A stretch of DNA of 52,634 bases from Crocinitomicaceae bacterium. GTDB taxonomy: Bacteria > Bacteroidota > Bacteroidia > Flavobacteriales_D > Crocinitomicaceae. The notes under the pieces were generated by a model that had not been told where the DNA came from, made no database searches, and saw only the letters and a program-made list of their open reading frames with translations. The DNA is taken from NCBI GenBank assembly GCA_044354455.1, contig JBILAB010000001.1:1-52634 (forward strand), in the 5' to 3' direction. This document shows positions 1 to 52,634 of the stretch, piece after piece (the first letter of the stretch is position 1; each line of letters starts with the position of its first letter). Both the position numbers and the translations under genes were made by a program.

Positions 1-490
1 CCATTAACAAGCCAGGCACAATTTTGTCACAAATTCCCAAGCATAAAACCGCATCAAACATGTTGTGAGAAAGCCCAATTGCAGTAGAAAGTGCTATTAC
101 ATCTCTGCTAAACAAAGATAATTCCATTCCAGGCTGACCTTGTGTTACTCCATCACACATAGCAGGAACAGCGCCAGCTACTTGAGCCACAGCATTGTGT
201 TTTTGAGCATAAGCTCTGAGTTCAGCAGGATAGTTCTCGTAGGTTTTATGTGCTGAAAGCATGTCATTATAGGCTGTAATGATTCCAATATTTGGAACTT
301 TTTCTTCAGAAAGATTATTTTTATCAGTAGTTCCGCATGCAGCAAAAGCATGTGCAAGATTACCGCAGTGCATCGCTTGTCTAGCAACTCCATCAGAATA
401 GGCAGATTGCATCTGATCAAGATAAATAGCTCGAGTAGCTTTGCTTCGTTCTATTACGCGTTTTGTAACTTCTAAAATTCGTTGATTCAT
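1..490 (-). CDS. edd: Phosphogluconate dehydratase (Entner-Doudoroff), N-terminal part. The gene continues past the window start.
   Basis: This reverse-strand ORF is open to the window edge, so it is absent from the ORF track. My translation from the ATG at 488-490 is MNQRILEVTKRVIERSKATRAIYLDQMQSAYSDGVARQAMHCGNLAHAFAACGTTDK...AVPAMCDGVTQGQPGMELSLFSRDVIA...CDKIVPGLLM. It is collinear with the N-terminus of E. coli Edd (IlvD/Edd family). Confidence 0.85.
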   Translation of the reverse strand, partial: MNQRILEVTKRVIERSKATRAIYLDQMQSAYSDGVARQAMHCGNLAHAFAACGTTDKNNLSEEKVPNIGIITAYNDMLSAHKTYENYPAELRAYAQKHNAVAQVAGAVPAMCDGVTQGQPGMELSLFSRDVIALSTAIGLSHNMFDAVLCLGICDKIVPGLLM

Positions 491-497
491 ATTTGGT

Positions 498-1154
498 TTA
501 TTTCGAATAATAAATCGCTGTTATAGACCCAATAAAATGTGAAATAGGCAACTTATTTTTTGCAGCACTGAAAAGTACTTCTTTTTTATTTTCTCCGGTA
601 AGCATTAAGAAAATATTTTTTGAAGAAAGCAGCAATTTTGGAGTGCAAGTCATTCTTCTTGTGGGATTTGTGGGAGAATTTGTAAAAAAAATATTCTGAT
701 CAGAATTCATTGCTTTATTTGAGTCACTGTCGTTTGGAAAAAGAGATGCAGTATGTCCATCTTCACCCATTCCTAAAATGATAACACTTGCGTCATTAAA
801 AATAGTATAACTTTCATTTGTCCTTAATAAATTTAACGCTTCGTTATCGGCACTAAAAATCATTGGAATAAAGGTTGCATTTTTTGCTTCATTAATCAAA
901 AAGCATGTTTTCACTAATTTTTCATTTGAAAAGTCGCTTGAATTTTCCACAAAACGCTCATCAACTAAACCAACGATAACTTTAGACCAATCTAGTTGAG
1001 TTGAGCTTAATTTACGATACAATCCACTTGGTGTTCTGCCACCTGAAAGAAGTATTTTTGCTTTTCCAAACTTAATAATATCTTCACTAATTATGAACTT
1101 GATATCTTGTAAAAGAGCATCTTCTAACTCTTCTTTTGAAGCATGTAGTCTCAT
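498..1154 (-). CDS. pgl: 6-phosphogluconolactonase
   Basis: It has the SGGRTP and MGEDGHTASLFP motifs of the glucosamine/galactosamine-6-P isomerase / 6PGL family. The track ORF starts at 1181, but the ATG at 1152-1154 overlaps the zwf stop (ATGA at 1151-1154), which is typical translational coupling. 1181 remains a possible start. Confidence 0.85.
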   Translation of the reverse strand: MRLHASKEELEDALLQDIKFIISEDIIKFGKAKILLSGGRTPSGLYRKLSSTQLDWSKVIVGLVDERFVENSSDFSNEKLVKTCFLINEAKNATFIPMIFSADNEALNLLRTNESYTIFNDASVIILGMGEDGHTASLFPNDSDSNKAMNSDQNIFFTNSPTNPTRRMTCTPKLLLSSKNIFLMLTGENKKEVLFSAAKNKLPISHFIGSITAIYYSK

Positions 1155-2632
1155 TGATCTCTCCATGATTTTGTAATCCATGAATCGTTTTCCTCTAAAA
1201 TATCATCACCAGGACCCCATGTCCCTGCTTCGTATAAAACATTATTTTGACCAGTAGATTTCCAACTAGAAGTTATTGACTCAATCCAAGACCAAGCAGC
1301 TTGAAGTTCATCTTGTCGCATAAACAACGTTTGATTTCCTCGAATTACGTCAATAATTAGTCGCTCATAAGCTTCTGGAAATCGTTCTTTAAAAGAATCA
1401 ATGTAATCTAATTTTAGGGCGATGGGTTTGTAGCGATATCCTCCAGGGCCAGGTACTTTTGTCATTTGAACAAGCTCGATTCTTTCTTCTGGTTGCAAGC
1501 GAATGATGAGTTTATTATTGTTTAATTTTTCCTTTGAAGGAAAGATATTGTGACGAACTTCCTTGAAATTAATAACGATTTCAGAATAACGCTTTACCAT
1601 TCTTTTACCAGTTCGGATATAGAAAGGTACATTTTTCCATCTCCAATTATCTACATAAGCTTTTATAGCGACAAAAGTTTCAGTTTTGGATTGGTATTCC
1701 TCGATATCCTCCAAGTAGGAATTAACTTGTTTTCCTTTAACACTACCGCGAGTATATTGACCTTTAACGGTGTCGTTAGCAACATTTTTCTTAGAAATAG
1801 GGCGCAGAGCTCTCAAGACTTTTAATTTCTCGTTTCTCACTTCATCAGCTTCCAATAAGTGTGGTGGTTCCATGGCTACTAAACAAAGTAGTTGCAGTAA
1901 ATGATTTTGAACCATATCTAATAGCGCTCCGCTATTATCGTAATAAGCTGCACGTTTTTCAACTCCTAAACTTTCTGAAACTGTAATTTGGATGTTATCA
2001 ATGTGTTCTGAATCCCATGCTCGTTCAAATAAATTATTTGCAAAACGCAAAACCATTAAATTTTGGACAGTTTCTTTTCCAAGGTAGTGATCTATACGAT
2101 AAATTTGTTTTTCAGAAAATGCTTTTGTGATTTGAATATTGATTTCATTTGAAGATTCTAAGGAGTATCCCAAAGGTTTTTCTAATACAACTTTGCTATT
2201 TTTTTTAATTAAACCAGTCGATTTTAAAGTTTCAGCAATTGGTCCAAAAGCAGAGGAGGGAGTTGAAAAATAAAAAATATTTTGATAAGAAGGGAATTTA
2301 TTTAAGTAAGCTGCTAATTCTAAATAAGCCGCTTCATTCGCTTCCGCAACTTGAATTAATTGCACTTTTTTTGAAAAAATGGTAATGTCTTTCTCTATAG
2401 TGTCTTCTTCTGCACTTTCCTTGAGGAATTTTAGTAGGTTTTCGTTAAAACATGATCCGGAAACATTTTTTCTAGTTACTGCTATAACATTGTAATCTGT
2501 CAAAAACTGCCCGTCTTGGTCTCTGTGAAATAATGCAGGATATATTTTGCGCAAGGCTAAGTCGCCATCACCACCAAAAACAACAAGGTTAAAGGGGATG
2601 AATTCTTCTGTATGGCGATTTTTTTTTGTCAT
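1151..2632 (-). CDS. zwf: Glucose-6-phosphate dehydrogenase
   Basis: This 493-aa ORF has an N-terminal NADP fold (VVFGGDGDLALRKIYPALF), the diagnostic RIDHYLGKE active-site motif, and full-length collinearity with Zwf. Confidence 0.95.
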   Translation of the reverse strand: MTKKNRHTEEFIPFNLVVFGGDGDLALRKIYPALFHRDQDGQFLTDYNVIAVTRKNVSGSCFNENLLKFLKESAEEDTIEKDITIFSKKVQLIQVAEANEAAYLELAAYLNKFPSYQNIFYFSTPSSAFGPIAETLKSTGLIKKNSKVVLEKPLGYSLESSNEINIQITKAFSEKQIYRIDHYLGKETVQNLMVLRFANNLFERAWDSEHIDNIQITVSESLGVEKRAAYYDNSGALLDMVQNHLLQLLCLVAMEPPHLLEADEVRNEKLKVLRALRPISKKNVANDTVKGQYTRGSVKGKQVNSYLEDIEEYQSKTETFVAIKAYVDNWRWKNVPFYIRTGKRMVKRYSEIVINFKEVRHNIFPSKEKLNNNKLIIRLQPEERIELVQMTKVPGPGGYRYKPIALKLDYIDSFKERFPEAYERLIIDVIRGNQTLFMRQDELQAAWSWIESITSSWKSTGQNNVLYEAGTWGPGDDILEENDSWITKSWRDQ

Positions 2633-2664
2633 GTCAATTAAATGAAAAAGATGGTTTAATGTGT

Positions 2665-2672
2665 CAAAGTTA
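2665..2672 (-). promoter_or_regulatory. Candidate Bacteroidota sigma-A -7 box (TAACTTTG, consensus TAnnTTTG) for the zwf-pgl-edd operon
   Basis: The reverse complement of caaagtta is TAACTTTG, about 32 nt upstream of the zwf ATG in the divergent intergenic region. The motif is short and AT-rich, so a chance match is possible. Confidence 0.4.
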
Positions 2673-2765
2673 CACTAAGTAATTTATAAATTTAATATAA
2701 ATTAACTAATTTTAGCAACTTAAAGTTGTTAATTACATCTTAAAATTACATTTAATTTAATTTGC

Positions 2766-5366
2766 ATGATCCGAATTATTTTATTCATTTTATTCATTTT
2801 AATTTCACAATATGAATATGCTCAGAATTATGTTTTTGGAGAATTAACAGGAAATCCGTTAAATACTATTGGTTGGAATTTAACAGGAAATACATTTGTT
2901 GGGGATACTCCAGGTGATGCTGATGCCTTTAGTGATGAACTTATTTTAACCAATGTTTTACAAACCCAAAGTGGTGGAGTTTTTTTTAATAATCCCATTA
3001 ATCTTTCAGTTTGTTCAAAATGGACAGTAGAGTTTGATTATCGACTTTGGGGTGGACCAGGTTCTTGCCCATATGGAATTGCAGATGGTCTAGCTTTTTG
3101 TTTCATTGATGTTCCACCAGCAGGTTTCGTTAATGGTGGAGGAATAGGTATTCCCCAAACTGCAAATGGTTTGAAAGTCGTTTTAGATACTTACGAAAAT
3201 GGCTGTGGGACTAACCCAGAGTTGCAAATATTTTCTGGTATAGGATATGATGAATGCGCTCCAGCAATGGTTAAATTAACGAATATCAATGGAAATCTTA
3301 ATTTCATTAGAAATTCAGCTTATCAGCATGTCAAAATAACTTATATTAATGGTTTAATTAGTCTTTATTTAAATAATACGTTTTATTTATCTGCAACTTT
3401 TATAACTAATTTTACAGGTTATATGGGTTTTACTGCTTCAACTGGAGGCGGTTGTGATCAACAATCAATAAAAAATGCAATTATTTTGACTGAGCAGGCA
3501 ATTTCGGATGCTGGACCAGTTAATGGTTCTACTTGTAGTGATGTTCCTTTGAGTATTGGCGTAACAAATAATCCACTCTATTCTTATTCTTGGTCGCCTG
3601 CATTGGGTTTGAGTTCAACTTCTGCTTCTAATCCTACTTTAACATTAACAAATTCAACGAATTCACCAATTACTTATATTTACACTGTTTCTACTACCTT
3701 ACTTACAAATTTTAGTGCTTGTCCAACAACAGATCAAATTTCTGTTACAATTCACCCAATCCCAACAATGACAAGTCCTGAATTAGGTGTAATTTGCTCA
3801 GGAATACCCTTAAATTTTCCTTTAACATCCAATGTTACAAGTGTTAATTATTCCTGGTTAGCAGCGATAAATCCTGATGTTATCGGAGCAAGTACGATAT
3901 CAGCAATCACAAATCCTACAATAAATAACACACTTATTAATTCCACTTTAATTCCCCAAACTGTTGATTATACTGTTACACCCTCATCAAATCCTGGAGC
4001 TTGTCTAGGATTACCACAAACAGTTTCTATTTCTGTAAATCCTATTCCAACTATGACCAGTACTGCTACAGAAGTAATTTGTTCAGGCGAAACCTTAAAT
4101 TTCTCTCTAACATCAAATCTTCCGAGTTCATATTCCTGGGTAGCCGCTTCTAGCGCTACTATAGTTGGAGAAACAACAACTCCAACTTTAAGTCCCACCA
4201 TTAATAATACTCTTGTTAATACAACGACGACTAATCAAAATATTATTTATACAATTACACCAACATCAATAGCTGATGCTTGTGTTGGACAAGCACAAGC
4301 AGTAACAGTTACAGTTAATGCAAGCCCAATATTAACATGTCCTTTAAACGGAGTTATTTGTTCTGAAACGCAATTAAATTTCCCTTTAACTTCTAATACA
4401 CCTAGCGCTTTTTCATGGGTAGCTGCTGTTAATACAAATATTAATGGTGCAAGTATAACACCAATTATAAGTTCAATAATTGATAATACACTTATTAATT
4501 CTAGTCTTGGTCCGCAAAATATTGTTTACACAATTACATCAACTACACTAGCTGATGCCTGCATTGGTATAGAGCCAGTAACAATTACTGTAAATCCAAA
4601 GCCTGTATTATTAATTACCCCTGACCAGGAAATGTGCTCGGGTGATATTGTTCAGATTGATGTTAGTGGTGGAACTATTTATCAATGGGGTATTTCTCCT
4701 GTAGTATCAAATTCTAGTTCAAATCAGAACTTGGTTTCTCCGAGTCAAACATCAACTTATGAGGTTATTGGGTTCAATATTTACACTTGCTCTGACACCG
4801 TTGAATCTATTGTTACTGTTAATCCTAATCCAATTGCAGATTTTAGTGTAGACCGCACTTTATTGACGAGTGATGATCCTACTATTACAATTACGAATAA
4901 TAGTAGTGGTGGTGTCTCTAATATCTGGGATTTCGGCGATGACAATCAATTAGAAAATAATTTAAATACGATTGATTATTCGTATCCTTTTTCAGAAGGA
5001 GACTATTTAATTGAATTGCTTGTAATTTCTGTTGATGGTTGTTTGGATTCGACAGAGCATTTAATTCAAATTAAAGGCGATGATATCTATTATGTTCCAA
5101 ATTCTTTTACGCCAGATGGTGATGAATTCAATAATTCTTTCTTGCCGATATTTACAACAGGTTTTGATCCAGCGAATTATGAGTTCACAATTTACAATCG
5201 TTGGGGAGAAATTATTTTTGTTTCTAAAAACCATCTAACTGCTTGGGATGGTACTTTTAATAATAAATTATGCAAAGAAGGACTTTATCCTTTTACAATC
5301 AAATACAAAAACCCAGATATTGATAGATTTAAAATAATTTCTGGTCACATTAATTTATTGAGATAA
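2766..5366 (+). CDS. Secreted multidomain adhesin-like protein. It has a signal peptide, an L-type (legume-like) lectin domain, three tandem PKD-like repeats, further Ig/PKD-like modules and a T9SS type B (gliding motility-associated) C-terminal domain.
   Basis: The N-terminus is hydrophobic (MIRIILFILFILISQYEYAQ). The lectin-like block has ADGLAFCF and GFTASTGG motifs. There are three ~93-aa repeats (NPIPTMTS..ICSG..LNF.LTSN..SYSW.A..........INNTL.N......Y.....S...C). A WDFGDDN PKD-type motif is present. The C-terminus YYVPNSFTPDGDEFNNSFLPIF...FTIYNRWGEIIF...WDGTF is typical of the T9SS type B sorting domain. Confidence 0.85.
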   Translation: MIRIILFILFILISQYEYAQNYVFGELTGNPLNTIGWNLTGNTFVGDTPGDADAFSDELILTNVLQTQSGGVFFNNPINLSVCSKWTVEFDYRLWGGPGSCPYGIADGLAFCFIDVPPAGFVNGGGIGIPQTANGLKVVLDTYENGCGTNPELQIFSGIGYDECAPAMVKLTNINGNLNFIRNSAYQHVKITYINGLISLYLNNTFYLSATFITNFTGYMGFTASTGGGCDQQSIKNAIILTEQAISDAGPVNGSTCSDVPLSIGVTNNPLYSYSWSPALGLSSTSASNPTLTLTNSTNSPITYIYTVSTTLLTNFSACPTTDQISVTIHPIPTMTSPELGVICSGIPLNFPLTSNVTSVNYSWLAAINPDVIGASTISAITNPTINNTLINSTLIPQTVDYTVTPSSNPGACLGLPQTVSISVNPIPTMTSTATEVICSGETLNFSLTSNLPSSYSWVAASSATIVGETTTPTLSPTINNTLVNTTTTNQNIIYTITPTSIADACVGQAQAVTVTVNASPILTCPLNGVICSETQLNFPLTSNTPSAFSWVAAVNTNINGASITPIISSIIDNTLINSSLGPQNIVYTITSTTLADACIGIEPVTITVNPKPVLLITPDQEMCSGDIVQIDVSGGTIYQWGISPVVSNSSSNQNLVSPSQTSTYEVIGFNIYTCSDTVESIVTVNPNPIADFSVDRTLLTSDDPTITITNNSSGGVSNIWDFGDDNQLENNLNTIDYSYPFSEGDYLIELLVISVDGCLDSTEHLIQIKGDDIYYVPNSFTPDGDEFNNSFLPIFTTGFDPANYEFTIYNRWGEIIFVSKNHLTAWDGTFNNKLCKEGLYPFTIKYKNPDIDRFKIISGHINLLR
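3750..4590 (+). repeat. Three in-frame tandem repeats of about 276-285 nt (PKD-like protein modules) inside the adhesin gene
   Basis: Repeat boundaries fall at about 3750, 4035, 4314 and 4590. Each begins with (V/I)(N/H)P(I/S/K)P and contains the conserved ICSG..LNF.LTSN and INNTL(I/V)N segments. Confidence 0.8.
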
Positions 5367-5467
5367 TAGATCAATAGTTAGCATCCTAGTTCTTGGAGTT
5401 GTCTGAAATCTTTATTTTGAAGACTATTTTATAATAAAAAAAACAACAAACAAAATATTAGCGAAAT

Positions 5468-5494
5468 AAAAAAAGGCCAATCTTTTGATTGACC
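5468..5494 (-). terminator. Rho-independent terminator downstream of the tRNA
   Basis: On the minus strand the hairpin is GGTCAATC-AAAA-GATTGGCC (8 bp including one G-U), followed directly by 7 U. Confidence 0.7.
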
Positions 5495-5501
5495 TTAAAT
5501 G

Positions 5502-5575
5502 TAGCGAGACCGAGAGTTGAACTCGGGACCTTTGGGTTATGAATCCAATGCTCTAACCAACTGAGCTATCTCGCC
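5502..5575 (-). tRNA. tRNA with anticodon CAT. It is either elongator tRNA-Met or tRNA-Ile2, which is read after lysidine modification.
   Basis: I folded it by hand into a 74-nt cloverleaf. The acceptor is GGCGAGA/TCTCGCT (G1-U72 wobble), the D arm is GCTC-AGTTGGTTA-GAGC, and the anticodon loop is TTCATAA. The variable loop is AGGTC, the T arm is CCGAG-TTCAACT-CTCGG, and the discriminator is A. No CCA is encoded. Confidence 0.9.
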
Positions 5576-5590
5576 ATAAATTAGATTTTA

Positions 5591-5812
5591 CTAATATTCG
5601 TCTTCGTTAAAGAGAAAATCTTCGCGAGAGGGATAATCTGGCCAAATTTCTTCAATGTTTTCATATAAATCGCCCTCATCCTCTAAATCTTGTAAATTCT
5701 CAACAACTTCTAATGGTGATCCTGTTCGAATAGCAAAGTCTATTAATTCTTCTTTTGTTGCCGGCCATGGTGCATCTTCTAAATATGATGCTAATTCAAG
5801 TGTCCAATACAT
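5591..5812 (-). CDS. DUF2795 domain-containing small acidic protein
   Basis: This 73-aa ORF has the pattern L..A.WPATKEELIDFA...G.P.EVVENL..L, characteristic of DUF2795 proteins common in Bacteroidota. A -7 box lies upstream. Confidence 0.7.
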   Translation of the reverse strand: MYWTLELASYLEDAPWPATKEELIDFAIRTGSPLEVVENLQDLEDEGDLYENIEEIWPDYPSREDFLFNEDEY

Positions 5813-5842
5813 ATGTAGTTGTTTTGTAAATTTCTATTTCGG

Positions 5843-5850
5843 CAAAAGTA
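5843..5850 (-). promoter_or_regulatory. Candidate -7 box (TACTTTTG) for the DUF2795 gene and probably the downstream tRNA
   Basis: The reverse complement of caaaagta matches TAnnTTTG, about 30 nt upstream of the ATG at 5812. Confidence 0.4.
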
Positions 5851-5916
5851 TACTTTATTTTATATATACCAAATAATTAGTTCATTCTTGTTGTTTTTTT
5901 TAAAGAAATAATAGAT

Positions 5917-6465
5917 TTAGAGTCTTGGCTTCCATATTTCTTCGACTGCTCCAAAATCTTGAGAGAGTTTCCTGCAAACCGTAAAGAGATAATCACTTAG
6001 TCTATTGAGATAACTTAAGACAAACGGGTCAACAAATTCTATATCACTTAATTCAACGACAATTCTTTCAGCTCTTCTGCAAACGCATCGCGCTACGTGG
6101 CAAAAAGATACAGCTTGGTGTCCGCCAGGTAAGACAAAAAATCTCATTTCTGGTAATGTAAGATTCATCTCATCAATCCACTTTTCTAAATTAGAAATGT
6201 CTTCATCGCAAAGGGAAGGTAATTTCATGCTCGATTTTTCAGGGTCTGCAGCCAAACTGGAACCAATAGTAAATAATCTATCTTGAATTTCTATTAGTTG
6301 AATTTTAGTCTTGGAATCGATTTCAAAATCTCTCACAAGTCCAATGAATGAATTGAGTTCATCAATCGTGCCATAGGAATCAATACGTAAAGATTTTTTT
6401 GAAATTCTTGTCCCTCCAATTAATCCGGTAATTCCTTTATCTCCTTTTTTAGTATATATTTTCAT
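5917..6465 (-). CDS. ATP:cob(I)alamin adenosyltransferase, PduO/MMAB type
   Basis: This 182-aa ORF has the N-terminal MKIYTKKGDKGITGL...R.SK...RI..YGTIDELNS.IG signature of the PduO-type adenosyltransferase family. Confidence 0.85.
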   Translation of the reverse strand: MKIYTKKGDKGITGLIGGTRISKKSLRIDSYGTIDELNSFIGLVRDFEIDSKTKIQLIEIQDRLFTIGSSLAADPEKSSMKLPSLCDEDISNLEKWIDEMNLTLPEMRFFVLPGGHQAVSFCHVARCVCRRAERIVVELSDIEFVDPFVLSYLNRLSDYLFTVCRKLSQDFGAVEEIWKPRL

Positions 6466-6475
6466 TGTTTTGAAA

Positions 6476-7699
6476 TCAATTTAAATTATCCAAACTCTTT
6501 TCTAAATTTACTGCTTCTTCTCCAATAAGCACTAGAATTTTTTGCAGTACTTCATCAACAATAACATCTGGACATGAAGCTCCAGATGTTACAATTACAC
6601 GAATTGATTCTTTTTCGGGAAGGAATTCTTTTTTCTTTTTTAGCGCTTGTGTATGAATGTCGTAACTTAATATTTCATTTTTAGAATAGATAGCATCTTG
6701 ATTACTAATAAAAAAAGTTGTGAACTTGCTTTCTAAAAGTTCAACTAGGTGCGTGGTATTGGAACTATTATGACCTCCAATAACAATTGCTATATCTGCT
6801 TCTTTTTCAAGTAAACCATAAGTTGCAGATTGATTGTCATTCGTTGCATAACATAGTGTATCTCTAGTATCAGCAATATGAGATTTAATAGCTTCTCCCC
6901 CATATTTTTTTTCCATTACACCGCGTAAATAATCAGTAATCTTTTGGGTTTCTGAAGCAAGCATGGTTGTTTGGTTAATAACACCTATTTTTTCTAAATG
7001 AGCCTGAGGATTGAAGCCCTTTGATATTTTATCTTTAAAATATTCAAAAAAAGCAACTTCATTTTTTTTTCCTTCAATAAATTCTGCTAATTCTTTTGTA
7101 TCGTCCATATTTTCAAGAACAATTACAGGAGCATTTTTTTCGCTGTGAGAAAATGTAGCTCTTGTTTCCTCGTGATTTAGTTTACCATGAACGACAATCG
7201 TATGCTCTGTTTCCCCTAATTTTTGAGAGCGATTCCAAACTTTTTCTACAAAGGGGCAAGTTGTGTTGTAGGTTTCAATATTCACACCAATTTTTTTCAA
7301 GCGATTTTCTATTTCAAAAGTTGTTCCAAATGCAGGAATAATTACAATGTCTTCTTTTTTTAAGGTGTCAAAAGGAATTAATTGTTTGCCATTTGTATCT
7401 TGTAAAAATTGAACTCCATTTGCTATTAAATCTTCATTGACGTTTGGATTATGAATCATCTCGCTAATCAAAAAAATACGTTTGTCAGGATTTTCCTCAA
7501 TTGCTTTGTAACTTCTTTCAATTGCATTTTCTACACCGTAACAAAATCCAAAATGACGAGCAAAAATAAAGGTCACTTTATTTAAAGTTAATTCTAATGC
7601 ACTAAAATCTTTTTTTCGAGGGTCTTCTAATTTTCTTTTTGCCTTTACCTTTGAAATAATCGGTGAGCGATAAAAATCAGGAACTTGAAATTGTTTCAT
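6476..7699 (-). CDS. ispH: 4-hydroxy-3-methylbut-2-enyl diphosphate reductase (long Bacteroidota form)
   Basis: This 407-aa ORF has the three Fe-S cysteine contexts FGFCYGV, TTCPFV and SGASCPD, plus GGHNSSNTTHL, as in IspH/LytB. Confidence 0.9.
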   Translation of the reverse strand: MKQFQVPDFYRSPIISKVKAKRKLEDPRKKDFSALELTLNKVTFIFARHFGFCYGVENAIERSYKAIEENPDKRIFLISEMIHNPNVNEDLIANGVQFLQDTNGKQLIPFDTLKKEDIVIIPAFGTTFEIENRLKKIGVNIETYNTTCPFVEKVWNRSQKLGETEHTIVVHGKLNHEETRATFSHSEKNAPVIVLENMDDTKELAEFIEGKKNEVAFFEYFKDKISKGFNPQAHLEKIGVINQTTMLASETQKITDYLRGVMEKKYGGEAIKSHIADTRDTLCYATNDNQSATYGLLEKEADIAIVIGGHNSSNTTHLVELLESKFTTFFISNQDAIYSKNEILSYDIHTQALKKKKEFLPEKESIRVIVTSGASCPDVIVDEVLQKILVLIGEEAVNLEKSLDNLN

Positions 7700-7855
7700 T
7701 CTTAAATTGTAACGATAAATAGAATTATTTGTTCATTTTAAACAAATTTAATAAAAGGATGTTTCAAATTTAAGGTTAATTGCAACATAATTTAGAATTA
7801 AGGGCAAGCTGTTAATAAATAGCTTGACTTTTTATTCCTCTCTTTAATTTCTAAT

Positions 7856-7863
7856 TAATTTTG
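7856..7863 (+). promoter_or_regulatory. Candidate -7 box (TAATTTTG) upstream of the small ORF and kmo
   Basis: It is an exact TAnnTTTG match 12 nt before the ATG at 7875. Confidence 0.35.
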
Positions 7864-7874
7864 TTAAAAGATGT

Positions 7875-8084
7875 ATGACGATTCAAGAGCTAATTCAATT
7901 TAAATATACTGGAGAACTAGATCAAACAATCTCCTATGTTAATGTTACTATTCAAGCAGTTTCAGTTTTGATTGGCGGCTTATTAATTTGGCGTTTTATG
8001 AGCGCTTGGCAACGCAAAAAAAAACTAGAAAGAAGAAGAAATCCTTTCTTTGAGTCAGCTTATTCAAAGCACTGGAGAAAATAA
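7875..8084 (+). CDS. Hypothetical small membrane protein (one predicted TM helix and a basic C-terminus)
   Basis: This 69-aa ORF ends 5 nt before kmo. It has the hydrophobic segment VTIQAVSVLIGGLLIWRFMSAW followed by QRKKKLERRR, and a candidate promoter just upstream. I recognise no family. Confidence 0.4.
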   Translation: MTIQELIQFKYTGELDQTISYVNVTIQAVSVLIGGLLIWRFMSAWQRKKKLERRRNPFFESAYSKHWRK

Positions 8085-8089
8085 AATTT

Positions 8090-9451
8090 ATGGAGAACGA
8101 AAAAAATGTTGTAATTATTGGTGCTGGCTTAGTTGGTTCGCTTTGGGCTGTTTATTTAGCAAAAGCTGGATATAAAGTAACAATCTATGAAAGAAGATCA
8201 GATATCAGAAAAGCTGAAATTACAGCTGGTAAATCGATTAATCTTGCGCTTTCAGTTCGTGGCTGGACAGCTTTAGATGCAGTTGGTGTTGGAGATGAAA
8301 TTAGAAAAATTGCCATACCAATGCATGGAAGGGTAATGCACGATTTAGAAGGAAATTTGACTTATCAACCTTATGGAAAGGAAGGAGAAGCTATTTATTC
8401 AGTCTCTAGAGGAAAAGTAAACGCTACAATGATGGACATTGCAGAAAAATATGGTAAAGCAGAAATTCACTACAGCCATGAATGTCAAAATGTTGATTTA
8501 AAAAATGGTATTGCGTTCCTAAAAAATTCTATCACTGGAGAAAAATTTGAAGTAAAAGCTGACTTAATCTTTGCTGTTGATGGAGCCTTTTCTGCTGTTC
8601 GATACAATGCGATGCAAAAATTAAATCGTTTTAATTACAGTCAAAATTACATTGCTGATGGTTATCGGGAATTGCTTTTGCCTGCAAATGCAGATGGATC
8701 TTATAAGTTAGATAAAAATGCTCTTCATATTTGGCCAAGAGGTCGTTTTATGATGATTGCTCTTGCAAATGAAGATGGGTCGTTTACCTGCACTTTGTTT
8801 ATGCCACATGAGGGCGATAAGTTTGCTTTTGATAAATTAAATTCCCGTGAGGCTGTAAACACATTTTTCAAAACGGTTTTCCCAGATTTCTATGAAATGG
8901 TTCCAAACGTTGCAGATGCTTGGGAAGATCATCCCTTATCTAATTTAGCGATTATTCGCTGCTCTCCTTGGACGAATGGAAAAGTTGCGCTTATGGGAGA
9001 TGCTGCTCATGCTACGGTGCCGTTTTATGGTCAAGGAATGAATGCGGGCTTTGAAGATTGTACAGTACTCTCTAATTTAATGAAGAAACATAAGGAGAAC
9101 TGGGAAGCGATTTTTGAAGAATATAGTCGCGAACGCAAACCAGATGGAGACGCCCTTCAGGATTTGTCATTGGATAATTATTATGTAATGAGAGATTATG
9201 TATCTGACCCTGAATTTTTATTACGCAAGAAAATTGAGGCTAAATTCAGCGAACTGTACCCTAAAAGCTGGCTTCCTCTTTATTCTCAGGTTACATTTAG
9301 TAACATTCGGTACAGTGTGGCATATCAACAAGGTAAAAAGCAAAGTGATATAATGGATATAATCATGCAAATACCAAAAATAGAATCTGTATGGGATTCT
9401 GATAAAGTAATGAATGAAATGAAAGTTTTAAGCAGAGATTTTAACTTTTAA
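8090..9451 (+). CDS. kmo: Kynurenine 3-monooxygenase (FAD-dependent)
   Basis: This 453-aa ORF has the FAD fold VVIIGAGLVGS, and also SINLALS.RG, ALHIWPRG.FMMIALAN.DGSFTCTLF and GDAAHATVPFYGQGMNAGFEDC. It is collinear with bacterial KMO. Confidence 0.85.
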   Translation: MENEKNVVIIGAGLVGSLWAVYLAKAGYKVTIYERRSDIRKAEITAGKSINLALSVRGWTALDAVGVGDEIRKIAIPMHGRVMHDLEGNLTYQPYGKEGEAIYSVSRGKVNATMMDIAEKYGKAEIHYSHECQNVDLKNGIAFLKNSITGEKFEVKADLIFAVDGAFSAVRYNAMQKLNRFNYSQNYIADGYRELLLPANADGSYKLDKNALHIWPRGRFMMIALANEDGSFTCTLFMPHEGDKFAFDKLNSREAVNTFFKTVFPDFYEMVPNVADAWEDHPLSNLAIIRCSPWTNGKVALMGDAAHATVPFYGQGMNAGFEDCTVLSNLMKKHKENWEAIFEEYSRERKPDGDALQDLSLDNYYVMRDYVSDPEFLLRKKIEAKFSELYPKSWLPLYSQVTFSNIRYSVAYQQGKKQSDIMDIIMQIPKIESVWDSDKVMNEMKVLSRDFNF

Positions 9452-9460
9452 ATTTTAGTT

Positions 9461-10345
9461 ATGAAATGTATTCTAGTTTTATTTTTACTTCCGTTTATTG
9501 TTTATTCTCAAGGAGGGTTTAAAAAAGGTGTAAAAGGAGACGATTATCGAGTTGTTACAAAAAATGGGTATCATTTTGCTTTTGGACCTACTTATATGCT
9601 TTCTTCAGAAACACTTCATGGATTTTTATCCGAAAACAATGGAGCGCGTGGGGTATACGAGATTAATCCAGATGGAAAATATGGTGTATTTGCAGAATTT
9701 GGTTTCTTGCAGTTTCCTAAATGGAAGGGAATTCCTATAAAGTTTCTAAAGAAAAGTAGAATTATGGATTATATGGAGTTTGCTTTTGGTTATCGTGAAT
9801 TAGCGGGAATTGAAAAAACAACTATTAATGTTCCTGAGGAGAATAGTATTGCTATTTCAACAAGTGAAAATACAGGGTCTTTTAGAAATAGACATGTTTT
9901 TTTTCGCACCTCTTTTCATAGCTTAATTTTCGTTGGGAAAAAGAAAATTGACAAAACTAGAAAGTATTTTATTGATCAATCTATTGGCTTAAATTACGAC
10001 TATAATTTATTTCCGGGAGATACAACTTATCCGAATAATTTTATTTTAAATACCGAAGTAAAGAGAAAGTTTTATGACCCATCTGTTCTCCAATTTCATT
10101 ACAGTCTTTCATTTGGTATTCGACTAAACCGAGCCTGGATGCTTCTGCCTGGTGCTTCTCTGCCACTTATCGGTTTTTATGAGTGGAATGGTTTCGGCTC
10201 AAAAATGAATTGGTTTTCATCACAATACATACCGATTCAATTTCAAATAAAGTTTATTAAATTATTTGAAAGAGCACCAAAGTGTAACGCACATGGAAGC
10301 CCTAATGATATTCAATTGGATAAAAAATTCCGAATGGGTAATTAA
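9461..10345 (+). CDS. Hypothetical secreted protein, possibly outer-membrane
   Basis: This 294-aa ORF has an N-terminal signal peptide (MKCILVLFLLPFIVYSQ). The aromatic-rich alternating pattern is compatible with a beta-barrel. I recognise no family. Confidence 0.55.
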   Translation: MKCILVLFLLPFIVYSQGGFKKGVKGDDYRVVTKNGYHFAFGPTYMLSSETLHGFLSENNGARGVYEINPDGKYGVFAEFGFLQFPKWKGIPIKFLKKSRIMDYMEFAFGYRELAGIEKTTINVPEENSIAISTSENTGSFRNRHVFFRTSFHSLIFVGKKKIDKTRKYFIDQSIGLNYDYNLFPGDTTYPNNFILNTEVKRKFYDPSVLQFHYSLSFGIRLNRAWMLLPGASLPLIGFYEWNGFGSKMNWFSSQYIPIQFQIKFIKLFERAPKCNAHGSPNDIQLDKKFRMGN

Positions 10346-10902
10346 TTGAGCCATTTTTTTTGTGCTCTTGACTCTAGCACTTTTCTATATTTTTTTATTA
10401 CAGTGTCTCTATTAGATATATTGCTAACTTTTATTAAGTCAGAGAAAATCATTTCGTTGTTCTTGAAAAAAAGAAATTCAAAACTTATTGAAGTCGATTC
10501 ATCGCGGTAAATTTTGTAGATGCTTTCACGCTCTAAAATTTCACTCACATTAATTTTAGCTTTACTAGCCTTAAATTTCCGGTCATAGCCTTTTACATTT
10601 ACAAATAAATAGGTGTCGTATCCTTTGGCTTTAATGTTTTCACGAAGGGAGTCACTTGTTAGATTATTTATGTTTGCTCCTTGCTTTAAGAAATTCAAAG
10701 ATGGCTGTGCCTTTATGCCAAGATTGCTTAGTATTTGAGTTGTATTTAATTCAATAGTATAGCGGTCTTCTGGTCTTTCAAATTGTGCTATGACTATCGC
10801 GTTAGTTAACTTTAACCCTTGACCTGCACTATGAAACGAGAGTAAGAAAAGTAAAAAGAATGTTATTGTTTTCAAAAAATGATTTTTAAAATTTGAATTC
10901 AA
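10342..10902 (-). CDS. Hypothetical secreted protein
   Basis: This 186-aa ORF has a signal peptide (FFLLFLLSFHSAGQ). I recognise no family. Confidence 0.55.
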   Translation of the reverse strand: MNSNFKNHFLKTITFFLLFLLSFHSAGQGLKLTNAIVIAQFERPEDRYTIELNTTQILSNLGIKAQPSLNFLKQGANINNLTSDSLRENIKAKGYDTYLFVNVKGYDRKFKASKAKINVSEILERESIYKIYRDESTSISFEFLFFKNNEMIFSDLIKVSNISNRDTVIKKYRKVLESRAQKKWLN

Positions 10903-10950
10903 AGATACTTATTTCAGTGAATGTTAAGCTATTTGTAATCAGATTTAGAT

Positions 10951-12138
10951 TTAGTTACTTATTTCATCTAGTGCTTCCAAAATTAGCTTTATAGCATCCA
11001 TAACTTCATTTTCTGAGATGTTTAATGGAGGAGATAATCTAAAACTATAAGGATGTGAAAGAAACCAAAAAGTAATTAATCCCTTTTTCATGCATTTTTC
11101 GACAAGTTTTGTAACAATTTCCGCAGATTCCATATCAAAAGCAAACATTAAACCAATTCTTCGTACAGCTTTTATTGCATTATGAGAACCTAGTCTTGTT
11201 TCTATTAGTAAACCTAAGCGTTCAACTTCGGTCAGATCAATTTCAGTTTTTAGAACTTCTAAACTAGCTGCCGCTGCCGCACAAATTACTGGGTGGCCTC
11301 CGAATGTTGTGATGTGTCCAAGCATCGGATTATTTGTAAAAACATGCATAACTTCTTTACTTGAAACAAGAGCTCCAACTGGCATACCTCCACCTAATGC
11401 TTTCCCTAGTGTCAAAATATCTGGCGTAATTCCAAAATGCTCAAAAGCAAATATTTTTCCAGTACGACCCATTCCGCATTGAATTTCATCAAAAATAAGT
11501 AGGGATCCAACTTCATCACAACGCTTTCTCAAAAGCGACATAAATTCTTTAGATGGAATACGAACACCAGCATCACCTTGAATTGTTTCAATAATAACTC
11601 CAGCTGTTTTATTGGTGATATTTACTAGTTGTGCTGCATCATTCCATTCCAAAAAGCGCACCTCTGGTAATAAAGGTCGGTAAGCTTGTTTTTTGGTTTC
11701 ATTTGAGGAAATACTTAAACTACCATTCGTGCTCCCGTGGTATGCTCCGGTAAATGCAATTAACTCCATTCTACCTGTTTTTCTTTTTGCAAGTTTTATT
11801 GCTGCTTCATTTGCTTCGGTTCCGGAATTGACGGTATATACACAATTTAATTTTTCAGGGAGTAATTCCAATAATGTTTTGCCAAATTCATTCTGTGCTT
11901 CTTGAACAAATTCGCCGTAAACCATTATATGCATATGTTTATCTAATTGATTTTTTATAGCTGAAATAACTTTCGGATGGCAGTGACCAATATTGTTTAC
12001 AGCAACACCAGCTATCATATCCATAAATACTGCGCCAGATTTAGCATACATATATATTCCTTCTGCTCGTTCAACTTCAAGTAAAAAAGGATGTTCGTTT
12101 GTCTGAGCTAAGTGATTTAAGAAAAAATCTTTTTCCAT
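10951..12138 (-). CDS. Class III PLP-dependent aminotransferase (acetylornithine/ornithine aminotransferase-like)
   Basis: This 395-aa ORF has SGTEANEAAIKLA, DEIQCGMGRTGK.FA and the PLP-lysine context LGKALGGG. Confidence 0.85.
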   Translation of the reverse strand: MEKDFFLNHLAQTNEHPFLLEVERAEGIYMYAKSGAVFMDMIAGVAVNNIGHCHPKVISAIKNQLDKHMHIMVYGEFVQEAQNEFGKTLLELLPEKLNCVYTVNSGTEANEAAIKLAKRKTGRMELIAFTGAYHGSTNGSLSISSNETKKQAYRPLLPEVRFLEWNDAAQLVNITNKTAGVIIETIQGDAGVRIPSKEFMSLLRKRCDEVGSLLIFDEIQCGMGRTGKIFAFEHFGITPDILTLGKALGGGMPVGALVSSKEVMHVFTNNPMLGHITTFGGHPVICAAAAASLEVLKTEIDLTEVERLGLLIETRLGSHNAIKAVRRIGLMFAFDMESAEIVTKLVEKCMKKGLITFWFLSHPYSFRLSPPLNISENEVMDAIKLILEALDEISN

Positions 12139-12141
12139 GTT

Positions 12142-13773
12142 TTATTTTCTAAAAATCTCTTGAATCGGAATTCCTGTCATAGCTCCAGATTGTTGCAGAT
12201 TTAACAAATGACTAAGTGTTGGTGCAATATCAATTATTTGATAAGGAGTAAACACATCTCCTTTAGTAATATTTTTTCCACACCAAAGTAAAGGGACATG
12301 TGTATCGTAATTAAAAGATGATCCATGAGAGGTTCCTTTATGTGCGCTCGGAGTATCCGATGATTTAAGTAAATATCCTGGCTCTAGTGTAAAAATAATT
12401 TCTCCACTTCTTTCAAAGTCGTAGCCATTTTGAATCATCGTTTTCCAAGTATTGTTAGCACCATTGTCTTCGATTAATTCTTTTGAGGTATAAACGACCT
12501 TCACTTCTGGCCAAGTTCTTATTTCATCTCGGATATAGTCTGCTATAAGATTAATACTTAGGTTTAAAGATGAAATTCTAGTTTTATTCAAATAGATATT
12601 CTGATTTTCTTCTTTTTCGATAAGATTTTCTCCAAATTTTTCAATACTTTTTTTTGCTAATTCACTTAACTTTGTATCTAAAAATAAATAGCCTCCAGGT
12701 AGTTTTTTATCAATTAACATTTGAGGAACAGGAACTACGGCATGGTCTGCAGTTAAAAAAACAGTAAAACCATCTTTCCCACACTTTGCAGTTAAAGCAT
12801 CTAATAAACGACTTATTTCCAAGTCTAAGCGCAGGTACATATCTTCTATTTCTAGTGAATACGGTCCGAAAGCATGACCTGCAATATCTGGAGTGGAGTA
12901 ACTAATGCATAGCATGTCTGTTTGAAGATCCTCCCCAAGTTTTTCATTTTTCAGGGATTCCAATGCTAAATCAGTAAGTAATGTATTGGCAAATGGTGAA
13001 ATTGTAAAAAGTTGATTGGCTGAAGCTTCATTTCCCATTTCTAAAAAATTATAGGGAAATTCAGCACTTGTTTTTCCTCCAATTATTTGTTCATAAGGAC
13101 TTTTATCAATAGAAGTATAACGGTCTTTTGAGAGCAGTAAATCCCAGTTTTTTGTGTAGCTTTTGGAATTGTTTTTTGAGTTAAATTGCTGTAGCCACAG
13201 AGGAAGTTCTTTTTTAAAAAAGCTACTCGTGATAAATGTCCCTGTTGCATAATCAAACCAATAAGAGCCATCACTTAAGTGTCCTCCTGGCAAAATAGCA
13301 GAACGGTCTTTGTAGGATATGGAAATTACGCGAGCACTTGGATATGTCAATTTCAACTGATCCGTTATTGTATAGGTTTTTAAATTTCTCGGAGATCTTT
13401 GTCCATCAGTTGAAATACTTCCAACAGTTGACTCTCTTGAATCAGTAACACAATTGATTATACTTGAAGTTTTTCTGTCGTACCATTCATTTCCTACGAT
13501 GCCATGATCTGCAGGAATACTTCCTGTGTAAATTGAAGCGTGACCAGGACCAGTATAAGTTGGAACATAATTGTAAAGTATGTTCCGAATATTCATGCCT
13601 TGGTTTAAAAATCGGTTAAAACCAGTTTTGCAAAAGTTTGCTTGATAACGGTAGAGATAATCGTAACACATTTGGTCAACAACAATCCCTACAATCAATT
13701 TAGGTTTCTTTGTTTCTTGAGCTAATAAGTTAATTGCACTAAAAAATAGGAAAAATAACAAGTTTGTTTTCAT
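12142..13773 (-). CDS. Alkaline phosphatase family protein (PafA-like, nucleotide pyrophosphatase/phosphodiesterase fold)
   Basis: This 543-aa ORF has a signal peptide. It also has VVDQM..DYL.RY, PTYTGPGHASIYTG..P..HGIVGNEW, the LTADHA metal site and a C-terminal GTSHGS. Confidence 0.8.
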   Translation of the reverse strand: MKTNLLFFLFFSAINLLAQETKKPKLIVGIVVDQMCYDYLYRYQANFCKTGFNRFLNQGMNIRNILYNYVPTYTGPGHASIYTGSIPADHGIVGNEWYDRKTSSIINCVTDSRESTVGSISTDGQRSPRNLKTYTITDQLKLTYPSARVISISYKDRSAILPGGHLSDGSYWFDYATGTFITSSFFKKELPLWLQQFNSKNNSKSYTKNWDLLLSKDRYTSIDKSPYEQIIGGKTSAEFPYNFLEMGNEASANQLFTISPFANTLLTDLALESLKNEKLGEDLQTDMLCISYSTPDIAGHAFGPYSLEIEDMYLRLDLEISRLLDALTAKCGKDGFTVFLTADHAVVPVPQMLIDKKLPGGYLFLDTKLSELAKKSIEKFGENLIEKEENQNIYLNKTRISSLNLSINLIADYIRDEIRTWPEVKVVYTSKELIEDNGANNTWKTMIQNGYDFERSGEIIFTLEPGYLLKSSDTPSAHKGTSHGSSFNYDTHVPLLWCGKNITKGDVFTPYQIIDIAPTLSHLLNLQQSGAMTGIPIQEIFRK

Positions 13774-13927
13774 CTGCCAAATTTAAGGAATGAACTCGTA
13801 ATTCTCTTATTTTTCCCATAGAATAATCAATTGAAATTAATTGCAATAAAATTATATTCGAATTTACTTTTTCTTCCTTCTAAAATTTAACTTCAAAAAG
13901 ACTTTGTGTTAAATCAAAAAAGAACGA

Positions 13928-15181
13928 TTAATTCTTTATGAATTTATAATACTTTCCATTGTTCTCTAGCAAGTAAGCACCATTTTTAAGATTTGAAACA
14001 TTAACAGTTTTTTCGAATGTGCTTATAACTTCTTTGCCGCTTAGTTCTAAGATTCTTGTCTTCCCAGAAGAAAACCCAGATAAATAAAGATTTTCTTTCG
14101 TTGGATTAGGATAAATTACTAGCGAATTTTCTTGCTCTTTTAAACCAACACTTGGTCGCACATCAAATACAATAGTTCCAGGTGAAATGCCTACGTTAAA
14201 GTTTGATAGTTCAGTATTGTTGTCGTCAAAAATATGGATTTTCCCAAAAGAGAAAAAGTCAGTTTCGCTGGTGTACAATTGACCAGAAACAGGCTCCTGA
14301 GCTAATTCATAATAATTGATGGAATGTCCAGTGATTGGTCCACTTAAGTTCATTAAGTTGATATCAAATTCATTCAAAGTAGTTTCCATAGAAATTTGGT
14401 AAACTAATTTATCATCGAGTAATGCAGAAGTCCCACATCCAGTTGCTACAGATTGTAAGTTAACAGTTACATTACTACTGCCATTCAAAGCTACTTTTGA
14501 TACGGATGCGTTAGACCAATCTTTATTGTTTACAGTATATAGAAAATCTCCTGATTTCATCAAATTATCTGGATTTTTTCCATCTGGACCAAGGTCTACT
14601 TCATTTCCATAACTTAAGTTATCTAGGTTTAATTTTCCAATGATACCTTTTTCATTTCCCCACTCGTAGCCATTATTAATTGCAATATAAGCTACTGAAC
14701 CATCAATTACGATATTTTGACTTGCCCATTTTGGACCAGAAATTGTATCTATTGCTTGAATTAAAGAAAGTGTGTTGGCATCATAAATATGCAGATATGA
14801 ATCGAATGTAGTTAGGTATTCTCCTCTGGTTGCAATTAATTTATTTTGATAGATGCCTAAATTTCGCACGCCTGGACAAACTACTGAAGCCAGTTCCTGA
14901 TGCGTATTCAAGTCCATTTTGTAGATTTTCGAATCTGCAGCGACATAATAAAAATCTCCATCGATGATAAGATCTGACCCAAAACGCATTCCGTTTAAGG
15001 TGCTGACTACACTATAAATTTGAGTTGATGGATCGTAGCTGCCAATAGTTACTGGATCAATAATTTGATTTGTTTGATAATCAAAATATCCTTCGTTTAG
15101 AACAAGAACTTTGTGAAGGTAGTTTTGCGAGAATGTAAAAGCTGAAATTAATAATAGAACGGAAGTAAAAAGTTGTTTCAT
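13928..15181 (-). CDS. Secreted YncE/DUF5074-like beta-propeller protein with a T9SS type A C-terminal sorting domain. It lies directly downstream of the cobalamin riboswitch.
   Basis: This 417-aa ORF has a signal peptide (LLLISAFTFSQ) and an N-terminal VLVLNEGYF...GSYDP motif. It has repeated blade-like segments (KIYKMDLNT, LHIYDANT, AYIAINNG, FLYTVNN). The C-terminus VIYPNPTKENLYL...NLKNGAYLL is typical of the T9SS sorting domain. Confidence 0.75.
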   Translation of the reverse strand: MKQLFTSVLLLISAFTFSQNYLHKVLVLNEGYFDYQTNQIIDPVTIGSYDPSTQIYSVVSTLNGMRFGSDLIIDGDFYYVAADSKIYKMDLNTHQELASVVCPGVRNLGIYQNKLIATRGEYLTTFDSYLHIYDANTLSLIQAIDTISGPKWASQNIVIDGSVAYIAINNGYEWGNEKGIIGKLNLDNLSYGNEVDLGPDGKNPDNLMKSGDFLYTVNNKDWSNASVSKVALNGSSNVTVNLQSVATGCGTSALLDDKLVYQISMETTLNEFDINLMNLSGPITGHSINYYELAQEPVSGQLYTSETDFFSFGKIHIFDDNNTELSNFNVGISPGTIVFDVRPSVGLKEQENSLVIYPNPTKENLYLSGFSSGKTRILELSGKEVISTFEKTVNVSNLKNGAYLLENNGKYYKFIKN

Positions 15182-15290
15182 TTTTTTTTTAAGTTTTTAA
15201 AACATTAATAAATAAAACAGGCTAAAATGGAATCATAGGGATACGTCTATCCCATTATTGAGTCCGACTTTAATCTGAAGTCATATCTCT

Positions 15291-15451
15291 GTTCTCAGGC
15301 AAGTCTTCTGGCTCACACCCTTTTAGTTTCTTCCTTCCCGTTTTAAAACAGTGGCTTATGGAAACCCATTTTAAGTGCTTACAGCTGCAGACACAGCTCC
15401 GGGATCTAACCGGATTCCTTTTTAATTTGCTTTTAGGCAAAACCAAAGAAC
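15291..15451 (-). promoter_or_regulatory. Cobalamin (B12) riboswitch
   Basis: The minus-strand RNA contains the conserved core elements in the correct order. They are AAAAGGAAUCCGGUUAGAUCCCGGAGCUGUGUCUGCAGCUGUAAGC, then GCCACUG-N9-GGGAAGG, then the B12 box AGCCAGAAGACUUGCC. A closing P1 helix (GUUCUUUGG/CCUGAGAAC) is present. The E. coli btuB leader aligns closely by eye. The region is locally G+C-rich in an AT-rich intergenic spacer. Confidence 0.85.
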
Positions 15452-15455
15452 AGTA

Positions 15456-15463
15456 CAAAATTA
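15456..15463 (-). promoter_or_regulatory. Candidate -7 box (TAATTTTG) placing a transcription start at the 5' edge of the riboswitch
   Basis: The reverse complement of caaaatta is TAATTTTG. Its G lies 4 nt upstream of the first P1 nucleotide (15451). Confidence 0.5.
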
Positions 15464-15489
15464 AATGAATTATTGAGCAATTGCAGTTT

Positions 15490-17040
15490 TTATTTTATTT
15501 TTTGCAATTTAAGGGAGTGTGACCCTGAATTTTTAATCACTTGAATCAGGTAGTTTCCAGCTGGCAGTTCGCTTGTCTCACAAGGAATTAAGTGTGTTCC
15601 TTCGCTTAAGTCTTTTGATCCAATTTCTTTAACCATTTGACCATATATAGAATAGATATAAACGGATACTCTTTCGTTTAATGTCGTAATTTTTAGGGTG
15701 CAATTACTAGGAGTGGGGTTAGGAAACACGATACACTTTAAATCTAGTGATTCATCTTCATTTAATCCTAAAGTACAGCCGCTTAATACATTAATAAAAG
15801 TAATGTTTTGTTCAAATAAATTTTGAATGGATGAAACCGGAACTTCAAACCAATCTTTTAAAATCGAGGCATAAACATCTCTAAAATCAATTTTCATTTC
15901 AACTCCCGATTGACTATCTATTTGATTGCTTATTTGAGGATTAGGTCCAATTATCCCTGAATTAACACATTTTCCAAATAGGAAAAGAGGGGCGGCATCT
16001 CCATGATCTGTTCCAAAACTGCCATTTGAGGCTACTTGTCTTCCGAATTCAGAAAAAGTCATTCCTGCAACGCGTTCTTCAATACCTAACAATTGCAGAT
16101 CATTTTGAAAAGCTGCGATTGCATCTGAAAGTTTTTTTAATAAATCTGCATGTTCTCCTTGAGTAGTATTTGTTTCTAAAACTTGCGAATCATGCGTGTC
16201 AAATCCATTGATATTTAAAATGTAAACTTTCGTTTTTAAACCTCCTGAAATCATTTGTGCAATGTATTTCAATTGAACAGCAATAGAATTTGTTGGGTCA
16301 TATAGTGTGGATAGTGAATTACCGGAATTCGAAGCTACACTAATCTGATTGCCATATTCATTTGTTTGATTTAGCATTGTAGCAATGTACTCTATCTGCG
16401 AACCATAGTAAGTGCCATCATTTGCAACGCTTGTCTCCAATAAATTTGCAGCATTAAACGGGTCACTTACAGCATGCGAAAAATTACCCATTAAACCTTG
16501 ACAGGTTGTTGATAATTCGGAGCCCATACTGATTGCAAATGGATCAGGAAAATCAATATTTGGATAATCCTCTGGAAAATTTGCGTGCTCACTCTCAAAA
16601 TACCTTCCCATCCACCCACTTGTTTGATTGATATCTAAAGAACCACTTGCCCAAATATCCGAAGATCTAAAATGCGACCGATTTTGCTCAGGATAACCAA
16701 CATTTTGCACTACTGTTAATTTACCCGAATCAAACATGGTTTTCATACCTGTCATTATAGGATGAATTCCAACTGAATTTGTCAATGAAAGAATTTGGTT
16801 TTCTGGAAGAATAATATTTGGCCTTTGGATCATTAGGTTATCATATTGATCTAAAGGAATAATCATGTTTAATCCATCGTTCCCGCCATTTAATCGTATT
16901 ATAATAAGTACTCGGTCTTCAGCATTTTTAGAAGTGCCGAATAATTTTTTTGTAATCGCTTGCATTCCAAATCCATTTGAAATAAATGGCAAGGACAAGG
17001 AGGCCAGAGATAAATTTTTTATAAAGCTTCTTCTTTTCAT
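15490..17040 (-). CDS. DUF1501 domain-containing protein (sulfatase/alkaline-phosphatase-like) with a twin-arginine signal and a T9SS type A C-terminal sorting domain
   Basis: This 516-aa ORF has an N-terminus MKRRSFIKNLSLASLSLPF that matches the Tat motif (S/T)RRxFLK. The core has RLNGGNDGLN, GFDTH and GTDHG, typical of DUF1501. The C-terminus VFPNPTPSNCTLKI...LPAGNYLIQV is a T9SS CTD. Confidence 0.8.
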   Translation of the reverse strand: MKRRSFIKNLSLASLSLPFISNGFGMQAITKKLFGTSKNAEDRVLIIIRLNGGNDGLNMIIPLDQYDNLMIQRPNIILPENQILSLTNSVGIHPIMTGMKTMFDSGKLTVVQNVGYPEQNRSHFRSSDIWASGSLDINQTSGWMGRYFESEHANFPEDYPNIDFPDPFAISMGSELSTTCQGLMGNFSHAVSDPFNAANLLETSVANDGTYYGSQIEYIATMLNQTNEYGNQISVASNSGNSLSTLYDPTNSIAVQLKYIAQMISGGLKTKVYILNINGFDTHDSQVLETNTTQGEHADLLKKLSDAIAAFQNDLQLLGIEERVAGMTFSEFGRQVASNGSFGTDHGDAAPLFLFGKCVNSGIIGPNPQISNQIDSQSGVEMKIDFRDVYASILKDWFEVPVSSIQNLFEQNITFINVLSGCTLGLNEDESLDLKCIVFPNPTPSNCTLKITTLNERVSVYIYSIYGQMVKEIGSKDLSEGTHLIPCETSELPAGNYLIQVIKNSGSHSLKLQKIK

Positions 17041-17060
17041 TCGTAATAGTTATTTTTCTA

Positions 17061-18632
17061 TTATATTGTTTCGTACTGTGGCATTTTAAATACGGTATTT
17101 AAGACAAAACGCATTCTTATTTTAACAGGATCAGAGACAACTATATTTGTGGGGTCTGCAATGTAAGCATTGTATTGATCAGTCCACTCAAAATCTGGCA
17201 AGCCGTTGGTTAATATTCCTTTTAAGTAAATTTTATCTGCAGTATTTATGTCTTTTGGAAAGAAAATAGTGCAAATATCATCGATAACAACACTTGCATT
17301 ATCAGGTATTGATAGTCCATCTAAAAATCCAAGTATATTTAAGCTAAAATTATTTGTGCCAAATCCATTAAAAAGCATTGCCCCAATGAAGTCAAATCTT
17401 TTTTTAATGTAAGTTGAATTTATCCAGAGCTTTGAAAATGCGGGAGCTTGGTAATAGGCAGTCCATCCAGAAACACTTGGTGGTCTAGCATAATCTTGCC
17501 CCATAGTACTTGCAAAGTAATAAATGTTTAAATAGATATCTGAGTTTACAGCAAGTCCAAAATTTGGGGCAGTTCCAGTAGCATTCAAAATCCCATAGAT
17601 CATTTCATAGGGATTGCGGATAATTGCTCCTCTAATACTTAGATCATAGAAATGTTCGCTAGTAAATAATTGATGAAGCACTGGTAAAATTTCATAATTG
17701 TTAGAGGTAAGAGTTAAAGCCATACTCGGAATAATGTCAGACATTACAAAGGCATTTAAATCATAATTAACAAAATAACGATAGAGTTTTGAGCAAATAA
17801 ATGTCGCAACTTGACTTTGATTAAAGATTACATCAATAAAATCGGAGTATTCTTGCGCGTCGTTTGCATTAATAATTTGACCATTGAAATGATAAGAAAG
17901 TTGTTTGCTTGAATTATCATGTAAAATAGGATTAAAAGATACTTCTACTTGTGTTAAGCTATCACTTCTGATGCCAGTTACAACATAAGCAGTAAGAATT
18001 TTAGCACCTGCAGCAACATCATCTTCTGTGTAATGGGAATAATCTCCTGTTGCAATTTGATCGCCTTTTCCAATAGAAAATAATTCAAGTAATTCGCGAG
18101 AATAGTTTTCATTTGGAGAATAAACAGTATTTGAAGAACCGTTTAAAAAAAGAAGCATGCTTGGATCTATTGTAACATCTTTAACTAGTTGCTTAAAGTT
18201 TCCTAAAGCACTCTGGCGTAAAAGCATTAAAAAATGATACATTGCTCGAGATTCAGAAGTATCTCCTGTAACTCCAAAATGATTTTGCCAAAAAAAGACT
18301 AATTTTTCTGCAACACTTCCATTTTCCTCATTAATATTTTTATTTGTCCAAGCTGCAAGAGATCTTGAACGTGCATTTTCGCATTCTTGATTTTCAGCTT
18401 GATTTGAAGGGTATACTGAATTTACCCAAGTACTTCCTTGCGCAACAATTGTTTCGCCGGGATGATATGCCAGAGGAGGACTTGTTTGAGGGATTTGAAG
18501 TAAGCTTGTCACGGTGTTTTCCATGCCATCTACAACAGCAGCTATTATCTGCTGATTCGTTGCACCAAAAACTGTCCTTCGCAATAAATGTGCTGCTTCT
18601 GCTTTTGTCCATGGCCCACTGTAAGGAGTCAT
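17061..18632 (-). CDS. DUF1800 domain-containing protein
   Basis: This 523-aa ORF has an N-terminal AAHLLRRTVFGAT motif and the general layout typical of DUF1800, which is usually encoded next to DUF1501. No N-terminal signal peptide is visible. Confidence 0.75.
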   Translation of the reverse strand: MTPYSGPWTKAEAAHLLRRTVFGATNQQIIAAVVDGMENTVTSLLQIPQTSPPLAYHPGETIVAQGSTWVNSVYPSNQAENQECENARSRSLAAWTNKNINEENGSVAEKLVFFWQNHFGVTGDTSESRAMYHFLMLLRQSALGNFKQLVKDVTIDPSMLLFLNGSSNTVYSPNENYSRELLELFSIGKGDQIATGDYSHYTEDDVAAGAKILTAYVVTGIRSDSLTQVEVSFNPILHDNSSKQLSYHFNGQIINANDAQEYSDFIDVIFNQSQVATFICSKLYRYFVNYDLNAFVMSDIIPSMALTLTSNNYEILPVLHQLFTSEHFYDLSIRGAIIRNPYEMIYGILNATGTAPNFGLAVNSDIYLNIYYFASTMGQDYARPPSVSGWTAYYQAPAFSKLWINSTYIKKRFDFIGAMLFNGFGTNNFSLNILGFLDGLSIPDNASVVIDDICTIFFPKDINTADKIYLKGILTNGLPDFEWTDQYNAYIADPTNIVVSDPVKIRMRFVLNTVFKMPQYETI

Positions 18633-18646
18633 AAAGTAGGTTTTAA

Positions 18647-18732
18647 ATAATTAATTTTTTTACTATTTCATGAAAAATAGTATGCTAATATAATTAATTT
18701 TTTTACTGTTTCATGAAAAATAGTCTGCTAAT
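18647..18732. repeat. Perfectly phased 43-nt tandem direct duplication (2 copies, 2 mismatches) spanning the stop codon of the Kazal-protein gene
   Basis: 18647-18689 is ataattaatttttttactatttcatgaaaaatagtatgctaat. 18690-18732 is ataattaatttttttactgtttcatgaaaaatagtctgctaat. Copy 2 encodes the last 10 codons plus the stop. Copy 1 is intergenic and contains a perfect 8-bp inverted repeat (tactattt/aaatagta). Confidence 0.9.
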
Positions 18733-20016
18733 CTTATTGTTCTGTTTTAGTTTTAAGATGTATGTCCCTTTTACAAAATTAGACAGGTCAATTTCAACTT
18801 CTTTTCCAGAAAAGCTACCAGTATATACTTCACGATTTAAAACATCTAGAATAACCAATTCACTGTTGCCCGAAGTATAATTTGTAGTTAAAGTAAGATG
18901 CTCAGAAGCTGGATTTGGATAAAGATTAATTTCAAGGTCTTGCTCAGAAAGAGAGGAAATCAAACAAGCTTGGCAAGAAAGCATAATTGTATACAAGGAA
19001 GCAGAATAATCAATCATCCCTGAAATGTTTGAACATCCAGAAATCATTGCGCATTGTCCGTTGATAATGCCTATTCCAAGAGGCATTGAACAAAATCCAA
19101 AATCAACGTTTGATAAATCTGAACATGGAGGGGCAAGATCAAATTCCATGCAGTTTGCTTGGCAATTTTCTAGACTTGAATCTATAGCCAAAGCATAATC
19201 AATATTTCCTACAATTGTTCCACAGCCGCTAATTGGACTGCAAATCCCATTAATTAAACCATAACCCATAAACATTGTGCAAGCACCAAAGTCAATTCCT
19301 GCTAAATCTGCACAAGAATCTGCAAATGTAATAGTTCCTTGACATTCCCCTGGAGTCCAGGAAGTTACACCGCCCCAATTTTCAGCTTCGCAAGAATTGC
19401 TGTATGTAACATTATTACAACCACAAACAGGAATAAAAACTGTTGGGCAAAAAACATCAAGATTTATTTGAGTGGAATCAATGCATGTTAAAATTTCACC
19501 GCAAGGGTAGGGCAACACGCAAATATTATTATCATAGTTAAAAATAACGGATCCTATGAAATTTGAAGGAAAAGGAGCTGTTAATCCTGAACTCGATACT
19601 GAATAAGGTATTGTAGTTCCTCCAACTTGTCCAAAATAAGCTAATTCTCCACTTGCTATGACATCACCATTTAGATTTAGTACTTGTGAAACATATGGAT
19701 AATTAATAAAATTATTAAAATCACCACTAAAATTAATTGATACATTGAGTATTCCAGAAGTGTCAAAAGAAATGTTTTCTGCGCAAAAAGATGAGCATGA
19801 AATAGTACTTGAACATGCTCCCTCTGTCCACGCAGTTACACCTCCTAGATTAACCGCAATACAGTCATTTGAATAAGTAACGCCATCGCATCCACAAACG
19901 GGTGCGTAAATCATAGGGCAAATAGCAAATGAATCAATTAGAGCTGGATTTACACATTGAGAAAAATTATAGGTTTTAAATCCAAAAATTAGAATTAGAA
20001 GTAGGATGTATTTCAT
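18703..20016 (-). CDS. Secreted Cys-rich protein with two Kazal-type inhibitor domains, two copies of an uncharacterised 6-Cys module and a T9SS type A C-terminal sorting domain
   Basis: This 437-aa ORF has a signal peptide. Kazal signatures are CPMIYAPVCGCDGVTYSNDC...C (aa 21-68) and CPTVFIPVCGCNNVTYSNSC...C (aa 178-225). The repeated modules C.DL..(I/V)DFG.C.M..G.G.ING.C..ISGC....G.IDY........CQA.C lie at aa 235-289 and 298-351. The C-terminus NLYPNPASEHLTL...VKGTYILKL is a T9SS CTD. Confidence 0.8.
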   Translation of the reverse strand: MKYILLLILIFGFKTYNFSQCVNPALIDSFAICPMIYAPVCGCDGVTYSNDCIAVNLGGVTAWTEGACSSTISCSSFCAENISFDTSGILNVSINFSGDFNNFINYPYVSQVLNLNGDVIASGELAYFGQVGGTTIPYSVSSSGLTAPFPSNFIGSVIFNYDNNICVLPYPCGEILTCIDSTQINLDVFCPTVFIPVCGCNNVTYSNSCEAENWGGVTSWTPGECQGTITFADSCADLAGIDFGACTMFMGYGLINGICSPISGCGTIVGNIDYALAIDSSLENCQANCMEFDLAPPCSDLSNVDFGFCSMPLGIGIINGQCAMISGCSNISGMIDYSASLYTIMLSCQACLISSLSEQDLEINLYPNPASEHLTLTTNYTSGNSELVILDVLNREVYTGSFSGKEVEIDLSNFVKGTYILKLKQNNKISRLFFMKQ

Positions 20017-20144
20017 GATTTTTATTTTTAAAGTTTTGTAAATTTAATCTAAAATCTAATTCTTTTCAATATATTTCTTGGTTTAATAAAATTAAAACCC
20101 AATGAAATCAGTTAAAGGAATATATTTTAATGAGTGATTAATGC

Positions 20145-20152
20145 TATCTTTG
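20145..20152 (+). promoter_or_regulatory. Candidate -7 box (TATCTTTG) for the cysteine desulfurase / glycan gene cluster
   Basis: It is an exact TAnnTTTG match 15 nt upstream of the ATG at 20168. It lies inside the longer track ORF (start 20141), which argues for the 20168 start. Confidence 0.45.
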
Positions 20153-20167
20153 ACAAAATTTATTTCC

Positions 20168-21307
20168 ATGCGAGTTTACTTGGATAATGCAGCTACAACT
20201 CAAATTGCTCCTGAAGTGATTGATTCTATGTTGCTTGTTTTAAAGGAGAATTTTGGCAATCCATCATCTACACATTTTTATGGAAGGAATGCAAAAGCTC
20301 TAGTTGAGACATCAAGACGTTCAATTGCAAAACAAATGAATTGTCTTTCTTCTGAAATTATATTTACTTCAGGAGGAACGGAAGCAGACAATATGGCAAT
20401 CCATGCAGCAATTAATGAATTAGGTGTAAAACGCATTATAACTTCTTGCATTGAACACCATGCTGTTGGTCATACGATTGAATCTCTAACAAAAGAAAAT
20501 TTAGTTGAAAGCGTTTTTGTTAAAATTGATTCAAAGGGGCATGTTGACCTTAATCATCTAGAAGAATTACTCCAAGAAAATATCCCAACATTGGTTTCTT
20601 TAATGCATGCTAATAATGAGATTTCGACCATTCTTCCCTTAAAGAAAGTTGCGCAAATGTGTCGAAAATATGGCGCTTATTTTCATTCTGATACCGTACA
20701 AACAATTGGTCATTATCCATTTGACTTACACGATTTAGATATTGATTTTATAGCTTGTTCAGCACACAAATTTCATGGACCTAAAGGAATTGGTTTTCTA
20801 TATGTAAACAAGAAAACAAAGATTTCTGCATTAATACATGGCGGGGCACAGGAACGTGGGATGAGAGGTGGAACAGAAAATATAGCTGGAATTGTTGGTT
20901 TAGCTAAAGCAATGGAATTGACATACGAAGATATAACAGCTCACCAAAGACATATTCAGGAACTTAAAAACTATATGATTGATCAATTGAAAAATCAGTT
21001 TTCTGATATTACATTTCACGGAGAAACAAAGCCTGAGGAATCTTTGTATACTGTTTTAAATGTCTGCTTTCCAAAGACGGAAAAGTCTGGAATGTTATTA
21101 TTTACATTGGATCTCAAAGGTGTCGCAGTAAGTGGAGGTAGCGCTTGTTCTTCAGGAGCAACAAAGGGCTCACATGTTTTGGAAGGAATTTCTGCAGATT
21201 TAACACGCCCGAATGCTCGGTTTTCATTTTCTAGGTATACAACAAAAGCTGAAATCGATTATGCATTGGATCAAGTTAAAAGTGTCTTTCAAGTTAATAT
21301 TTGCTAA
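20168..21307 (+). CDS. Cysteine desulfurase (class V aminotransferase, NifS/IscS-like)
   Basis: It has MRVYLDNAATT, FTSGGTEADN, the SAHKFHGPKG PLP-lysine context and the GSACSSG active-site cysteine loop. The track start of 20141 is possible but less likely. Confidence 0.85.
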   Translation: MRVYLDNAATTQIAPEVIDSMLLVLKENFGNPSSTHFYGRNAKALVETSRRSIAKQMNCLSSEIIFTSGGTEADNMAIHAAINELGVKRIITSCIEHHAVGHTIESLTKENLVESVFVKIDSKGHVDLNHLEELLQENIPTLVSLMHANNEISTILPLKKVAQMCRKYGAYFHSDTVQTIGHYPFDLHDLDIDFIACSAHKFHGPKGIGFLYVNKKTKISALIHGGAQERGMRGGTENIAGIVGLAKAMELTYEDITAHQRHIQELKNYMIDQLKNQFSDITFHGETKPEESLYTVLNVCFPKTEKSGMLLFTLDLKGVAVSGGSACSSGATKGSHVLEGISADLTRPNARFSFSRYTTKAEIDYALDQVKSVFQVNIC

Positions 21308-21310
21308 GAA

Positions 21311-22489
21311 ATGGCAATTCAGCGCCTAAAGATTTTAGCACTTTGTTCTTGGTATCCGAATGACTTTAATCCGACCTTAGGAAATTTTGTAAAAAAACAT
21401 GCCGAAGCTGCTTCTCGCTATAATGATGTAGTTTGTCTTTCTGTTTTTCCTTCGTTACTTGATAAAAAAATACGTTTGGTTGAGACAAGAACAAGAACTT
21501 TCTCAGAGATCGTAGTTTACTATCCCAAAACAACTAGCAAATTTCGTCTTTGGAATATGTTCCGAAATTATTTCGCTCATAGAAAAGCGTTTAAAATAGG
21601 ATATAAAACTGTAAAGTCGATTATCGGCAAGCCGGATTTAGTTCATTTAAATATTACTTATCCACTTGGAATATGGGCGTTTTATTTAAATTGGCGAAAA
21701 GATATTCCTTATGTAATAACGGAAAATGCAACAGGTCTTCATGTAGGAACTGATCATTCATACCCAAAGATTATTTTGTCTTTGTGTAAGTTTATAGTAA
21801 GAAGAGCTTCGATTTTACTTCCAGTTAGCGAGGATCTTAAAAGTTATATGCGTATTCTTAGTCCAAAGTCACAATTTGCAATTATTTCAAATGTTGTAGA
21901 TGAAGAAATATTTAAGTACAGTGAAAAACAAAAAGAATTAAAAATAAAAACTTTTATTCATATCTCAACTGGAAAAGACGAGCATAAGAATATCAGTGGA
22001 ATACTGTCTTGCATCTCTAGCATTTCAAAATATCGAAAGGATTTTCATTTGAAAATTGTCAGTGATGGCGATGTTGCATATGCCAAGGAAAAAATCGAAA
22101 TTTTAGGAATCCAAGATTTTGTAACTTTTTATTCAACGAAGTCAACCAAAGAAATTGCTTCTATGATCGACAATAGTTCTGCCTTATTGCTATTTAGTAA
22201 TTATGAAAACTTCCCTTGTGTAATTGCAGAATCACTTATGATGGGTAAACCTGTTATTTCAACAGATGTAAATGGCATACCTGAACATGTAAATTCGAAA
22301 AATGGGATTCTAATTCCTAAAGGAGATGAAGCGCAACTTGAAAAAGCTATTTGTGATTTTTTAGATGCTAAATTCACCTTTGATTCAAATGAAATTCATT
22401 CTTATGCGTTTAAACATTTTAGTTATCAAGAAGTGGGAAAACAATTTGACGAACAGTTTAGAATAGTTTTAAACTCTAAGACTCAATAA
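21311..22489 (+). CDS. Glycosyltransferase family 4 (GT-B fold)
   Basis: This 392-aa ORF has the C-terminal half motif E.FP.V..ES.MMGKPVIST...G.PE, characteristic of GT4/GT1-type enzymes. Confidence 0.75.
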   Translation: MAIQRLKILALCSWYPNDFNPTLGNFVKKHAEAASRYNDVVCLSVFPSLLDKKIRLVETRTRTFSEIVVYYPKTTSKFRLWNMFRNYFAHRKAFKIGYKTVKSIIGKPDLVHLNITYPLGIWAFYLNWRKDIPYVITENATGLHVGTDHSYPKIILSLCKFIVRRASILLPVSEDLKSYMRILSPKSQFAIISNVVDEEIFKYSEKQKELKIKTFIHISTGKDEHKNISGILSCISSISKYRKDFHLKIVSDGDVAYAKEKIEILGIQDFVTFYSTKSTKEIASMIDNSSALLLFSNYENFPCVIAESLMMGKPVISTDVNGIPEHVNSKNGILIPKGDEAQLEKAICDFLDAKFTFDSNEIHSYAFKHFSYQEVGKQFDEQFRIVLNSKTQ

Positions 22490-23760
22490 TGCTGAAATCA
22501 ATTCTCAGTAATTTTAGCGTGCGCTTTTCTTCTGCTATCTTTAATTTGCTAATAGCAGTTCTAGTGTCACAATTTTTAGGTGCAGCGGGAAAAGGCGAGC
22601 AAAGTCTGATACTAGCTTCAATTACAATTGTTTTATTGTTTCATAATCTTGTAAGTGGTGCTTCTATTATCTATTTAGCATCTCGACTGAATCCTCAAAA
22701 ATTACTTATTGTATCCTATTTGTGGACAATCACAGTTAGTTTTTTTAGCTATTTAATAATAATAAAGTTAGCATATTTCACTCCATTTATTTCTTTTGCA
22801 GTTGTTATGTTGAGTACTTTAAGTTCATTTACAGCCATAAATTCATCTTTGTTAATCGGTCGTGAAAAAATTGGAAAAAGTAATGTTGTTAATTTTTTAG
22901 TCCCTTTTTTAACCTTATTATTTCTATTTGTACAATTTTATTTTTTTGACAAAAAAAGTATTTCAGCTTATGTTTTCGCATTGTTTTTCTCATACTTACT
23001 GTCGCTAGTTTGTAGTTTATATTTTATTAAAGCCTATTTTTTCGAAAATGAAACGCAAGATTTAAAATTCCAATCGACCTTCAAGTCCCTTATTTATTAT
23101 GGTTTCCAGAATCAGTTAGCGCATATATTTCAACTCTTGAGTTTTCGAATTAGTTATTTTGTAATTGAACATTACAAAGGAAAGGAAGCTGTTGGAATTT
23201 ATTCTAATGGAATCTCTATCGCTGAAGCAATTTGGATGATAACGAGTAGTATTTGTTTGTATCAATATTCTAAGATATCAAATTCAACCGACAAGGAATA
23301 TTCTATGCGTTTAACTGAGAAATTAACGAAAGTAGCTTTATTTATTTCTTTCCTTGTTATTTGTGTAGTTGCTATTATCCCAACAAATTTTTACACTTGG
23401 GTTTTTGGTAAAGAATTTTATGAATTAAAGTCATTGATTTTACTTCTTCTTCCTGGAGTTTGGATTTACAACTATTATTTGATTATCGGACATTATTTTT
23501 CAGGACGAGGTAAATTCCTTTTTAATGCGCTAGCAACTTTTATAGGTCTAGTTTTTAACTTTCTACTTATATTTTCACTAGTTCCAAAATTCGGCATTCA
23601 GGGATCAGTTCTTTCTGCTATTTTTTCCTATTCACTTACCTCTCTAGTTGCAATAATAATTTATCTTTGTCAGGGAGGTAAATTTGTACTTTTTCCAAAG
23701 TTTTCTGAAATTCAAAATTATTTATTTGCTAAAACTAAAGTAAATGAAAAAAGTAAGTAA
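22489..23760 (+). CDS. Oligosaccharide/polysaccharide flippase family protein (MOP/Wzx-like)
   Basis: This 423-aa polytopic membrane protein has about 12 hydrophobic segments. Its start overlaps the upstream stop by 1 nt (TAATG). Confidence 0.7.
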   Translation: MLKSILSNFSVRFSSAIFNLLIAVLVSQFLGAAGKGEQSLILASITIVLLFHNLVSGASIIYLASRLNPQKLLIVSYLWTITVSFFSYLIIIKLAYFTPFISFAVVMLSTLSSFTAINSSLLIGREKIGKSNVVNFLVPFLTLLFLFVQFYFFDKKSISAYVFALFFSYLLSLVCSLYFIKAYFFENETQDLKFQSTFKSLIYYGFQNQLAHIFQLLSFRISYFVIEHYKGKEAVGIYSNGISIAEAIWMITSSICLYQYSKISNSTDKEYSMRLTEKLTKVALFISFLVICVVAIIPTNFYTWVFGKEFYELKSLILLLLPGVWIYNYYLIIGHYFSGRGKFLFNALATFIGLVFNFLLIFSLVPKFGIQGSVLSAIFSYSLTSLVAIIIYLCQGGKFVLFPKFSEIQNYLFAKTKVNEKSK

Positions 23761-24550
23761 GGCAATCAAAGCATTTATTGCAATTCTCAAAAAGCCCTAT
23801 TTATTGAATGCAGTATTAAATAGTGAGGAACTTTTTGAAACAGAATTTCAAGGCCTATTTCCTTCTGCAAACGAAAAGAAACAGATTTCATTTTCGACCT
23901 TATTTCCCCTTGAGAAGGATGTGAATGTATATCCTTATTCTTTTTTAAGTGGTTCTTCACTTGCCACAGACTTTGCCTTGTTACAGTTATTGTGCAAAAA
24001 AATAGAGGCGGAAGATTATTTTGAAATTGGAACCTGGCGTGGAGAAAGTGTTGCGAATATTGCTCCATATGTCAAAAATTGTTTCACTTTAAATTTAAGC
24101 GATGAAGTAATGTTACAAAAGGGATTAGATAAAAGTTATATTCAAATGCATCGATTTTATTCTAAGGGCATTAAAAATATAACTCATCTTTTTGGGGATT
24201 CAAAATACTATGATTATTCAAGTTTAAACAAGAAATTTGATCTTATTTTTATTGACGGAGATCATCATACAGAATCAGTAAAAAGTGATACATCCTTGCT
24301 TTTTTCATTTTTGAAAAATGAAAAATCTGTAATAGTTTGGCACGATGCAAAACTAGATACAGAAACTTGTAGATATGAGGTGTTAACGGGGATATATCAA
24401 GGTATGCCCCAAGAAACCCACAAACATATTTATCTTGTAGAAAATACCCTTTGTTGCATTTATTGGCCTTATGACTTAGCTTTTTCTGCCTTAGTTAAAA
24501 ATACTGCCCCTGAAAATACTTTTGATATTCAGTTAATAATAAAAAAGTAA
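23744..24550 (+). CDS. Class I SAM-dependent methyltransferase (Methyltransf_24-like)
   Basis: This 268-aa ORF has YFEIGTWRGES and DLIFIDGDHH..SV..D motifs. It overlaps the flippase gene by 17 nt. Confidence 0.6.
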   Translation: MKKVSKAIKAFIAILKKPYLLNAVLNSEELFETEFQGLFPSANEKKQISFSTLFPLEKDVNVYPYSFLSGSSLATDFALLQLLCKKIEAEDYFEIGTWRGESVANIAPYVKNCFTLNLSDEVMLQKGLDKSYIQMHRFYSKGIKNITHLFGDSKYYDYSSLNKKFDLIFIDGDHHTESVKSDTSLLFSFLKNEKSVIVWHDAKLDTETCRYEVLTGIYQGMPQETHKHIYLVENTLCCIYWPYDLAFSALVKNTAPENTFDIQLIIKK

Positions 24551-24553
24551 AAA

Positions 24554-25039
24554 TTACCTAAAACTAAATTTTCGTTGCAGTAAATAACTAATTACGACAA
24601 CAATACAGGACGAAACTATATTTGCTATTGATGGAAATAAATGAAAAGATTCAATCAATATTTTTAAGAGGATCCAACTTGTGAAACTGGTAATTAGAGC
24701 ACTTACAGCATAGCGAAATAATTGTGTAGTTCCTTTTAAATTACTTTTAGTAAAAACAACGTATTTTAAGAGCGTAAACCCGATTGAAAAGGAGATAATA
24801 AAACATAGAAAAGCAGTCATTGTATACGAAGAAAGTGTAAAGTTTACTAGCGGCAATTGCCAATTTTCTTTCTTGAAAAGGAATTGATAAAAGATAAAAA
24901 ATAAAAACCAACTTAAAACTAAATTACTAACACCGCAAACAGCATAATAGTAGGTTGTACGATCAAAAAAACGTTTAAAAAGTGGGTAGAAAAAATCTAG
25001 GAACGAATGAATTAACTTAACTAATTTCATCGAATTCAA
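24554..25039 (-). CDS. GtrA family membrane protein
   Basis: This 161-aa ORF has four hydrophobic helices and a GtrA-like layout (F..Y...G......L..........F, with a C-terminal ..R.F.F). Confidence 0.65.
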   Translation of the reverse strand: MNSMKLVKLIHSFLDFFYPLFKRFFDRTTYYYAVCGVSNLVLSWFLFFIFYQFLFKKENWQLPLVNFTLSSYTMTAFLCFIISFSIGFTLLKYVVFTKSNLKGTTQLFRYAVSALITSFTSWILLKILIESFHLFPSIANIVSSCIVVVISYLLQRKFSFR

Positions 25040-25814
25040 TTTGATAGGATGTATGCCGACGAATATTTAAAACCTGCCCGCCTTCAAATAATAAATATTG
25101 ACCTTTTATTCCTTTAAGCAGGCCATTTATTTCTGGTGTTTTGTCAAAAGTTAAGCTTGTTACTTTTGTCGGGTAAATTTCAACGGGATAATTAAAGGTG
25201 TGGATGCTGTCGTCCTCACTCCAATAAAATGATAAGTCGCTAGGTAGTAATTCGTGAATATGCCATTTTTCATTTTCTAAATTTATTGTTTCATCTTGCA
25301 AGTTACACAACATACTTTGCCAATTTGTTTTATCAGAAAAATGATCTTTCAATGCAACTTCAATTTTTCCAGCTAAATAGCGATTTGGGACTTCAGCTAA
25401 AATAATTGCCTTGTTTGCCCCTTGATCAATCCATCTTGTAGGCACTTGACTAATTTTTGTAACACCAACTTTAACGATATCTGTTGCGGCTAAATAAACT
25501 ATATGTGGCTGGTTATGATATTTCAGTTCATATTCAATATCTCTTCCTTTCCCAAGATGAGCTTCACATAATTCGGGATGTAAAATACAAGGGCTTGCCT
25601 CAGGAGCAGAAATAAAACAAGAATAGCAAAATCCTTGACCGAAAGATTTATCAGTTTGTTTAAGGCATTTTGAGCACTCTATTCGCCCATTCCATTTTAA
25701 AGAAATTTGTTTTCCAATAAATGTATTTACATGAATTTCTTTTTCTGAGTATTCGAAAAAATAATCAATTTTACTCCCAATTTGGGTCTTCATTTTTGTA
25801 AGGAGTAGTTTCAT
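25017..25814 (-). CDS. DUF2797 domain-containing protein
   Basis: This 265-aa ORF has a Cys cluster (C.KC...........GFCYSCF), then PHIVYLA....VKVGVT...QVPTRWIDQGA..A....EVPNRYLAG..E and a C-terminal GIKGQYL.FE, as I recall for DUF2797. Its ATG overlaps the gldC stop by 4 nt. Confidence 0.65.
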   Translation of the reverse strand: MKLLLTKMKTQIGSKIDYFFEYSEKEIHVNTFIGKQISLKWNGRIECSKCLKQTDKSFGQGFCYSCFISAPEASPCILHPELCEAHLGKGRDIEYELKYHNQPHIVYLAATDIVKVGVTKISQVPTRWIDQGANKAIILAEVPNRYLAGKIEVALKDHFSDKTNWQSMLCNLQDETINLENEKWHIHELLPSDLSFYWSEDDSIHTFNYPVEIYPTKVTSLTFDKTPEINGLLKGIKGQYLLFEGGQVLNIRRHTSYQIEFDEIS

Positions 25815-26149
25815 TTTTCAGGTAAAATATTCATTTTTTCAGCAAAATGAAAGCAGTAATCTCGTAAATCTTCTGAAATCAAATGCTCACCAGTTGCTTT
25901 TTCAAAACTATCAGCCATGGTTAATAGACTTTGATGAAAAAATTGTTTCATTTCTTCAATAGTCATATCCTTTGTCCATAAGTCAATTTTCATTGTATTC
26001 TTTTCTTCTGGATTCCATATTGAAAGTAGAAATGCACTAGCATTTTGATTCTCGATTTCTCCATCGCTGGCGCTCCAATTTATTTGAATAGGAAGATTGT
26101 TTGCGTTTAAATCAACTTTAATTTTTATTTCGGATTGTTTTGAGACCAT
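25811..26149 (-). CDS. gldC: Gliding motility protein GldC
   Basis: This 112-aa ORF has the pattern SEI...V.L......P..I.WSA.DG...N..A.A.LLS.W.......M.IDLWTKDM...EMK.FFHQ.L..MAD.F..AT, which matches Flavobacterium GldC. It is adjacent to gldB. Confidence 0.85.
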   Translation of the reverse strand: MVSKQSEIKIKVDLNANNLPIQINWSASDGEIENQNASAFLLSIWNPEEKNTMKIDLWTKDMTIEEMKQFFHQSLLTMADSFEKATGEHLISEDLRDYCFHFAEKMNILPEK

Positions 26150-26159
26150 ATCTTCCTTC

Positions 26160-27173
26160 TTAGTTTGCTTTATAATTTTGTAATAGTTCGTTATAGGATT
26201 TTTTGTTTAACTCAGAGATACTAATATCATGGTTATCCATGTATTGGTGAACGATACGCCAAGCTAAAAATTGCCCTAGTCTATCAGGACTTTCATCAGG
26301 TAGTCCAATAGTAAAAGGTCCTTCATTTAAAAGATTAGACCTCGTTTTTTCATCTGTTTTGAATAGTAATTCATTTTCAACAAGGTATTTCCAAAACATG
26401 CCTTCACTTTTAAGAGCCCAATCGAACTGACTTTTAGAATAACGCAAAATTTGATTTAGTTCTTTATCAGGCATTGTTGCCTGGGTAATGTATAGAATTT
26501 TTCCCCAGCGCATCATTTCACTTGCATAATTTTCTGATGTTTCAGGAAAATAATGTGTCATTAGCCATGCAGCCATAACATCTCGTATTAAATATTCTTT
26601 CTTAATTCCGTTTTTAATCCAAGTAAAAAATTGTTCATTTGGAAGTTCTTGAATTACTTTTTCATTTGGCTCTAAATAGCGTTCAACTCCAATTGCTATT
26701 TCTTTTTCAGTGCAAAATACACTAGCTGAGAACGAAGAGTTAATAAAATAGATGTTTTCCGGTATTTTTTCTTTTGGGTAAAATACTTTGAGACGTTTAA
26801 ATGCGATTAAAAGTTCTTTTTTCTCTGATGAAAAGTCACCATGTTTTTTTTGTATAGTTCGCTCTAGTCTATTAATGTAATTATTACTGTAAAATCTCCT
26901 CAAACCATTAATATAAGATGAGTCACTTTGTAAACTTCCGCCAATGCAATAACCAAAAGTATAATCAAGTATTGATGAATTATTTCTCTTAAATTTAGAT
27001 TTTAAATTCAATAGCTCTTTATCTGTTGAGTTTCTTAATGCTGAATCAAGGTTTAAAAATTTTAAATCAATTTGTATGCCTTCTATCGAAATTTTAAATG
27101 GCTCCTGCGAACAAGCAAAAAATAAACATAGTGTCAAGAGAATTGTCGAAATTATATAAAGCCTTGTTTTCAC
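26160..27173 (-). CDS. gldB: Gliding motility lipoprotein GldB
   Basis: This 337-aa ORF has a lipoprotein signal (LTLCLFFACSQ). The C-terminal block MFWKYLVENELLF..D......L..GPF.......SPDRLGQFLAWRIV..YM.N...S..EL resembles F. johnsoniae GldB. Confidence 0.85.
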   Translation of the reverse strand: MKTRLYIISTILLTLCLFFACSQEPFKISIEGIQIDLKFLNLDSALRNSTDKELLNLKSKFKRNNSSILDYTFGYCIGGSLQSDSSYINGLRRFYSNNYINRLERTIQKKHGDFSSEKKELLIAFKRLKVFYPKEKIPENIYFINSSFSASVFCTEKEIAIGVERYLEPNEKVIQELPNEQFFTWIKNGIKKEYLIRDVMAAWLMTHYFPETSENYASEMMRWGKILYITQATMPDKELNQILRYSKSQFDWALKSEGMFWKYLVENELLFKTDEKTRSNLLNEGPFTIGLPDESPDRLGQFLAWRIVHQYMDNHDISISELNKKSYNELLQNYKAN

Positions 27174-27182
27174 TATTTTTTG

Positions 27183-27190
27183 TAATTTTG
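27183..27190 (+). promoter_or_regulatory. Candidate -7 box (TAATTTTG) for the 27222 beta-barrel gene / nadE unit
   Basis: It is an exact TAnnTTTG match 31 nt upstream of the ATG at 27222, in the divergent gldB spacer. Confidence 0.4.
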
Positions 27191-27193
27191 TTT

Positions 27194-27201
27194 CAAATTT
27201 A
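27194..27201 (-). promoter_or_regulatory. Candidate -7 box (TAAATTTG) for the gldB operon
   Basis: The reverse complement of caaattta lies 20 nt upstream of the gldB ATG (27173). Confidence 0.4.
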
Positions 27202-27221
27202 ATAATATTAAAATCATTATT

Positions 27222-28037
27222 ATGAAATCAATTAGTTTGAACTTATTAGTTGTCTTATGTTTCATCTTACTGACACCATATTTATCTCATTCACAAGGTT
27301 TCGAAAATAAAAAGATACAAGCTGGTATTACAACTAGTTTTGGTTTTAATTTTGCTAAAATGGGAACTTCTAGATTAGAGAATAATGGAGTAGGAACAAA
27401 TTTTAGTATTGGACTACTGGTTCATAAATCATTTCAAGATTCAAAAAACTTCGGGTTTTCATCGGGTTTAGAATTTGATTTTAATGCTATTAAGTTTCAG
27501 TCATCTCCCTCTTCAGACTCAATTTTTTACAATTATTCTGACACAGAAATTTTGCCATCAACTAATACATCTAAAGATCTTTTTTTGCTAGAAAGTCGCA
27601 AACATAAAATAACACAAATAACTATCCCTATTGCACTTCTTTTTAGAACAGATGCTAATGGTCATTTTCGTTATTACACAAAATTCGGGATAAAAAATTC
27701 TTTTTTGTTATCTAATAAAATGACGGATAAAGGAACAGAGATAATTAAAGGCAGTCCCACAATCTTAAAAGAAAAAGAAAACCTAAGTATGACTTCAAAA
27801 AATGAAATGTTTTTTTACCAGGCTTCACTTGGTTTATCCCTTGGAGCAGAATGGAATTTTATTGGCTCTACTTCTCTAGTTGCTGAAATAAGCTACTATT
27901 ATGGCCTTACACCTTTATTCTTGAATAGAAAAGAAGATAAAGAAACCTTGTATAATAATGTGAATGGAGAAATTTCTCCTTTTTCTAACAAGGCTACTCA
28001 AAATCAATTAGCTCTAAAATTAGCAGTCCTTTTTTAA
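27222..28037 (+). CDS. Outer-membrane beta-barrel protein (porin-family-like)
   Basis: This 271-aa ORF has a signal peptide, alternating hydrophobic beta-strand patterns and a terminal aromatic residue (LKLAVLF). Confidence 0.6.
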   Translation: MKSISLNLLVVLCFILLTPYLSHSQGFENKKIQAGITTSFGFNFAKMGTSRLENNGVGTNFSIGLLVHKSFQDSKNFGFSSGLEFDFNAIKFQSSPSSDSIFYNYSDTEILPSTNTSKDLFLLESRKHKITQITIPIALLFRTDANGHFRYYTKFGIKNSFLLSNKMTDKGTEIIKGSPTILKEKENLSMTSKNEMFFYQASLGLSLGAEWNFIGSTSLVAEISYYYGLTPLFLNRKEDKETLYNNVNGEISPFSNKATQNQLALKLAVLF

Positions 28038-28038
28038 T

Positions 28039-28818
28039 TTGAATCCAACTCAGAATTTCATATCATCTTGGTTAAATTCCTATTTGGAAAACTCAACTAT
28101 TCATGGATTTGTAGTGGGAGTTTCTGGTGGAATTGATTCTGCTTTAACATCAATTCTCTGTGCTGAAACCGGTAAAAAGGTAATCCTTTTAAATTTGCCG
28201 ATTCGTCAAACGAATGCTGAATATGACAGAGCTCAACTACATATTTCAGATTTAAAAAAACGATATTCTAATGTTGAATCTTTTATAATTAACCTAACTG
28301 AAACTTTTTCTGTTTTCGAGAAAACCCTTCCAATAGACATTAAAGAAAATAATTTAGCGCTTGCAAATTCTCGTGCTCGTTTAAGAATGACTGCTTTATA
28401 TGCTGTAGCTCAAGCAAACTCCTGCTTGGTTGTTGGAACTGGAAATAAAGTTGAAGATTTTGGACTTGGATTTTTTACGAAATACGGTGATGGTGGTGTC
28501 GATATTAGTCCAATAGCAGACTTGAGTAAATCACAAGTTTTTTCACTGGCAAAAGAGCTAAATGTAATTCCAGAAATCTTACAGGCAAAACCAACGGATG
28601 GACTTTGGGAAGATGGCAGAAGTGATGAAGATCAAATAGGTGCTTCTTATCCGGAATTGGAATGGGCTATGGATTTTTCTGGCGATATTGCAAATATTTC
28701 TCCTCGTCAAAAAGAAGTTTTAAATATTTACAAGCATTTTCATAAATCAAATGAGCATAAGATGAAACCAATTCCCTTTTGTAAAATACCAACAGATTTA
28801 CTTAAATCCCTTAGCTAA
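28039..28818 (+). CDS. nadE: Ammonia-dependent NAD+ synthetase
   Basis: This 259-aa ORF has the PP-loop GVSGGIDSA, plus NSRARLRM, GTGNK.E...G..TKYGDGG.D..P. It has a TTG start at 28039, and no in-frame ATG occurs before the PP-loop. Confidence 0.85.
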   Translation: MNPTQNFISSWLNSYLENSTIHGFVVGVSGGIDSALTSILCAETGKKVILLNLPIRQTNAEYDRAQLHISDLKKRYSNVESFIINLTETFSVFEKTLPIDIKENNLALANSRARLRMTALYAVAQANSCLVVGTGNKVEDFGLGFFTKYGDGGVDISPIADLSKSQVFSLAKELNVIPEILQAKPTDGLWEDGRSDEDQIGASYPELEWAMDFSGDIANISPRQKEVLNIYKHFHKSNEHKMKPIPFCKIPTDLLKSLS

Positions 28819-28851
28819 AATTGTACAAAAAATTTTATTTAGACAAATAAA

Positions 28852-30942
28852 ATGAAAACACTTATTTTGTTTTTATGTTTTTTTTCAAATTTAGTTTATG
28901 CTCAAGGGTTTGAAAAAGGATTTATTGCACTAAAATCAAAAAATTATCAAATTGCAGAAAGTACTTTTAGGTCTTGTGAAAAAAAACATCCATCAGCTGC
29001 AGCTTATGGCTTAGCTTCTCTTTATTTAACTAATGATTTTAAAGATAAAGACAGTGCATACAGGTATGTTTTGCTAGCTGAGAAGAAATGGCCTTCATTT
29101 GATAAAAAAAACAGGGAGAAGGCACTTTTTTATGGTTTTGATTCTCTATCAATTCAGCAGCTTAAATTAAAAGTAAGCTCTCTTTTTTATGCTATTTGTG
29201 AATCAAGTAATTTGGCTACTGATTACCAAAAATTTATCATTGAACATCCTTGGTCACCATACTGTCTTCCAGCAACCCATAAAAGAGATTCTCTGCTTTT
29301 TGAAAACACAAAAATAGTTGGGACTTCATCAGCAGTATATGATTTTATTGTTTCAAATCCAGAATCTTATTTAGTGCCTATAGCTAAAGATTTATTTGAT
29401 GATTTACAGTATTCTGAATCAACAGTTTCGGAAACTATTTTAGATTACACTTTATTTATAGAAAATTTTCCGTATAATAAAAATGTTTCAAAAGCTGAGG
29501 ATCAAATTTATGTTATTTCTGTTGCTGAAAAGTCAATTAACGCATATAAAAACTTTTTGCTTACTTTTCCTAATAATCCTAATTTTAATAAGGGTTGGAT
29601 AGAATTATATAATCTTTATACAAAAGATTGCCGTTTAGAAAATTTTAAAAATTTCGAAAAAGAATATCCTGCATTTCCATTTAAGCAGGTTTTGAAAAAT
29701 GATTTAATCGTATTTAATCATATGTATTATCCATTTTCAGAAAATAATTTGTTTGGGTATATTGACAGTAGTGGATTTGTTATGATTCCAGCAATTTATG
29801 ATGATGTTTCTTTTTTTCAAGATGGAATTGCAATTGTTACAAAAAATGGGAAATCAGGTCTTATTAATAAACGAAATGAATTGATAGTTGGATTTGATTT
29901 TGATGAAATATATGAGTTTCATAATGATTTTGCCATTGTTATGGTTTCAGATAGTTTCGGAGTAATTAATCGAATTGGATCTTTTGTTTTTCCTCTAATT
30001 TATAGAGATATTTTAATGCTTAATAATGAACTTATTGCAGCAAAAAATGAGATTGGATTTTCAATTTATAATTTAGATGGAAAAGAAAAATCTGAAATAA
30101 TATATCAAGATATTAAGCAGTTTGATGTTAATCATTTTATTGTTCAGGTAGGAGATTTTATTGGATTGTTAAACAGTAGTTTAGAATTAAAAATACCGAT
30201 TATTTATGAAGCTATTACCCCAATTAAAGATAGTATTTTTTCATATCAATCGGATGGAAAAAAGGGCTTAATTAGTAATAGTGGAAGAATAATAAGTCCT
30301 GCAGTTTATGATGATTTTTCTAACTATAACCCGCATTCTAAAACAATTATAGCAAAATTTGGACTTAAAATTTATTATTTAAATTTAGACGGCACAAAAT
30401 TTATCTCTACAGCTTTCGAGTATTTCCCAAAAGCATTGGAAAATGCTCATTTTTATGAAGGTCATGCAATTTTTTTTAAAAATAAAAAATATGGAATTAT
30501 AAATGCTCAAGGTAATGTTATCTTAAAACCTACATTTACGAGTCTAGGAAAAGTTTCTGCATTTATTCCGGTAACAAAAGCTGGAAAATGGGGTTTTATG
30601 AATATTAAAGGCACAATGATTTTAGAATATAAATTTACAGCGATTGAATCATTTTATGATCTTGGTTTTATTGTTGAACTTGAGGGTCTCATAGGACTTC
30701 TCGGAAATGATTTAAAACCATTAATTTCAATGAATCATCAGTCAATTAAGAGAATAGGAAATAATCATTTATTAGCGATGATTGATGGAAAGTTCGGCAT
30801 TTATTCAATTACTGGTGAGCAGGTTATTCCTTTCGCTTTTGATCTTATTCAATTAAATGATGCAGATTGTTTAACATTAATCAATGAAAAAGGGATATCT
30901 TATTTCTTTTTAAACAGTAGTAAATACCTTATAAAACAATGA
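28852..30942 (+). CDS. WG (KWG) repeat-containing secreted protein with a helical N-terminal region
   Basis: This 696-aa ORF has a signal peptide. It has many ~35-40 aa repeats of the form (F/W)G(Y/F/L)I(D/N)..G..(V/I)IP..YD....F..G.A.V, for example FGYIDSSGFVMIPAIYDDV and WGFMNIKGTMILEYKF. Confidence 0.7.
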   Translation: MKTLILFLCFFSNLVYAQGFEKGFIALKSKNYQIAESTFRSCEKKHPSAAAYGLASLYLTNDFKDKDSAYRYVLLAEKKWPSFDKKNREKALFYGFDSLSIQQLKLKVSSLFYAICESSNLATDYQKFIIEHPWSPYCLPATHKRDSLLFENTKIVGTSSAVYDFIVSNPESYLVPIAKDLFDDLQYSESTVSETILDYTLFIENFPYNKNVSKAEDQIYVISVAEKSINAYKNFLLTFPNNPNFNKGWIELYNLYTKDCRLENFKNFEKEYPAFPFKQVLKNDLIVFNHMYYPFSENNLFGYIDSSGFVMIPAIYDDVSFFQDGIAIVTKNGKSGLINKRNELIVGFDFDEIYEFHNDFAIVMVSDSFGVINRIGSFVFPLIYRDILMLNNELIAAKNEIGFSIYNLDGKEKSEIIYQDIKQFDVNHFIVQVGDFIGLLNSSLELKIPIIYEAITPIKDSIFSYQSDGKKGLISNSGRIISPAVYDDFSNYNPHSKTIIAKFGLKIYYLNLDGTKFISTAFEYFPKALENAHFYEGHAIFFKNKKYGIINAQGNVILKPTFTSLGKVSAFIPVTKAGKWGFMNIKGTMILEYKFTAIESFYDLGFIVELEGLIGLLGNDLKPLISMNHQSIKRIGNNHLLAMIDGKFGIYSITGEQVIPFAFDLIQLNDADCLTLINEKGISYFFLNSSKYLIKQ

Positions 30943-31703
30943 AAGGATTTTTCAATCGTCCTGAACATTTTTTTTTAGCCCTTATTGCTGCTTTTGGAGT
31001 ATATATATTACTTTTCATGTATTTTCAAATTTCCTCCTACAAGCAATATGTTTTAATTAAGCCATATAATGAGTTTTCAAAAATTGAGGAGGATAAAGAA
31101 ATAATAATAGCGAAAGAAAATATACAAGTGCCGAATCAGAATTCTGGAGATTTAAAAAATATAACTAGAAATAATCAAGATAAAAGGTCAAAATCTGAAA
31201 AAGATTGGTCTGAAAACACTTCCTCAGGTGATCCTGTCCAAACGATAAAAGATTATGAGAAAAAGTTATTTGAAGAAGCAGGAGGGGAGAAGAAAAGAGA
31301 AAAAATTGCATCAGAAGCTGAGCGAAAAAAAGCAGCTAAAAATGATAAGTCCTCAAAAACTGACTTAATCAATCAGCATTCAAAACCAAATCAATACAAT
31401 GGAAATGTTATGGTTGATTTCAGTTTAGCTGGACGAACAGCATACAATAACAATAATTGGTATATTCGAAATCCAGGTTATACTTGCGGTTATGGCGCAG
31501 CTGGCACAGTTGTAGTTCTGATAAATGTTAATTCAGATGGTAAAGTCATAAAAGTAAATTTTGATCCTTCAAAAAGCACAAATGTTTCTGAATGCATGAG
31601 AGAACAAGCTTTAAAATATGCAAATATGTCTCGATTTAATAGTGCAAATAATCTAGATTCAGAGCAATCTGGTTATATTCGCTATCAATTTGCCGCGCAA
31701 TAA
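30939..31703 (+). CDS. Membrane-anchored protein with a Lys/Glu-rich linker and a TonB-C-like C-terminal domain
   Basis: This 254-aa ORF has an N-terminal TM helix (FFLALIAAFGVYILLFMYF), a charged linker, and a C-terminus GTVVVLINVNSDGKVIKVNF...S......C..EQALKYA..SRF reminiscent of the TonB C-terminal fold. Its ATG overlaps the upstream stop (ATGA). Confidence 0.5.
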   Translation: MKGFFNRPEHFFLALIAAFGVYILLFMYFQISSYKQYVLIKPYNEFSKIEEDKEIIIAKENIQVPNQNSGDLKNITRNNQDKRSKSEKDWSENTSSGDPVQTIKDYEKKLFEEAGGEKKREKIASEAERKKAAKNDKSSKTDLINQHSKPNQYNGNVMVDFSLAGRTAYNNNNWYIRNPGYTCGYGAAGTVVVLINVNSDGKVIKVNFDPSKSTNVSECMREQALKYANMSRFNSANNLDSEQSGYIRYQFAAQ

Positions 31704-31774
31704 GTGATTAATTATTCATCCTTTTTTTGCTTAGTTTCTAAATTTCTTTTTTATTTTTACATAAAATAAGAAAT

Positions 31775-32575
31775 ATGAATATCGGAAAAAACTTAAAAGC
31801 CCTTCGAAAGTATAAAGGAATGTCTCAAGAAGAAATTGCTCAAGCACTTTCTATGAATCGTTCTACATATAGTGGCTATGAAAATGGTGTAGCATTTCCC
31901 AATATTGAAAATCTCATTTCATTTAGTGATTTTTTTCAGATTTCAATCGACGATTTAGTCAAAAAAGATTTTGCTGATTTTTCAATATACGATTGGACAA
32001 ATTATTCTGCTTCTTGGAAAGTAGAGGCAAAAGGAACACATCTTCGTGTTTTAGCTGCTCTTGTTGATCAAAATAATGAAGAAATGATAGAGATGATACC
32101 TGAAAAAGCAAGAGCTGGTTATATTACAGGTTTTTCAGACCCTGAATTCATGAAGGTGTTGCCAACTTTGCAAATACCATTTTTAAGTAAAGAACGTAAA
32201 CATAGAGCTTTTCCAATTTCAGGGGATTCAATGCCGCCTGTAAATAATGGTTCACATGTAATCGGTGAATTTTTACAAGATTGGACTCAATTGAAATCAG
32301 GAACACCGTGTATTGTAGTCACCAAAGAAGATGGTATTGTTTTTAAATTTGTCTATAATCATTTAGAGGAAAATCAATCACTTTTATTAGTTTCTTCTAA
32401 TCCTCTTTTTGAACCTTATTCAGTTTCAATTAAACAGGTGATCGAAATCTGGAAATTTTCTGCATATTTTTCGAAAGAGTTGCCTGAAGTTCAAATGGAT
32501 GCATTGCAATTAAGTTTGTCCTATCGAAATTTACACACGGATATTCAGCGAATTCTAGATAAAATAAAATCATAA
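31775..32575 (+). CDS. XRE-family HTH transcriptional regulator fused to an S24 (LexA/CI-like) peptidase domain
   Basis: This 266-aa ORF has the HTH IGKNLKALRKYKGMSQEEIAQALSMNRSTYSGYENG, a candidate Ala-Gly cleavage site (KARAGY), and the S24 serine motif ISGDSMPP with a downstream Lys-containing strand. Confidence 0.75.
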   Translation: MNIGKNLKALRKYKGMSQEEIAQALSMNRSTYSGYENGVAFPNIENLISFSDFFQISIDDLVKKDFADFSIYDWTNYSASWKVEAKGTHLRVLAALVDQNNEEMIEMIPEKARAGYITGFSDPEFMKVLPTLQIPFLSKERKHRAFPISGDSMPPVNNGSHVIGEFLQDWTQLKSGTPCIVVTKEDGIVFKFVYNHLEENQSLLLVSSNPLFEPYSVSIKQVIEIWKFSAYFSKELPEVQMDALQLSLSYRNLHTDIQRILDKIKS

Positions 32576-32651
32576 TTTTTTATTTTATTATTGTATTCTT
32601 ATTTTCTCCATACTTATTCTAAGTTTAGAGCCATTTTTCTTACTTTTGCCT

Positions 32652-32891
32652 ATGCGTCTTGTAAAACAAATTCCACATGATCGTTTTTTGATTCAAATTC
32701 ACCAATACAATGGTAAGTTTATTTTAAAAATTGAATTAAGTGGCTTTGAACAGTTATTTAAAATAGCTGAAACTGATATTTTAGATATTGAATTACTTGA
32801 AAAAAACTTAACTCCTGAATTTTTCTCAAATTGTTTAAAGCGCTTTATTTCAATGCGCGAGGACTGGAATCAATTAATAACTCAAAAATAG
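32652..32891 (+). CDS. Hypothetical small protein
   Basis: It is a 79-aa ORF counted from the ATG at 32652. The track starts at TTG 32646, which lies inside a TAnnTTTG box. I recognise no family. Confidence 0.45.
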   Translation: MRLVKQIPHDRFLIQIHQYNGKFILKIELSGFEQLFKIAETDILDIELLEKNLTPEFFSNCLKRFISMREDWNQLITQK

Positions 32892-32895
32892 AAAA

Positions 32896-33486
32896 ATGAA
32901 AAATTTTATTGCATTTTTTTCAATAGCATTAATAGTAATAGCTTGTGGTGAAAAAGATAAAACAAAAGGTGATTCAAATCCAAAAATTGAAGCACATTCA
33001 TTAGATGGATTTAAAATCGCCTATTATAATAATGATAGCATCAAAGAATATTTTGAATATTATAATCGAGAGGATGCTGCAGTAACGAAAAAGCAAAAAG
33101 CTTTTCAAGCTGAGATTGATAAAAGATCTTCAGAATTGCAAAATTATGTACAGAGAAAAGACCAGGAAGCAAGAAGTGGCTTGTTATCACAAAATGAAAT
33201 TGCTCTAGCACAACAAAAAGCCCAGCAACTGGAGTCTAATATTATGGAATATCAACAAGCTGAAGGAACTAAATTAGAAGCGGAAACTGCAAAAAAATTA
33301 GAGGAAATAAGTAATAAAATCGAGGTTCTTGGAAAAAAATACTGTGAAAAACATCAAATTGATATTTTATTCATGCACGGCAAGGGTGGCCAATTAAATT
33401 ACATCTCAGAAAAAATGGATGTCACAAAAGAATTTATTCAGTTTTTGAATGAAAATCAGGAGGAACTTGAAAAGGATTTAAAGTAA
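32896..33486 (+). CDS. OmpH/Skp family periplasmic chaperone-like lipoprotein
   Basis: This 196-aa ORF has a lipobox (LIVIACGE) and a long coiled-coil region rich in Q/E/K, typical of the OmpH family. Confidence 0.7.
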   Translation: MKNFIAFFSIALIVIACGEKDKTKGDSNPKIEAHSLDGFKIAYYNNDSIKEYFEYYNREDAAVTKKQKAFQAEIDKRSSELQNYVQRKDQEARSGLLSQNEIALAQQKAQQLESNIMEYQQAEGTKLEAETAKKLEEISNKIEVLGKKYCEKHQIDILFMHGKGGQLNYISEKMDVTKEFIQFLNENQEELEKDLK

Positions 33487-34037
33487 TGCGAGTAGCTCAG
33501 CAGAAATTTAGAGAAAATATTGCGGAATATTTGTTGTATATGTTCCAAATTGAAGATGTAATAAGGTCTTTTAATTTTGATCTTGATGCTATTTTAGATG
33601 TTTTTGTTCGGCCAACTTTAGTAGATGATTCTTTTCTTAATCAATACAAGAATTGGTATTCAGATCTAATTTCTCAAATGCAAAAGCAAGGAGTTGAGAA
33701 AGACGGGAATATAGATTCATTAAAGGAAATAATTATTGAATTAATCTATTTACACAACACACTTTTAACTGTTGTAAATGATGAAAAATACAAATCTCTC
33801 GTAGATGCTGCAGCTGAAGATATTCTTGCTTTTAAGGAGAAGTCAAATTTTCTCAAACGTCATGATATAGAAACATTGCTTCATGCAATGAATATGAAAT
33901 TACAGCTTAAAATGAGAAAGCAAGAAATTAGCCCTGAAACAGAATTGGCAATGGATAAAATGCGCGTTCAGTTAGCATATTTATCGCGGGAATACGGACG
34001 GATGAAATCTGGTGAATCAAATTTCATTCAGAATTAG
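33486..34037 (+). CDS. DUF4924 family protein
   Basis: This 183-aa ORF has an N-terminus AQQK..ENIAEYLLYMFQIEDVIR, characteristic as I recall of Bacteroidota DUF4924. Its ATG overlaps the upstream stop. Confidence 0.55.
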   Translation: MRVAQQKFRENIAEYLLYMFQIEDVIRSFNFDLDAILDVFVRPTLVDDSFLNQYKNWYSDLISQMQKQGVEKDGNIDSLKEIIIELIYLHNTLLTVVNDEKYKSLVDAAAEDILAFKEKSNFLKRHDIETLLHAMNMKLQLKMRKQEISPETELAMDKMRVQLAYLSREYGRMKSGESNFIQN

Positions 34038-34485
34038 AATAGATTGGAATCTGAGAAATTTCAATAATCTTCTTTTTTGATTGTTCTACCTTCCAATTTA
34101 TATGTTCAATTCCATTGGTTAATACAATGTATTCGCAGTTTAGCTTATTTTGGTATGAAAAAACTTGTTTATGCGCTTCCTGATTTAATTTTATGTTTGG
34201 TGCTTTACATTCCACTAAAATAATTGGCTCGAATAAATTATTAACTACTACAATGTCCCAGCGTTTTTTGAGTCCAAAGTAAATTAACTCTTTTTCTACA
34301 CTGATAAAACTTAAAGGATATTGAAGATGTAAAGAGAGAAAATTAATGTAATGTTGTCTTACCCATTCTTCGGGTGTTAAAATTATTTTTTTTTTACGAA
34401 TCAAACAATTTACGAAGATAACATTCTCTTTTCTTGTTAATGTTAAAGTTGCTTTTGGTAAATTTAGAGGAATTAGGGTTTGCAT
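34024..34485 (-). CDS. Type I restriction enzyme HsdR N-terminal domain-containing protein (stand-alone)
   Basis: This 153-aa ORF has LNLP...L.L.R........C.IRKK.I.LTPEEWVRQH..N.L and a PD-(D/E)xK-like segment DIVV......PI.LVECK, as in the small HSDR_N proteins common in Bacteroidota. Confidence 0.65.
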   Translation of the reverse strand: MQTLIPLNLPKATLTLTRKENVIFVNCLIRKKKIILTPEEWVRQHYINFLSLHLQYPLSFISVEKELIYFGLKKRWDIVVVNNLFEPIILVECKAPNIKLNQEAHKQVFSYQNKLNCEYIVLTNGIEHINWKVEQSKKKIIEISQIPIYSNSE

Positions 34486-35705
34486 TACATACCAGGAAGA
34501 AGAAGGTTAATGTCCTTGTATTTTAAATCAAAGACTTTCCCTAAAATTTCATTGGTTAAAATCCCCTTATAAATATAGACTCCATTTCTAAATCCACTGT
34601 GCATCCGAACTAAATCTACTACGCCACCTCTTTCTCCCATTTCTAATATTAGCGGTGAAAATATGTTAGATAAGGCAAAGGATGCAGTTCTTGAAACTCT
34701 TGAAGCAATATTTGGTACACAATAGTGAATTACTCCATGTTTTGTAAATACTGGGTCTATGTGATTAGTTACATGAGATGTTTCAAAGCAACCACCTTGA
34801 TCAATACTTAAATCAATTACCACCGAACCAGTTTTCATACTTTGAATCATTTCTTCTGAAACAACGCAGGGTGTTTTACCAACATTTGATCGAAGTGCAC
34901 CAATTACAATATCTGCACGCCTTATTGCTTTTGCAAGTACTTTAGGTTGAATAATTGAAGTAAAAACTCTCGTTCCAATATCATTTTGTAATCTTCTTAA
35001 GCGTGAAAGGGAACTATCAAATACTTTTACAGAAGCACCAAGTCCACTTGCAGCGCGCGTTGCAAATTCTCCCACTGTCCCAGCACCAATTACAACAACT
35101 TCAGCTGGTTGTACACCTGCAATACCACCTAACATAATACCTTTTCCATTAGAAAATGAAGAAAGTAATTCTCCTGCAATTAGAATTGAAGTTGTTCCAG
35201 CAATTTCTCCCATTGTTCTAACAATTGAAAAAACACCTTCCTCATCTCGGATGTAATCCCATGCTATTGCAGTTATTTTTTTTTCAATAAGTTTTTGAAG
35301 GATTTCTTTTGGTTGCGTTGCTAGTTGTAGTGCAGAAATAAATGTTTGATTTCCGGACATCATATTAACTTCATCCTCAGAAGGTGGAGCAACTTTGCAA
35401 ATGATATCACATTTATATATCTCTTGCCTGTCCATACAAATTTCTGCGCCAGCTTCGCTGTATTCGTTATCAGTAAAATTAGCCCCTTCTCCAGCTTTTG
35501 CTTCTATTCGAACTCGATGTCCATTTGCTACAAGAAGACCAACTGCTTCTGGGACTAAGGCAACTCTTTTTTCTTGAAAAGATGTTTCCCTTGGTATTCC
35601 GATAAATAGAGCACCTTTTTTTTGAGCAATTTCCAACATTTCTTCTTTCGGCATCAAGCTTCCTTGCTGCATTAATGATTTCAATAATTCAGGATCAGTA
35701 ATCAT
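34485..35705 (-). CDS. Alanine dehydrogenase / PNT-family NAD(H)-binding dehydrogenase
   Basis: This 406-aa ORF has E.RVALVPE, a Rossmann motif (VVVIGAGTVG) and overall collinearity with the AlaDH/PNT family. Confidence 0.75.
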   Translation of the reverse strand: MITDPELLKSLMQQGSLMPKEEMLEIAQKKGALFIGIPRETSFQEKRVALVPEAVGLLVANGHRVRIEAKAGEGANFTDNEYSEAGAEICMDRQEIYKCDIICKVAPPSEDEVNMMSGNQTFISALQLATQPKEILQKLIEKKITAIAWDYIRDEEGVFSIVRTMGEIAGTTSILIAGELLSSFSNGKGIMLGGIAGVQPAEVVVIGAGTVGEFATRAASGLGASVKVFDSSLSRLRRLQNDIGTRVFTSIIQPKVLAKAIRRADIVIGALRSNVGKTPCVVSEEMIQSMKTGSVVIDLSIDQGGCFETSHVTNHIDPVFTKHGVIHYCVPNIASRVSRTASFALSNIFSPLILEMGERGGVVDLVRMHSGFRNGVYIYKGILTNEILGKVFDLKYKDINLLLPGM

Positions 35706-36127
35706 AATTCAAAGGATATTTCTCTGGTTGTTGAATTTTCAGTTATACGAATATACACCCAAATTACATCTTTTGGTAAAATAAAAGCAATTTTTTCAGC
35801 CCATTCAATAAAGAAATAGTTTGGTTCTTCAATTAATTCATCTAATCCAATCTGTAAAACCTCATTTTTATGCTCAATTCGAAAACAATCAATGTGATAT
35901 GCTTTTTTTGTCTCATTAATTACATATTCATTTACAAGGGAAAAAGTAGGAGATCCGTCAAAGGATACAATTCCCATTTCTTTTAAAAGGGCATGTATAA
36001 ATGTTGTTTTTCCATTTCCCATTTCTCCACTTAGAGCAATTATTTTTGGTTCAGGGAATAAGGCAATAAATTTCTTGGCATAATCGTCTAAATCCCCAAC
36101 AGATTCGACCTTCCAATTATAAATCAT
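35702..36127 (-). CDS. tsaE: tRNA t6A37 threonylcarbamoyladenosine biosynthesis protein TsaE
   Basis: This 141-aa ORF has the P-loop LSGEMGNGKTTF, followed by SPTF.LVNEY and H.D.FR motifs. Confidence 0.85.
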   Translation of the reverse strand: MIYNWKVESVGDLDDYAKKFIALFPEPKIIALSGEMGNGKTTFIHALLKEMGIVSFDGSPTFSLVNEYVINETKKAYHIDCFRIEHKNEVLQIGLDELIEEPNYFFIEWAEKIAFILPKDVIWVYIRITENSTTREISFEL

Positions 36128-36914
36128 TTTCTGCTAGCGTTTTATAGGGTAGTTCCTTACCATTTTTCCATTGCAACAATTCAAAATTTTCACCGTCAAA
36201 TTTGCCAAAAGTTTGATAATTTATCCATTCTCCTAAATTAAAATAAACTGAAGCGTCAAAAGTAATTTTCAAAGGTAGGTGACGATGGCCATAAATAAAA
36301 AAGTCAAACTTATTGTTCTTGTTGAATTCTTTTGAATAATTGTAAAGCCACTCATTTTCAATTCCATTAAATTGTTTATCACGAGGTCCATTTTTAGACC
36401 GACTCGTTTTTGAGAAAAAATTAGCAACTGAAAATCCAAAATTTGGATGCAATCTTGCAAAAATCCATTGACAAAAGGATGATCGAAATATTTTCTTAAT
36501 TAATTTATATCCATTATCACCTTTTCCGAGCCCATCTCCGTGCGCTATAAATAATTTTTTTGTCCCAATGCTTACTTGAATATCATCAGAATGGATTTCT
36601 ACACCTAGTTCTTTTTTGAAATAATCAAACATCCACATATCATGGTTTCCATAAAAGAAATGTACTAGAATTCCACTATCTGTTAGTGCTGCAATTTTTC
36701 CTTGTAACCGAGAAAATCCTTTTGGAATTGTGTGCTTATATTCAAACCAAAAATCAAAAATATCACCAACTAAATAAATACATGCGGCAGTTGATTCAAT
36801 ATGATTTAGCCATGAAACAATCTCTTTTTCGCGTTTTAGACTTTCAGTATCATTTGGAGCTCCCAAATGAAAATCAGATGCGAAATAAGTGTATTTTTTA
36901 TTTGTTTCTGACAT
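36117..36914 (-). CDS. lpxH: UDP-2,3-diacylglucosamine diphosphatase (LpxH-type metallophosphoesterase)
   Basis: This 265-aa ORF has SDFHLG, LVGDIFDFW, GNHD and GHRH calcineurin-like motifs in LpxH order. Confidence 0.75.
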   Translation of the reverse strand: MSETNKKYTYFASDFHLGAPNDTESLKREKEIVSWLNHIESTAACIYLVGDIFDFWFEYKHTIPKGFSRLQGKIAALTDSGILVHFFYGNHDMWMFDYFKKELGVEIHSDDIQVSIGTKKLFIAHGDGLGKGDNGYKLIKKIFRSSFCQWIFARLHPNFGFSVANFFSKTSRSKNGPRDKQFNGIENEWLYNYSKEFNKNNKFDFFIYGHRHLPLKITFDASVYFNLGEWINYQTFGKFDGENFELLQWKNGKELPYKTLAENDL

Positions 36915-38042
36915 TTAATGACCAAAAATTTGGAGTAGTTCATTTGACAATGCTTCACCTCTTAAATTGAGTTTAATTATCTTTCCATCTTTGTCAATAA
37001 GAACTGTAAAAGGCACAGAATTTACTTTATAAATTTTTCCGACCTTACTATTCCATCCACCTAAATCACTAACGTGATTTTTCCATGTAAGTTTATCAGC
37101 AATGATTGCGGACTTCCATTTTTCTATATCAGTATCAAATGAAACACTCATTATTGTAAAACCATCATTTTTATATTTTTCATAACACTTAACAACCGCT
37201 GGATTTTCTTTTCTACATGGTGCACACCAAGATGCCCAAAAATCTAATAAAACTACATTGCCTCTTAAATCGGAGAGTTTCATTTTTGTTTTTTGATCTA
37301 ACATAAGTTCTTCAAAATCGGGTGCAAGCTTTCCCGGTGCAACTAAAATAGCATCTTCTTTTATTTTTTTACTTTCAGTGTAATTTCTATAAATTTCTTT
37401 TACGGTTGGACTAATATTAAAAGCAGAATTTAGTTCATTAATTACTGACTCCAATTGCGCAACATCTTTTGTTTGGATGTGCGGTAAAGCGAAATACAAA
37501 GCTGCAGAATTTTTATTTGCTCTGATATAAGTTTGTAAATCATTCATGAATAGCGTATGTTGTTTTTCCATATAGTCATTAATGACTTTTTGTTTAGTTG
37601 TATCTTTATTAATAGCGATTAATGCAGAATCAGTTTTTTGATTCCATTTTCTAGAGATTATCGAAAAGTCATTTATAATTTTAGATTCATCAGAACCAAC
37701 GAAGTTGCAAAAATTCGAGATGTTTGAACCGTCGCCATAAATCTTAAAACTACTATTCTCTCTTAAAATTAGGTTTATATCTTCTTTTCCCACTCGTAAA
37801 ACATAGTAGTCTGTTGAAGGCACTTTTCCTTTAAAACTAAAGTTACCTTGTTCATCTATTGAGAATTTATGGTAATCTTTATAAAGTTTCTTTCCTTCGG
37901 TACTTGTGTAAATTTGAGCTAAAATTAGTTCCTTTACAGGAGGCTTAAATATCATGCCCGACAAAGTAACTTCAATTTCAGATTGACCAAAGATGATAAA
38001 AGAACATAAAAGGAATATGCTTATTAATAATTTTTTTTTCAT
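36915..38042 (-). CDS. TlpA-family thiol:disulfide oxidoreductase with an N-terminal beta-rich (DUF4369-like) domain
   Basis: This 375-aa ORF has a signal peptide and a C-terminal thioredoxin fold with FWASWCAPCRKE. Confidence 0.8.
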   Translation of the reverse strand: MKKKLLISIFLLCSFIIFGQSEIEVTLSGMIFKPPVKELILAQIYTSTEGKKLYKDYHKFSIDEQGNFSFKGKVPSTDYYVLRVGKEDINLILRENSSFKIYGDGSNISNFCNFVGSDESKIINDFSIISRKWNQKTDSALIAINKDTTKQKVINDYMEKQHTLFMNDLQTYIRANKNSAALYFALPHIQTKDVAQLESVINELNSAFNISPTVKEIYRNYTESKKIKEDAILVAPGKLAPDFEELMLDQKTKMKLSDLRGNVVLLDFWASWCAPCRKENPAVVKCYEKYKNDGFTIMSVSFDTDIEKWKSAIIADKLTWKNHVSDLGGWNSKVGKIYKVNSVPFTVLIDKDGKIIKLNLRGEALSNELLQIFGH

Positions 38043-38048
38043 GATATA

Positions 38049-39239
38049 TTAATTGATAATTTCTGTAATTTTTTGTTCGAGTGCTGGGCCGCGAAGATTT
38101 TTTCCAATTATTTTACCTTCTTTGTTAACTAAAATTGTATGAGGAATTGCTTCAATGGAATATAAATTAATCATAGATGACTCCCATCCCAATAAATCGC
38201 TTACATGATTTGGCCAAACAAGCCCATCTCTTAAAATTGCATTTTTCCATGCATTTATATCTTCATCTAAAGAAACAGAAAGAATTGTAAATCCTTTTTT
38301 TTGATATTTGGAGTAAAGTTTTACTAAAGTTGGATTTTCTTTTCTACACGGTGCACACCAAGATGCCCAGAAGTCAATTAAGACAATTTTTCCTCGTAAC
38401 TCGGACAGTTTTACTGTTTTTCCTTCAGGTGTATTTAAACTAATTTCAGGGGCTTGAATTGTACCATTTTTATTTTCGGAATATTGACTGTAAGCATTTT
38501 CGATATCTTCCACTTGCCTTCTAAATGTTTCTGCAACTGTTGTATTAGGGTAGCTTTCTTCAAATGCCTGTGCAACTACTTTTAGTATTTCCAGGTTGTT
38601 TAGGTCCCAATTATCGAAACTAGAACTTGGAAATAGTGAGCCAGTCATGACGATATTAAATGGATTTGATGGGCTATCTAGGATTTTAGTTTGTGTTACA
38701 GCTTCTAGTTTATTTTTAATTTTAAGGAATTGAATAGTGAGTTCTTCGATTGAAACACTTCCTTCCTTCGCTTTTAAATTTGCCTGTTCTAGCTGAAATT
38801 GTTTCATTAATCGGAGGTAATCGTTCATTGAACTACTCCATTTTGTTCCTGAAGCATTTGGTTCTTTAGGGAATTCTTCTGAAGTGCAATTTATTTTCAG
38901 TTTATCTCCTGGCACCATTGTTACAGGAATTACATTTTGTGGATTTTCACCAACTCTAAGTAAATAATATCCAATACTTGGTATGTTACCTTCTAATTTA
39001 AAACTTCCTGAAGCAGAAATAAGCGTGTCTGCAACTTGAATCATACCGCGATCACTTGGAGCTTCTATGTAAATTCTTAAATTTTCAGCACCAGTAATTT
39101 TTCCAGAAACGGCAAAATTAATTTTTAAGGGTTCAATATTGTTTTTTGATTTAATCCATATCCTATAGCTAGTTGTACCTATAACACATATTAATGCTAT
39201 AATTAGACCGGTTTTGTATTTATATACGAATTCCTTCAT
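38049..39239 (-). CDS. TlpA-family thiol:disulfide oxidoreductase, a tandem paralogue of the previous gene
   Basis: This 396-aa ORF has an N-terminal TM/signal anchor and the same FWASWCAPCRKENP active site. A ~45-nt stretch around the CxxC codons is nearly identical at the nucleotide level to the neighbouring gene. Confidence 0.8.
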   Translation of the reverse strand: MKEFVYKYKTGLIIALICVIGTTSYRIWIKSKNNIEPLKINFAVSGKITGAENLRIYIEAPSDRGMIQVADTLISASGSFKLEGNIPSIGYYLLRVGENPQNVIPVTMVPGDKLKINCTSEEFPKEPNASGTKWSSSMNDYLRLMKQFQLEQANLKAKEGSVSIEELTIQFLKIKNKLEAVTQTKILDSPSNPFNIVMTGSLFPSSSFDNWDLNNLEILKVVAQAFEESYPNTTVAETFRRQVEDIENAYSQYSENKNGTIQAPEISLNTPEGKTVKLSELRGKIVLIDFWASWCAPCRKENPTLVKLYSKYQKKGFTILSVSLDEDINAWKNAILRDGLVWPNHVSDLLGWESSMINLYSIEAIPHTILVNKEGKIIGKNLRGPALEQKITEIIN

Positions 39240-39241
39240 TT

Positions 39242-40696
39242 TTATTTTTCTAGCATTTGTCTTAACAAGCTATTTGCAATTTTCGGGTCTGCTTTACCAT
39301 TAGAAATCTGCATTAATTTCCCCATAAAGAAACCAGTTAATTGTTTCTCACCTTCTTTATAACGTTCAACTTCTGCTTTATTTTCTTCGAATACTTTAAG
39401 AATGAAATTTTTTAAGGTGTCCTCGCTTGAATCTTGAATTAAATTTAGTCTTTCAGCAATCAACAAAGCGGGCTCTTCACTTTTTAACATTTCTGGAAAA
39501 ATTTTCTGTGAGGCAATAGAACTTGAAATTTTCCCCTCGTCAATAAGTTTAATCAATGAAGCAATTCGCTCAGCATTTAGTGGGAACTCATCTATTTCTT
39601 TTCCGAATTCATTTAAATATGATTTTATATCACCCATAATCCAGTTTGCTGCAGCTTTGTAATTTTTAGTTTGACGAATTAATTCTTCGTAATACAAGGC
39701 AATTCCTTTATTATCTGTTAAGTTGTAAGCGTCATATTCAGACAAACCAAATTCTCTGGTGTATTTCTCAAAAAGTGCGCGTGGCAAAGTTGGCATGTCC
39801 TTTTTTATTTCGTCAATCTGCTCTTGTTTGATAAATAAAGGCTGTAAATCTGGTTCTGGAAAATACCGGTAATCATTTGCTGCTTCTTTGCTTCGCATAG
39901 AAATTGTAATTCCTTTTAACGCATCAAATCCTCTTGTTTCTTGTGAAAGCTGTCCTCCTGATTCAAGTACTTCTATTTGGCGAGTTATTTCAAATTCAAT
40001 TGCTCGCTGCACATTTCGAATAGAATTCATATTTTTCACCTCGACTTTCGTTCCAAATGCATCTTGACCTTTTATACGAACAGAAATATTTGCATCACAC
40101 CTCAAAGATCCTTCTTCCATATTTCCGTCGCAAATATCGAGGTAGCGAACTAATTTTCTAATTTCACTGACATAATTATAGGCCTCCTGAGAACTTCTTA
40201 ATTCAGGCTCTGAAACAATTTCAAGTAGGGGAGTGCCTGCTCTGTTTAAGTCAACTAAAGTATCATAAACATCAACATCGTGAATGCTTTTTCCAGCATC
40301 TTCCTCCATGTGAATTCGAGTGATGTTAATCTTCTTTTCTTGATTTTCTTCCGTTCGAATTACAATACTTCCTCCGGTACAAATCGGTGTGGTATCTTGG
40401 GTAATTTGATATCCCTTTGGTAAATCTGGGTAAAAATAATTTTTTCTTGCGAAATGTTGTTCTCGTGCAATATCGCAACCACAAGCTATTCCCAAACGAA
40501 TTGCAAAATCAATTGTTTTGGAGTTCATCTTTGGTAAGGTTCCGGGATGTCCAAGTGTTATTGCACTAATATTCGTATTTACTTGCGCGCCGTATTCATT
40601 TACATCGTTGGAATATGCTTTAGTTTTGGTCAACATTTGCGCGTGAACCTCTAATCCAATTACTGCTTCGTATTTATCGCGTACTTCCTTTTCCAT
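39242..40696 (-). CDS. gatB: Asp-tRNA(Asn)/Glu-tRNA(Gln) amidotransferase subunit B
   Basis: This 484-aa ORF has YEAVIGLEVHAQ, KNYFYPDLPKGYQI(T)Q, RIHMEEDAGK and RCDANISVR motifs, plus a C-terminal GatB/YqeY domain. Confidence 0.95.
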   Translation of the reverse strand: MEKEVRDKYEAVIGLEVHAQMLTKTKAYSNDVNEYGAQVNTNISAITLGHPGTLPKMNSKTIDFAIRLGIACGCDIAREQHFARKNYFYPDLPKGYQITQDTTPICTGGSIVIRTEENQEKKINITRIHMEEDAGKSIHDVDVYDTLVDLNRAGTPLLEIVSEPELRSSQEAYNYVSEIRKLVRYLDICDGNMEEGSLRCDANISVRIKGQDAFGTKVEVKNMNSIRNVQRAIEFEITRQIEVLESGGQLSQETRGFDALKGITISMRSKEAANDYRYFPEPDLQPLFIKQEQIDEIKKDMPTLPRALFEKYTREFGLSEYDAYNLTDNKGIALYYEELIRQTKNYKAAANWIMGDIKSYLNEFGKEIDEFPLNAERIASLIKLIDEGKISSSIASQKIFPEMLKSEEPALLIAERLNLIQDSSEDTLKNFILKVFEENKAEVERYKEGEKQLTGFFMGKLMQISNGKADPKIANSLLRQMLEK

Positions 40697-40700
40697 TCTT

Positions 40701-41513
40701 TTATATTCGAGAAATCAATTCTTTCATTATTAAGGTCATCTTTGGTTCTTGTTTACCCGCAACTTCAATTACATCTTGAACACTTACTTTTTGAATCTTT
40801 CCAGGAACTCCTAAATCTGTGATGATTGATATCGCAAAACAAGGAATATCCATGTGTCGAGCCACAATTACCTCAGGAACGGTAGACATTCCAACTGCGT
40901 CAGCTCCTGTATTTCTAACATATTGGTATTCTGCTGGCGTTTCTAGGGTTGGACCTGTTAATCCTGCATAACATCCTACAGCAATTCTAATATCGTTTTC
41001 TTTCGCAATTGTCAGCGCCAAAGCAATCATGCTTGAATCATAAGGCTCACTCATATCTGGAAAACGTGGTCCTAATTCATCAAAATTTTTGCCGATAAGA
41101 GGATTTCCAGGAAAAAGGTTAATGTGATCGTTTTGAATCATAATTTCCCCTACTATAAAATCTGGGTTTACACCTCCTGAAGCATTGCTTACAAAAAGAC
41201 GTTCAATTCCCAATAATTTCATAACTCTAACAGGAAATGTAACTTGTTGTAAAGTGTAACCTTCATAATAATGAAAACGACCTTGCATTGCTACAACTTT
41301 TTTTCCGCCTAATTCACCAAAAATTAATTTTCCCGAATGACTTTCTACTGTTGAAACAGGAAAATTAGGGATGTCCTCATAGGGAATTTCATCGATAATA
41401 TTTATTTCATTTACCAAGCCACCTAGTCCAGTTCCAAGAATAATTCCAATTTTTGGTTCAACATTTGTTTTTGAACGAATATAAGCTGCAGATTCTTTAA
41501 ATTGCTGTAACAT
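40701..41513 (-). CDS. Purine nucleoside phosphorylase (trimeric PNP/MTAP family)
   Basis: This 270-aa ORF has GIILGTGLG, S.V.SH.GKL..G.L.GK.V..MQGRFH.YEG, SNASGG and GMSTVPE motifs. Confidence 0.85.
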   Translation of the reverse strand: MLQQFKESAAYIRSKTNVEPKIGIILGTGLGGLVNEINIIDEIPYEDIPNFPVSTVESHSGKLIFGELGGKKVVAMQGRFHYYEGYTLQQVTFPVRVMKLLGIERLFVSNASGGVNPDFIVGEIMIQNDHINLFPGNPLIGKNFDELGPRFPDMSEPYDSSMIALALTIAKENDIRIAVGCYAGLTGPTLETPAEYQYVRNTGADAVGMSTVPEVIVARHMDIPCFAISIITDLGVPGKIQKVSVQDVIEVAGKQEPKMTLIMKELISRI

Positions 41514-42525
41514 ATTTTTTTATTAATAAATTAAATTCATCTTCATTTTCAATCTTTAAATCAATAGGCAAATAATACCAAGGATAGTTCTCTAATTCGT
41601 CAGCCTTTAATTTAGTTTGAAGACGAACATAATCTTTTTCAGTGGTAATAATTACACTATTTTCTTGTGCAAAAGTATCAAATTTTTGGTGGATTACCTT
41701 TATGTCGGAGGAATCAAAATTATGATGATCAGCAAAGAGAACTACTTCAACTTTATACTTTTTGCGAAGTTCAATAATTAGGGTTTCCGGTTGAGCTATT
41801 CCACAAACTAATAAAACTGTTTCAAATGAAGTTCTTTTTGCACCAAAAGAGATCAATTCACCATATTCTATTGAACTAAAAAAAATGGGTTTTGAATATT
41901 TTTGCATGCATTCTCTAATCCTATTTTTATGAGCCGCTTCAATTGATTCGGGACATTTGGTAATAACGATACAATCAGCTCTTTTTGCGCCACATCTCGC
42001 TTCTCTAAGGTTGCCAACAGGAAGAAGAAAATCACTTGAAAATATTTGCTGAAAGGGTGTTAGAAGAATAGAAAATCCGGCATTTACTGATCTATGTTGA
42101 AAAGCATCATCAAGTAATAATAAAGTGTTTTTAGTTTGAATTTTTAAAAGTTCATTTGCTCCAAGACTTCTTTTTTCTGCAACAGCAACTGTAATCTCTG
42201 ATTTAAAGCGATTCTTATAGAGCAGTGGCTCATCTCCAACATCATCAGAAGTAGAATCTTCGGTTACTTCTTTGTAGCCAGATGTCTTTCTGCCATATCC
42301 ACGACTTAAGATTTGAACTTGGAAATCATTTTTAAATAAATTTGTCAAGTAAATAGTCATGGGTGTCTTACCACTTCCTCCAACTGATAAATTTCCAATA
42401 CAAATTGATGGTTCTTGTAGTTTTTGAGATGTAATAATTCCCCAATCGAATAAAAGATTTCGTATTAAGGTAATTATATAATACAAAAAAGAGAATGGAA
42501 ATAGGAAATACCGAAATAAATTCAT
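41497..42525 (-). CDS. lpxK: Tetraacyldisaccharide 4'-kinase
   Basis: This 342-aa ORF has an N-terminal membrane helix, the P-loop GNLSVGGSGKTP, SRGYGR and LLDDAFQH motifs. Confidence 0.85.
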   Translation of the reverse strand: MNLFRYFLFPFSFLYYIITLIRNLLFDWGIITSQKLQEPSICIGNLSVGGSGKTPMTIYLTNLFKNDFQVQILSRGYGRKTSGYKEVTEDSTSDDVGDEPLLYKNRFKSEITVAVAEKRSLGANELLKIQTKNTLLLLDDAFQHRSVNAGFSILLTPFQQIFSSDFLLPVGNLREARCGAKRADCIVITKCPESIEAAHKNRIRECMQKYSKPIFFSSIEYGELISFGAKRTSFETVLLVCGIAQPETLIIELRKKYKVEVVLFADHHNFDSSDIKVIHQKFDTFAQENSVIITTEKDYVRLQTKLKADELENYPWYYLPIDLKIENEDEFNLLIKKYVTAI

Positions 42526-42549
42526 CTAGCGAATTTACAAAGCATTCTC

Positions 42550-43236
42550 TTAATTTACATGATAATCAGATAATTCTTGCTCGTCGGCATAATAAAAAAC
42601 TCTTATGAGAGCAGTATCGTTTAAGAAATCAATCTTTCCAATTTCAAAGCGATTAATAGATAAGCCAGTACGTTTTTCTAAATCTGCTTTCATTTCTTCA
42701 TATTTATCAGGTGTTATAAGATCTATTCGCTCATAATTGATTGTTTTTCGAGTTTCGTGCTTCATTAACCAAACATATTCTAAAATATACGTTAAGATTA
42801 CAACAGAAAAATTTATAGTGGCTAATTCAGCCATGCTCAATTTATTTGCACCTAAAGCATTTACAACACTTATGCCAATTATCAAAAATAAGTAGGTCAT
42901 TTCTTTAATTTCAATGGCATCTGTCCGATAGCGAATAATACCAAATATTGCGAAAAGCCCCAAGCCCATTCCAGTATCAATATCTAATTTCTTTAAACCG
43001 AAGCAAAGAAAAAAGGTAATTGTCCCAATTAAATAGTAGGTGAAAAGGTAATCTTTCCGTTTTGTTTTGGGATAATAGAGGTAACGAATAATAATTGTAA
43101 GGAAAAATAAATTTATTGCAAACCTCAACAAAAGCATATAAAAATCGTCATTAAACCAAATGATGGTTGTTGAATCTGTAATAATCTCTGCAGATTTTTT
43201 TAATGGAAAAAAAATAAAGTTAAATAGTTGTGTCAT
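42550..43236 (-). CDS. DUF4956 domain-containing membrane protein
   Basis: This 228-aa ORF has 4-5 hydrophobic helices followed by a soluble C-terminal tail. The layout and its pairing with a VTC-domain gene are typical of DUF4956. Confidence 0.6.
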   Translation of the reverse strand: MTQLFNFIFFPLKKSAEIITDSTTIIWFNDDFYMLLLRFAINLFFLTIIIRYLYYPKTKRKDYLFTYYLIGTITFFLCFGLKKLDIDTGMGLGLFAIFGIIRYRTDAIEIKEMTYLFLIIGISVVNALGANKLSMAELATINFSVVILTYILEYVWLMKHETRKTINYERIDLITPDKYEEMKADLEKRTGLSINRFEIGKIDFLNDTALIRVFYYADEQELSDYHVN

Positions 43237-43981
43237 TGTTCATTTTTTTTAAATAAAGTAATTTTCTTTTAAAGCGATTGAATTTTAATTTACCTTCTCC
43301 ATATAATTCCATTGACCCTAAACAGTATTTACTAAGTCGGTAGGGTCTTAGACTTTTACTTTTCATGATTTTGAAAAATGGAGAAGAACGATTTAGTTTT
43401 TCTTGTTTTAATTCTGAGATAACCAAATTAGGAAAGGGGCAAGAGATTTCACCAAACTTAAATTCGATGTTAAAATCTAAAGTTAATCGTTCGTTTAATT
43501 CATTGTGAACAAGTGTTAAACGTTGAAATGTATTCCACATAGTTGGATTCAAACTCATGGATTTTTTGAGTTGCTTATCAATAAATAGCTGTTGTTTCTC
43601 TTCAAAAATTGGGTTAAAATCTTGTGTTTCTATTCTTTTTTTATCCGTTCGACCCTTAAATTTGTGTTTAATTTCCAAGAATAGTAGATTTGATTCTACA
43701 TACTTACGAATCCGGACTTTAAATCGATCTGTTTTTCCTTTGTGATGGTCTTGAAAAAATGAAAATCTCTCATCATCAAAATAGAGACTTTCGTATTTTG
43801 GTGTCCGTATAGTATTTATTTCTAATATTTTATATTCTGATTTAAGCTCGTGTAACAATTCTTCTAATAAGCCAATACGAAAAGCAAATTTGGTGTCGAT
43901 ACGGTTCATTAATTTTACCCGATCCATTTCAGCAAGTGAAATAGGTGAAAATGTATTTAGTATGTTAAGTATATCTTGCAT
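43220..43981 (-). CDS. VTC-domain (polyphosphate polymerase-like, triphosphate tunnel metalloenzyme fold) protein
   Basis: This 253-aa ORF has R.DTKF, YESLYFD, alternating basic strands (DRFKVRIRKY, LFLEIKHKFKGRTDKKR) and SELKQE, which fit the CYTH/TTM tunnel pattern of bacterial VTC-domain proteins. It overlaps the DUF4956 gene by 17 nt. Confidence 0.6.
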   Translation of the reverse strand: MQDILNILNTFSPISLAEMDRVKLMNRIDTKFAFRIGLLEELLHELKSEYKILEINTIRTPKYESLYFDDERFSFFQDHHKGKTDRFKVRIRKYVESNLLFLEIKHKFKGRTDKKRIETQDFNPIFEEKQQLFIDKQLKKSMSLNPTMWNTFQRLTLVHNELNERLTLDFNIEFKFGEISCPFPNLVISELKQEKLNRSSPFFKIMKSKSLRPYRLSKYCLGSMELYGEGKLKFNRFKRKLLYLKKMNNDTTI

Positions 43982-44125
43982 TTACGTTAACACAAAGTTA
44001 AGTGATTTAGGCAATAAAAATCATAAGTTGATTAATAATGAAAGAAACTTGTTCAATGTCAATATTTTTAGTTTAATAATTAAACTTTTAGAAAAGCAAA
44101 AAAGTGCTTTTTTTACTTGTTTGTC

Positions 44126-44133
44126 TATCTTTG
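44126..44133 (+). promoter_or_regulatory. Candidate -7 box (TATCTTTG) for purT
   Basis: It is an exact TAnnTTTG match 4 nt before the ATG at 44138. It lies inside the longer TTG-initiated track ORF. Confidence 0.4.
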
Positions 44134-44137
44134 CTAT

Positions 44138-45298
44138 ATGAGGAAAAAAATCATGCTTTTGGGCTCAGGTGAATTAGGAAAAGAATTTGTAATTGCCTGT
44201 CAAAGATTAGGTCAATATATTATTGCAGTTGATAGTTATGTTGGTGCTCCAGCAATGCAAGTTGCCCACGAATTTGAGGTTATTGATATGTTAAACGGTT
44301 CTGAACTGGATCGTATTATTTCAAAACATCAGCCAGATATCATCGTTCCCGAAATTGAAGCGATTCGAACAGAGCATTTGTATGATTATGAAAAACAAGG
44401 AATTCATGTAGTTCCAAGTGCAAAGGCTGCAAATTTCACGATGAATCGAAAAGCAATTAGAGATTTAGCTTCAAAAGAACTTGGAATTAAAACTGCAACC
44501 TATCGCTATGCTACAAGTTTTCAAGAATTAAAAGATGGTGTTGAAGTTTGCGGAATTCCATGTGTCGTGAAACCATTGATGTCGAGTTCTGGAAAAGGTC
44601 AATCTGTTATAAAATCACATTCTGATATTGAAAAAGCCTGGCTTTATGCCATGGAGGGATCACGGGGGGACTTAAAAGAAGTAATTGTCGAGGGATTTAT
44701 TGATTTTGATTATGAAATCACGCTTTTAACAGTGACTCAAAAAAATGGTCCAACTTTATTTTGTCCGCCGATTGGTCACCGCCAAGAAAGAGGAGATTAC
44801 CAAGAGAGTTGGCAACCGATGCCAATGAATCCAGATCACTTAGCTGAAGCACAAAAAATGGCTGAAGAAGTAACCAAAGCATTAGGTGGAGCTGGAATTT
44901 GGGGTGTTGAATTTTTCATTACCAAAGAAGGGGCCTATTTTTCAGAATTATCACCTCGTCCTCACGATACTGGAATGGTAACATTAGCAAATACCCAAAA
45001 TTTTTCCCAATTTGAATTGCATGCACGAGCAATCTTAGGATTATCAATTCCTGAAATATCCTTAAACCAAAATGGAGCAAGTGCTGTAATATTAGCAAGT
45101 GCTCAATCGGATAGTGAACCTGAATTTAATGGTTTTGAAGCGGCAGCATTGATTTCTAAATCAGATTTTAAAATTTTTGGAAAGCCTTCAACTCGCTCTT
45201 ACAGAAGAATGGGAGTAGCACTTGCATATGGAACTGAAAATGTTGGAGAATTAATTGAAAAAGCAAAACTTGTTGCATCAAAAATTACTGTAAAATGA
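44138..45298 (+). CDS. purT: Formate-dependent phosphoribosylglycinamide formyltransferase (GAR transformylase 2)
   Basis: It has [47 protein letters not shown] and [15 protein letters not shown], collinear with E. coli PurT. The start is at ATG 44138, or possibly 44153. The track start of 44117 is a TTG. Confidence 0.9.
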
Positions 45299-47073
45299 AA
45301 AAATTAGTTTTTATAACACTCTATATATCTTTTCTCAAAATAGAGGCTCAATCGATACATTACAATCTTCGAATGCCAAAGCCTCAGAATCATTATTTTG
45401 AAGTCGAAATGGTCCTTACAGATTTTAAGGAAAAGCAAATTGATCTAAAATTACCTGTTTGGGCTCCTGGTTCTTATTTAGTACGTGAGTTTTCTAAAAA
45501 TATAAATCTAGTTAAAGCTTATGATCAAAAAGGAAATTTGATGGAGCTGGATAAAAAAACTAAAAATTCATGGTCCTTAAAAATTAATGGCGAAAAAAAA
45601 ATAGTTGTAAAATATGAGGTGTATGCATTTGAACTTTCAGTGAGAACTTCTTTTCTAGATTTAAGTCATGGTTTTGTTTCTGGCTCGGGTGTTTTTATGT
45701 ACGCCGAATCGCATCAAAATAACAAAGGAACTTTGGATATTTTCCCACATTCAACTTTTGCCAAAATAACAACTGCTTTGCCAAAATCATTCATTCCTGA
45801 AAAAATAGGTGGTGTTGAGAAATTTACTTTTGAAGATTATGATCAATTAGTAGATTGTCCTATTGAAATTGGAAATCAAGTGGTTTTTGATTTTATGGCT
45901 TCGGGTGTAAAACATACTGTTGCAATGTATGGCGAAGGAAATTATGATATCCAAAGCTTAAAAACAGATATGACCAAAATCATTGAAGCCGAAACGAATG
46001 TTTTTGGTGAAAATCCAAATAAAGAATATGTTTTTATTGTTCACAATGTTGTGGATGGTCAAGGAGGGCTTGAACATAAGAATTCTACTACTTTAAGCGT
46101 AAATCGGTGGACTTATGCTACACCAAAAAATATCGACTTTTTAAATTTGGTTGCTCACGAGTATTTTCATCTATGGAATGTGAAAAGAATCAGACCGATA
46201 GAATTAGGGCCTTTTGATTATTCACAAGAAAATTACACAAGCTTATTGTGGGTGATGGAAGGATTTACTTCTTATTATGATGAGCTAATTTTAAGACGAA
46301 CTGGGCATTATTCACAAGAAGAGTTTTTAAATAAACTGCAAAGCTCAATAAATTATGTTGAAGGTTCAGTTGGAGCTCGTGTTCAACCTGTTGCTCATGC
46401 GAGTTTTGATGCTTGGGTAAAAGCATATCGTCCTACTGAAAATAGTTCTAATACTTCTATGACTTATTATTCTAGAGGATCAATTCTTGCAGCAATTTTT
46501 GATGTTATGATAATAAATAATTCAAAGGGGAAAGAGGGGTTAGATGCCTTCTTAAAACACCTTTATACAAAATTTCACAAAGGTTTAAATAGAGGATTTT
46601 CAGATGTTGAATTTAAAGTTGAATTGGAAAAATTTGTAGGAAAAGATTTAACAGATTTTTATAAAAAATATATCAATGGCACAGAAATTTTGCCTTATGC
46701 AGAAATATTCGATAAAGTAGGATTAACAGTGAAGGATTTAACAAGTTTTTCCCCGTCTTTCGGAGCCACATGCAGACAAGAAGGTGGTAATGTAATCGTG
46801 AAAAGTATTCGAGCTGGATCTTGTGCAGAAGATGCTGGTCTAAGTGTTGGAGACGAGATTATTGGCTGTAATACTTATCGTGTTGATCAAGGAATGTTAG
46901 ATGGAATGATAAATAGCTTGACGATCGGAGAAACAGCAGAATTGCTTGTCGCAAGAGATGAAAACTTATTTTCCGTAAAAATTAGAATGACAAATTACCG
47001 AAAACCAGCATTTAAATTTGAAAAACAAACGAACTCGAAATATGAGACAGAATATAATTTTTGGTTGCGTTAA
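45295..47073 (+). CDS. M61 family metallopeptidase (glycyl aminopeptidase-like) with a C-terminal PDZ domain
   Basis: This 592-aa ORF has a signal peptide, the HExxH site [14 protein letters not shown], a downstream EGFTSYY, and a PDZ-like segment ([18 protein letters not shown]). Confidence 0.8.
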
Positions 47074-48349
47074 ATTTACTTTTTTTACTCTTTTTTTAAA
47101 CTTTTCCTTTGTAATCATCGGACAAGGAAAATACTTAAATGTTCAGATTCCACCAGTAAATAAATTGTATTCATCAAATGAATGTGAACCCTCTATTGCT
47201 ATTAATCCATTTAGACCCAATGAAATGGCTGCTGGTTCGATTTTGGCTGGCTATCATTATTCAAGTGATTTAGGAAAAACTTGGGCAAGTAAAGAACTAA
47301 AAAGTCCGTATGGCGTTTGGGGTGACCCTGTTGTTTGCTACGATTCAAAAGGTCGCTTGTATTATTTTCATCTTGCTAATTATACAAAGACTTCTTGGAT
47401 TGATCGTATTGTTTGTCAAACTTCAGATAAAATAGAAGGCGAGTTTACTACGGGGGCATTTCCTAAACCAAATGGAAGCAAAGCACAGGACAAACATTGG
47501 GTTGTAATTGATCCAATTTCTGATGTAGTTTATATGACATGGACACAATTTGATGCTTATGCTTCGCCTAATCCAAAGGATAGTTCTTTTATTATGTTTT
47601 CAAAATCAATTGACCGGGGTTTTTCTTGGACTGACCCAGTTCGAATTTCGAATTATGGCGGTGATTGTTTAGATGGTGATAATACTGTTGAAGGAGCTGT
47701 TCCTGCGTTGGGTCTGAATGGAGAAGTATATGTCGCTTGGAGTGGTCCTCGTGGCTTGGTTTTTCAAAAGTCGCTAGATTACGGGAAAACATGGCTTAAA
47801 GAAGAACGCATAATTTCAAAACATACTGGAGGGTGGGAATTTTCTATTCCTGGAATGAATCGAGCAAATGGCCTGCCATTCCTTGTTTCAGATATGAGCG
47901 AAGGTAAAAATAGTGGGACGCTTTATTTAAATTGGGCAGATCAAAAAAATGGAAAAAATAATACAGATATTTGGCTGAAGTCATCGAAAGATGGAGGTGA
48001 AACTTGGACGGATGCAGTAATGGTAAATCAAGATAAGACAAAAAAACATCAGTTTTTTACTTCTGTAGCAATTGATCAAAGCAATGGTGATTTGCATTTT
48101 GTTTATTATGATAGGAGTAGAGATACTTCTGACAAAAATAAAACTGAGGTTGTTTGGTGTAGAAGTGAAGACGGAGGAATTACTTTTAAAAGTGAGATTA
48201 TATCTACTTCAGCCTTTGTTCCGAATAAAAAAGTATTTTTCGGTGACTATCTCGGAATTGCAGTCAATAAAGGCGTCGTAAGACCAATTTGGCCAAGAAT
48301 GGATAAGAAAAAAATCACCTTATGGACGGCATTAATTAATTTTAAGTAA
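47042..48349 (+). CDS. BNR/Asp-box repeat protein (sialidase-fold beta-propeller)
   Basis: It has five Asp-boxes: SSDLGKTW, SIDRGFSW, SLDYGKTW, SKDGGETW and SEDGGITF. A signal peptide follows the ATG at 47042. The track start of 47018 is a TTG further inside the upstream gene. Confidence 0.75.
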   Translation: MRQNIIFGCVKFTFFTLFLNFSFVIIGQGKYLNVQIPPVNKLYSSNECEPSIAINPFRPNEMAAGSILAGYHYSSDLGKTWASKELKSPYGVWGDPVVCYDSKGRLYYFHLANYTKTSWIDRIVCQTSDKIEGEFTTGAFPKPNGSKAQDKHWVVIDPISDVVYMTWTQFDAYASPNPKDSSFIMFSKSIDRGFSWTDPVRISNYGGDCLDGDNTVEGAVPALGLNGEVYVAWSGPRGLVFQKSLDYGKTWLKEERIISKHTGGWEFSIPGMNRANGLPFLVSDMSEGKNSGTLYLNWADQKNGKNNTDIWLKSSKDGGETWTDAVMVNQDKTKKHQFFTSVAIDQSNGDLHFVYYDRSRDTSDKNKTEVVWCRSEDGGITFKSEIISTSAFVPNKKVFFGDYLGIAVNKGVVRPIWPRMDKKKITLWTALINFK

Positions 48350-48353
48350 GTAA

Positions 48354-49034
48354 TTGAAAAATAGCCAATTAAGAATACCATTGTCTTGGTCAAATGTAAT
48401 AAATGAAGAATTTCATAAAGATTATTTCATACATCTGAATGAAACTGTCAACAAGTTTTATGAAGCAGAAACAAAACGTATATTTCCGCCTGAAGAATTA
48501 ATTTTTCGTGCTTTTGATTTATGCTCTTTTGAAAAACTTAAAGTTGTTATTTTAGGTCAAGATCCATATCCGACTTTGGGTAACGCAAACGGTCTAAGTT
48601 TTTCAGTTGCTGATTCTGTTAAAGTACTTCCTAAAAGTTTAAAAAATATCTTCTTAGAAGTTCAAGAGGATTTAAAAATTGATTTTCCAAAGAACGGAAA
48701 TTTAGAGAGATGGGCAAATCAAGGTGTTCTTTTGTTAAATTCAATTTTAACGGTTGATGAAGGAAGTCCAAATAGTCATAAATATATTGGTTGGGAGCAA
48801 TTTACAGACGCTGTAATTCATAAAATCAGTACTGAGAAATCAAATATTGTTTTTTTACTTTGGGGAACGAAAGCCATTGCAAAAAAGGAAATCATTGCTT
48901 GTAAAAAACATTTAGTTTTAACTGCTCCTCATCCCTCGCCACTTTCTGCTTACCGTGGTTTTTTCGGATGCAAGCATTTTAGTCAAACAAATCAGTATTT
49001 TCGGAAATTAGGGATAACAGAAATAAATTGGTGA
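48354..49034 (+). CDS. ung: Uracil-DNA glycosylase (family 1)
   Basis: This 226-aa ORF has VVILGQDPYP (water-activating loop), GLSFSV, LLLN..LTV and HPSPLSA motifs. It has a TTG start, and no upstream in-frame ATG is present. Confidence 0.9.
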   Translation: MKNSQLRIPLSWSNVINEEFHKDYFIHLNETVNKFYEAETKRIFPPEELIFRAFDLCSFEKLKVVILGQDPYPTLGNANGLSFSVADSVKVLPKSLKNIFLEVQEDLKIDFPKNGNLERWANQGVLLLNSILTVDEGSPNSHKYIGWEQFTDAVIHKISTEKSNIVFLLWGTKAIAKKEIIACKKHLVLTAPHPSPLSAYRGFFGCKHFSQTNQYFRKLGITEINW

Positions 49035-49067
49035 TTTTTTTCGTTCAAAAATGTAACTTTGCAGCAG

Positions 49068-50099
49068 ATGAAAATTAAAAATGATTTGCTATTACGTGCT
49101 CACAATGGTGAATCATTAGAGCGATATCCTGTTTGGATTATGCGACAAGCAGGAAGAATCTTACCAGAATATAGAATAGTTCGCTCAAAGCTTTCAGGAT
49201 TTAAGGAATTAGTTGAAACACCAGAATTTGCTGCTGAGGTTACAATTCAACCAGTGGATTTATTAGATGTCGATGCTGCCATTATTTTTTCTGATATTTT
49301 GGTTGTTCCAGAAGCAATGGGTTTGCCGTATCAAATGATAGAACAAAAAGGTCCATGGTTTGAAAAAACTATTCGAAGCAATGAAGAATTAAGTTATTTA
49401 GAGACTACTATTGATGTTGAAGACAGGCTATCATATGTTTTTGAAGCCATTAAATTAACGAAAATTGCTCTCGACTCGCGCGTACCATTAATTGGTTTTG
49501 CTGGTGCACCTTGGACAGTTTTTTGCTACATGGTGGAAGGAAAAGGATCAAAGACTTTTTCTGAATCTCGAAAATTACTTTATACAAACCCAGTTTTGGC
49601 ACACGAATTGCTAAGCCGAATAACTGATGTTACGATTCGCTATATGAAAGCTCAAGTTTCAGCAGGTGCTGATGCCTTGCAGTTATTTGATTCATGGGCT
49701 GGAATTTTAGGGACAGAGCAATACAGAGCATTTGGATTAAATTACATTGAAAAAATAGTAGCTGCTTTCCCTAATTTTCCTTTTACTGTTTTCTCAAAAG
49801 GTGCACTTGCTTCTTTACCTGAAATTGCAGCGTTAAATTGCTCAACATTAGGATTAGACTGGAATATGAGTATTGCAGAGGCACGTATATTAGTAGGCGA
49901 AACTAAGACTTTACAAGGTAATTTGGACCCCTGTGTTTTGTATGGTTCAAATGAGTTAGTAGAAAAAGAAACAATAAAAATGTTAAAATCATTCAAAAGT
50001 CAAAGACATATTGTAAATTTGGGTCACGGAGTTTATCCTGATATTGACCCTGAAAAGGTTAAAGTATTTATTAAAACTGTTAAAAACTATGAAAATTAA
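49068..50099 (+). CDS. hemE: Uroporphyrinogen decarboxylase
   Basis: It has PVWIMRQAGRILPEY, DAAIIFSDILVVPEAMG and full-length collinearity with HemE. The ATG at 49068 is preferred over the TTG at 49059. Confidence 0.9.
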   Translation: MKIKNDLLLRAHNGESLERYPVWIMRQAGRILPEYRIVRSKLSGFKELVETPEFAAEVTIQPVDLLDVDAAIIFSDILVVPEAMGLPYQMIEQKGPWFEKTIRSNEELSYLETTIDVEDRLSYVFEAIKLTKIALDSRVPLIGFAGAPWTVFCYMVEGKGSKTFSESRKLLYTNPVLAHELLSRITDVTIRYMKAQVSAGADALQLFDSWAGILGTEQYRAFGLNYIEKIVAAFPNFPFTVFSKGALASLPEIAALNCSTLGLDWNMSIAEARILVGETKTLQGNLDPCVLYGSNELVEKETIKMLKSFKSQRHIVNLGHGVYPDIDPEKVKVFIKTVKNYEN

Positions 50100-51324
50100 G
50101 CTAACAAAATTAAGTTTTATATCCTTAATTATTTTTTCTTCTTATTATTCTTTTGCTCAGAAAAATAAAGCTGTTGAAAAAGAAATTTTAAAAATGACAT
50201 TTGAAAGATTGCAGACAAATGATCCGGTTAATGAAATTGGTGGAATAGATGCACTTGATTATGGTGTAAGTTCATCATCTGAACGAAAAGCAGATTTATT
50301 TACTGCTGAAGGTGGAAAGGATGTTCAAGTTCCGGAGAATATATTTGGTAGAGAGGATCCTATTAAAGACCTTGGTGGCTCTCAATATCTAGGTTTAATT
50401 TTGTATAAACCAGGAAAATTAGCAAACGAAAGAAGTTATGTAACAATTCCATTGGGGAGAGGTAAAGATGAAATCACCTTAAAAAAGAATTTAAAATATT
50501 GTGTTGAATTTTCACTTTCATTAGCTGAGTCTTCTAAGTTTGCAGTAAATAATATTGCGGCATTATTTTCAAAAGAAGATTTTGGGTCAAATAATTCAGC
50601 AGCAATTTATAATTCTTCCGATAGAATAGTTAAGGCTCAAGGTAATAAAGTCTATACGGGTTTTTACGGTTGGGAACAGGTTTGTAATATCTATACAGCA
50701 AAAGGTGATGAGAAATTTATAACAATTGGAAACTTTGATTTAAATGAAAAAACAAAATTTGAAGCTGTTAAAAAGCCAAAAGATAGTGAAGTTGAGGTTA
50801 TAAGTCATGCATATTATTATATAGACAATGTTAATATAACTTTAATTGACAAAGAGGATGATTGTAAATGCTACAACAATGCTCCTCCTAAGCTTGAAGA
50901 CTCATTTTCAAATTTAATTTATTCTAAAACACCTGAAATAACAGAGAAAATGAATCCTGCAGAAAAAATAGCTGCCCAAGTAGCTTACTTTAGATTTGGT
51001 AAGGCAACTTTTTCTGAAAACTGTAAAGATGCCATGAATTATGTAATAGACCAAATGGTTACAAATACTAGCTTTAGAATTGAAATACAAGGGCATTGTG
51101 ATGCTAAAGAGTTGAAGGTTGGTGAAGGTGTTGATGAGTATTATGAGATGGATAGAAAACGTGTTGCAGCAGTTGTAAAATATTTTGTTGAAAATGGAAT
51201 TGATCCAGCTCGAATAGATAAAACCTATAAAAGTTCAACTACTCAAAGTTTTGAAGTTGAAGAAGACGATGAGGATGAAGTGAAAGATGCAAAAAATAGA
51301 AGAATAAACTTTATTCTAAAGTAA
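50089..51324 (+). CDS. OmpA-family protein, with a novel N-terminal region and a C-terminal OmpA-like peptidoglycan-binding domain
   Basis: A signal peptide follows the ATG at 50089 (MKIKLTKLSFISLIIFSSYYSFAQ). The C-terminus IEIQGHCD.......Y...L...RV.AV..Y.V..GI...RI......S.......NRRINFIL has the OmpA_C pattern. It overlaps hemE by 11 nt. Confidence 0.75.
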   Translation: MKIKLTKLSFISLIIFSSYYSFAQKNKAVEKEILKMTFERLQTNDPVNEIGGIDALDYGVSSSSERKADLFTAEGGKDVQVPENIFGREDPIKDLGGSQYLGLILYKPGKLANERSYVTIPLGRGKDEITLKKNLKYCVEFSLSLAESSKFAVNNIAALFSKEDFGSNNSAAIYNSSDRIVKAQGNKVYTGFYGWEQVCNIYTAKGDEKFITIGNFDLNEKTKFEAVKKPKDSEVEVISHAYYYIDNVNITLIDKEDDCKCYNNAPPKLEDSFSNLIYSKTPEITEKMNPAEKIAAQVAYFRFGKATFSENCKDAMNYVIDQMVTNTSFRIEIQGHCDAKELKVGEGVDEYYEMDRKRVAAVVKYFVENGIDPARIDKTYKSSTTQSFEVEEDDEDEVKDAKNRRINFILK

Positions 51325-51348
51325 TAAAGTAGAATGTATTATTAAAAG

Positions 51349-51377
51349 CTGACAGTTTAAGTCAGGTTTTTTTTTTT
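51349..51377 (+). terminator. Probable rho-independent terminator after the OmpA-family gene
   Basis: The short hairpin CTGAC-AGTTTAA-GTCAG is followed, after one G, by a run of 11 T. The stem is weak at 5 bp. Confidence 0.5.
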
Positions 51378-51448
51378 AAGAAATTTTTTTATTGAAGTGG
51401 AATTTAATTACTCATTAAGGTCTAACAAAAAGTTTGTAATTTAGATAA

Positions 51449-52093
51449 ATGAAATTTAGTTTTATTCTCTTCTTTTCTCTAATTATATCATGTGTAAGTG
51501 CGCAAACAATAAATCCTGATGATTCTTTTACTTTTGAATTAGGATTGCCAAATGCAACAAATAATAAAGCTTATAGATCGATTATGCAAGGTTTGGTTTG
51601 CATCTCACCATCCTATCAATACGCGCTTAAGAATGGTATTTCTTTTGGAATAGGATTACATTATTCCTATTTTGCAATCAATGAATTTAGAGTTCAACCA
51701 AAAATATTTGGGGGAATTCATTCTGCTGCAGCCTTTTTAAAACTTGGTCACGAAAAATTTTGGACAGAACGTTTTGGAACAGAAATAGGATGTAAAATCG
51801 GTTATTTAAATTCTTTTGCTTTTAGTGATTTAATAAAAAATTACAGGAGAACTGAAGCGAGCTTTGTTGAGCCATTTATTTCATTAATAGCGACTTCTTC
51901 TGTTAATAGTGCTTATCGTTTTACAATCGGATTTCCTTTTTATGGATTTAATTTTACTCCTGAAACGATAGGAATTTTAGATTCAAACTTGGGTTATACC
52001 ACTTCCGATTTCTCTAAAATTTCATCAGCATTAACAATAAGTTTTGGCTACACCTTTTATTTCAATGGCAAAAAAAATATGGACGAGGATTAA
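51449..52093 (+). CDS. Hypothetical secreted protein, possibly a small outer-membrane beta-barrel
   Basis: This 214-aa ORF has a signal peptide (FILFFSLIISCVSAQ) and alternating aromatic/glycine strand-like segments. I recognise no family. Confidence 0.5.
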   Translation: MKFSFILFFSLIISCVSAQTINPDDSFTFELGLPNATNNKAYRSIMQGLVCISPSYQYALKNGISFGIGLHYSYFAINEFRVQPKIFGGIHSAAAFLKLGHEKFWTERFGTEIGCKIGYLNSFAFSDLIKNYRRTEASFVEPFISLIATSSVNSAYRFTIGFPFYGFNFTPETIGILDSNLGYTTSDFSKISSALTISFGYTFYFNGKKNMDED

Positions 52094-52634
52094 GTTTGAA
52101 TTACTCCAACATTGTATCTTTTTTCAATAGGTGCATGATTGGCCATTTCAATTCCCATTGATATTATTTTGCGGGTTTCAACAGGATCAATAATGGCATC
52201 TATCCATAGGCGACTAGCAGCATAATATGGAGATATTTGCTCATCGTACTTATTCTTAATAGAGTCGAATAGTTCTTTTTCTCGTTTTGGAGTTATTTCC
52301 TCGCCTTTTCCTTTTAATGTAGCAACTTCTATTTGAAGAAGTGTTTTAGCAGCGGCAGCACCTGACATAACGCCAATTTCTGCACTTGGCCACCCAACAA
52401 TTAAGCGAGGATCATATGCTTTTCCACACATGGCGTAATTTCCAGCACCATATGAATTCCCCATTATTATGGAAAATTTTGGAACTACGCTGTTTGCCAT
52501 GGAGCTGACCATTTTTGCTCCATCCTTTATGATTCCACCATTTTCACTTTTAGAACCTACCATGAATCCTGTAACGTCATGCAAGAAAACCAAAGGGATG
52601 TTTTTTTGATTACAATTCATGATAAATCGAGCTG
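52090..52634 (-). CDS. Acyl-CoA carboxylase carboxyltransferase (beta) subunit, methylcrotonoyl-CoA carboxylase-like. This is the C-terminal part, and the gene starts beyond the window end.
   Basis: The reading frame stays open upstream of the track Met (..ARFIMNCNQKNIPLVFLHDVTGFMVG). The motifs ITGFMVG-type, GGIIKDGAKMV, GNSYGAGNYAMCGKAY and WP.AEIGVMSG match the carboxyl transferase family. Confidence 0.85.
   Translation of the reverse strand, partial: ARFIMNCNQKNIPLVFLHDVTGFMVGSKSENGGIIKDGAKMVSSMANSVVPKFSIIMGNSYGAGNYAMCGKAYDPRLIVGWPSAEIGVMSGAAAAKTLLQIEVATLKGKGEEITPKREKELFDSIKNKYDEQISPYYAASRLWIDAIIDPVETRKIISMGIEMANHAPIEKRYNVGVIQT

Follow-up and report, generated by a model that had tools for sequence, protein, structure and literature searches.

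The DNA analyzed here, hereafter the window, is one stretch of 52,634 nucleotides, and its source organism is a freshwater Flavobacteriales bacterium. The locus under study lies on the minus strand and consists of a promoter box, a cobalamin riboswitch and a 417-aa open reading frame (ORF) with an ATG start (13928..15181, stop codon included), which are followed on the same strand by genes for PafA (NF042991, 602 bits) and then a class III aminotransferase. Results of cmscan revealed a single riboswitch in the whole 52-kb window, a full-length match to the cobalamin riboswitch aptamer model RF00174 (15281..15462, minus strand; model positions 1 to 189 of 189), with 102.7 bits compared with a gathering score of 31.5 (E = 1.2e-24). 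The covariance model, with a score about three times its gathering threshold, confirmed the cobalamin riboswitch of the original prediction, whose limits (15291 to 15451) were slightly narrow. Aptamers at orthologous loci scored between 69 and 108 bits against RF00174. Both of the -7 promoter boxes claimed previously were also found by pattern matching as described, namely, the Bacteroidota-type box TAATTTTG immediately 5' of the riboswitch (15456..15463, minus strand) and the box TAAATTTG at 13778-13785 on the same strand; across the window, the -7 motif was not enriched (102 matches versus 89 ± 10 expected). Among 45 unique orthologous upstream regions, 27 had a TAnnTTTG box 39 to 40 nt 5' of the GGGAA core of the aptamer, while the background at that offset was 2.5% of random windows. 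The riboswitch and its gene have, as predicted from these upstream sequences, a dedicated and conserved promoter box.

The 417-aa ORF is the sole gene consistently linked to the riboswitch. Its product starts with a signal peptide of 19 residues, read from the sequence as MKQLFTSVLLLISAFTFS followed by QN (15125..15181, minus strand), which by inspection is of the signal peptidase I (SPI) type, being cleaved after TFS with Gln at +1 and without a lipobox Cys. Orthologues keep a cleavage pattern of AQA followed by QN, and lipobox-like N termini are rare in the family (1/159). The signal peptide is followed by a seven-bladed beta-propeller of the BtuG superfamily (aa 20-343; 14153..15124), a low-confidence linker in the AlphaFold model (aa 344-354; 14120-14152) and a T9SS type A C-terminal sorting domain (aa 355-417; 13931..14119), all on the minus strand. 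The last of these matched PF18962 at aa 356-411 (32.2 bits, with a cut-off of 27) and was borderline for TIGR04183 (22.9 versus a cut-off of 23, 0.1 bit short), while the AlphaFold model folded the region as a separate beta-sandwich. In addition, the family profile matched the solved CTD structures 8glk_D and 8glj_D, and Por_Secre_tail was detected in 64 of 79 diverse family members (best E = 8.8e-17). Also present in the window are genes for GldB and for four or more further proteins bearing sorting domains. These results bear out the signal peptide and the T9SS type A sorting domain proposed beforehand, and export by T9SS instead of lipidation is supported by the SPI-type signal with Gln at +1, the scarcity of lipobox-like N termini and the presence of Por_Secre_tail in most members.

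AlphaFold2 modeled the propeller with about 30 strands forming seven blades (pLDDT of 94.1). The best 12 Foldseek matches in the PDB were all BtuG1/2/3 (TM 0.73-0.82, RMSD 2.5-3.8 Å). The family profile likewise matched the BtuG1/2/3 crystal structures by hmmsearch, entries that are BtuG according to their papers, with BtuG2 at E~1e-13 across positions 26-341, and the hhalign comparison of the family with BtuG gave 98.6% and E = 6.6e-16 over 285 columns, so that predicted structure and profile homology agree on the BtuG-related propeller fold that had been anticipated. Single-sequence phmmer against the PDB returned noise alone (designed propellers and a ribosomal protein), and in direct scans the N-terminal 350 aa had no Pfam or NCBIfam match, even at E ≤ 10. 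As for the former description of the protein as YncE/DUF5074-like, no match to PF16819/DUF5074 was obtained for the window protein at E ≤ 10, and only 3 of 79 family members matched DUF5074, weakly. Nonetheless, the label is right for the superfamily, since homologues of BtuG2 have the PF16819/DUF5074 domain and bear the name "YncE family protein", and both profile and fold link the ORF to BtuG. Given that the protein lies below the DUF5074 threshold and its homology is visible by profile methods alone, it is a superfamily relative rather than a member of the Pfam family. The distant relatives were reached by an exhaustive representative search, a first homologue search having yielded sequences of >91% identity alone.

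To compare the ligand pocket, 13 corrinoid-contacting residues of BtuG2 were mapped onto the window protein by hhalign. Five were identical (E30, G31, F33, R106, and I110) and three were conservative (Y111 for W, N203 for Q, and D83 for N), while the BtuG2 contacts W272 and Q93 become G250 and S69 and S195 is replaced by E. Contact positions were overrepresented among columns conserved at ≥90% (6/13 versus 31/313; Fisher p = 0.0014), a test with some circularity, as conserved motifs are what anchors profile alignments. A mapping with MAFFT --add, which disagreed with HMMER past the first motif, was dropped in favor of hhalign.

The ORF begins 99 nt downstream of the aptamer match in the window, and the aptamer-to-ATG spacing is constant at 105 to 116 nt. 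The first element of the expression platform is the hairpin GACTTCAGATTAAAGTC (15266..15282, minus strand), which spans the junction between aptamer and platform, is nearly without variation according to RNAalifold and recurs as a motif in 91 of 118 riboswitch-linked loci; it might act, for example, as a kissing-loop partner. RNAalifold gave only this invariant hairpin, because MAFFT cannot align a variable one, and was replaced by anchored per-sequence folding for the platform analysis. Such folding revealed a second, terminator-like hairpin, GGGATAGACGTATCCC (15238..15253, minus strand), followed by a U-rich stretch (15207-15237, minus strand). Over 65 unique platforms, the position of the second hairpin had a mean folding energy of -7.1 kcal/mol versus -2.8 for shuffles, and the hairpin was maintained by 59 distinct, covarying stem sequences with a subsequent tail of ~60% T. 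The U-tract is weak in the window's own clade, and a generic terminator scan made no call on the minus strand, the platform hairpin included.

Comparative analysis revealed that the riboswitch was directly 5' of the gene in all 77 assessable GTDB species loci, with protein identities of 59 to 96%, and that across 80 GTDB loci the pair was kept while the neighbors varied (PNPase, PRTase, arginase, Tex, and others). When all assessable family loci were considered, including those from freshwater and marine metagenomes, the pairing was present in 118 of 149, and no cobalamin riboswitch was detected within ±7 kb in the other 31. Pocket residues were equally conserved at these 31 loci, and thus the riboswitch is not obligatory for the family. 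The metagenome scan used a 6-sequence clade alignment, a 53-sequence distant alignment being too diverse. Clustering at 50% identity divides the family into 414 clusters, whose annotations go no further than "hypothetical" or "T9SS sorting domain protein". The pairing with the riboswitch in more than 100 lake and ocean lineages points to a putative variant form of B12 scavenging, hitherto undescribed, among bacteria of aquatic habitats.

The window has three ORFs of at least 590 aa, none of which is a TonB-dependent receptor, and an iterated receptor profile found no such receptor anywhere in the 52 kb, in agreement with the absence of an adjacent receptor noted earlier. Loci were covered to ±10 kb; among those linked to a riboswitch and flanked on either side by 5 kb or more, a receptor was nearby in 4 of 53, and the description of the gene as genetically uncoupled from its receptor therefore holds for this lineage. 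A separate, 818-aa receptor recurred 5' of the riboswitch (~11 loci); it had generic TonB-receptor matches and was rejected as a specific BtuB partner, and its gene, located upstream of the riboswitch, is outside riboswitch control. At the locus of one distant member (L082), a riboswitch (97.4 bits) is followed by the family member, a BtuB1-type receptor (E = 2.4e-123) and a BtuG1-type propeller (E = 8.5e-77). Since it occurs alongside a canonical BtuB-BtuG pair, the family member at L082 may serve as an accessory binder and not replace BtuG.

Moreover, three arrangements place a DUF6580 gene next to the family gene, at 19 of 164 loci in total, and one locus (L102) has a riboswitch-propeller-DUF6580 operon. 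DUF6580 was also found in a riboswitch-controlled TBDT-DUF6580-cobUTSC operon of Chitinophaga japonensis and in riboswitch-controlled btuB-btuG-DUF6580-btuF operons, and some DUF6580 genes have no B12 context. This protein is a six-helix membrane protein of ~170 aa whose best PDB fold matches are ECF S-components; its sequence profile matched no solved structure in the PDB. Judged by gene order, the distant members tie the family to putative corrinoid uptake.

The identity of the riboswitch, the homology and fold of the propeller, the export signals and the conservation of the pairing are established. Considering sequence and modeled structure together, the family is a newly recognized variant within the BtuG superfamily, predicted to be exported by T9SS and probably a B12-repressed extracellular corrinoid binder, and we consider it reasonably likely that the locus is a self-contained, single-gene module for corrinoid scavenging. 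We infer off-switch behavior, localization, ligand binding and hand-off as follows. The dedicated promoter would drive a class-I-type cobalamin riboswitch, and ample intracellular cobalamin would turn the gene off, most likely via the conserved hairpin and the U-rich tract. The protein would cross the inner membrane by Sec and the outer membrane by T9SS, would not be lipidated, and would be either attached to the surface or released. A corrinoid would then be bound in the BtuG-equivalent pocket (N-E-G-x-F motif, R106, I/V and Y/W at 110-111, and N203) and handed to a TonB-dependent receptor whose gene lies elsewhere in the genome, with inner-membrane import possibly carried out by the ECF-S-component-like DUF6580 in lineages linking both genes. 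A far more tentative proposition, which we regard as doubtful, is that aquatic Flavobacteriales release a soluble T9SS-secreted "corrinophore" that would catch dissolved B12 at a distance from the cell and bring it back to an unlinked receptor, that the thus far uncharacterized DUF6580 family would be a new class of corrinoid transporter performing inner-membrane import, and that all of these would make up a B12 acquisition route distinct from both E. coli BtuBFCD and the lipoprotein relay of gut Bacteroides.

A stricter equivalence with BtuG was also considered, in which the protein would be the lid of a BtuB encoded elsewhere, forming a stable BtuB-BtuG-type complex and differing from BtuG solely in its T9SS (A-LPS) tether in place of a lipid, and not a free or relay binder. 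Its nearest structural and sequence relatives, BtuG1/2/3, do form stable lids on BtuB, and the longer family members bear Ig/cadherin spacers, which are typical of surface-anchored proteins. However, btuG is beside btuB in 106 of 109 operons of gut Bacteroidetes, compared with the 4 of 53 well-flanked loci with a receptor nearby in this study, and the L082 member, beside canonical BtuB1-BtuG1 in one operon, better fits an accessory role, making a strict lid unlikely. Alternatively, the propeller could serve a non-corrinoid ligand or another surface function and be coupled by the riboswitch to B12 status, e.g., as a B12-independent alternative. Such a function would suit the 8 of 13 BtuG2 contact residues that are not identical, the 31 family loci without a riboswitch, the binding of other ligands by related surface propellers, and the lack of B12 binding by BtuK2. 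It is nevertheless rather improbable, considering that the riboswitch link holds without exception in the window's GTDB clade even though the neighbors are shuffled, that independent links exist to btuB/btuG and to the DUF6580 of cob/btu operons, and that Pfam and NCBIfam scans detected no catalytic domain or motif in the window protein. It is very improbable that the protein binds corrinoids mainly to withhold them from competitors instead of feeding the producer's own uptake: the gene is uncoupled from a receptor and BtuG2 is able to out-compete host intrinsic factor, but repression by intracellular B12 would be expected of a gene for acquisition, and the linkage to the putative inner-membrane transporter DUF6580 is recurrent and extends to btuB in L082. 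Finally, a longer riboswitch-governed operon including the PafA-like phosphatase and the class III aminotransferase, with the propeller merely as its first gene, is scarcely credible despite the shared strand, the 154-nt gap and the absence of a called terminator between the ORF and PafA, because these neighbors occur only in the five closest relatives (L001-L005) and the other ~75 GTDB loci have unrelated downstream genes, which often lie on the opposite strand; synteny thus excluded both genes from the regulon, in keeping with the doubt already voiced about PafA.

Vitamin B12 is made by few microbes and is limiting for many aquatic bacteria and algae. To our knowledge, its capture at the cell surface is understood almost solely from the gut Bacteroides lipoproteins BtuG, BtuH, BtuJ, and BtuK. 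The present results add to the BtuG superfamily a large clade that has no name and occurs in abundant lake and ocean Flavobacteriales, with a different predicted route of export and with a riboswitch module that stands alone. Should binding be confirmed, genome-based predictions of B12 scavenging by aquatic Bacteroidota would need revision, nature would offer a second scaffold for ultra-tight corrinoid binders, and DUF6580 would become a candidate, open to testing, for the importer of corrinoids at the inner membrane, a key gap according to a 2026 review. In the literature, nothing relevant was found on DUF6580, on T9SS combined with BtuG, or under "corrinophore"-type terms.

Among known systems, the best structural and profile match is BtuG of B. 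thetaiotaomicron (BtuG1/2/3; DUF5074/PF16819; 3DSM, 8BAI, 8BMX, 8OKV, and 8PTD), which is a seven-bladed propeller too and shares the N-E-G-x-F contact motif, R106 (= R133) and I110 (= I148), as well as control by a cobalamin riboswitch and a restriction to Bacteroidota. BtuG sits on the surface of gut Bacteroides and binds corrinoids very tightly, in the femto- to picomolar range. As for differences, sequence identity to BtuG is ~16%, and the window protein lies below the Pfam DUF5074 threshold; the window protein has an SPI signal and a T9SS type A sorting domain, whereas BtuG is a lipoprotein; its gene is not beside btuB, an adjacency met only in the distant L082; and the family comes from aquatic Flavobacteriales rather than from gut Bacteroides. 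BtuK1 (BT1486; PKD plus seven-bladed propeller; 9S6C) was the structural match of rank 20 (TM 0.70), and the family profile detected no sequence-level relation to BtuK in the PDB. BtuK1, BtuH, and BtuJ of B. thetaiotaomicron are extracellular accessory corrinoid binders, riboswitch controlled and encoded upstream of btuB-btuG, the same position as that of the L082 member; however, BtuK, BtuH, and BtuJ are not T9SS cargo but lipoproteins, found in part on vesicles, unlike the T9SS-domain proteins of this family. With regard to solitary or ECF S-component-type B12 transporters (BtuM/CbrT), DUF6580 likewise has an S-component-like fold and occurs in B12-riboswitch operons, but BtuM is absent from its top fold matches. 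In the literature, no vitamin-binding or riboswitch-controlled T9SS cargo was found described. The window protein has the same export features as T9SS type A cargo, such as gingipain CTDs and secreted enzymes of Flavobacterium: its N-terminal Sec signal has Gln at +1, and its C terminus forms a beta-sandwich of ~70 aa.

The 417-aa protein encoded at 13928 to 15181 on the minus strand of the window very probably belongs to the BtuG superfamily by both fold and homology. Residues 1 to 350 matched no Pfam or NCBIfam family, even at an E value of ≤10, and public names of the family are limited to "hypothetical protein" or "T9SS type A sorting domain-containing protein." The original prediction of a DUF5074/YncE-like propeller thus lacked a direct database match but named the right superfamily, since homologues of BtuG2 carry Pfam DUF5074 and the name "YncE family protein." When residues 19 to 352 were searched exhaustively against 1.84 billion representatives, 414 clusters were retrieved (E ≤ 1e-3, identities down to ~25%). 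A profile (A1) built from 79 diverse full-length members matched, over the whole propeller, the structures of BtuG2 (3DSM, 8BMY, 8BN0, 8BAZ, 8BAI, and 8BMX; E ~1e-13, profile positions 26 to 341), BtuG3 (8P97, 8OKV, and 8PUJ; E ~1e-11), and BtuG1 (8BLW, 8PTD, and 8PTF; E values of 1e-8 to 1e-10), all confirmed as BtuG from the primary papers. Profile-profile alignment of the family with BtuG2 gave a probability of 98.6% (E = 6.6e-16, 285 columns). The AlphaFold2 model built with A1 (pLDDT 94.1, pTM 0.82) consisted of a seven-bladed propeller (aa 20 to 343) joined by a short disordered linker to a separate beta-sandwich (aa 355 to 416), and its best 12 Foldseek matches in the PDB were all BtuG1, BtuG2, or BtuG3 (E values of 1e-14 to 1e-16; TM by target, 0.73 to 0.82; RMSD, 2.5 to 3.8 Å), with generic propellers ranking lower at much worse RMSD and BtuK1 at rank 20.

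The 13 corrinoid contacts of BtuG2 reported in a structural preprint (bioRxiv 10.1101/2024.02.16.580637) were transferred to the window protein through an hhalign alignment. Five were identical (E55/E30, G56/G31, F58/F33, R133/R106, and I148/I110; BtuG2 residue first), three were conservatively replaced (W149/Y111, Q219/N203, and N107/D83), and five were changed (Q93/S69, S131/G104, S195/E173, W272/G250, and I359/S333), the W272 site being Ala in BtuG3. Section 5 of the preprint prints R133 as "Arg135," which is probably a typo, as residue 135 of BtuG2 is Ile, R133 is the nearby arginine, and the remaining 12 listed residues fit the numbering. Among 61 sequences that were nonredundant at 80% identity, contact positions were overrepresented in columns conserved at ≥90% (6/13 versus 31/313; Fisher P = 0.0014), although conserved motifs are what profile alignments anchor on, which makes the test partly circular. 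This supports the predicted conservation of a BtuG-equivalent pocket in the family, and the propeller probably binds corrinoids.

As for the export route, the window protein and its orthologues carry a signal peptide of the signal-peptidase-I type (...AQA|QN; Gln at +1) that lacks a lipobox, and only 1 of 159 assessable family members has a lipobox-like N terminus. Por_Secre_tail (PF18962) was detected at aa 356 to 411 (32.2 bits; cutoff, 27), while TIGR04183 scored 22.9 against a cutoff of 23. Por_Secre_tail was also found in 64/79 diverse members, with Big_9/cadherin spacers between propeller and sorting domain in the longer ones, and a full sorting domain was present in 125 of 154 complete C termini (122 by the alignment cutoff plus the marginal misses L003, L036, and L072). 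The other 29, largely marine, mostly end in a shorter tail, and one of them, L077, runs off its contig. Short-tail members (mostly marine; L122 to L132, L134, L138, L140 to L145, L148, L151 to L154, L159, L161, and L163) have ~45 aa in place of the ~70-aa Por_Secre_tail, keep the last strands (D-x-F-G-R...G-I-Y-I...G-K-K), and may represent a T9SS signal in minimal or variant form. T9SS and gliding features abound in the window: GldB (26160 to 27173, minus strand), a lectin/PKD protein whose sorting domain is of the CHU_C kind (type B; 2766 to 5366, plus strand), and three type A cargo genes within 13928 to 20016, which together indicate a T9SS-proficient organism. Considering the signal peptide without a lipobox, the sorting domain, and the T9SS cargo and GldB of the window, the protein appears to be T9SS cargo rather than a lipoprotein, and its export by this route is predicted with high confidence.

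The only riboswitch found by the Rfam scan of the whole window lies at 15281 to 15462 on the minus strand, 99 nt 5' of this gene, and its assignment to the cobalamin class is virtually certain (RF00174; 102.7 bits, with the gathering score at 31.5; E = 1.2e-24; all 189 model positions matched). Both TAnnTTTG boxes cited in the original prediction were located, and the motif as such was not enriched in the window (102 matches versus 89 ± 10 expected), so that a single match, such as the one 5' of the PafA-like phosphatase gene, is not significant there. That TAAATTTG box (within 13771 to 13785, minus strand) stops just 4 nt short of the PafA ATG and, if functional, would yield a leaderless or nearly leaderless mRNA. 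Across orthologues, a TAnnTTTG box occurred 39 to 40 nt 5' of the aptamer core in 27/45 unique upstream regions (background, 2.5%), and the spacing from aptamer to ATG was constant (105 to 116 nt). An invariant platform hairpin, GACTTCAGATTAAAGTC, was present in 91/118 riboswitch-linked loci. It is followed by a second hairpin with 59 different stem sequences among 65 unique platforms (-7.1 kcal/mol versus -2.8 kcal/mol in shuffles) and then by a U-rich tract; a generic terminator scan made no call on the platform. The second hairpin and U-rich tract look terminator-like, and, judged from sequence, the platform would act as an off switch.

Results revealed that the riboswitch and the gene behave as one portable unit, as the pair persists while the neighboring genes differ widely. 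A GTDB scan returned relatives in 168 stretches, all from freshwater Crocinitomicaceae or Flavobacteriales MAGs; in the best 80 loci (59 to 96% identity to the window protein), the riboswitch was directly 5' on the same strand in 77, and the remaining three contigs end <190 nt 5' of the gene. Exactly one riboswitch (91 to 108 bits) was confirmed in each of seven loci checked with Rfam. On the same strand 3' of the propeller gene, the window encodes the PafA-type alkaline phosphatase and a class III aminotransferase, neighbors confined to L001 to L005, whereas elsewhere the gene adjoins others such as PNPase, PRTase, arginase, and Tex, which frequently lie on the opposite strand. PafA thus falls outside the conserved regulon, as had been suspected. 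Directly 5' of the riboswitch module lie a DUF1800/DUF1501 gene pair (15490 to 18632, minus strand) and then a gene whose product combines a Kazal-type inhibitor domain with a sorting domain (18703 to 20016). DUF1800/DUF1501 pairs are normally Tat or periplasm associated, and the T9SS sorting domain on the DUF1501 protein is unusual for them. A tRNA gene (5502 to 5575, minus strand; RF00005, 69.4 bits) is unrelated to the propeller module. Seeding a metagenome scan with an intermediate clade brought in another 80 loci, which came from marine, lake, wastewater, and mat samples; nhmmer detected the riboswitch in 41 (weak matches confirmed at 69 to 102 bits), and 28 assessable loci had none within ±7 kb. 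In total, 118 loci were riboswitch linked, 31 were not, and 16 were not assessable, showing that the riboswitch is not obligatory for the family. The 31 comprise L085 to L098, L101, and L158 (wastewater, digester, and mat) and 15 in the window's own clade (±7 kb assessed). Pocket positions were equally conserved with and without the riboswitch, which suggests that the two groups share a ligand and differ in regulation.

The absence of an adjacent TonB-dependent receptor, noted originally, was borne out: none of the window's three ORFs with ≥590 aa encodes one, and an iterated receptor profile found none over the 52-kb window. Such receptors occurred in the flanks of only 12/117 riboswitch-linked loci, and of only 4 of the 53 with ≥5 kb on both sides. 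In 11 of the 12, one ~818-aa orthologue (CarboxypepD_reg, Plug, and barrel; L065:1730-4186, with orthologues in the divergent lineages L055, L078 to L080, L114, and L116 to L119) lies just 5', and the riboswitch occupies the 230- to 315-nt gap between it and the propeller gene, which places the receptor outside riboswitch control. Having generic receptor matches only, it was not assigned as the propeller's partner. In one distant lineage, the T9SS propeller coexists with a canonical BtuB-BtuG pair (L082:4109-11668). There, a cobalamin riboswitch (97.4 bits) lies 5' of the gene for a 610-aa member (26 to 28% identical to the window protein), and genes for an FGE-sulfatase-like protein, a small sorting-domain protein, a receptor of the BtuB1 type (8BLW_A matched at E = 2.4e-123), and a propeller of the BtuG1 type (E = 8.5e-77) follow on the same strand. 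This member holds the operon position of the accessory binders BtuK and BtuH in Bacteroides thetaiotaomicron operon 1. It bears Ig/cadherin spacers; the FGE-sulfatase-domain protein has 500 aa, the small protein (126 aa) contains little beyond its T9SS sorting domain, and a hypothetical 139-aa protein comes last in the order. The FGE-like/small-protein/receptor trio recurs 3' of the family member at L081, where there is no riboswitch. On balance, a role in corrinoid acquisition with an unlinked receptor is favored.

DUF6580 (PF20221), a six-helix membrane protein of ~170 aa in which the motif RLIPHPPNFTP is invariant, adjoins the propeller gene in 19/164 loci, either immediately 5', 5' with the riboswitch in between, or immediately 3' in a two-gene riboswitch operon (L102). 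DUF6580 genes, all outside the window, include L102:8295-8822, L124:1790-2281, L161:6469-6978, L165:4001-4600, and L168:4001-4603. Two further DUF6580 genes follow 425- to 446-aa sorting-domain proteins. In Chitinophaga japonensis, the order is riboswitch (89.9 bits)-TBDT-DUF6580-cobU-cobT-cobS-cobC, and a second operon reads riboswitch (94.5 bits)-btuB-btuG(DUF5074)-DUF6580-btuF-like. Three other contexts inspected had no B12 link; in L167:4001-4627, the genes on either side of DUF6580 encode the delta and alpha subunits of an F-type ATP synthase, and this operon context is unrelated to B12. The AlphaFold model (pLDDT 93.2) best matched ECF S-components (TM, 0.58 to 0.66; probability, 0.95 to 0.98), with weak E values. 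DUF6580 is a candidate new inner-membrane corrinoid transporter. In addition, a gene for Diphthami_syn_2 (ATP-binding, diphthamide-synthase-like), perhaps another conserved partner, lies just 3' of DUF6580 in two unrelated loci, directly in L166:4583-5245 and after a BtuF-like gene in L168:5564-6217. A B12 riboswitch is present in one of these loci and absent from the other.

A literature search returned no description of DUF6580 or of a T9SS-sorted BtuG-like protein; a 2026 review is confined to gut lipoproteins and lists import across the inner membrane among the gaps. Computationally the case is strong, and its ecological reach is wide, but function is inferred. Three defining features of BtuG are missing from the window protein, namely a score above the Pfam threshold, lipoprotein anchoring, and btuB linkage. 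The description that fits it best is a branch of the BtuG superfamily exported by the T9SS, and in its action it would most resemble BtuG or the binders that play an accessory part in the Bacteroides relay.
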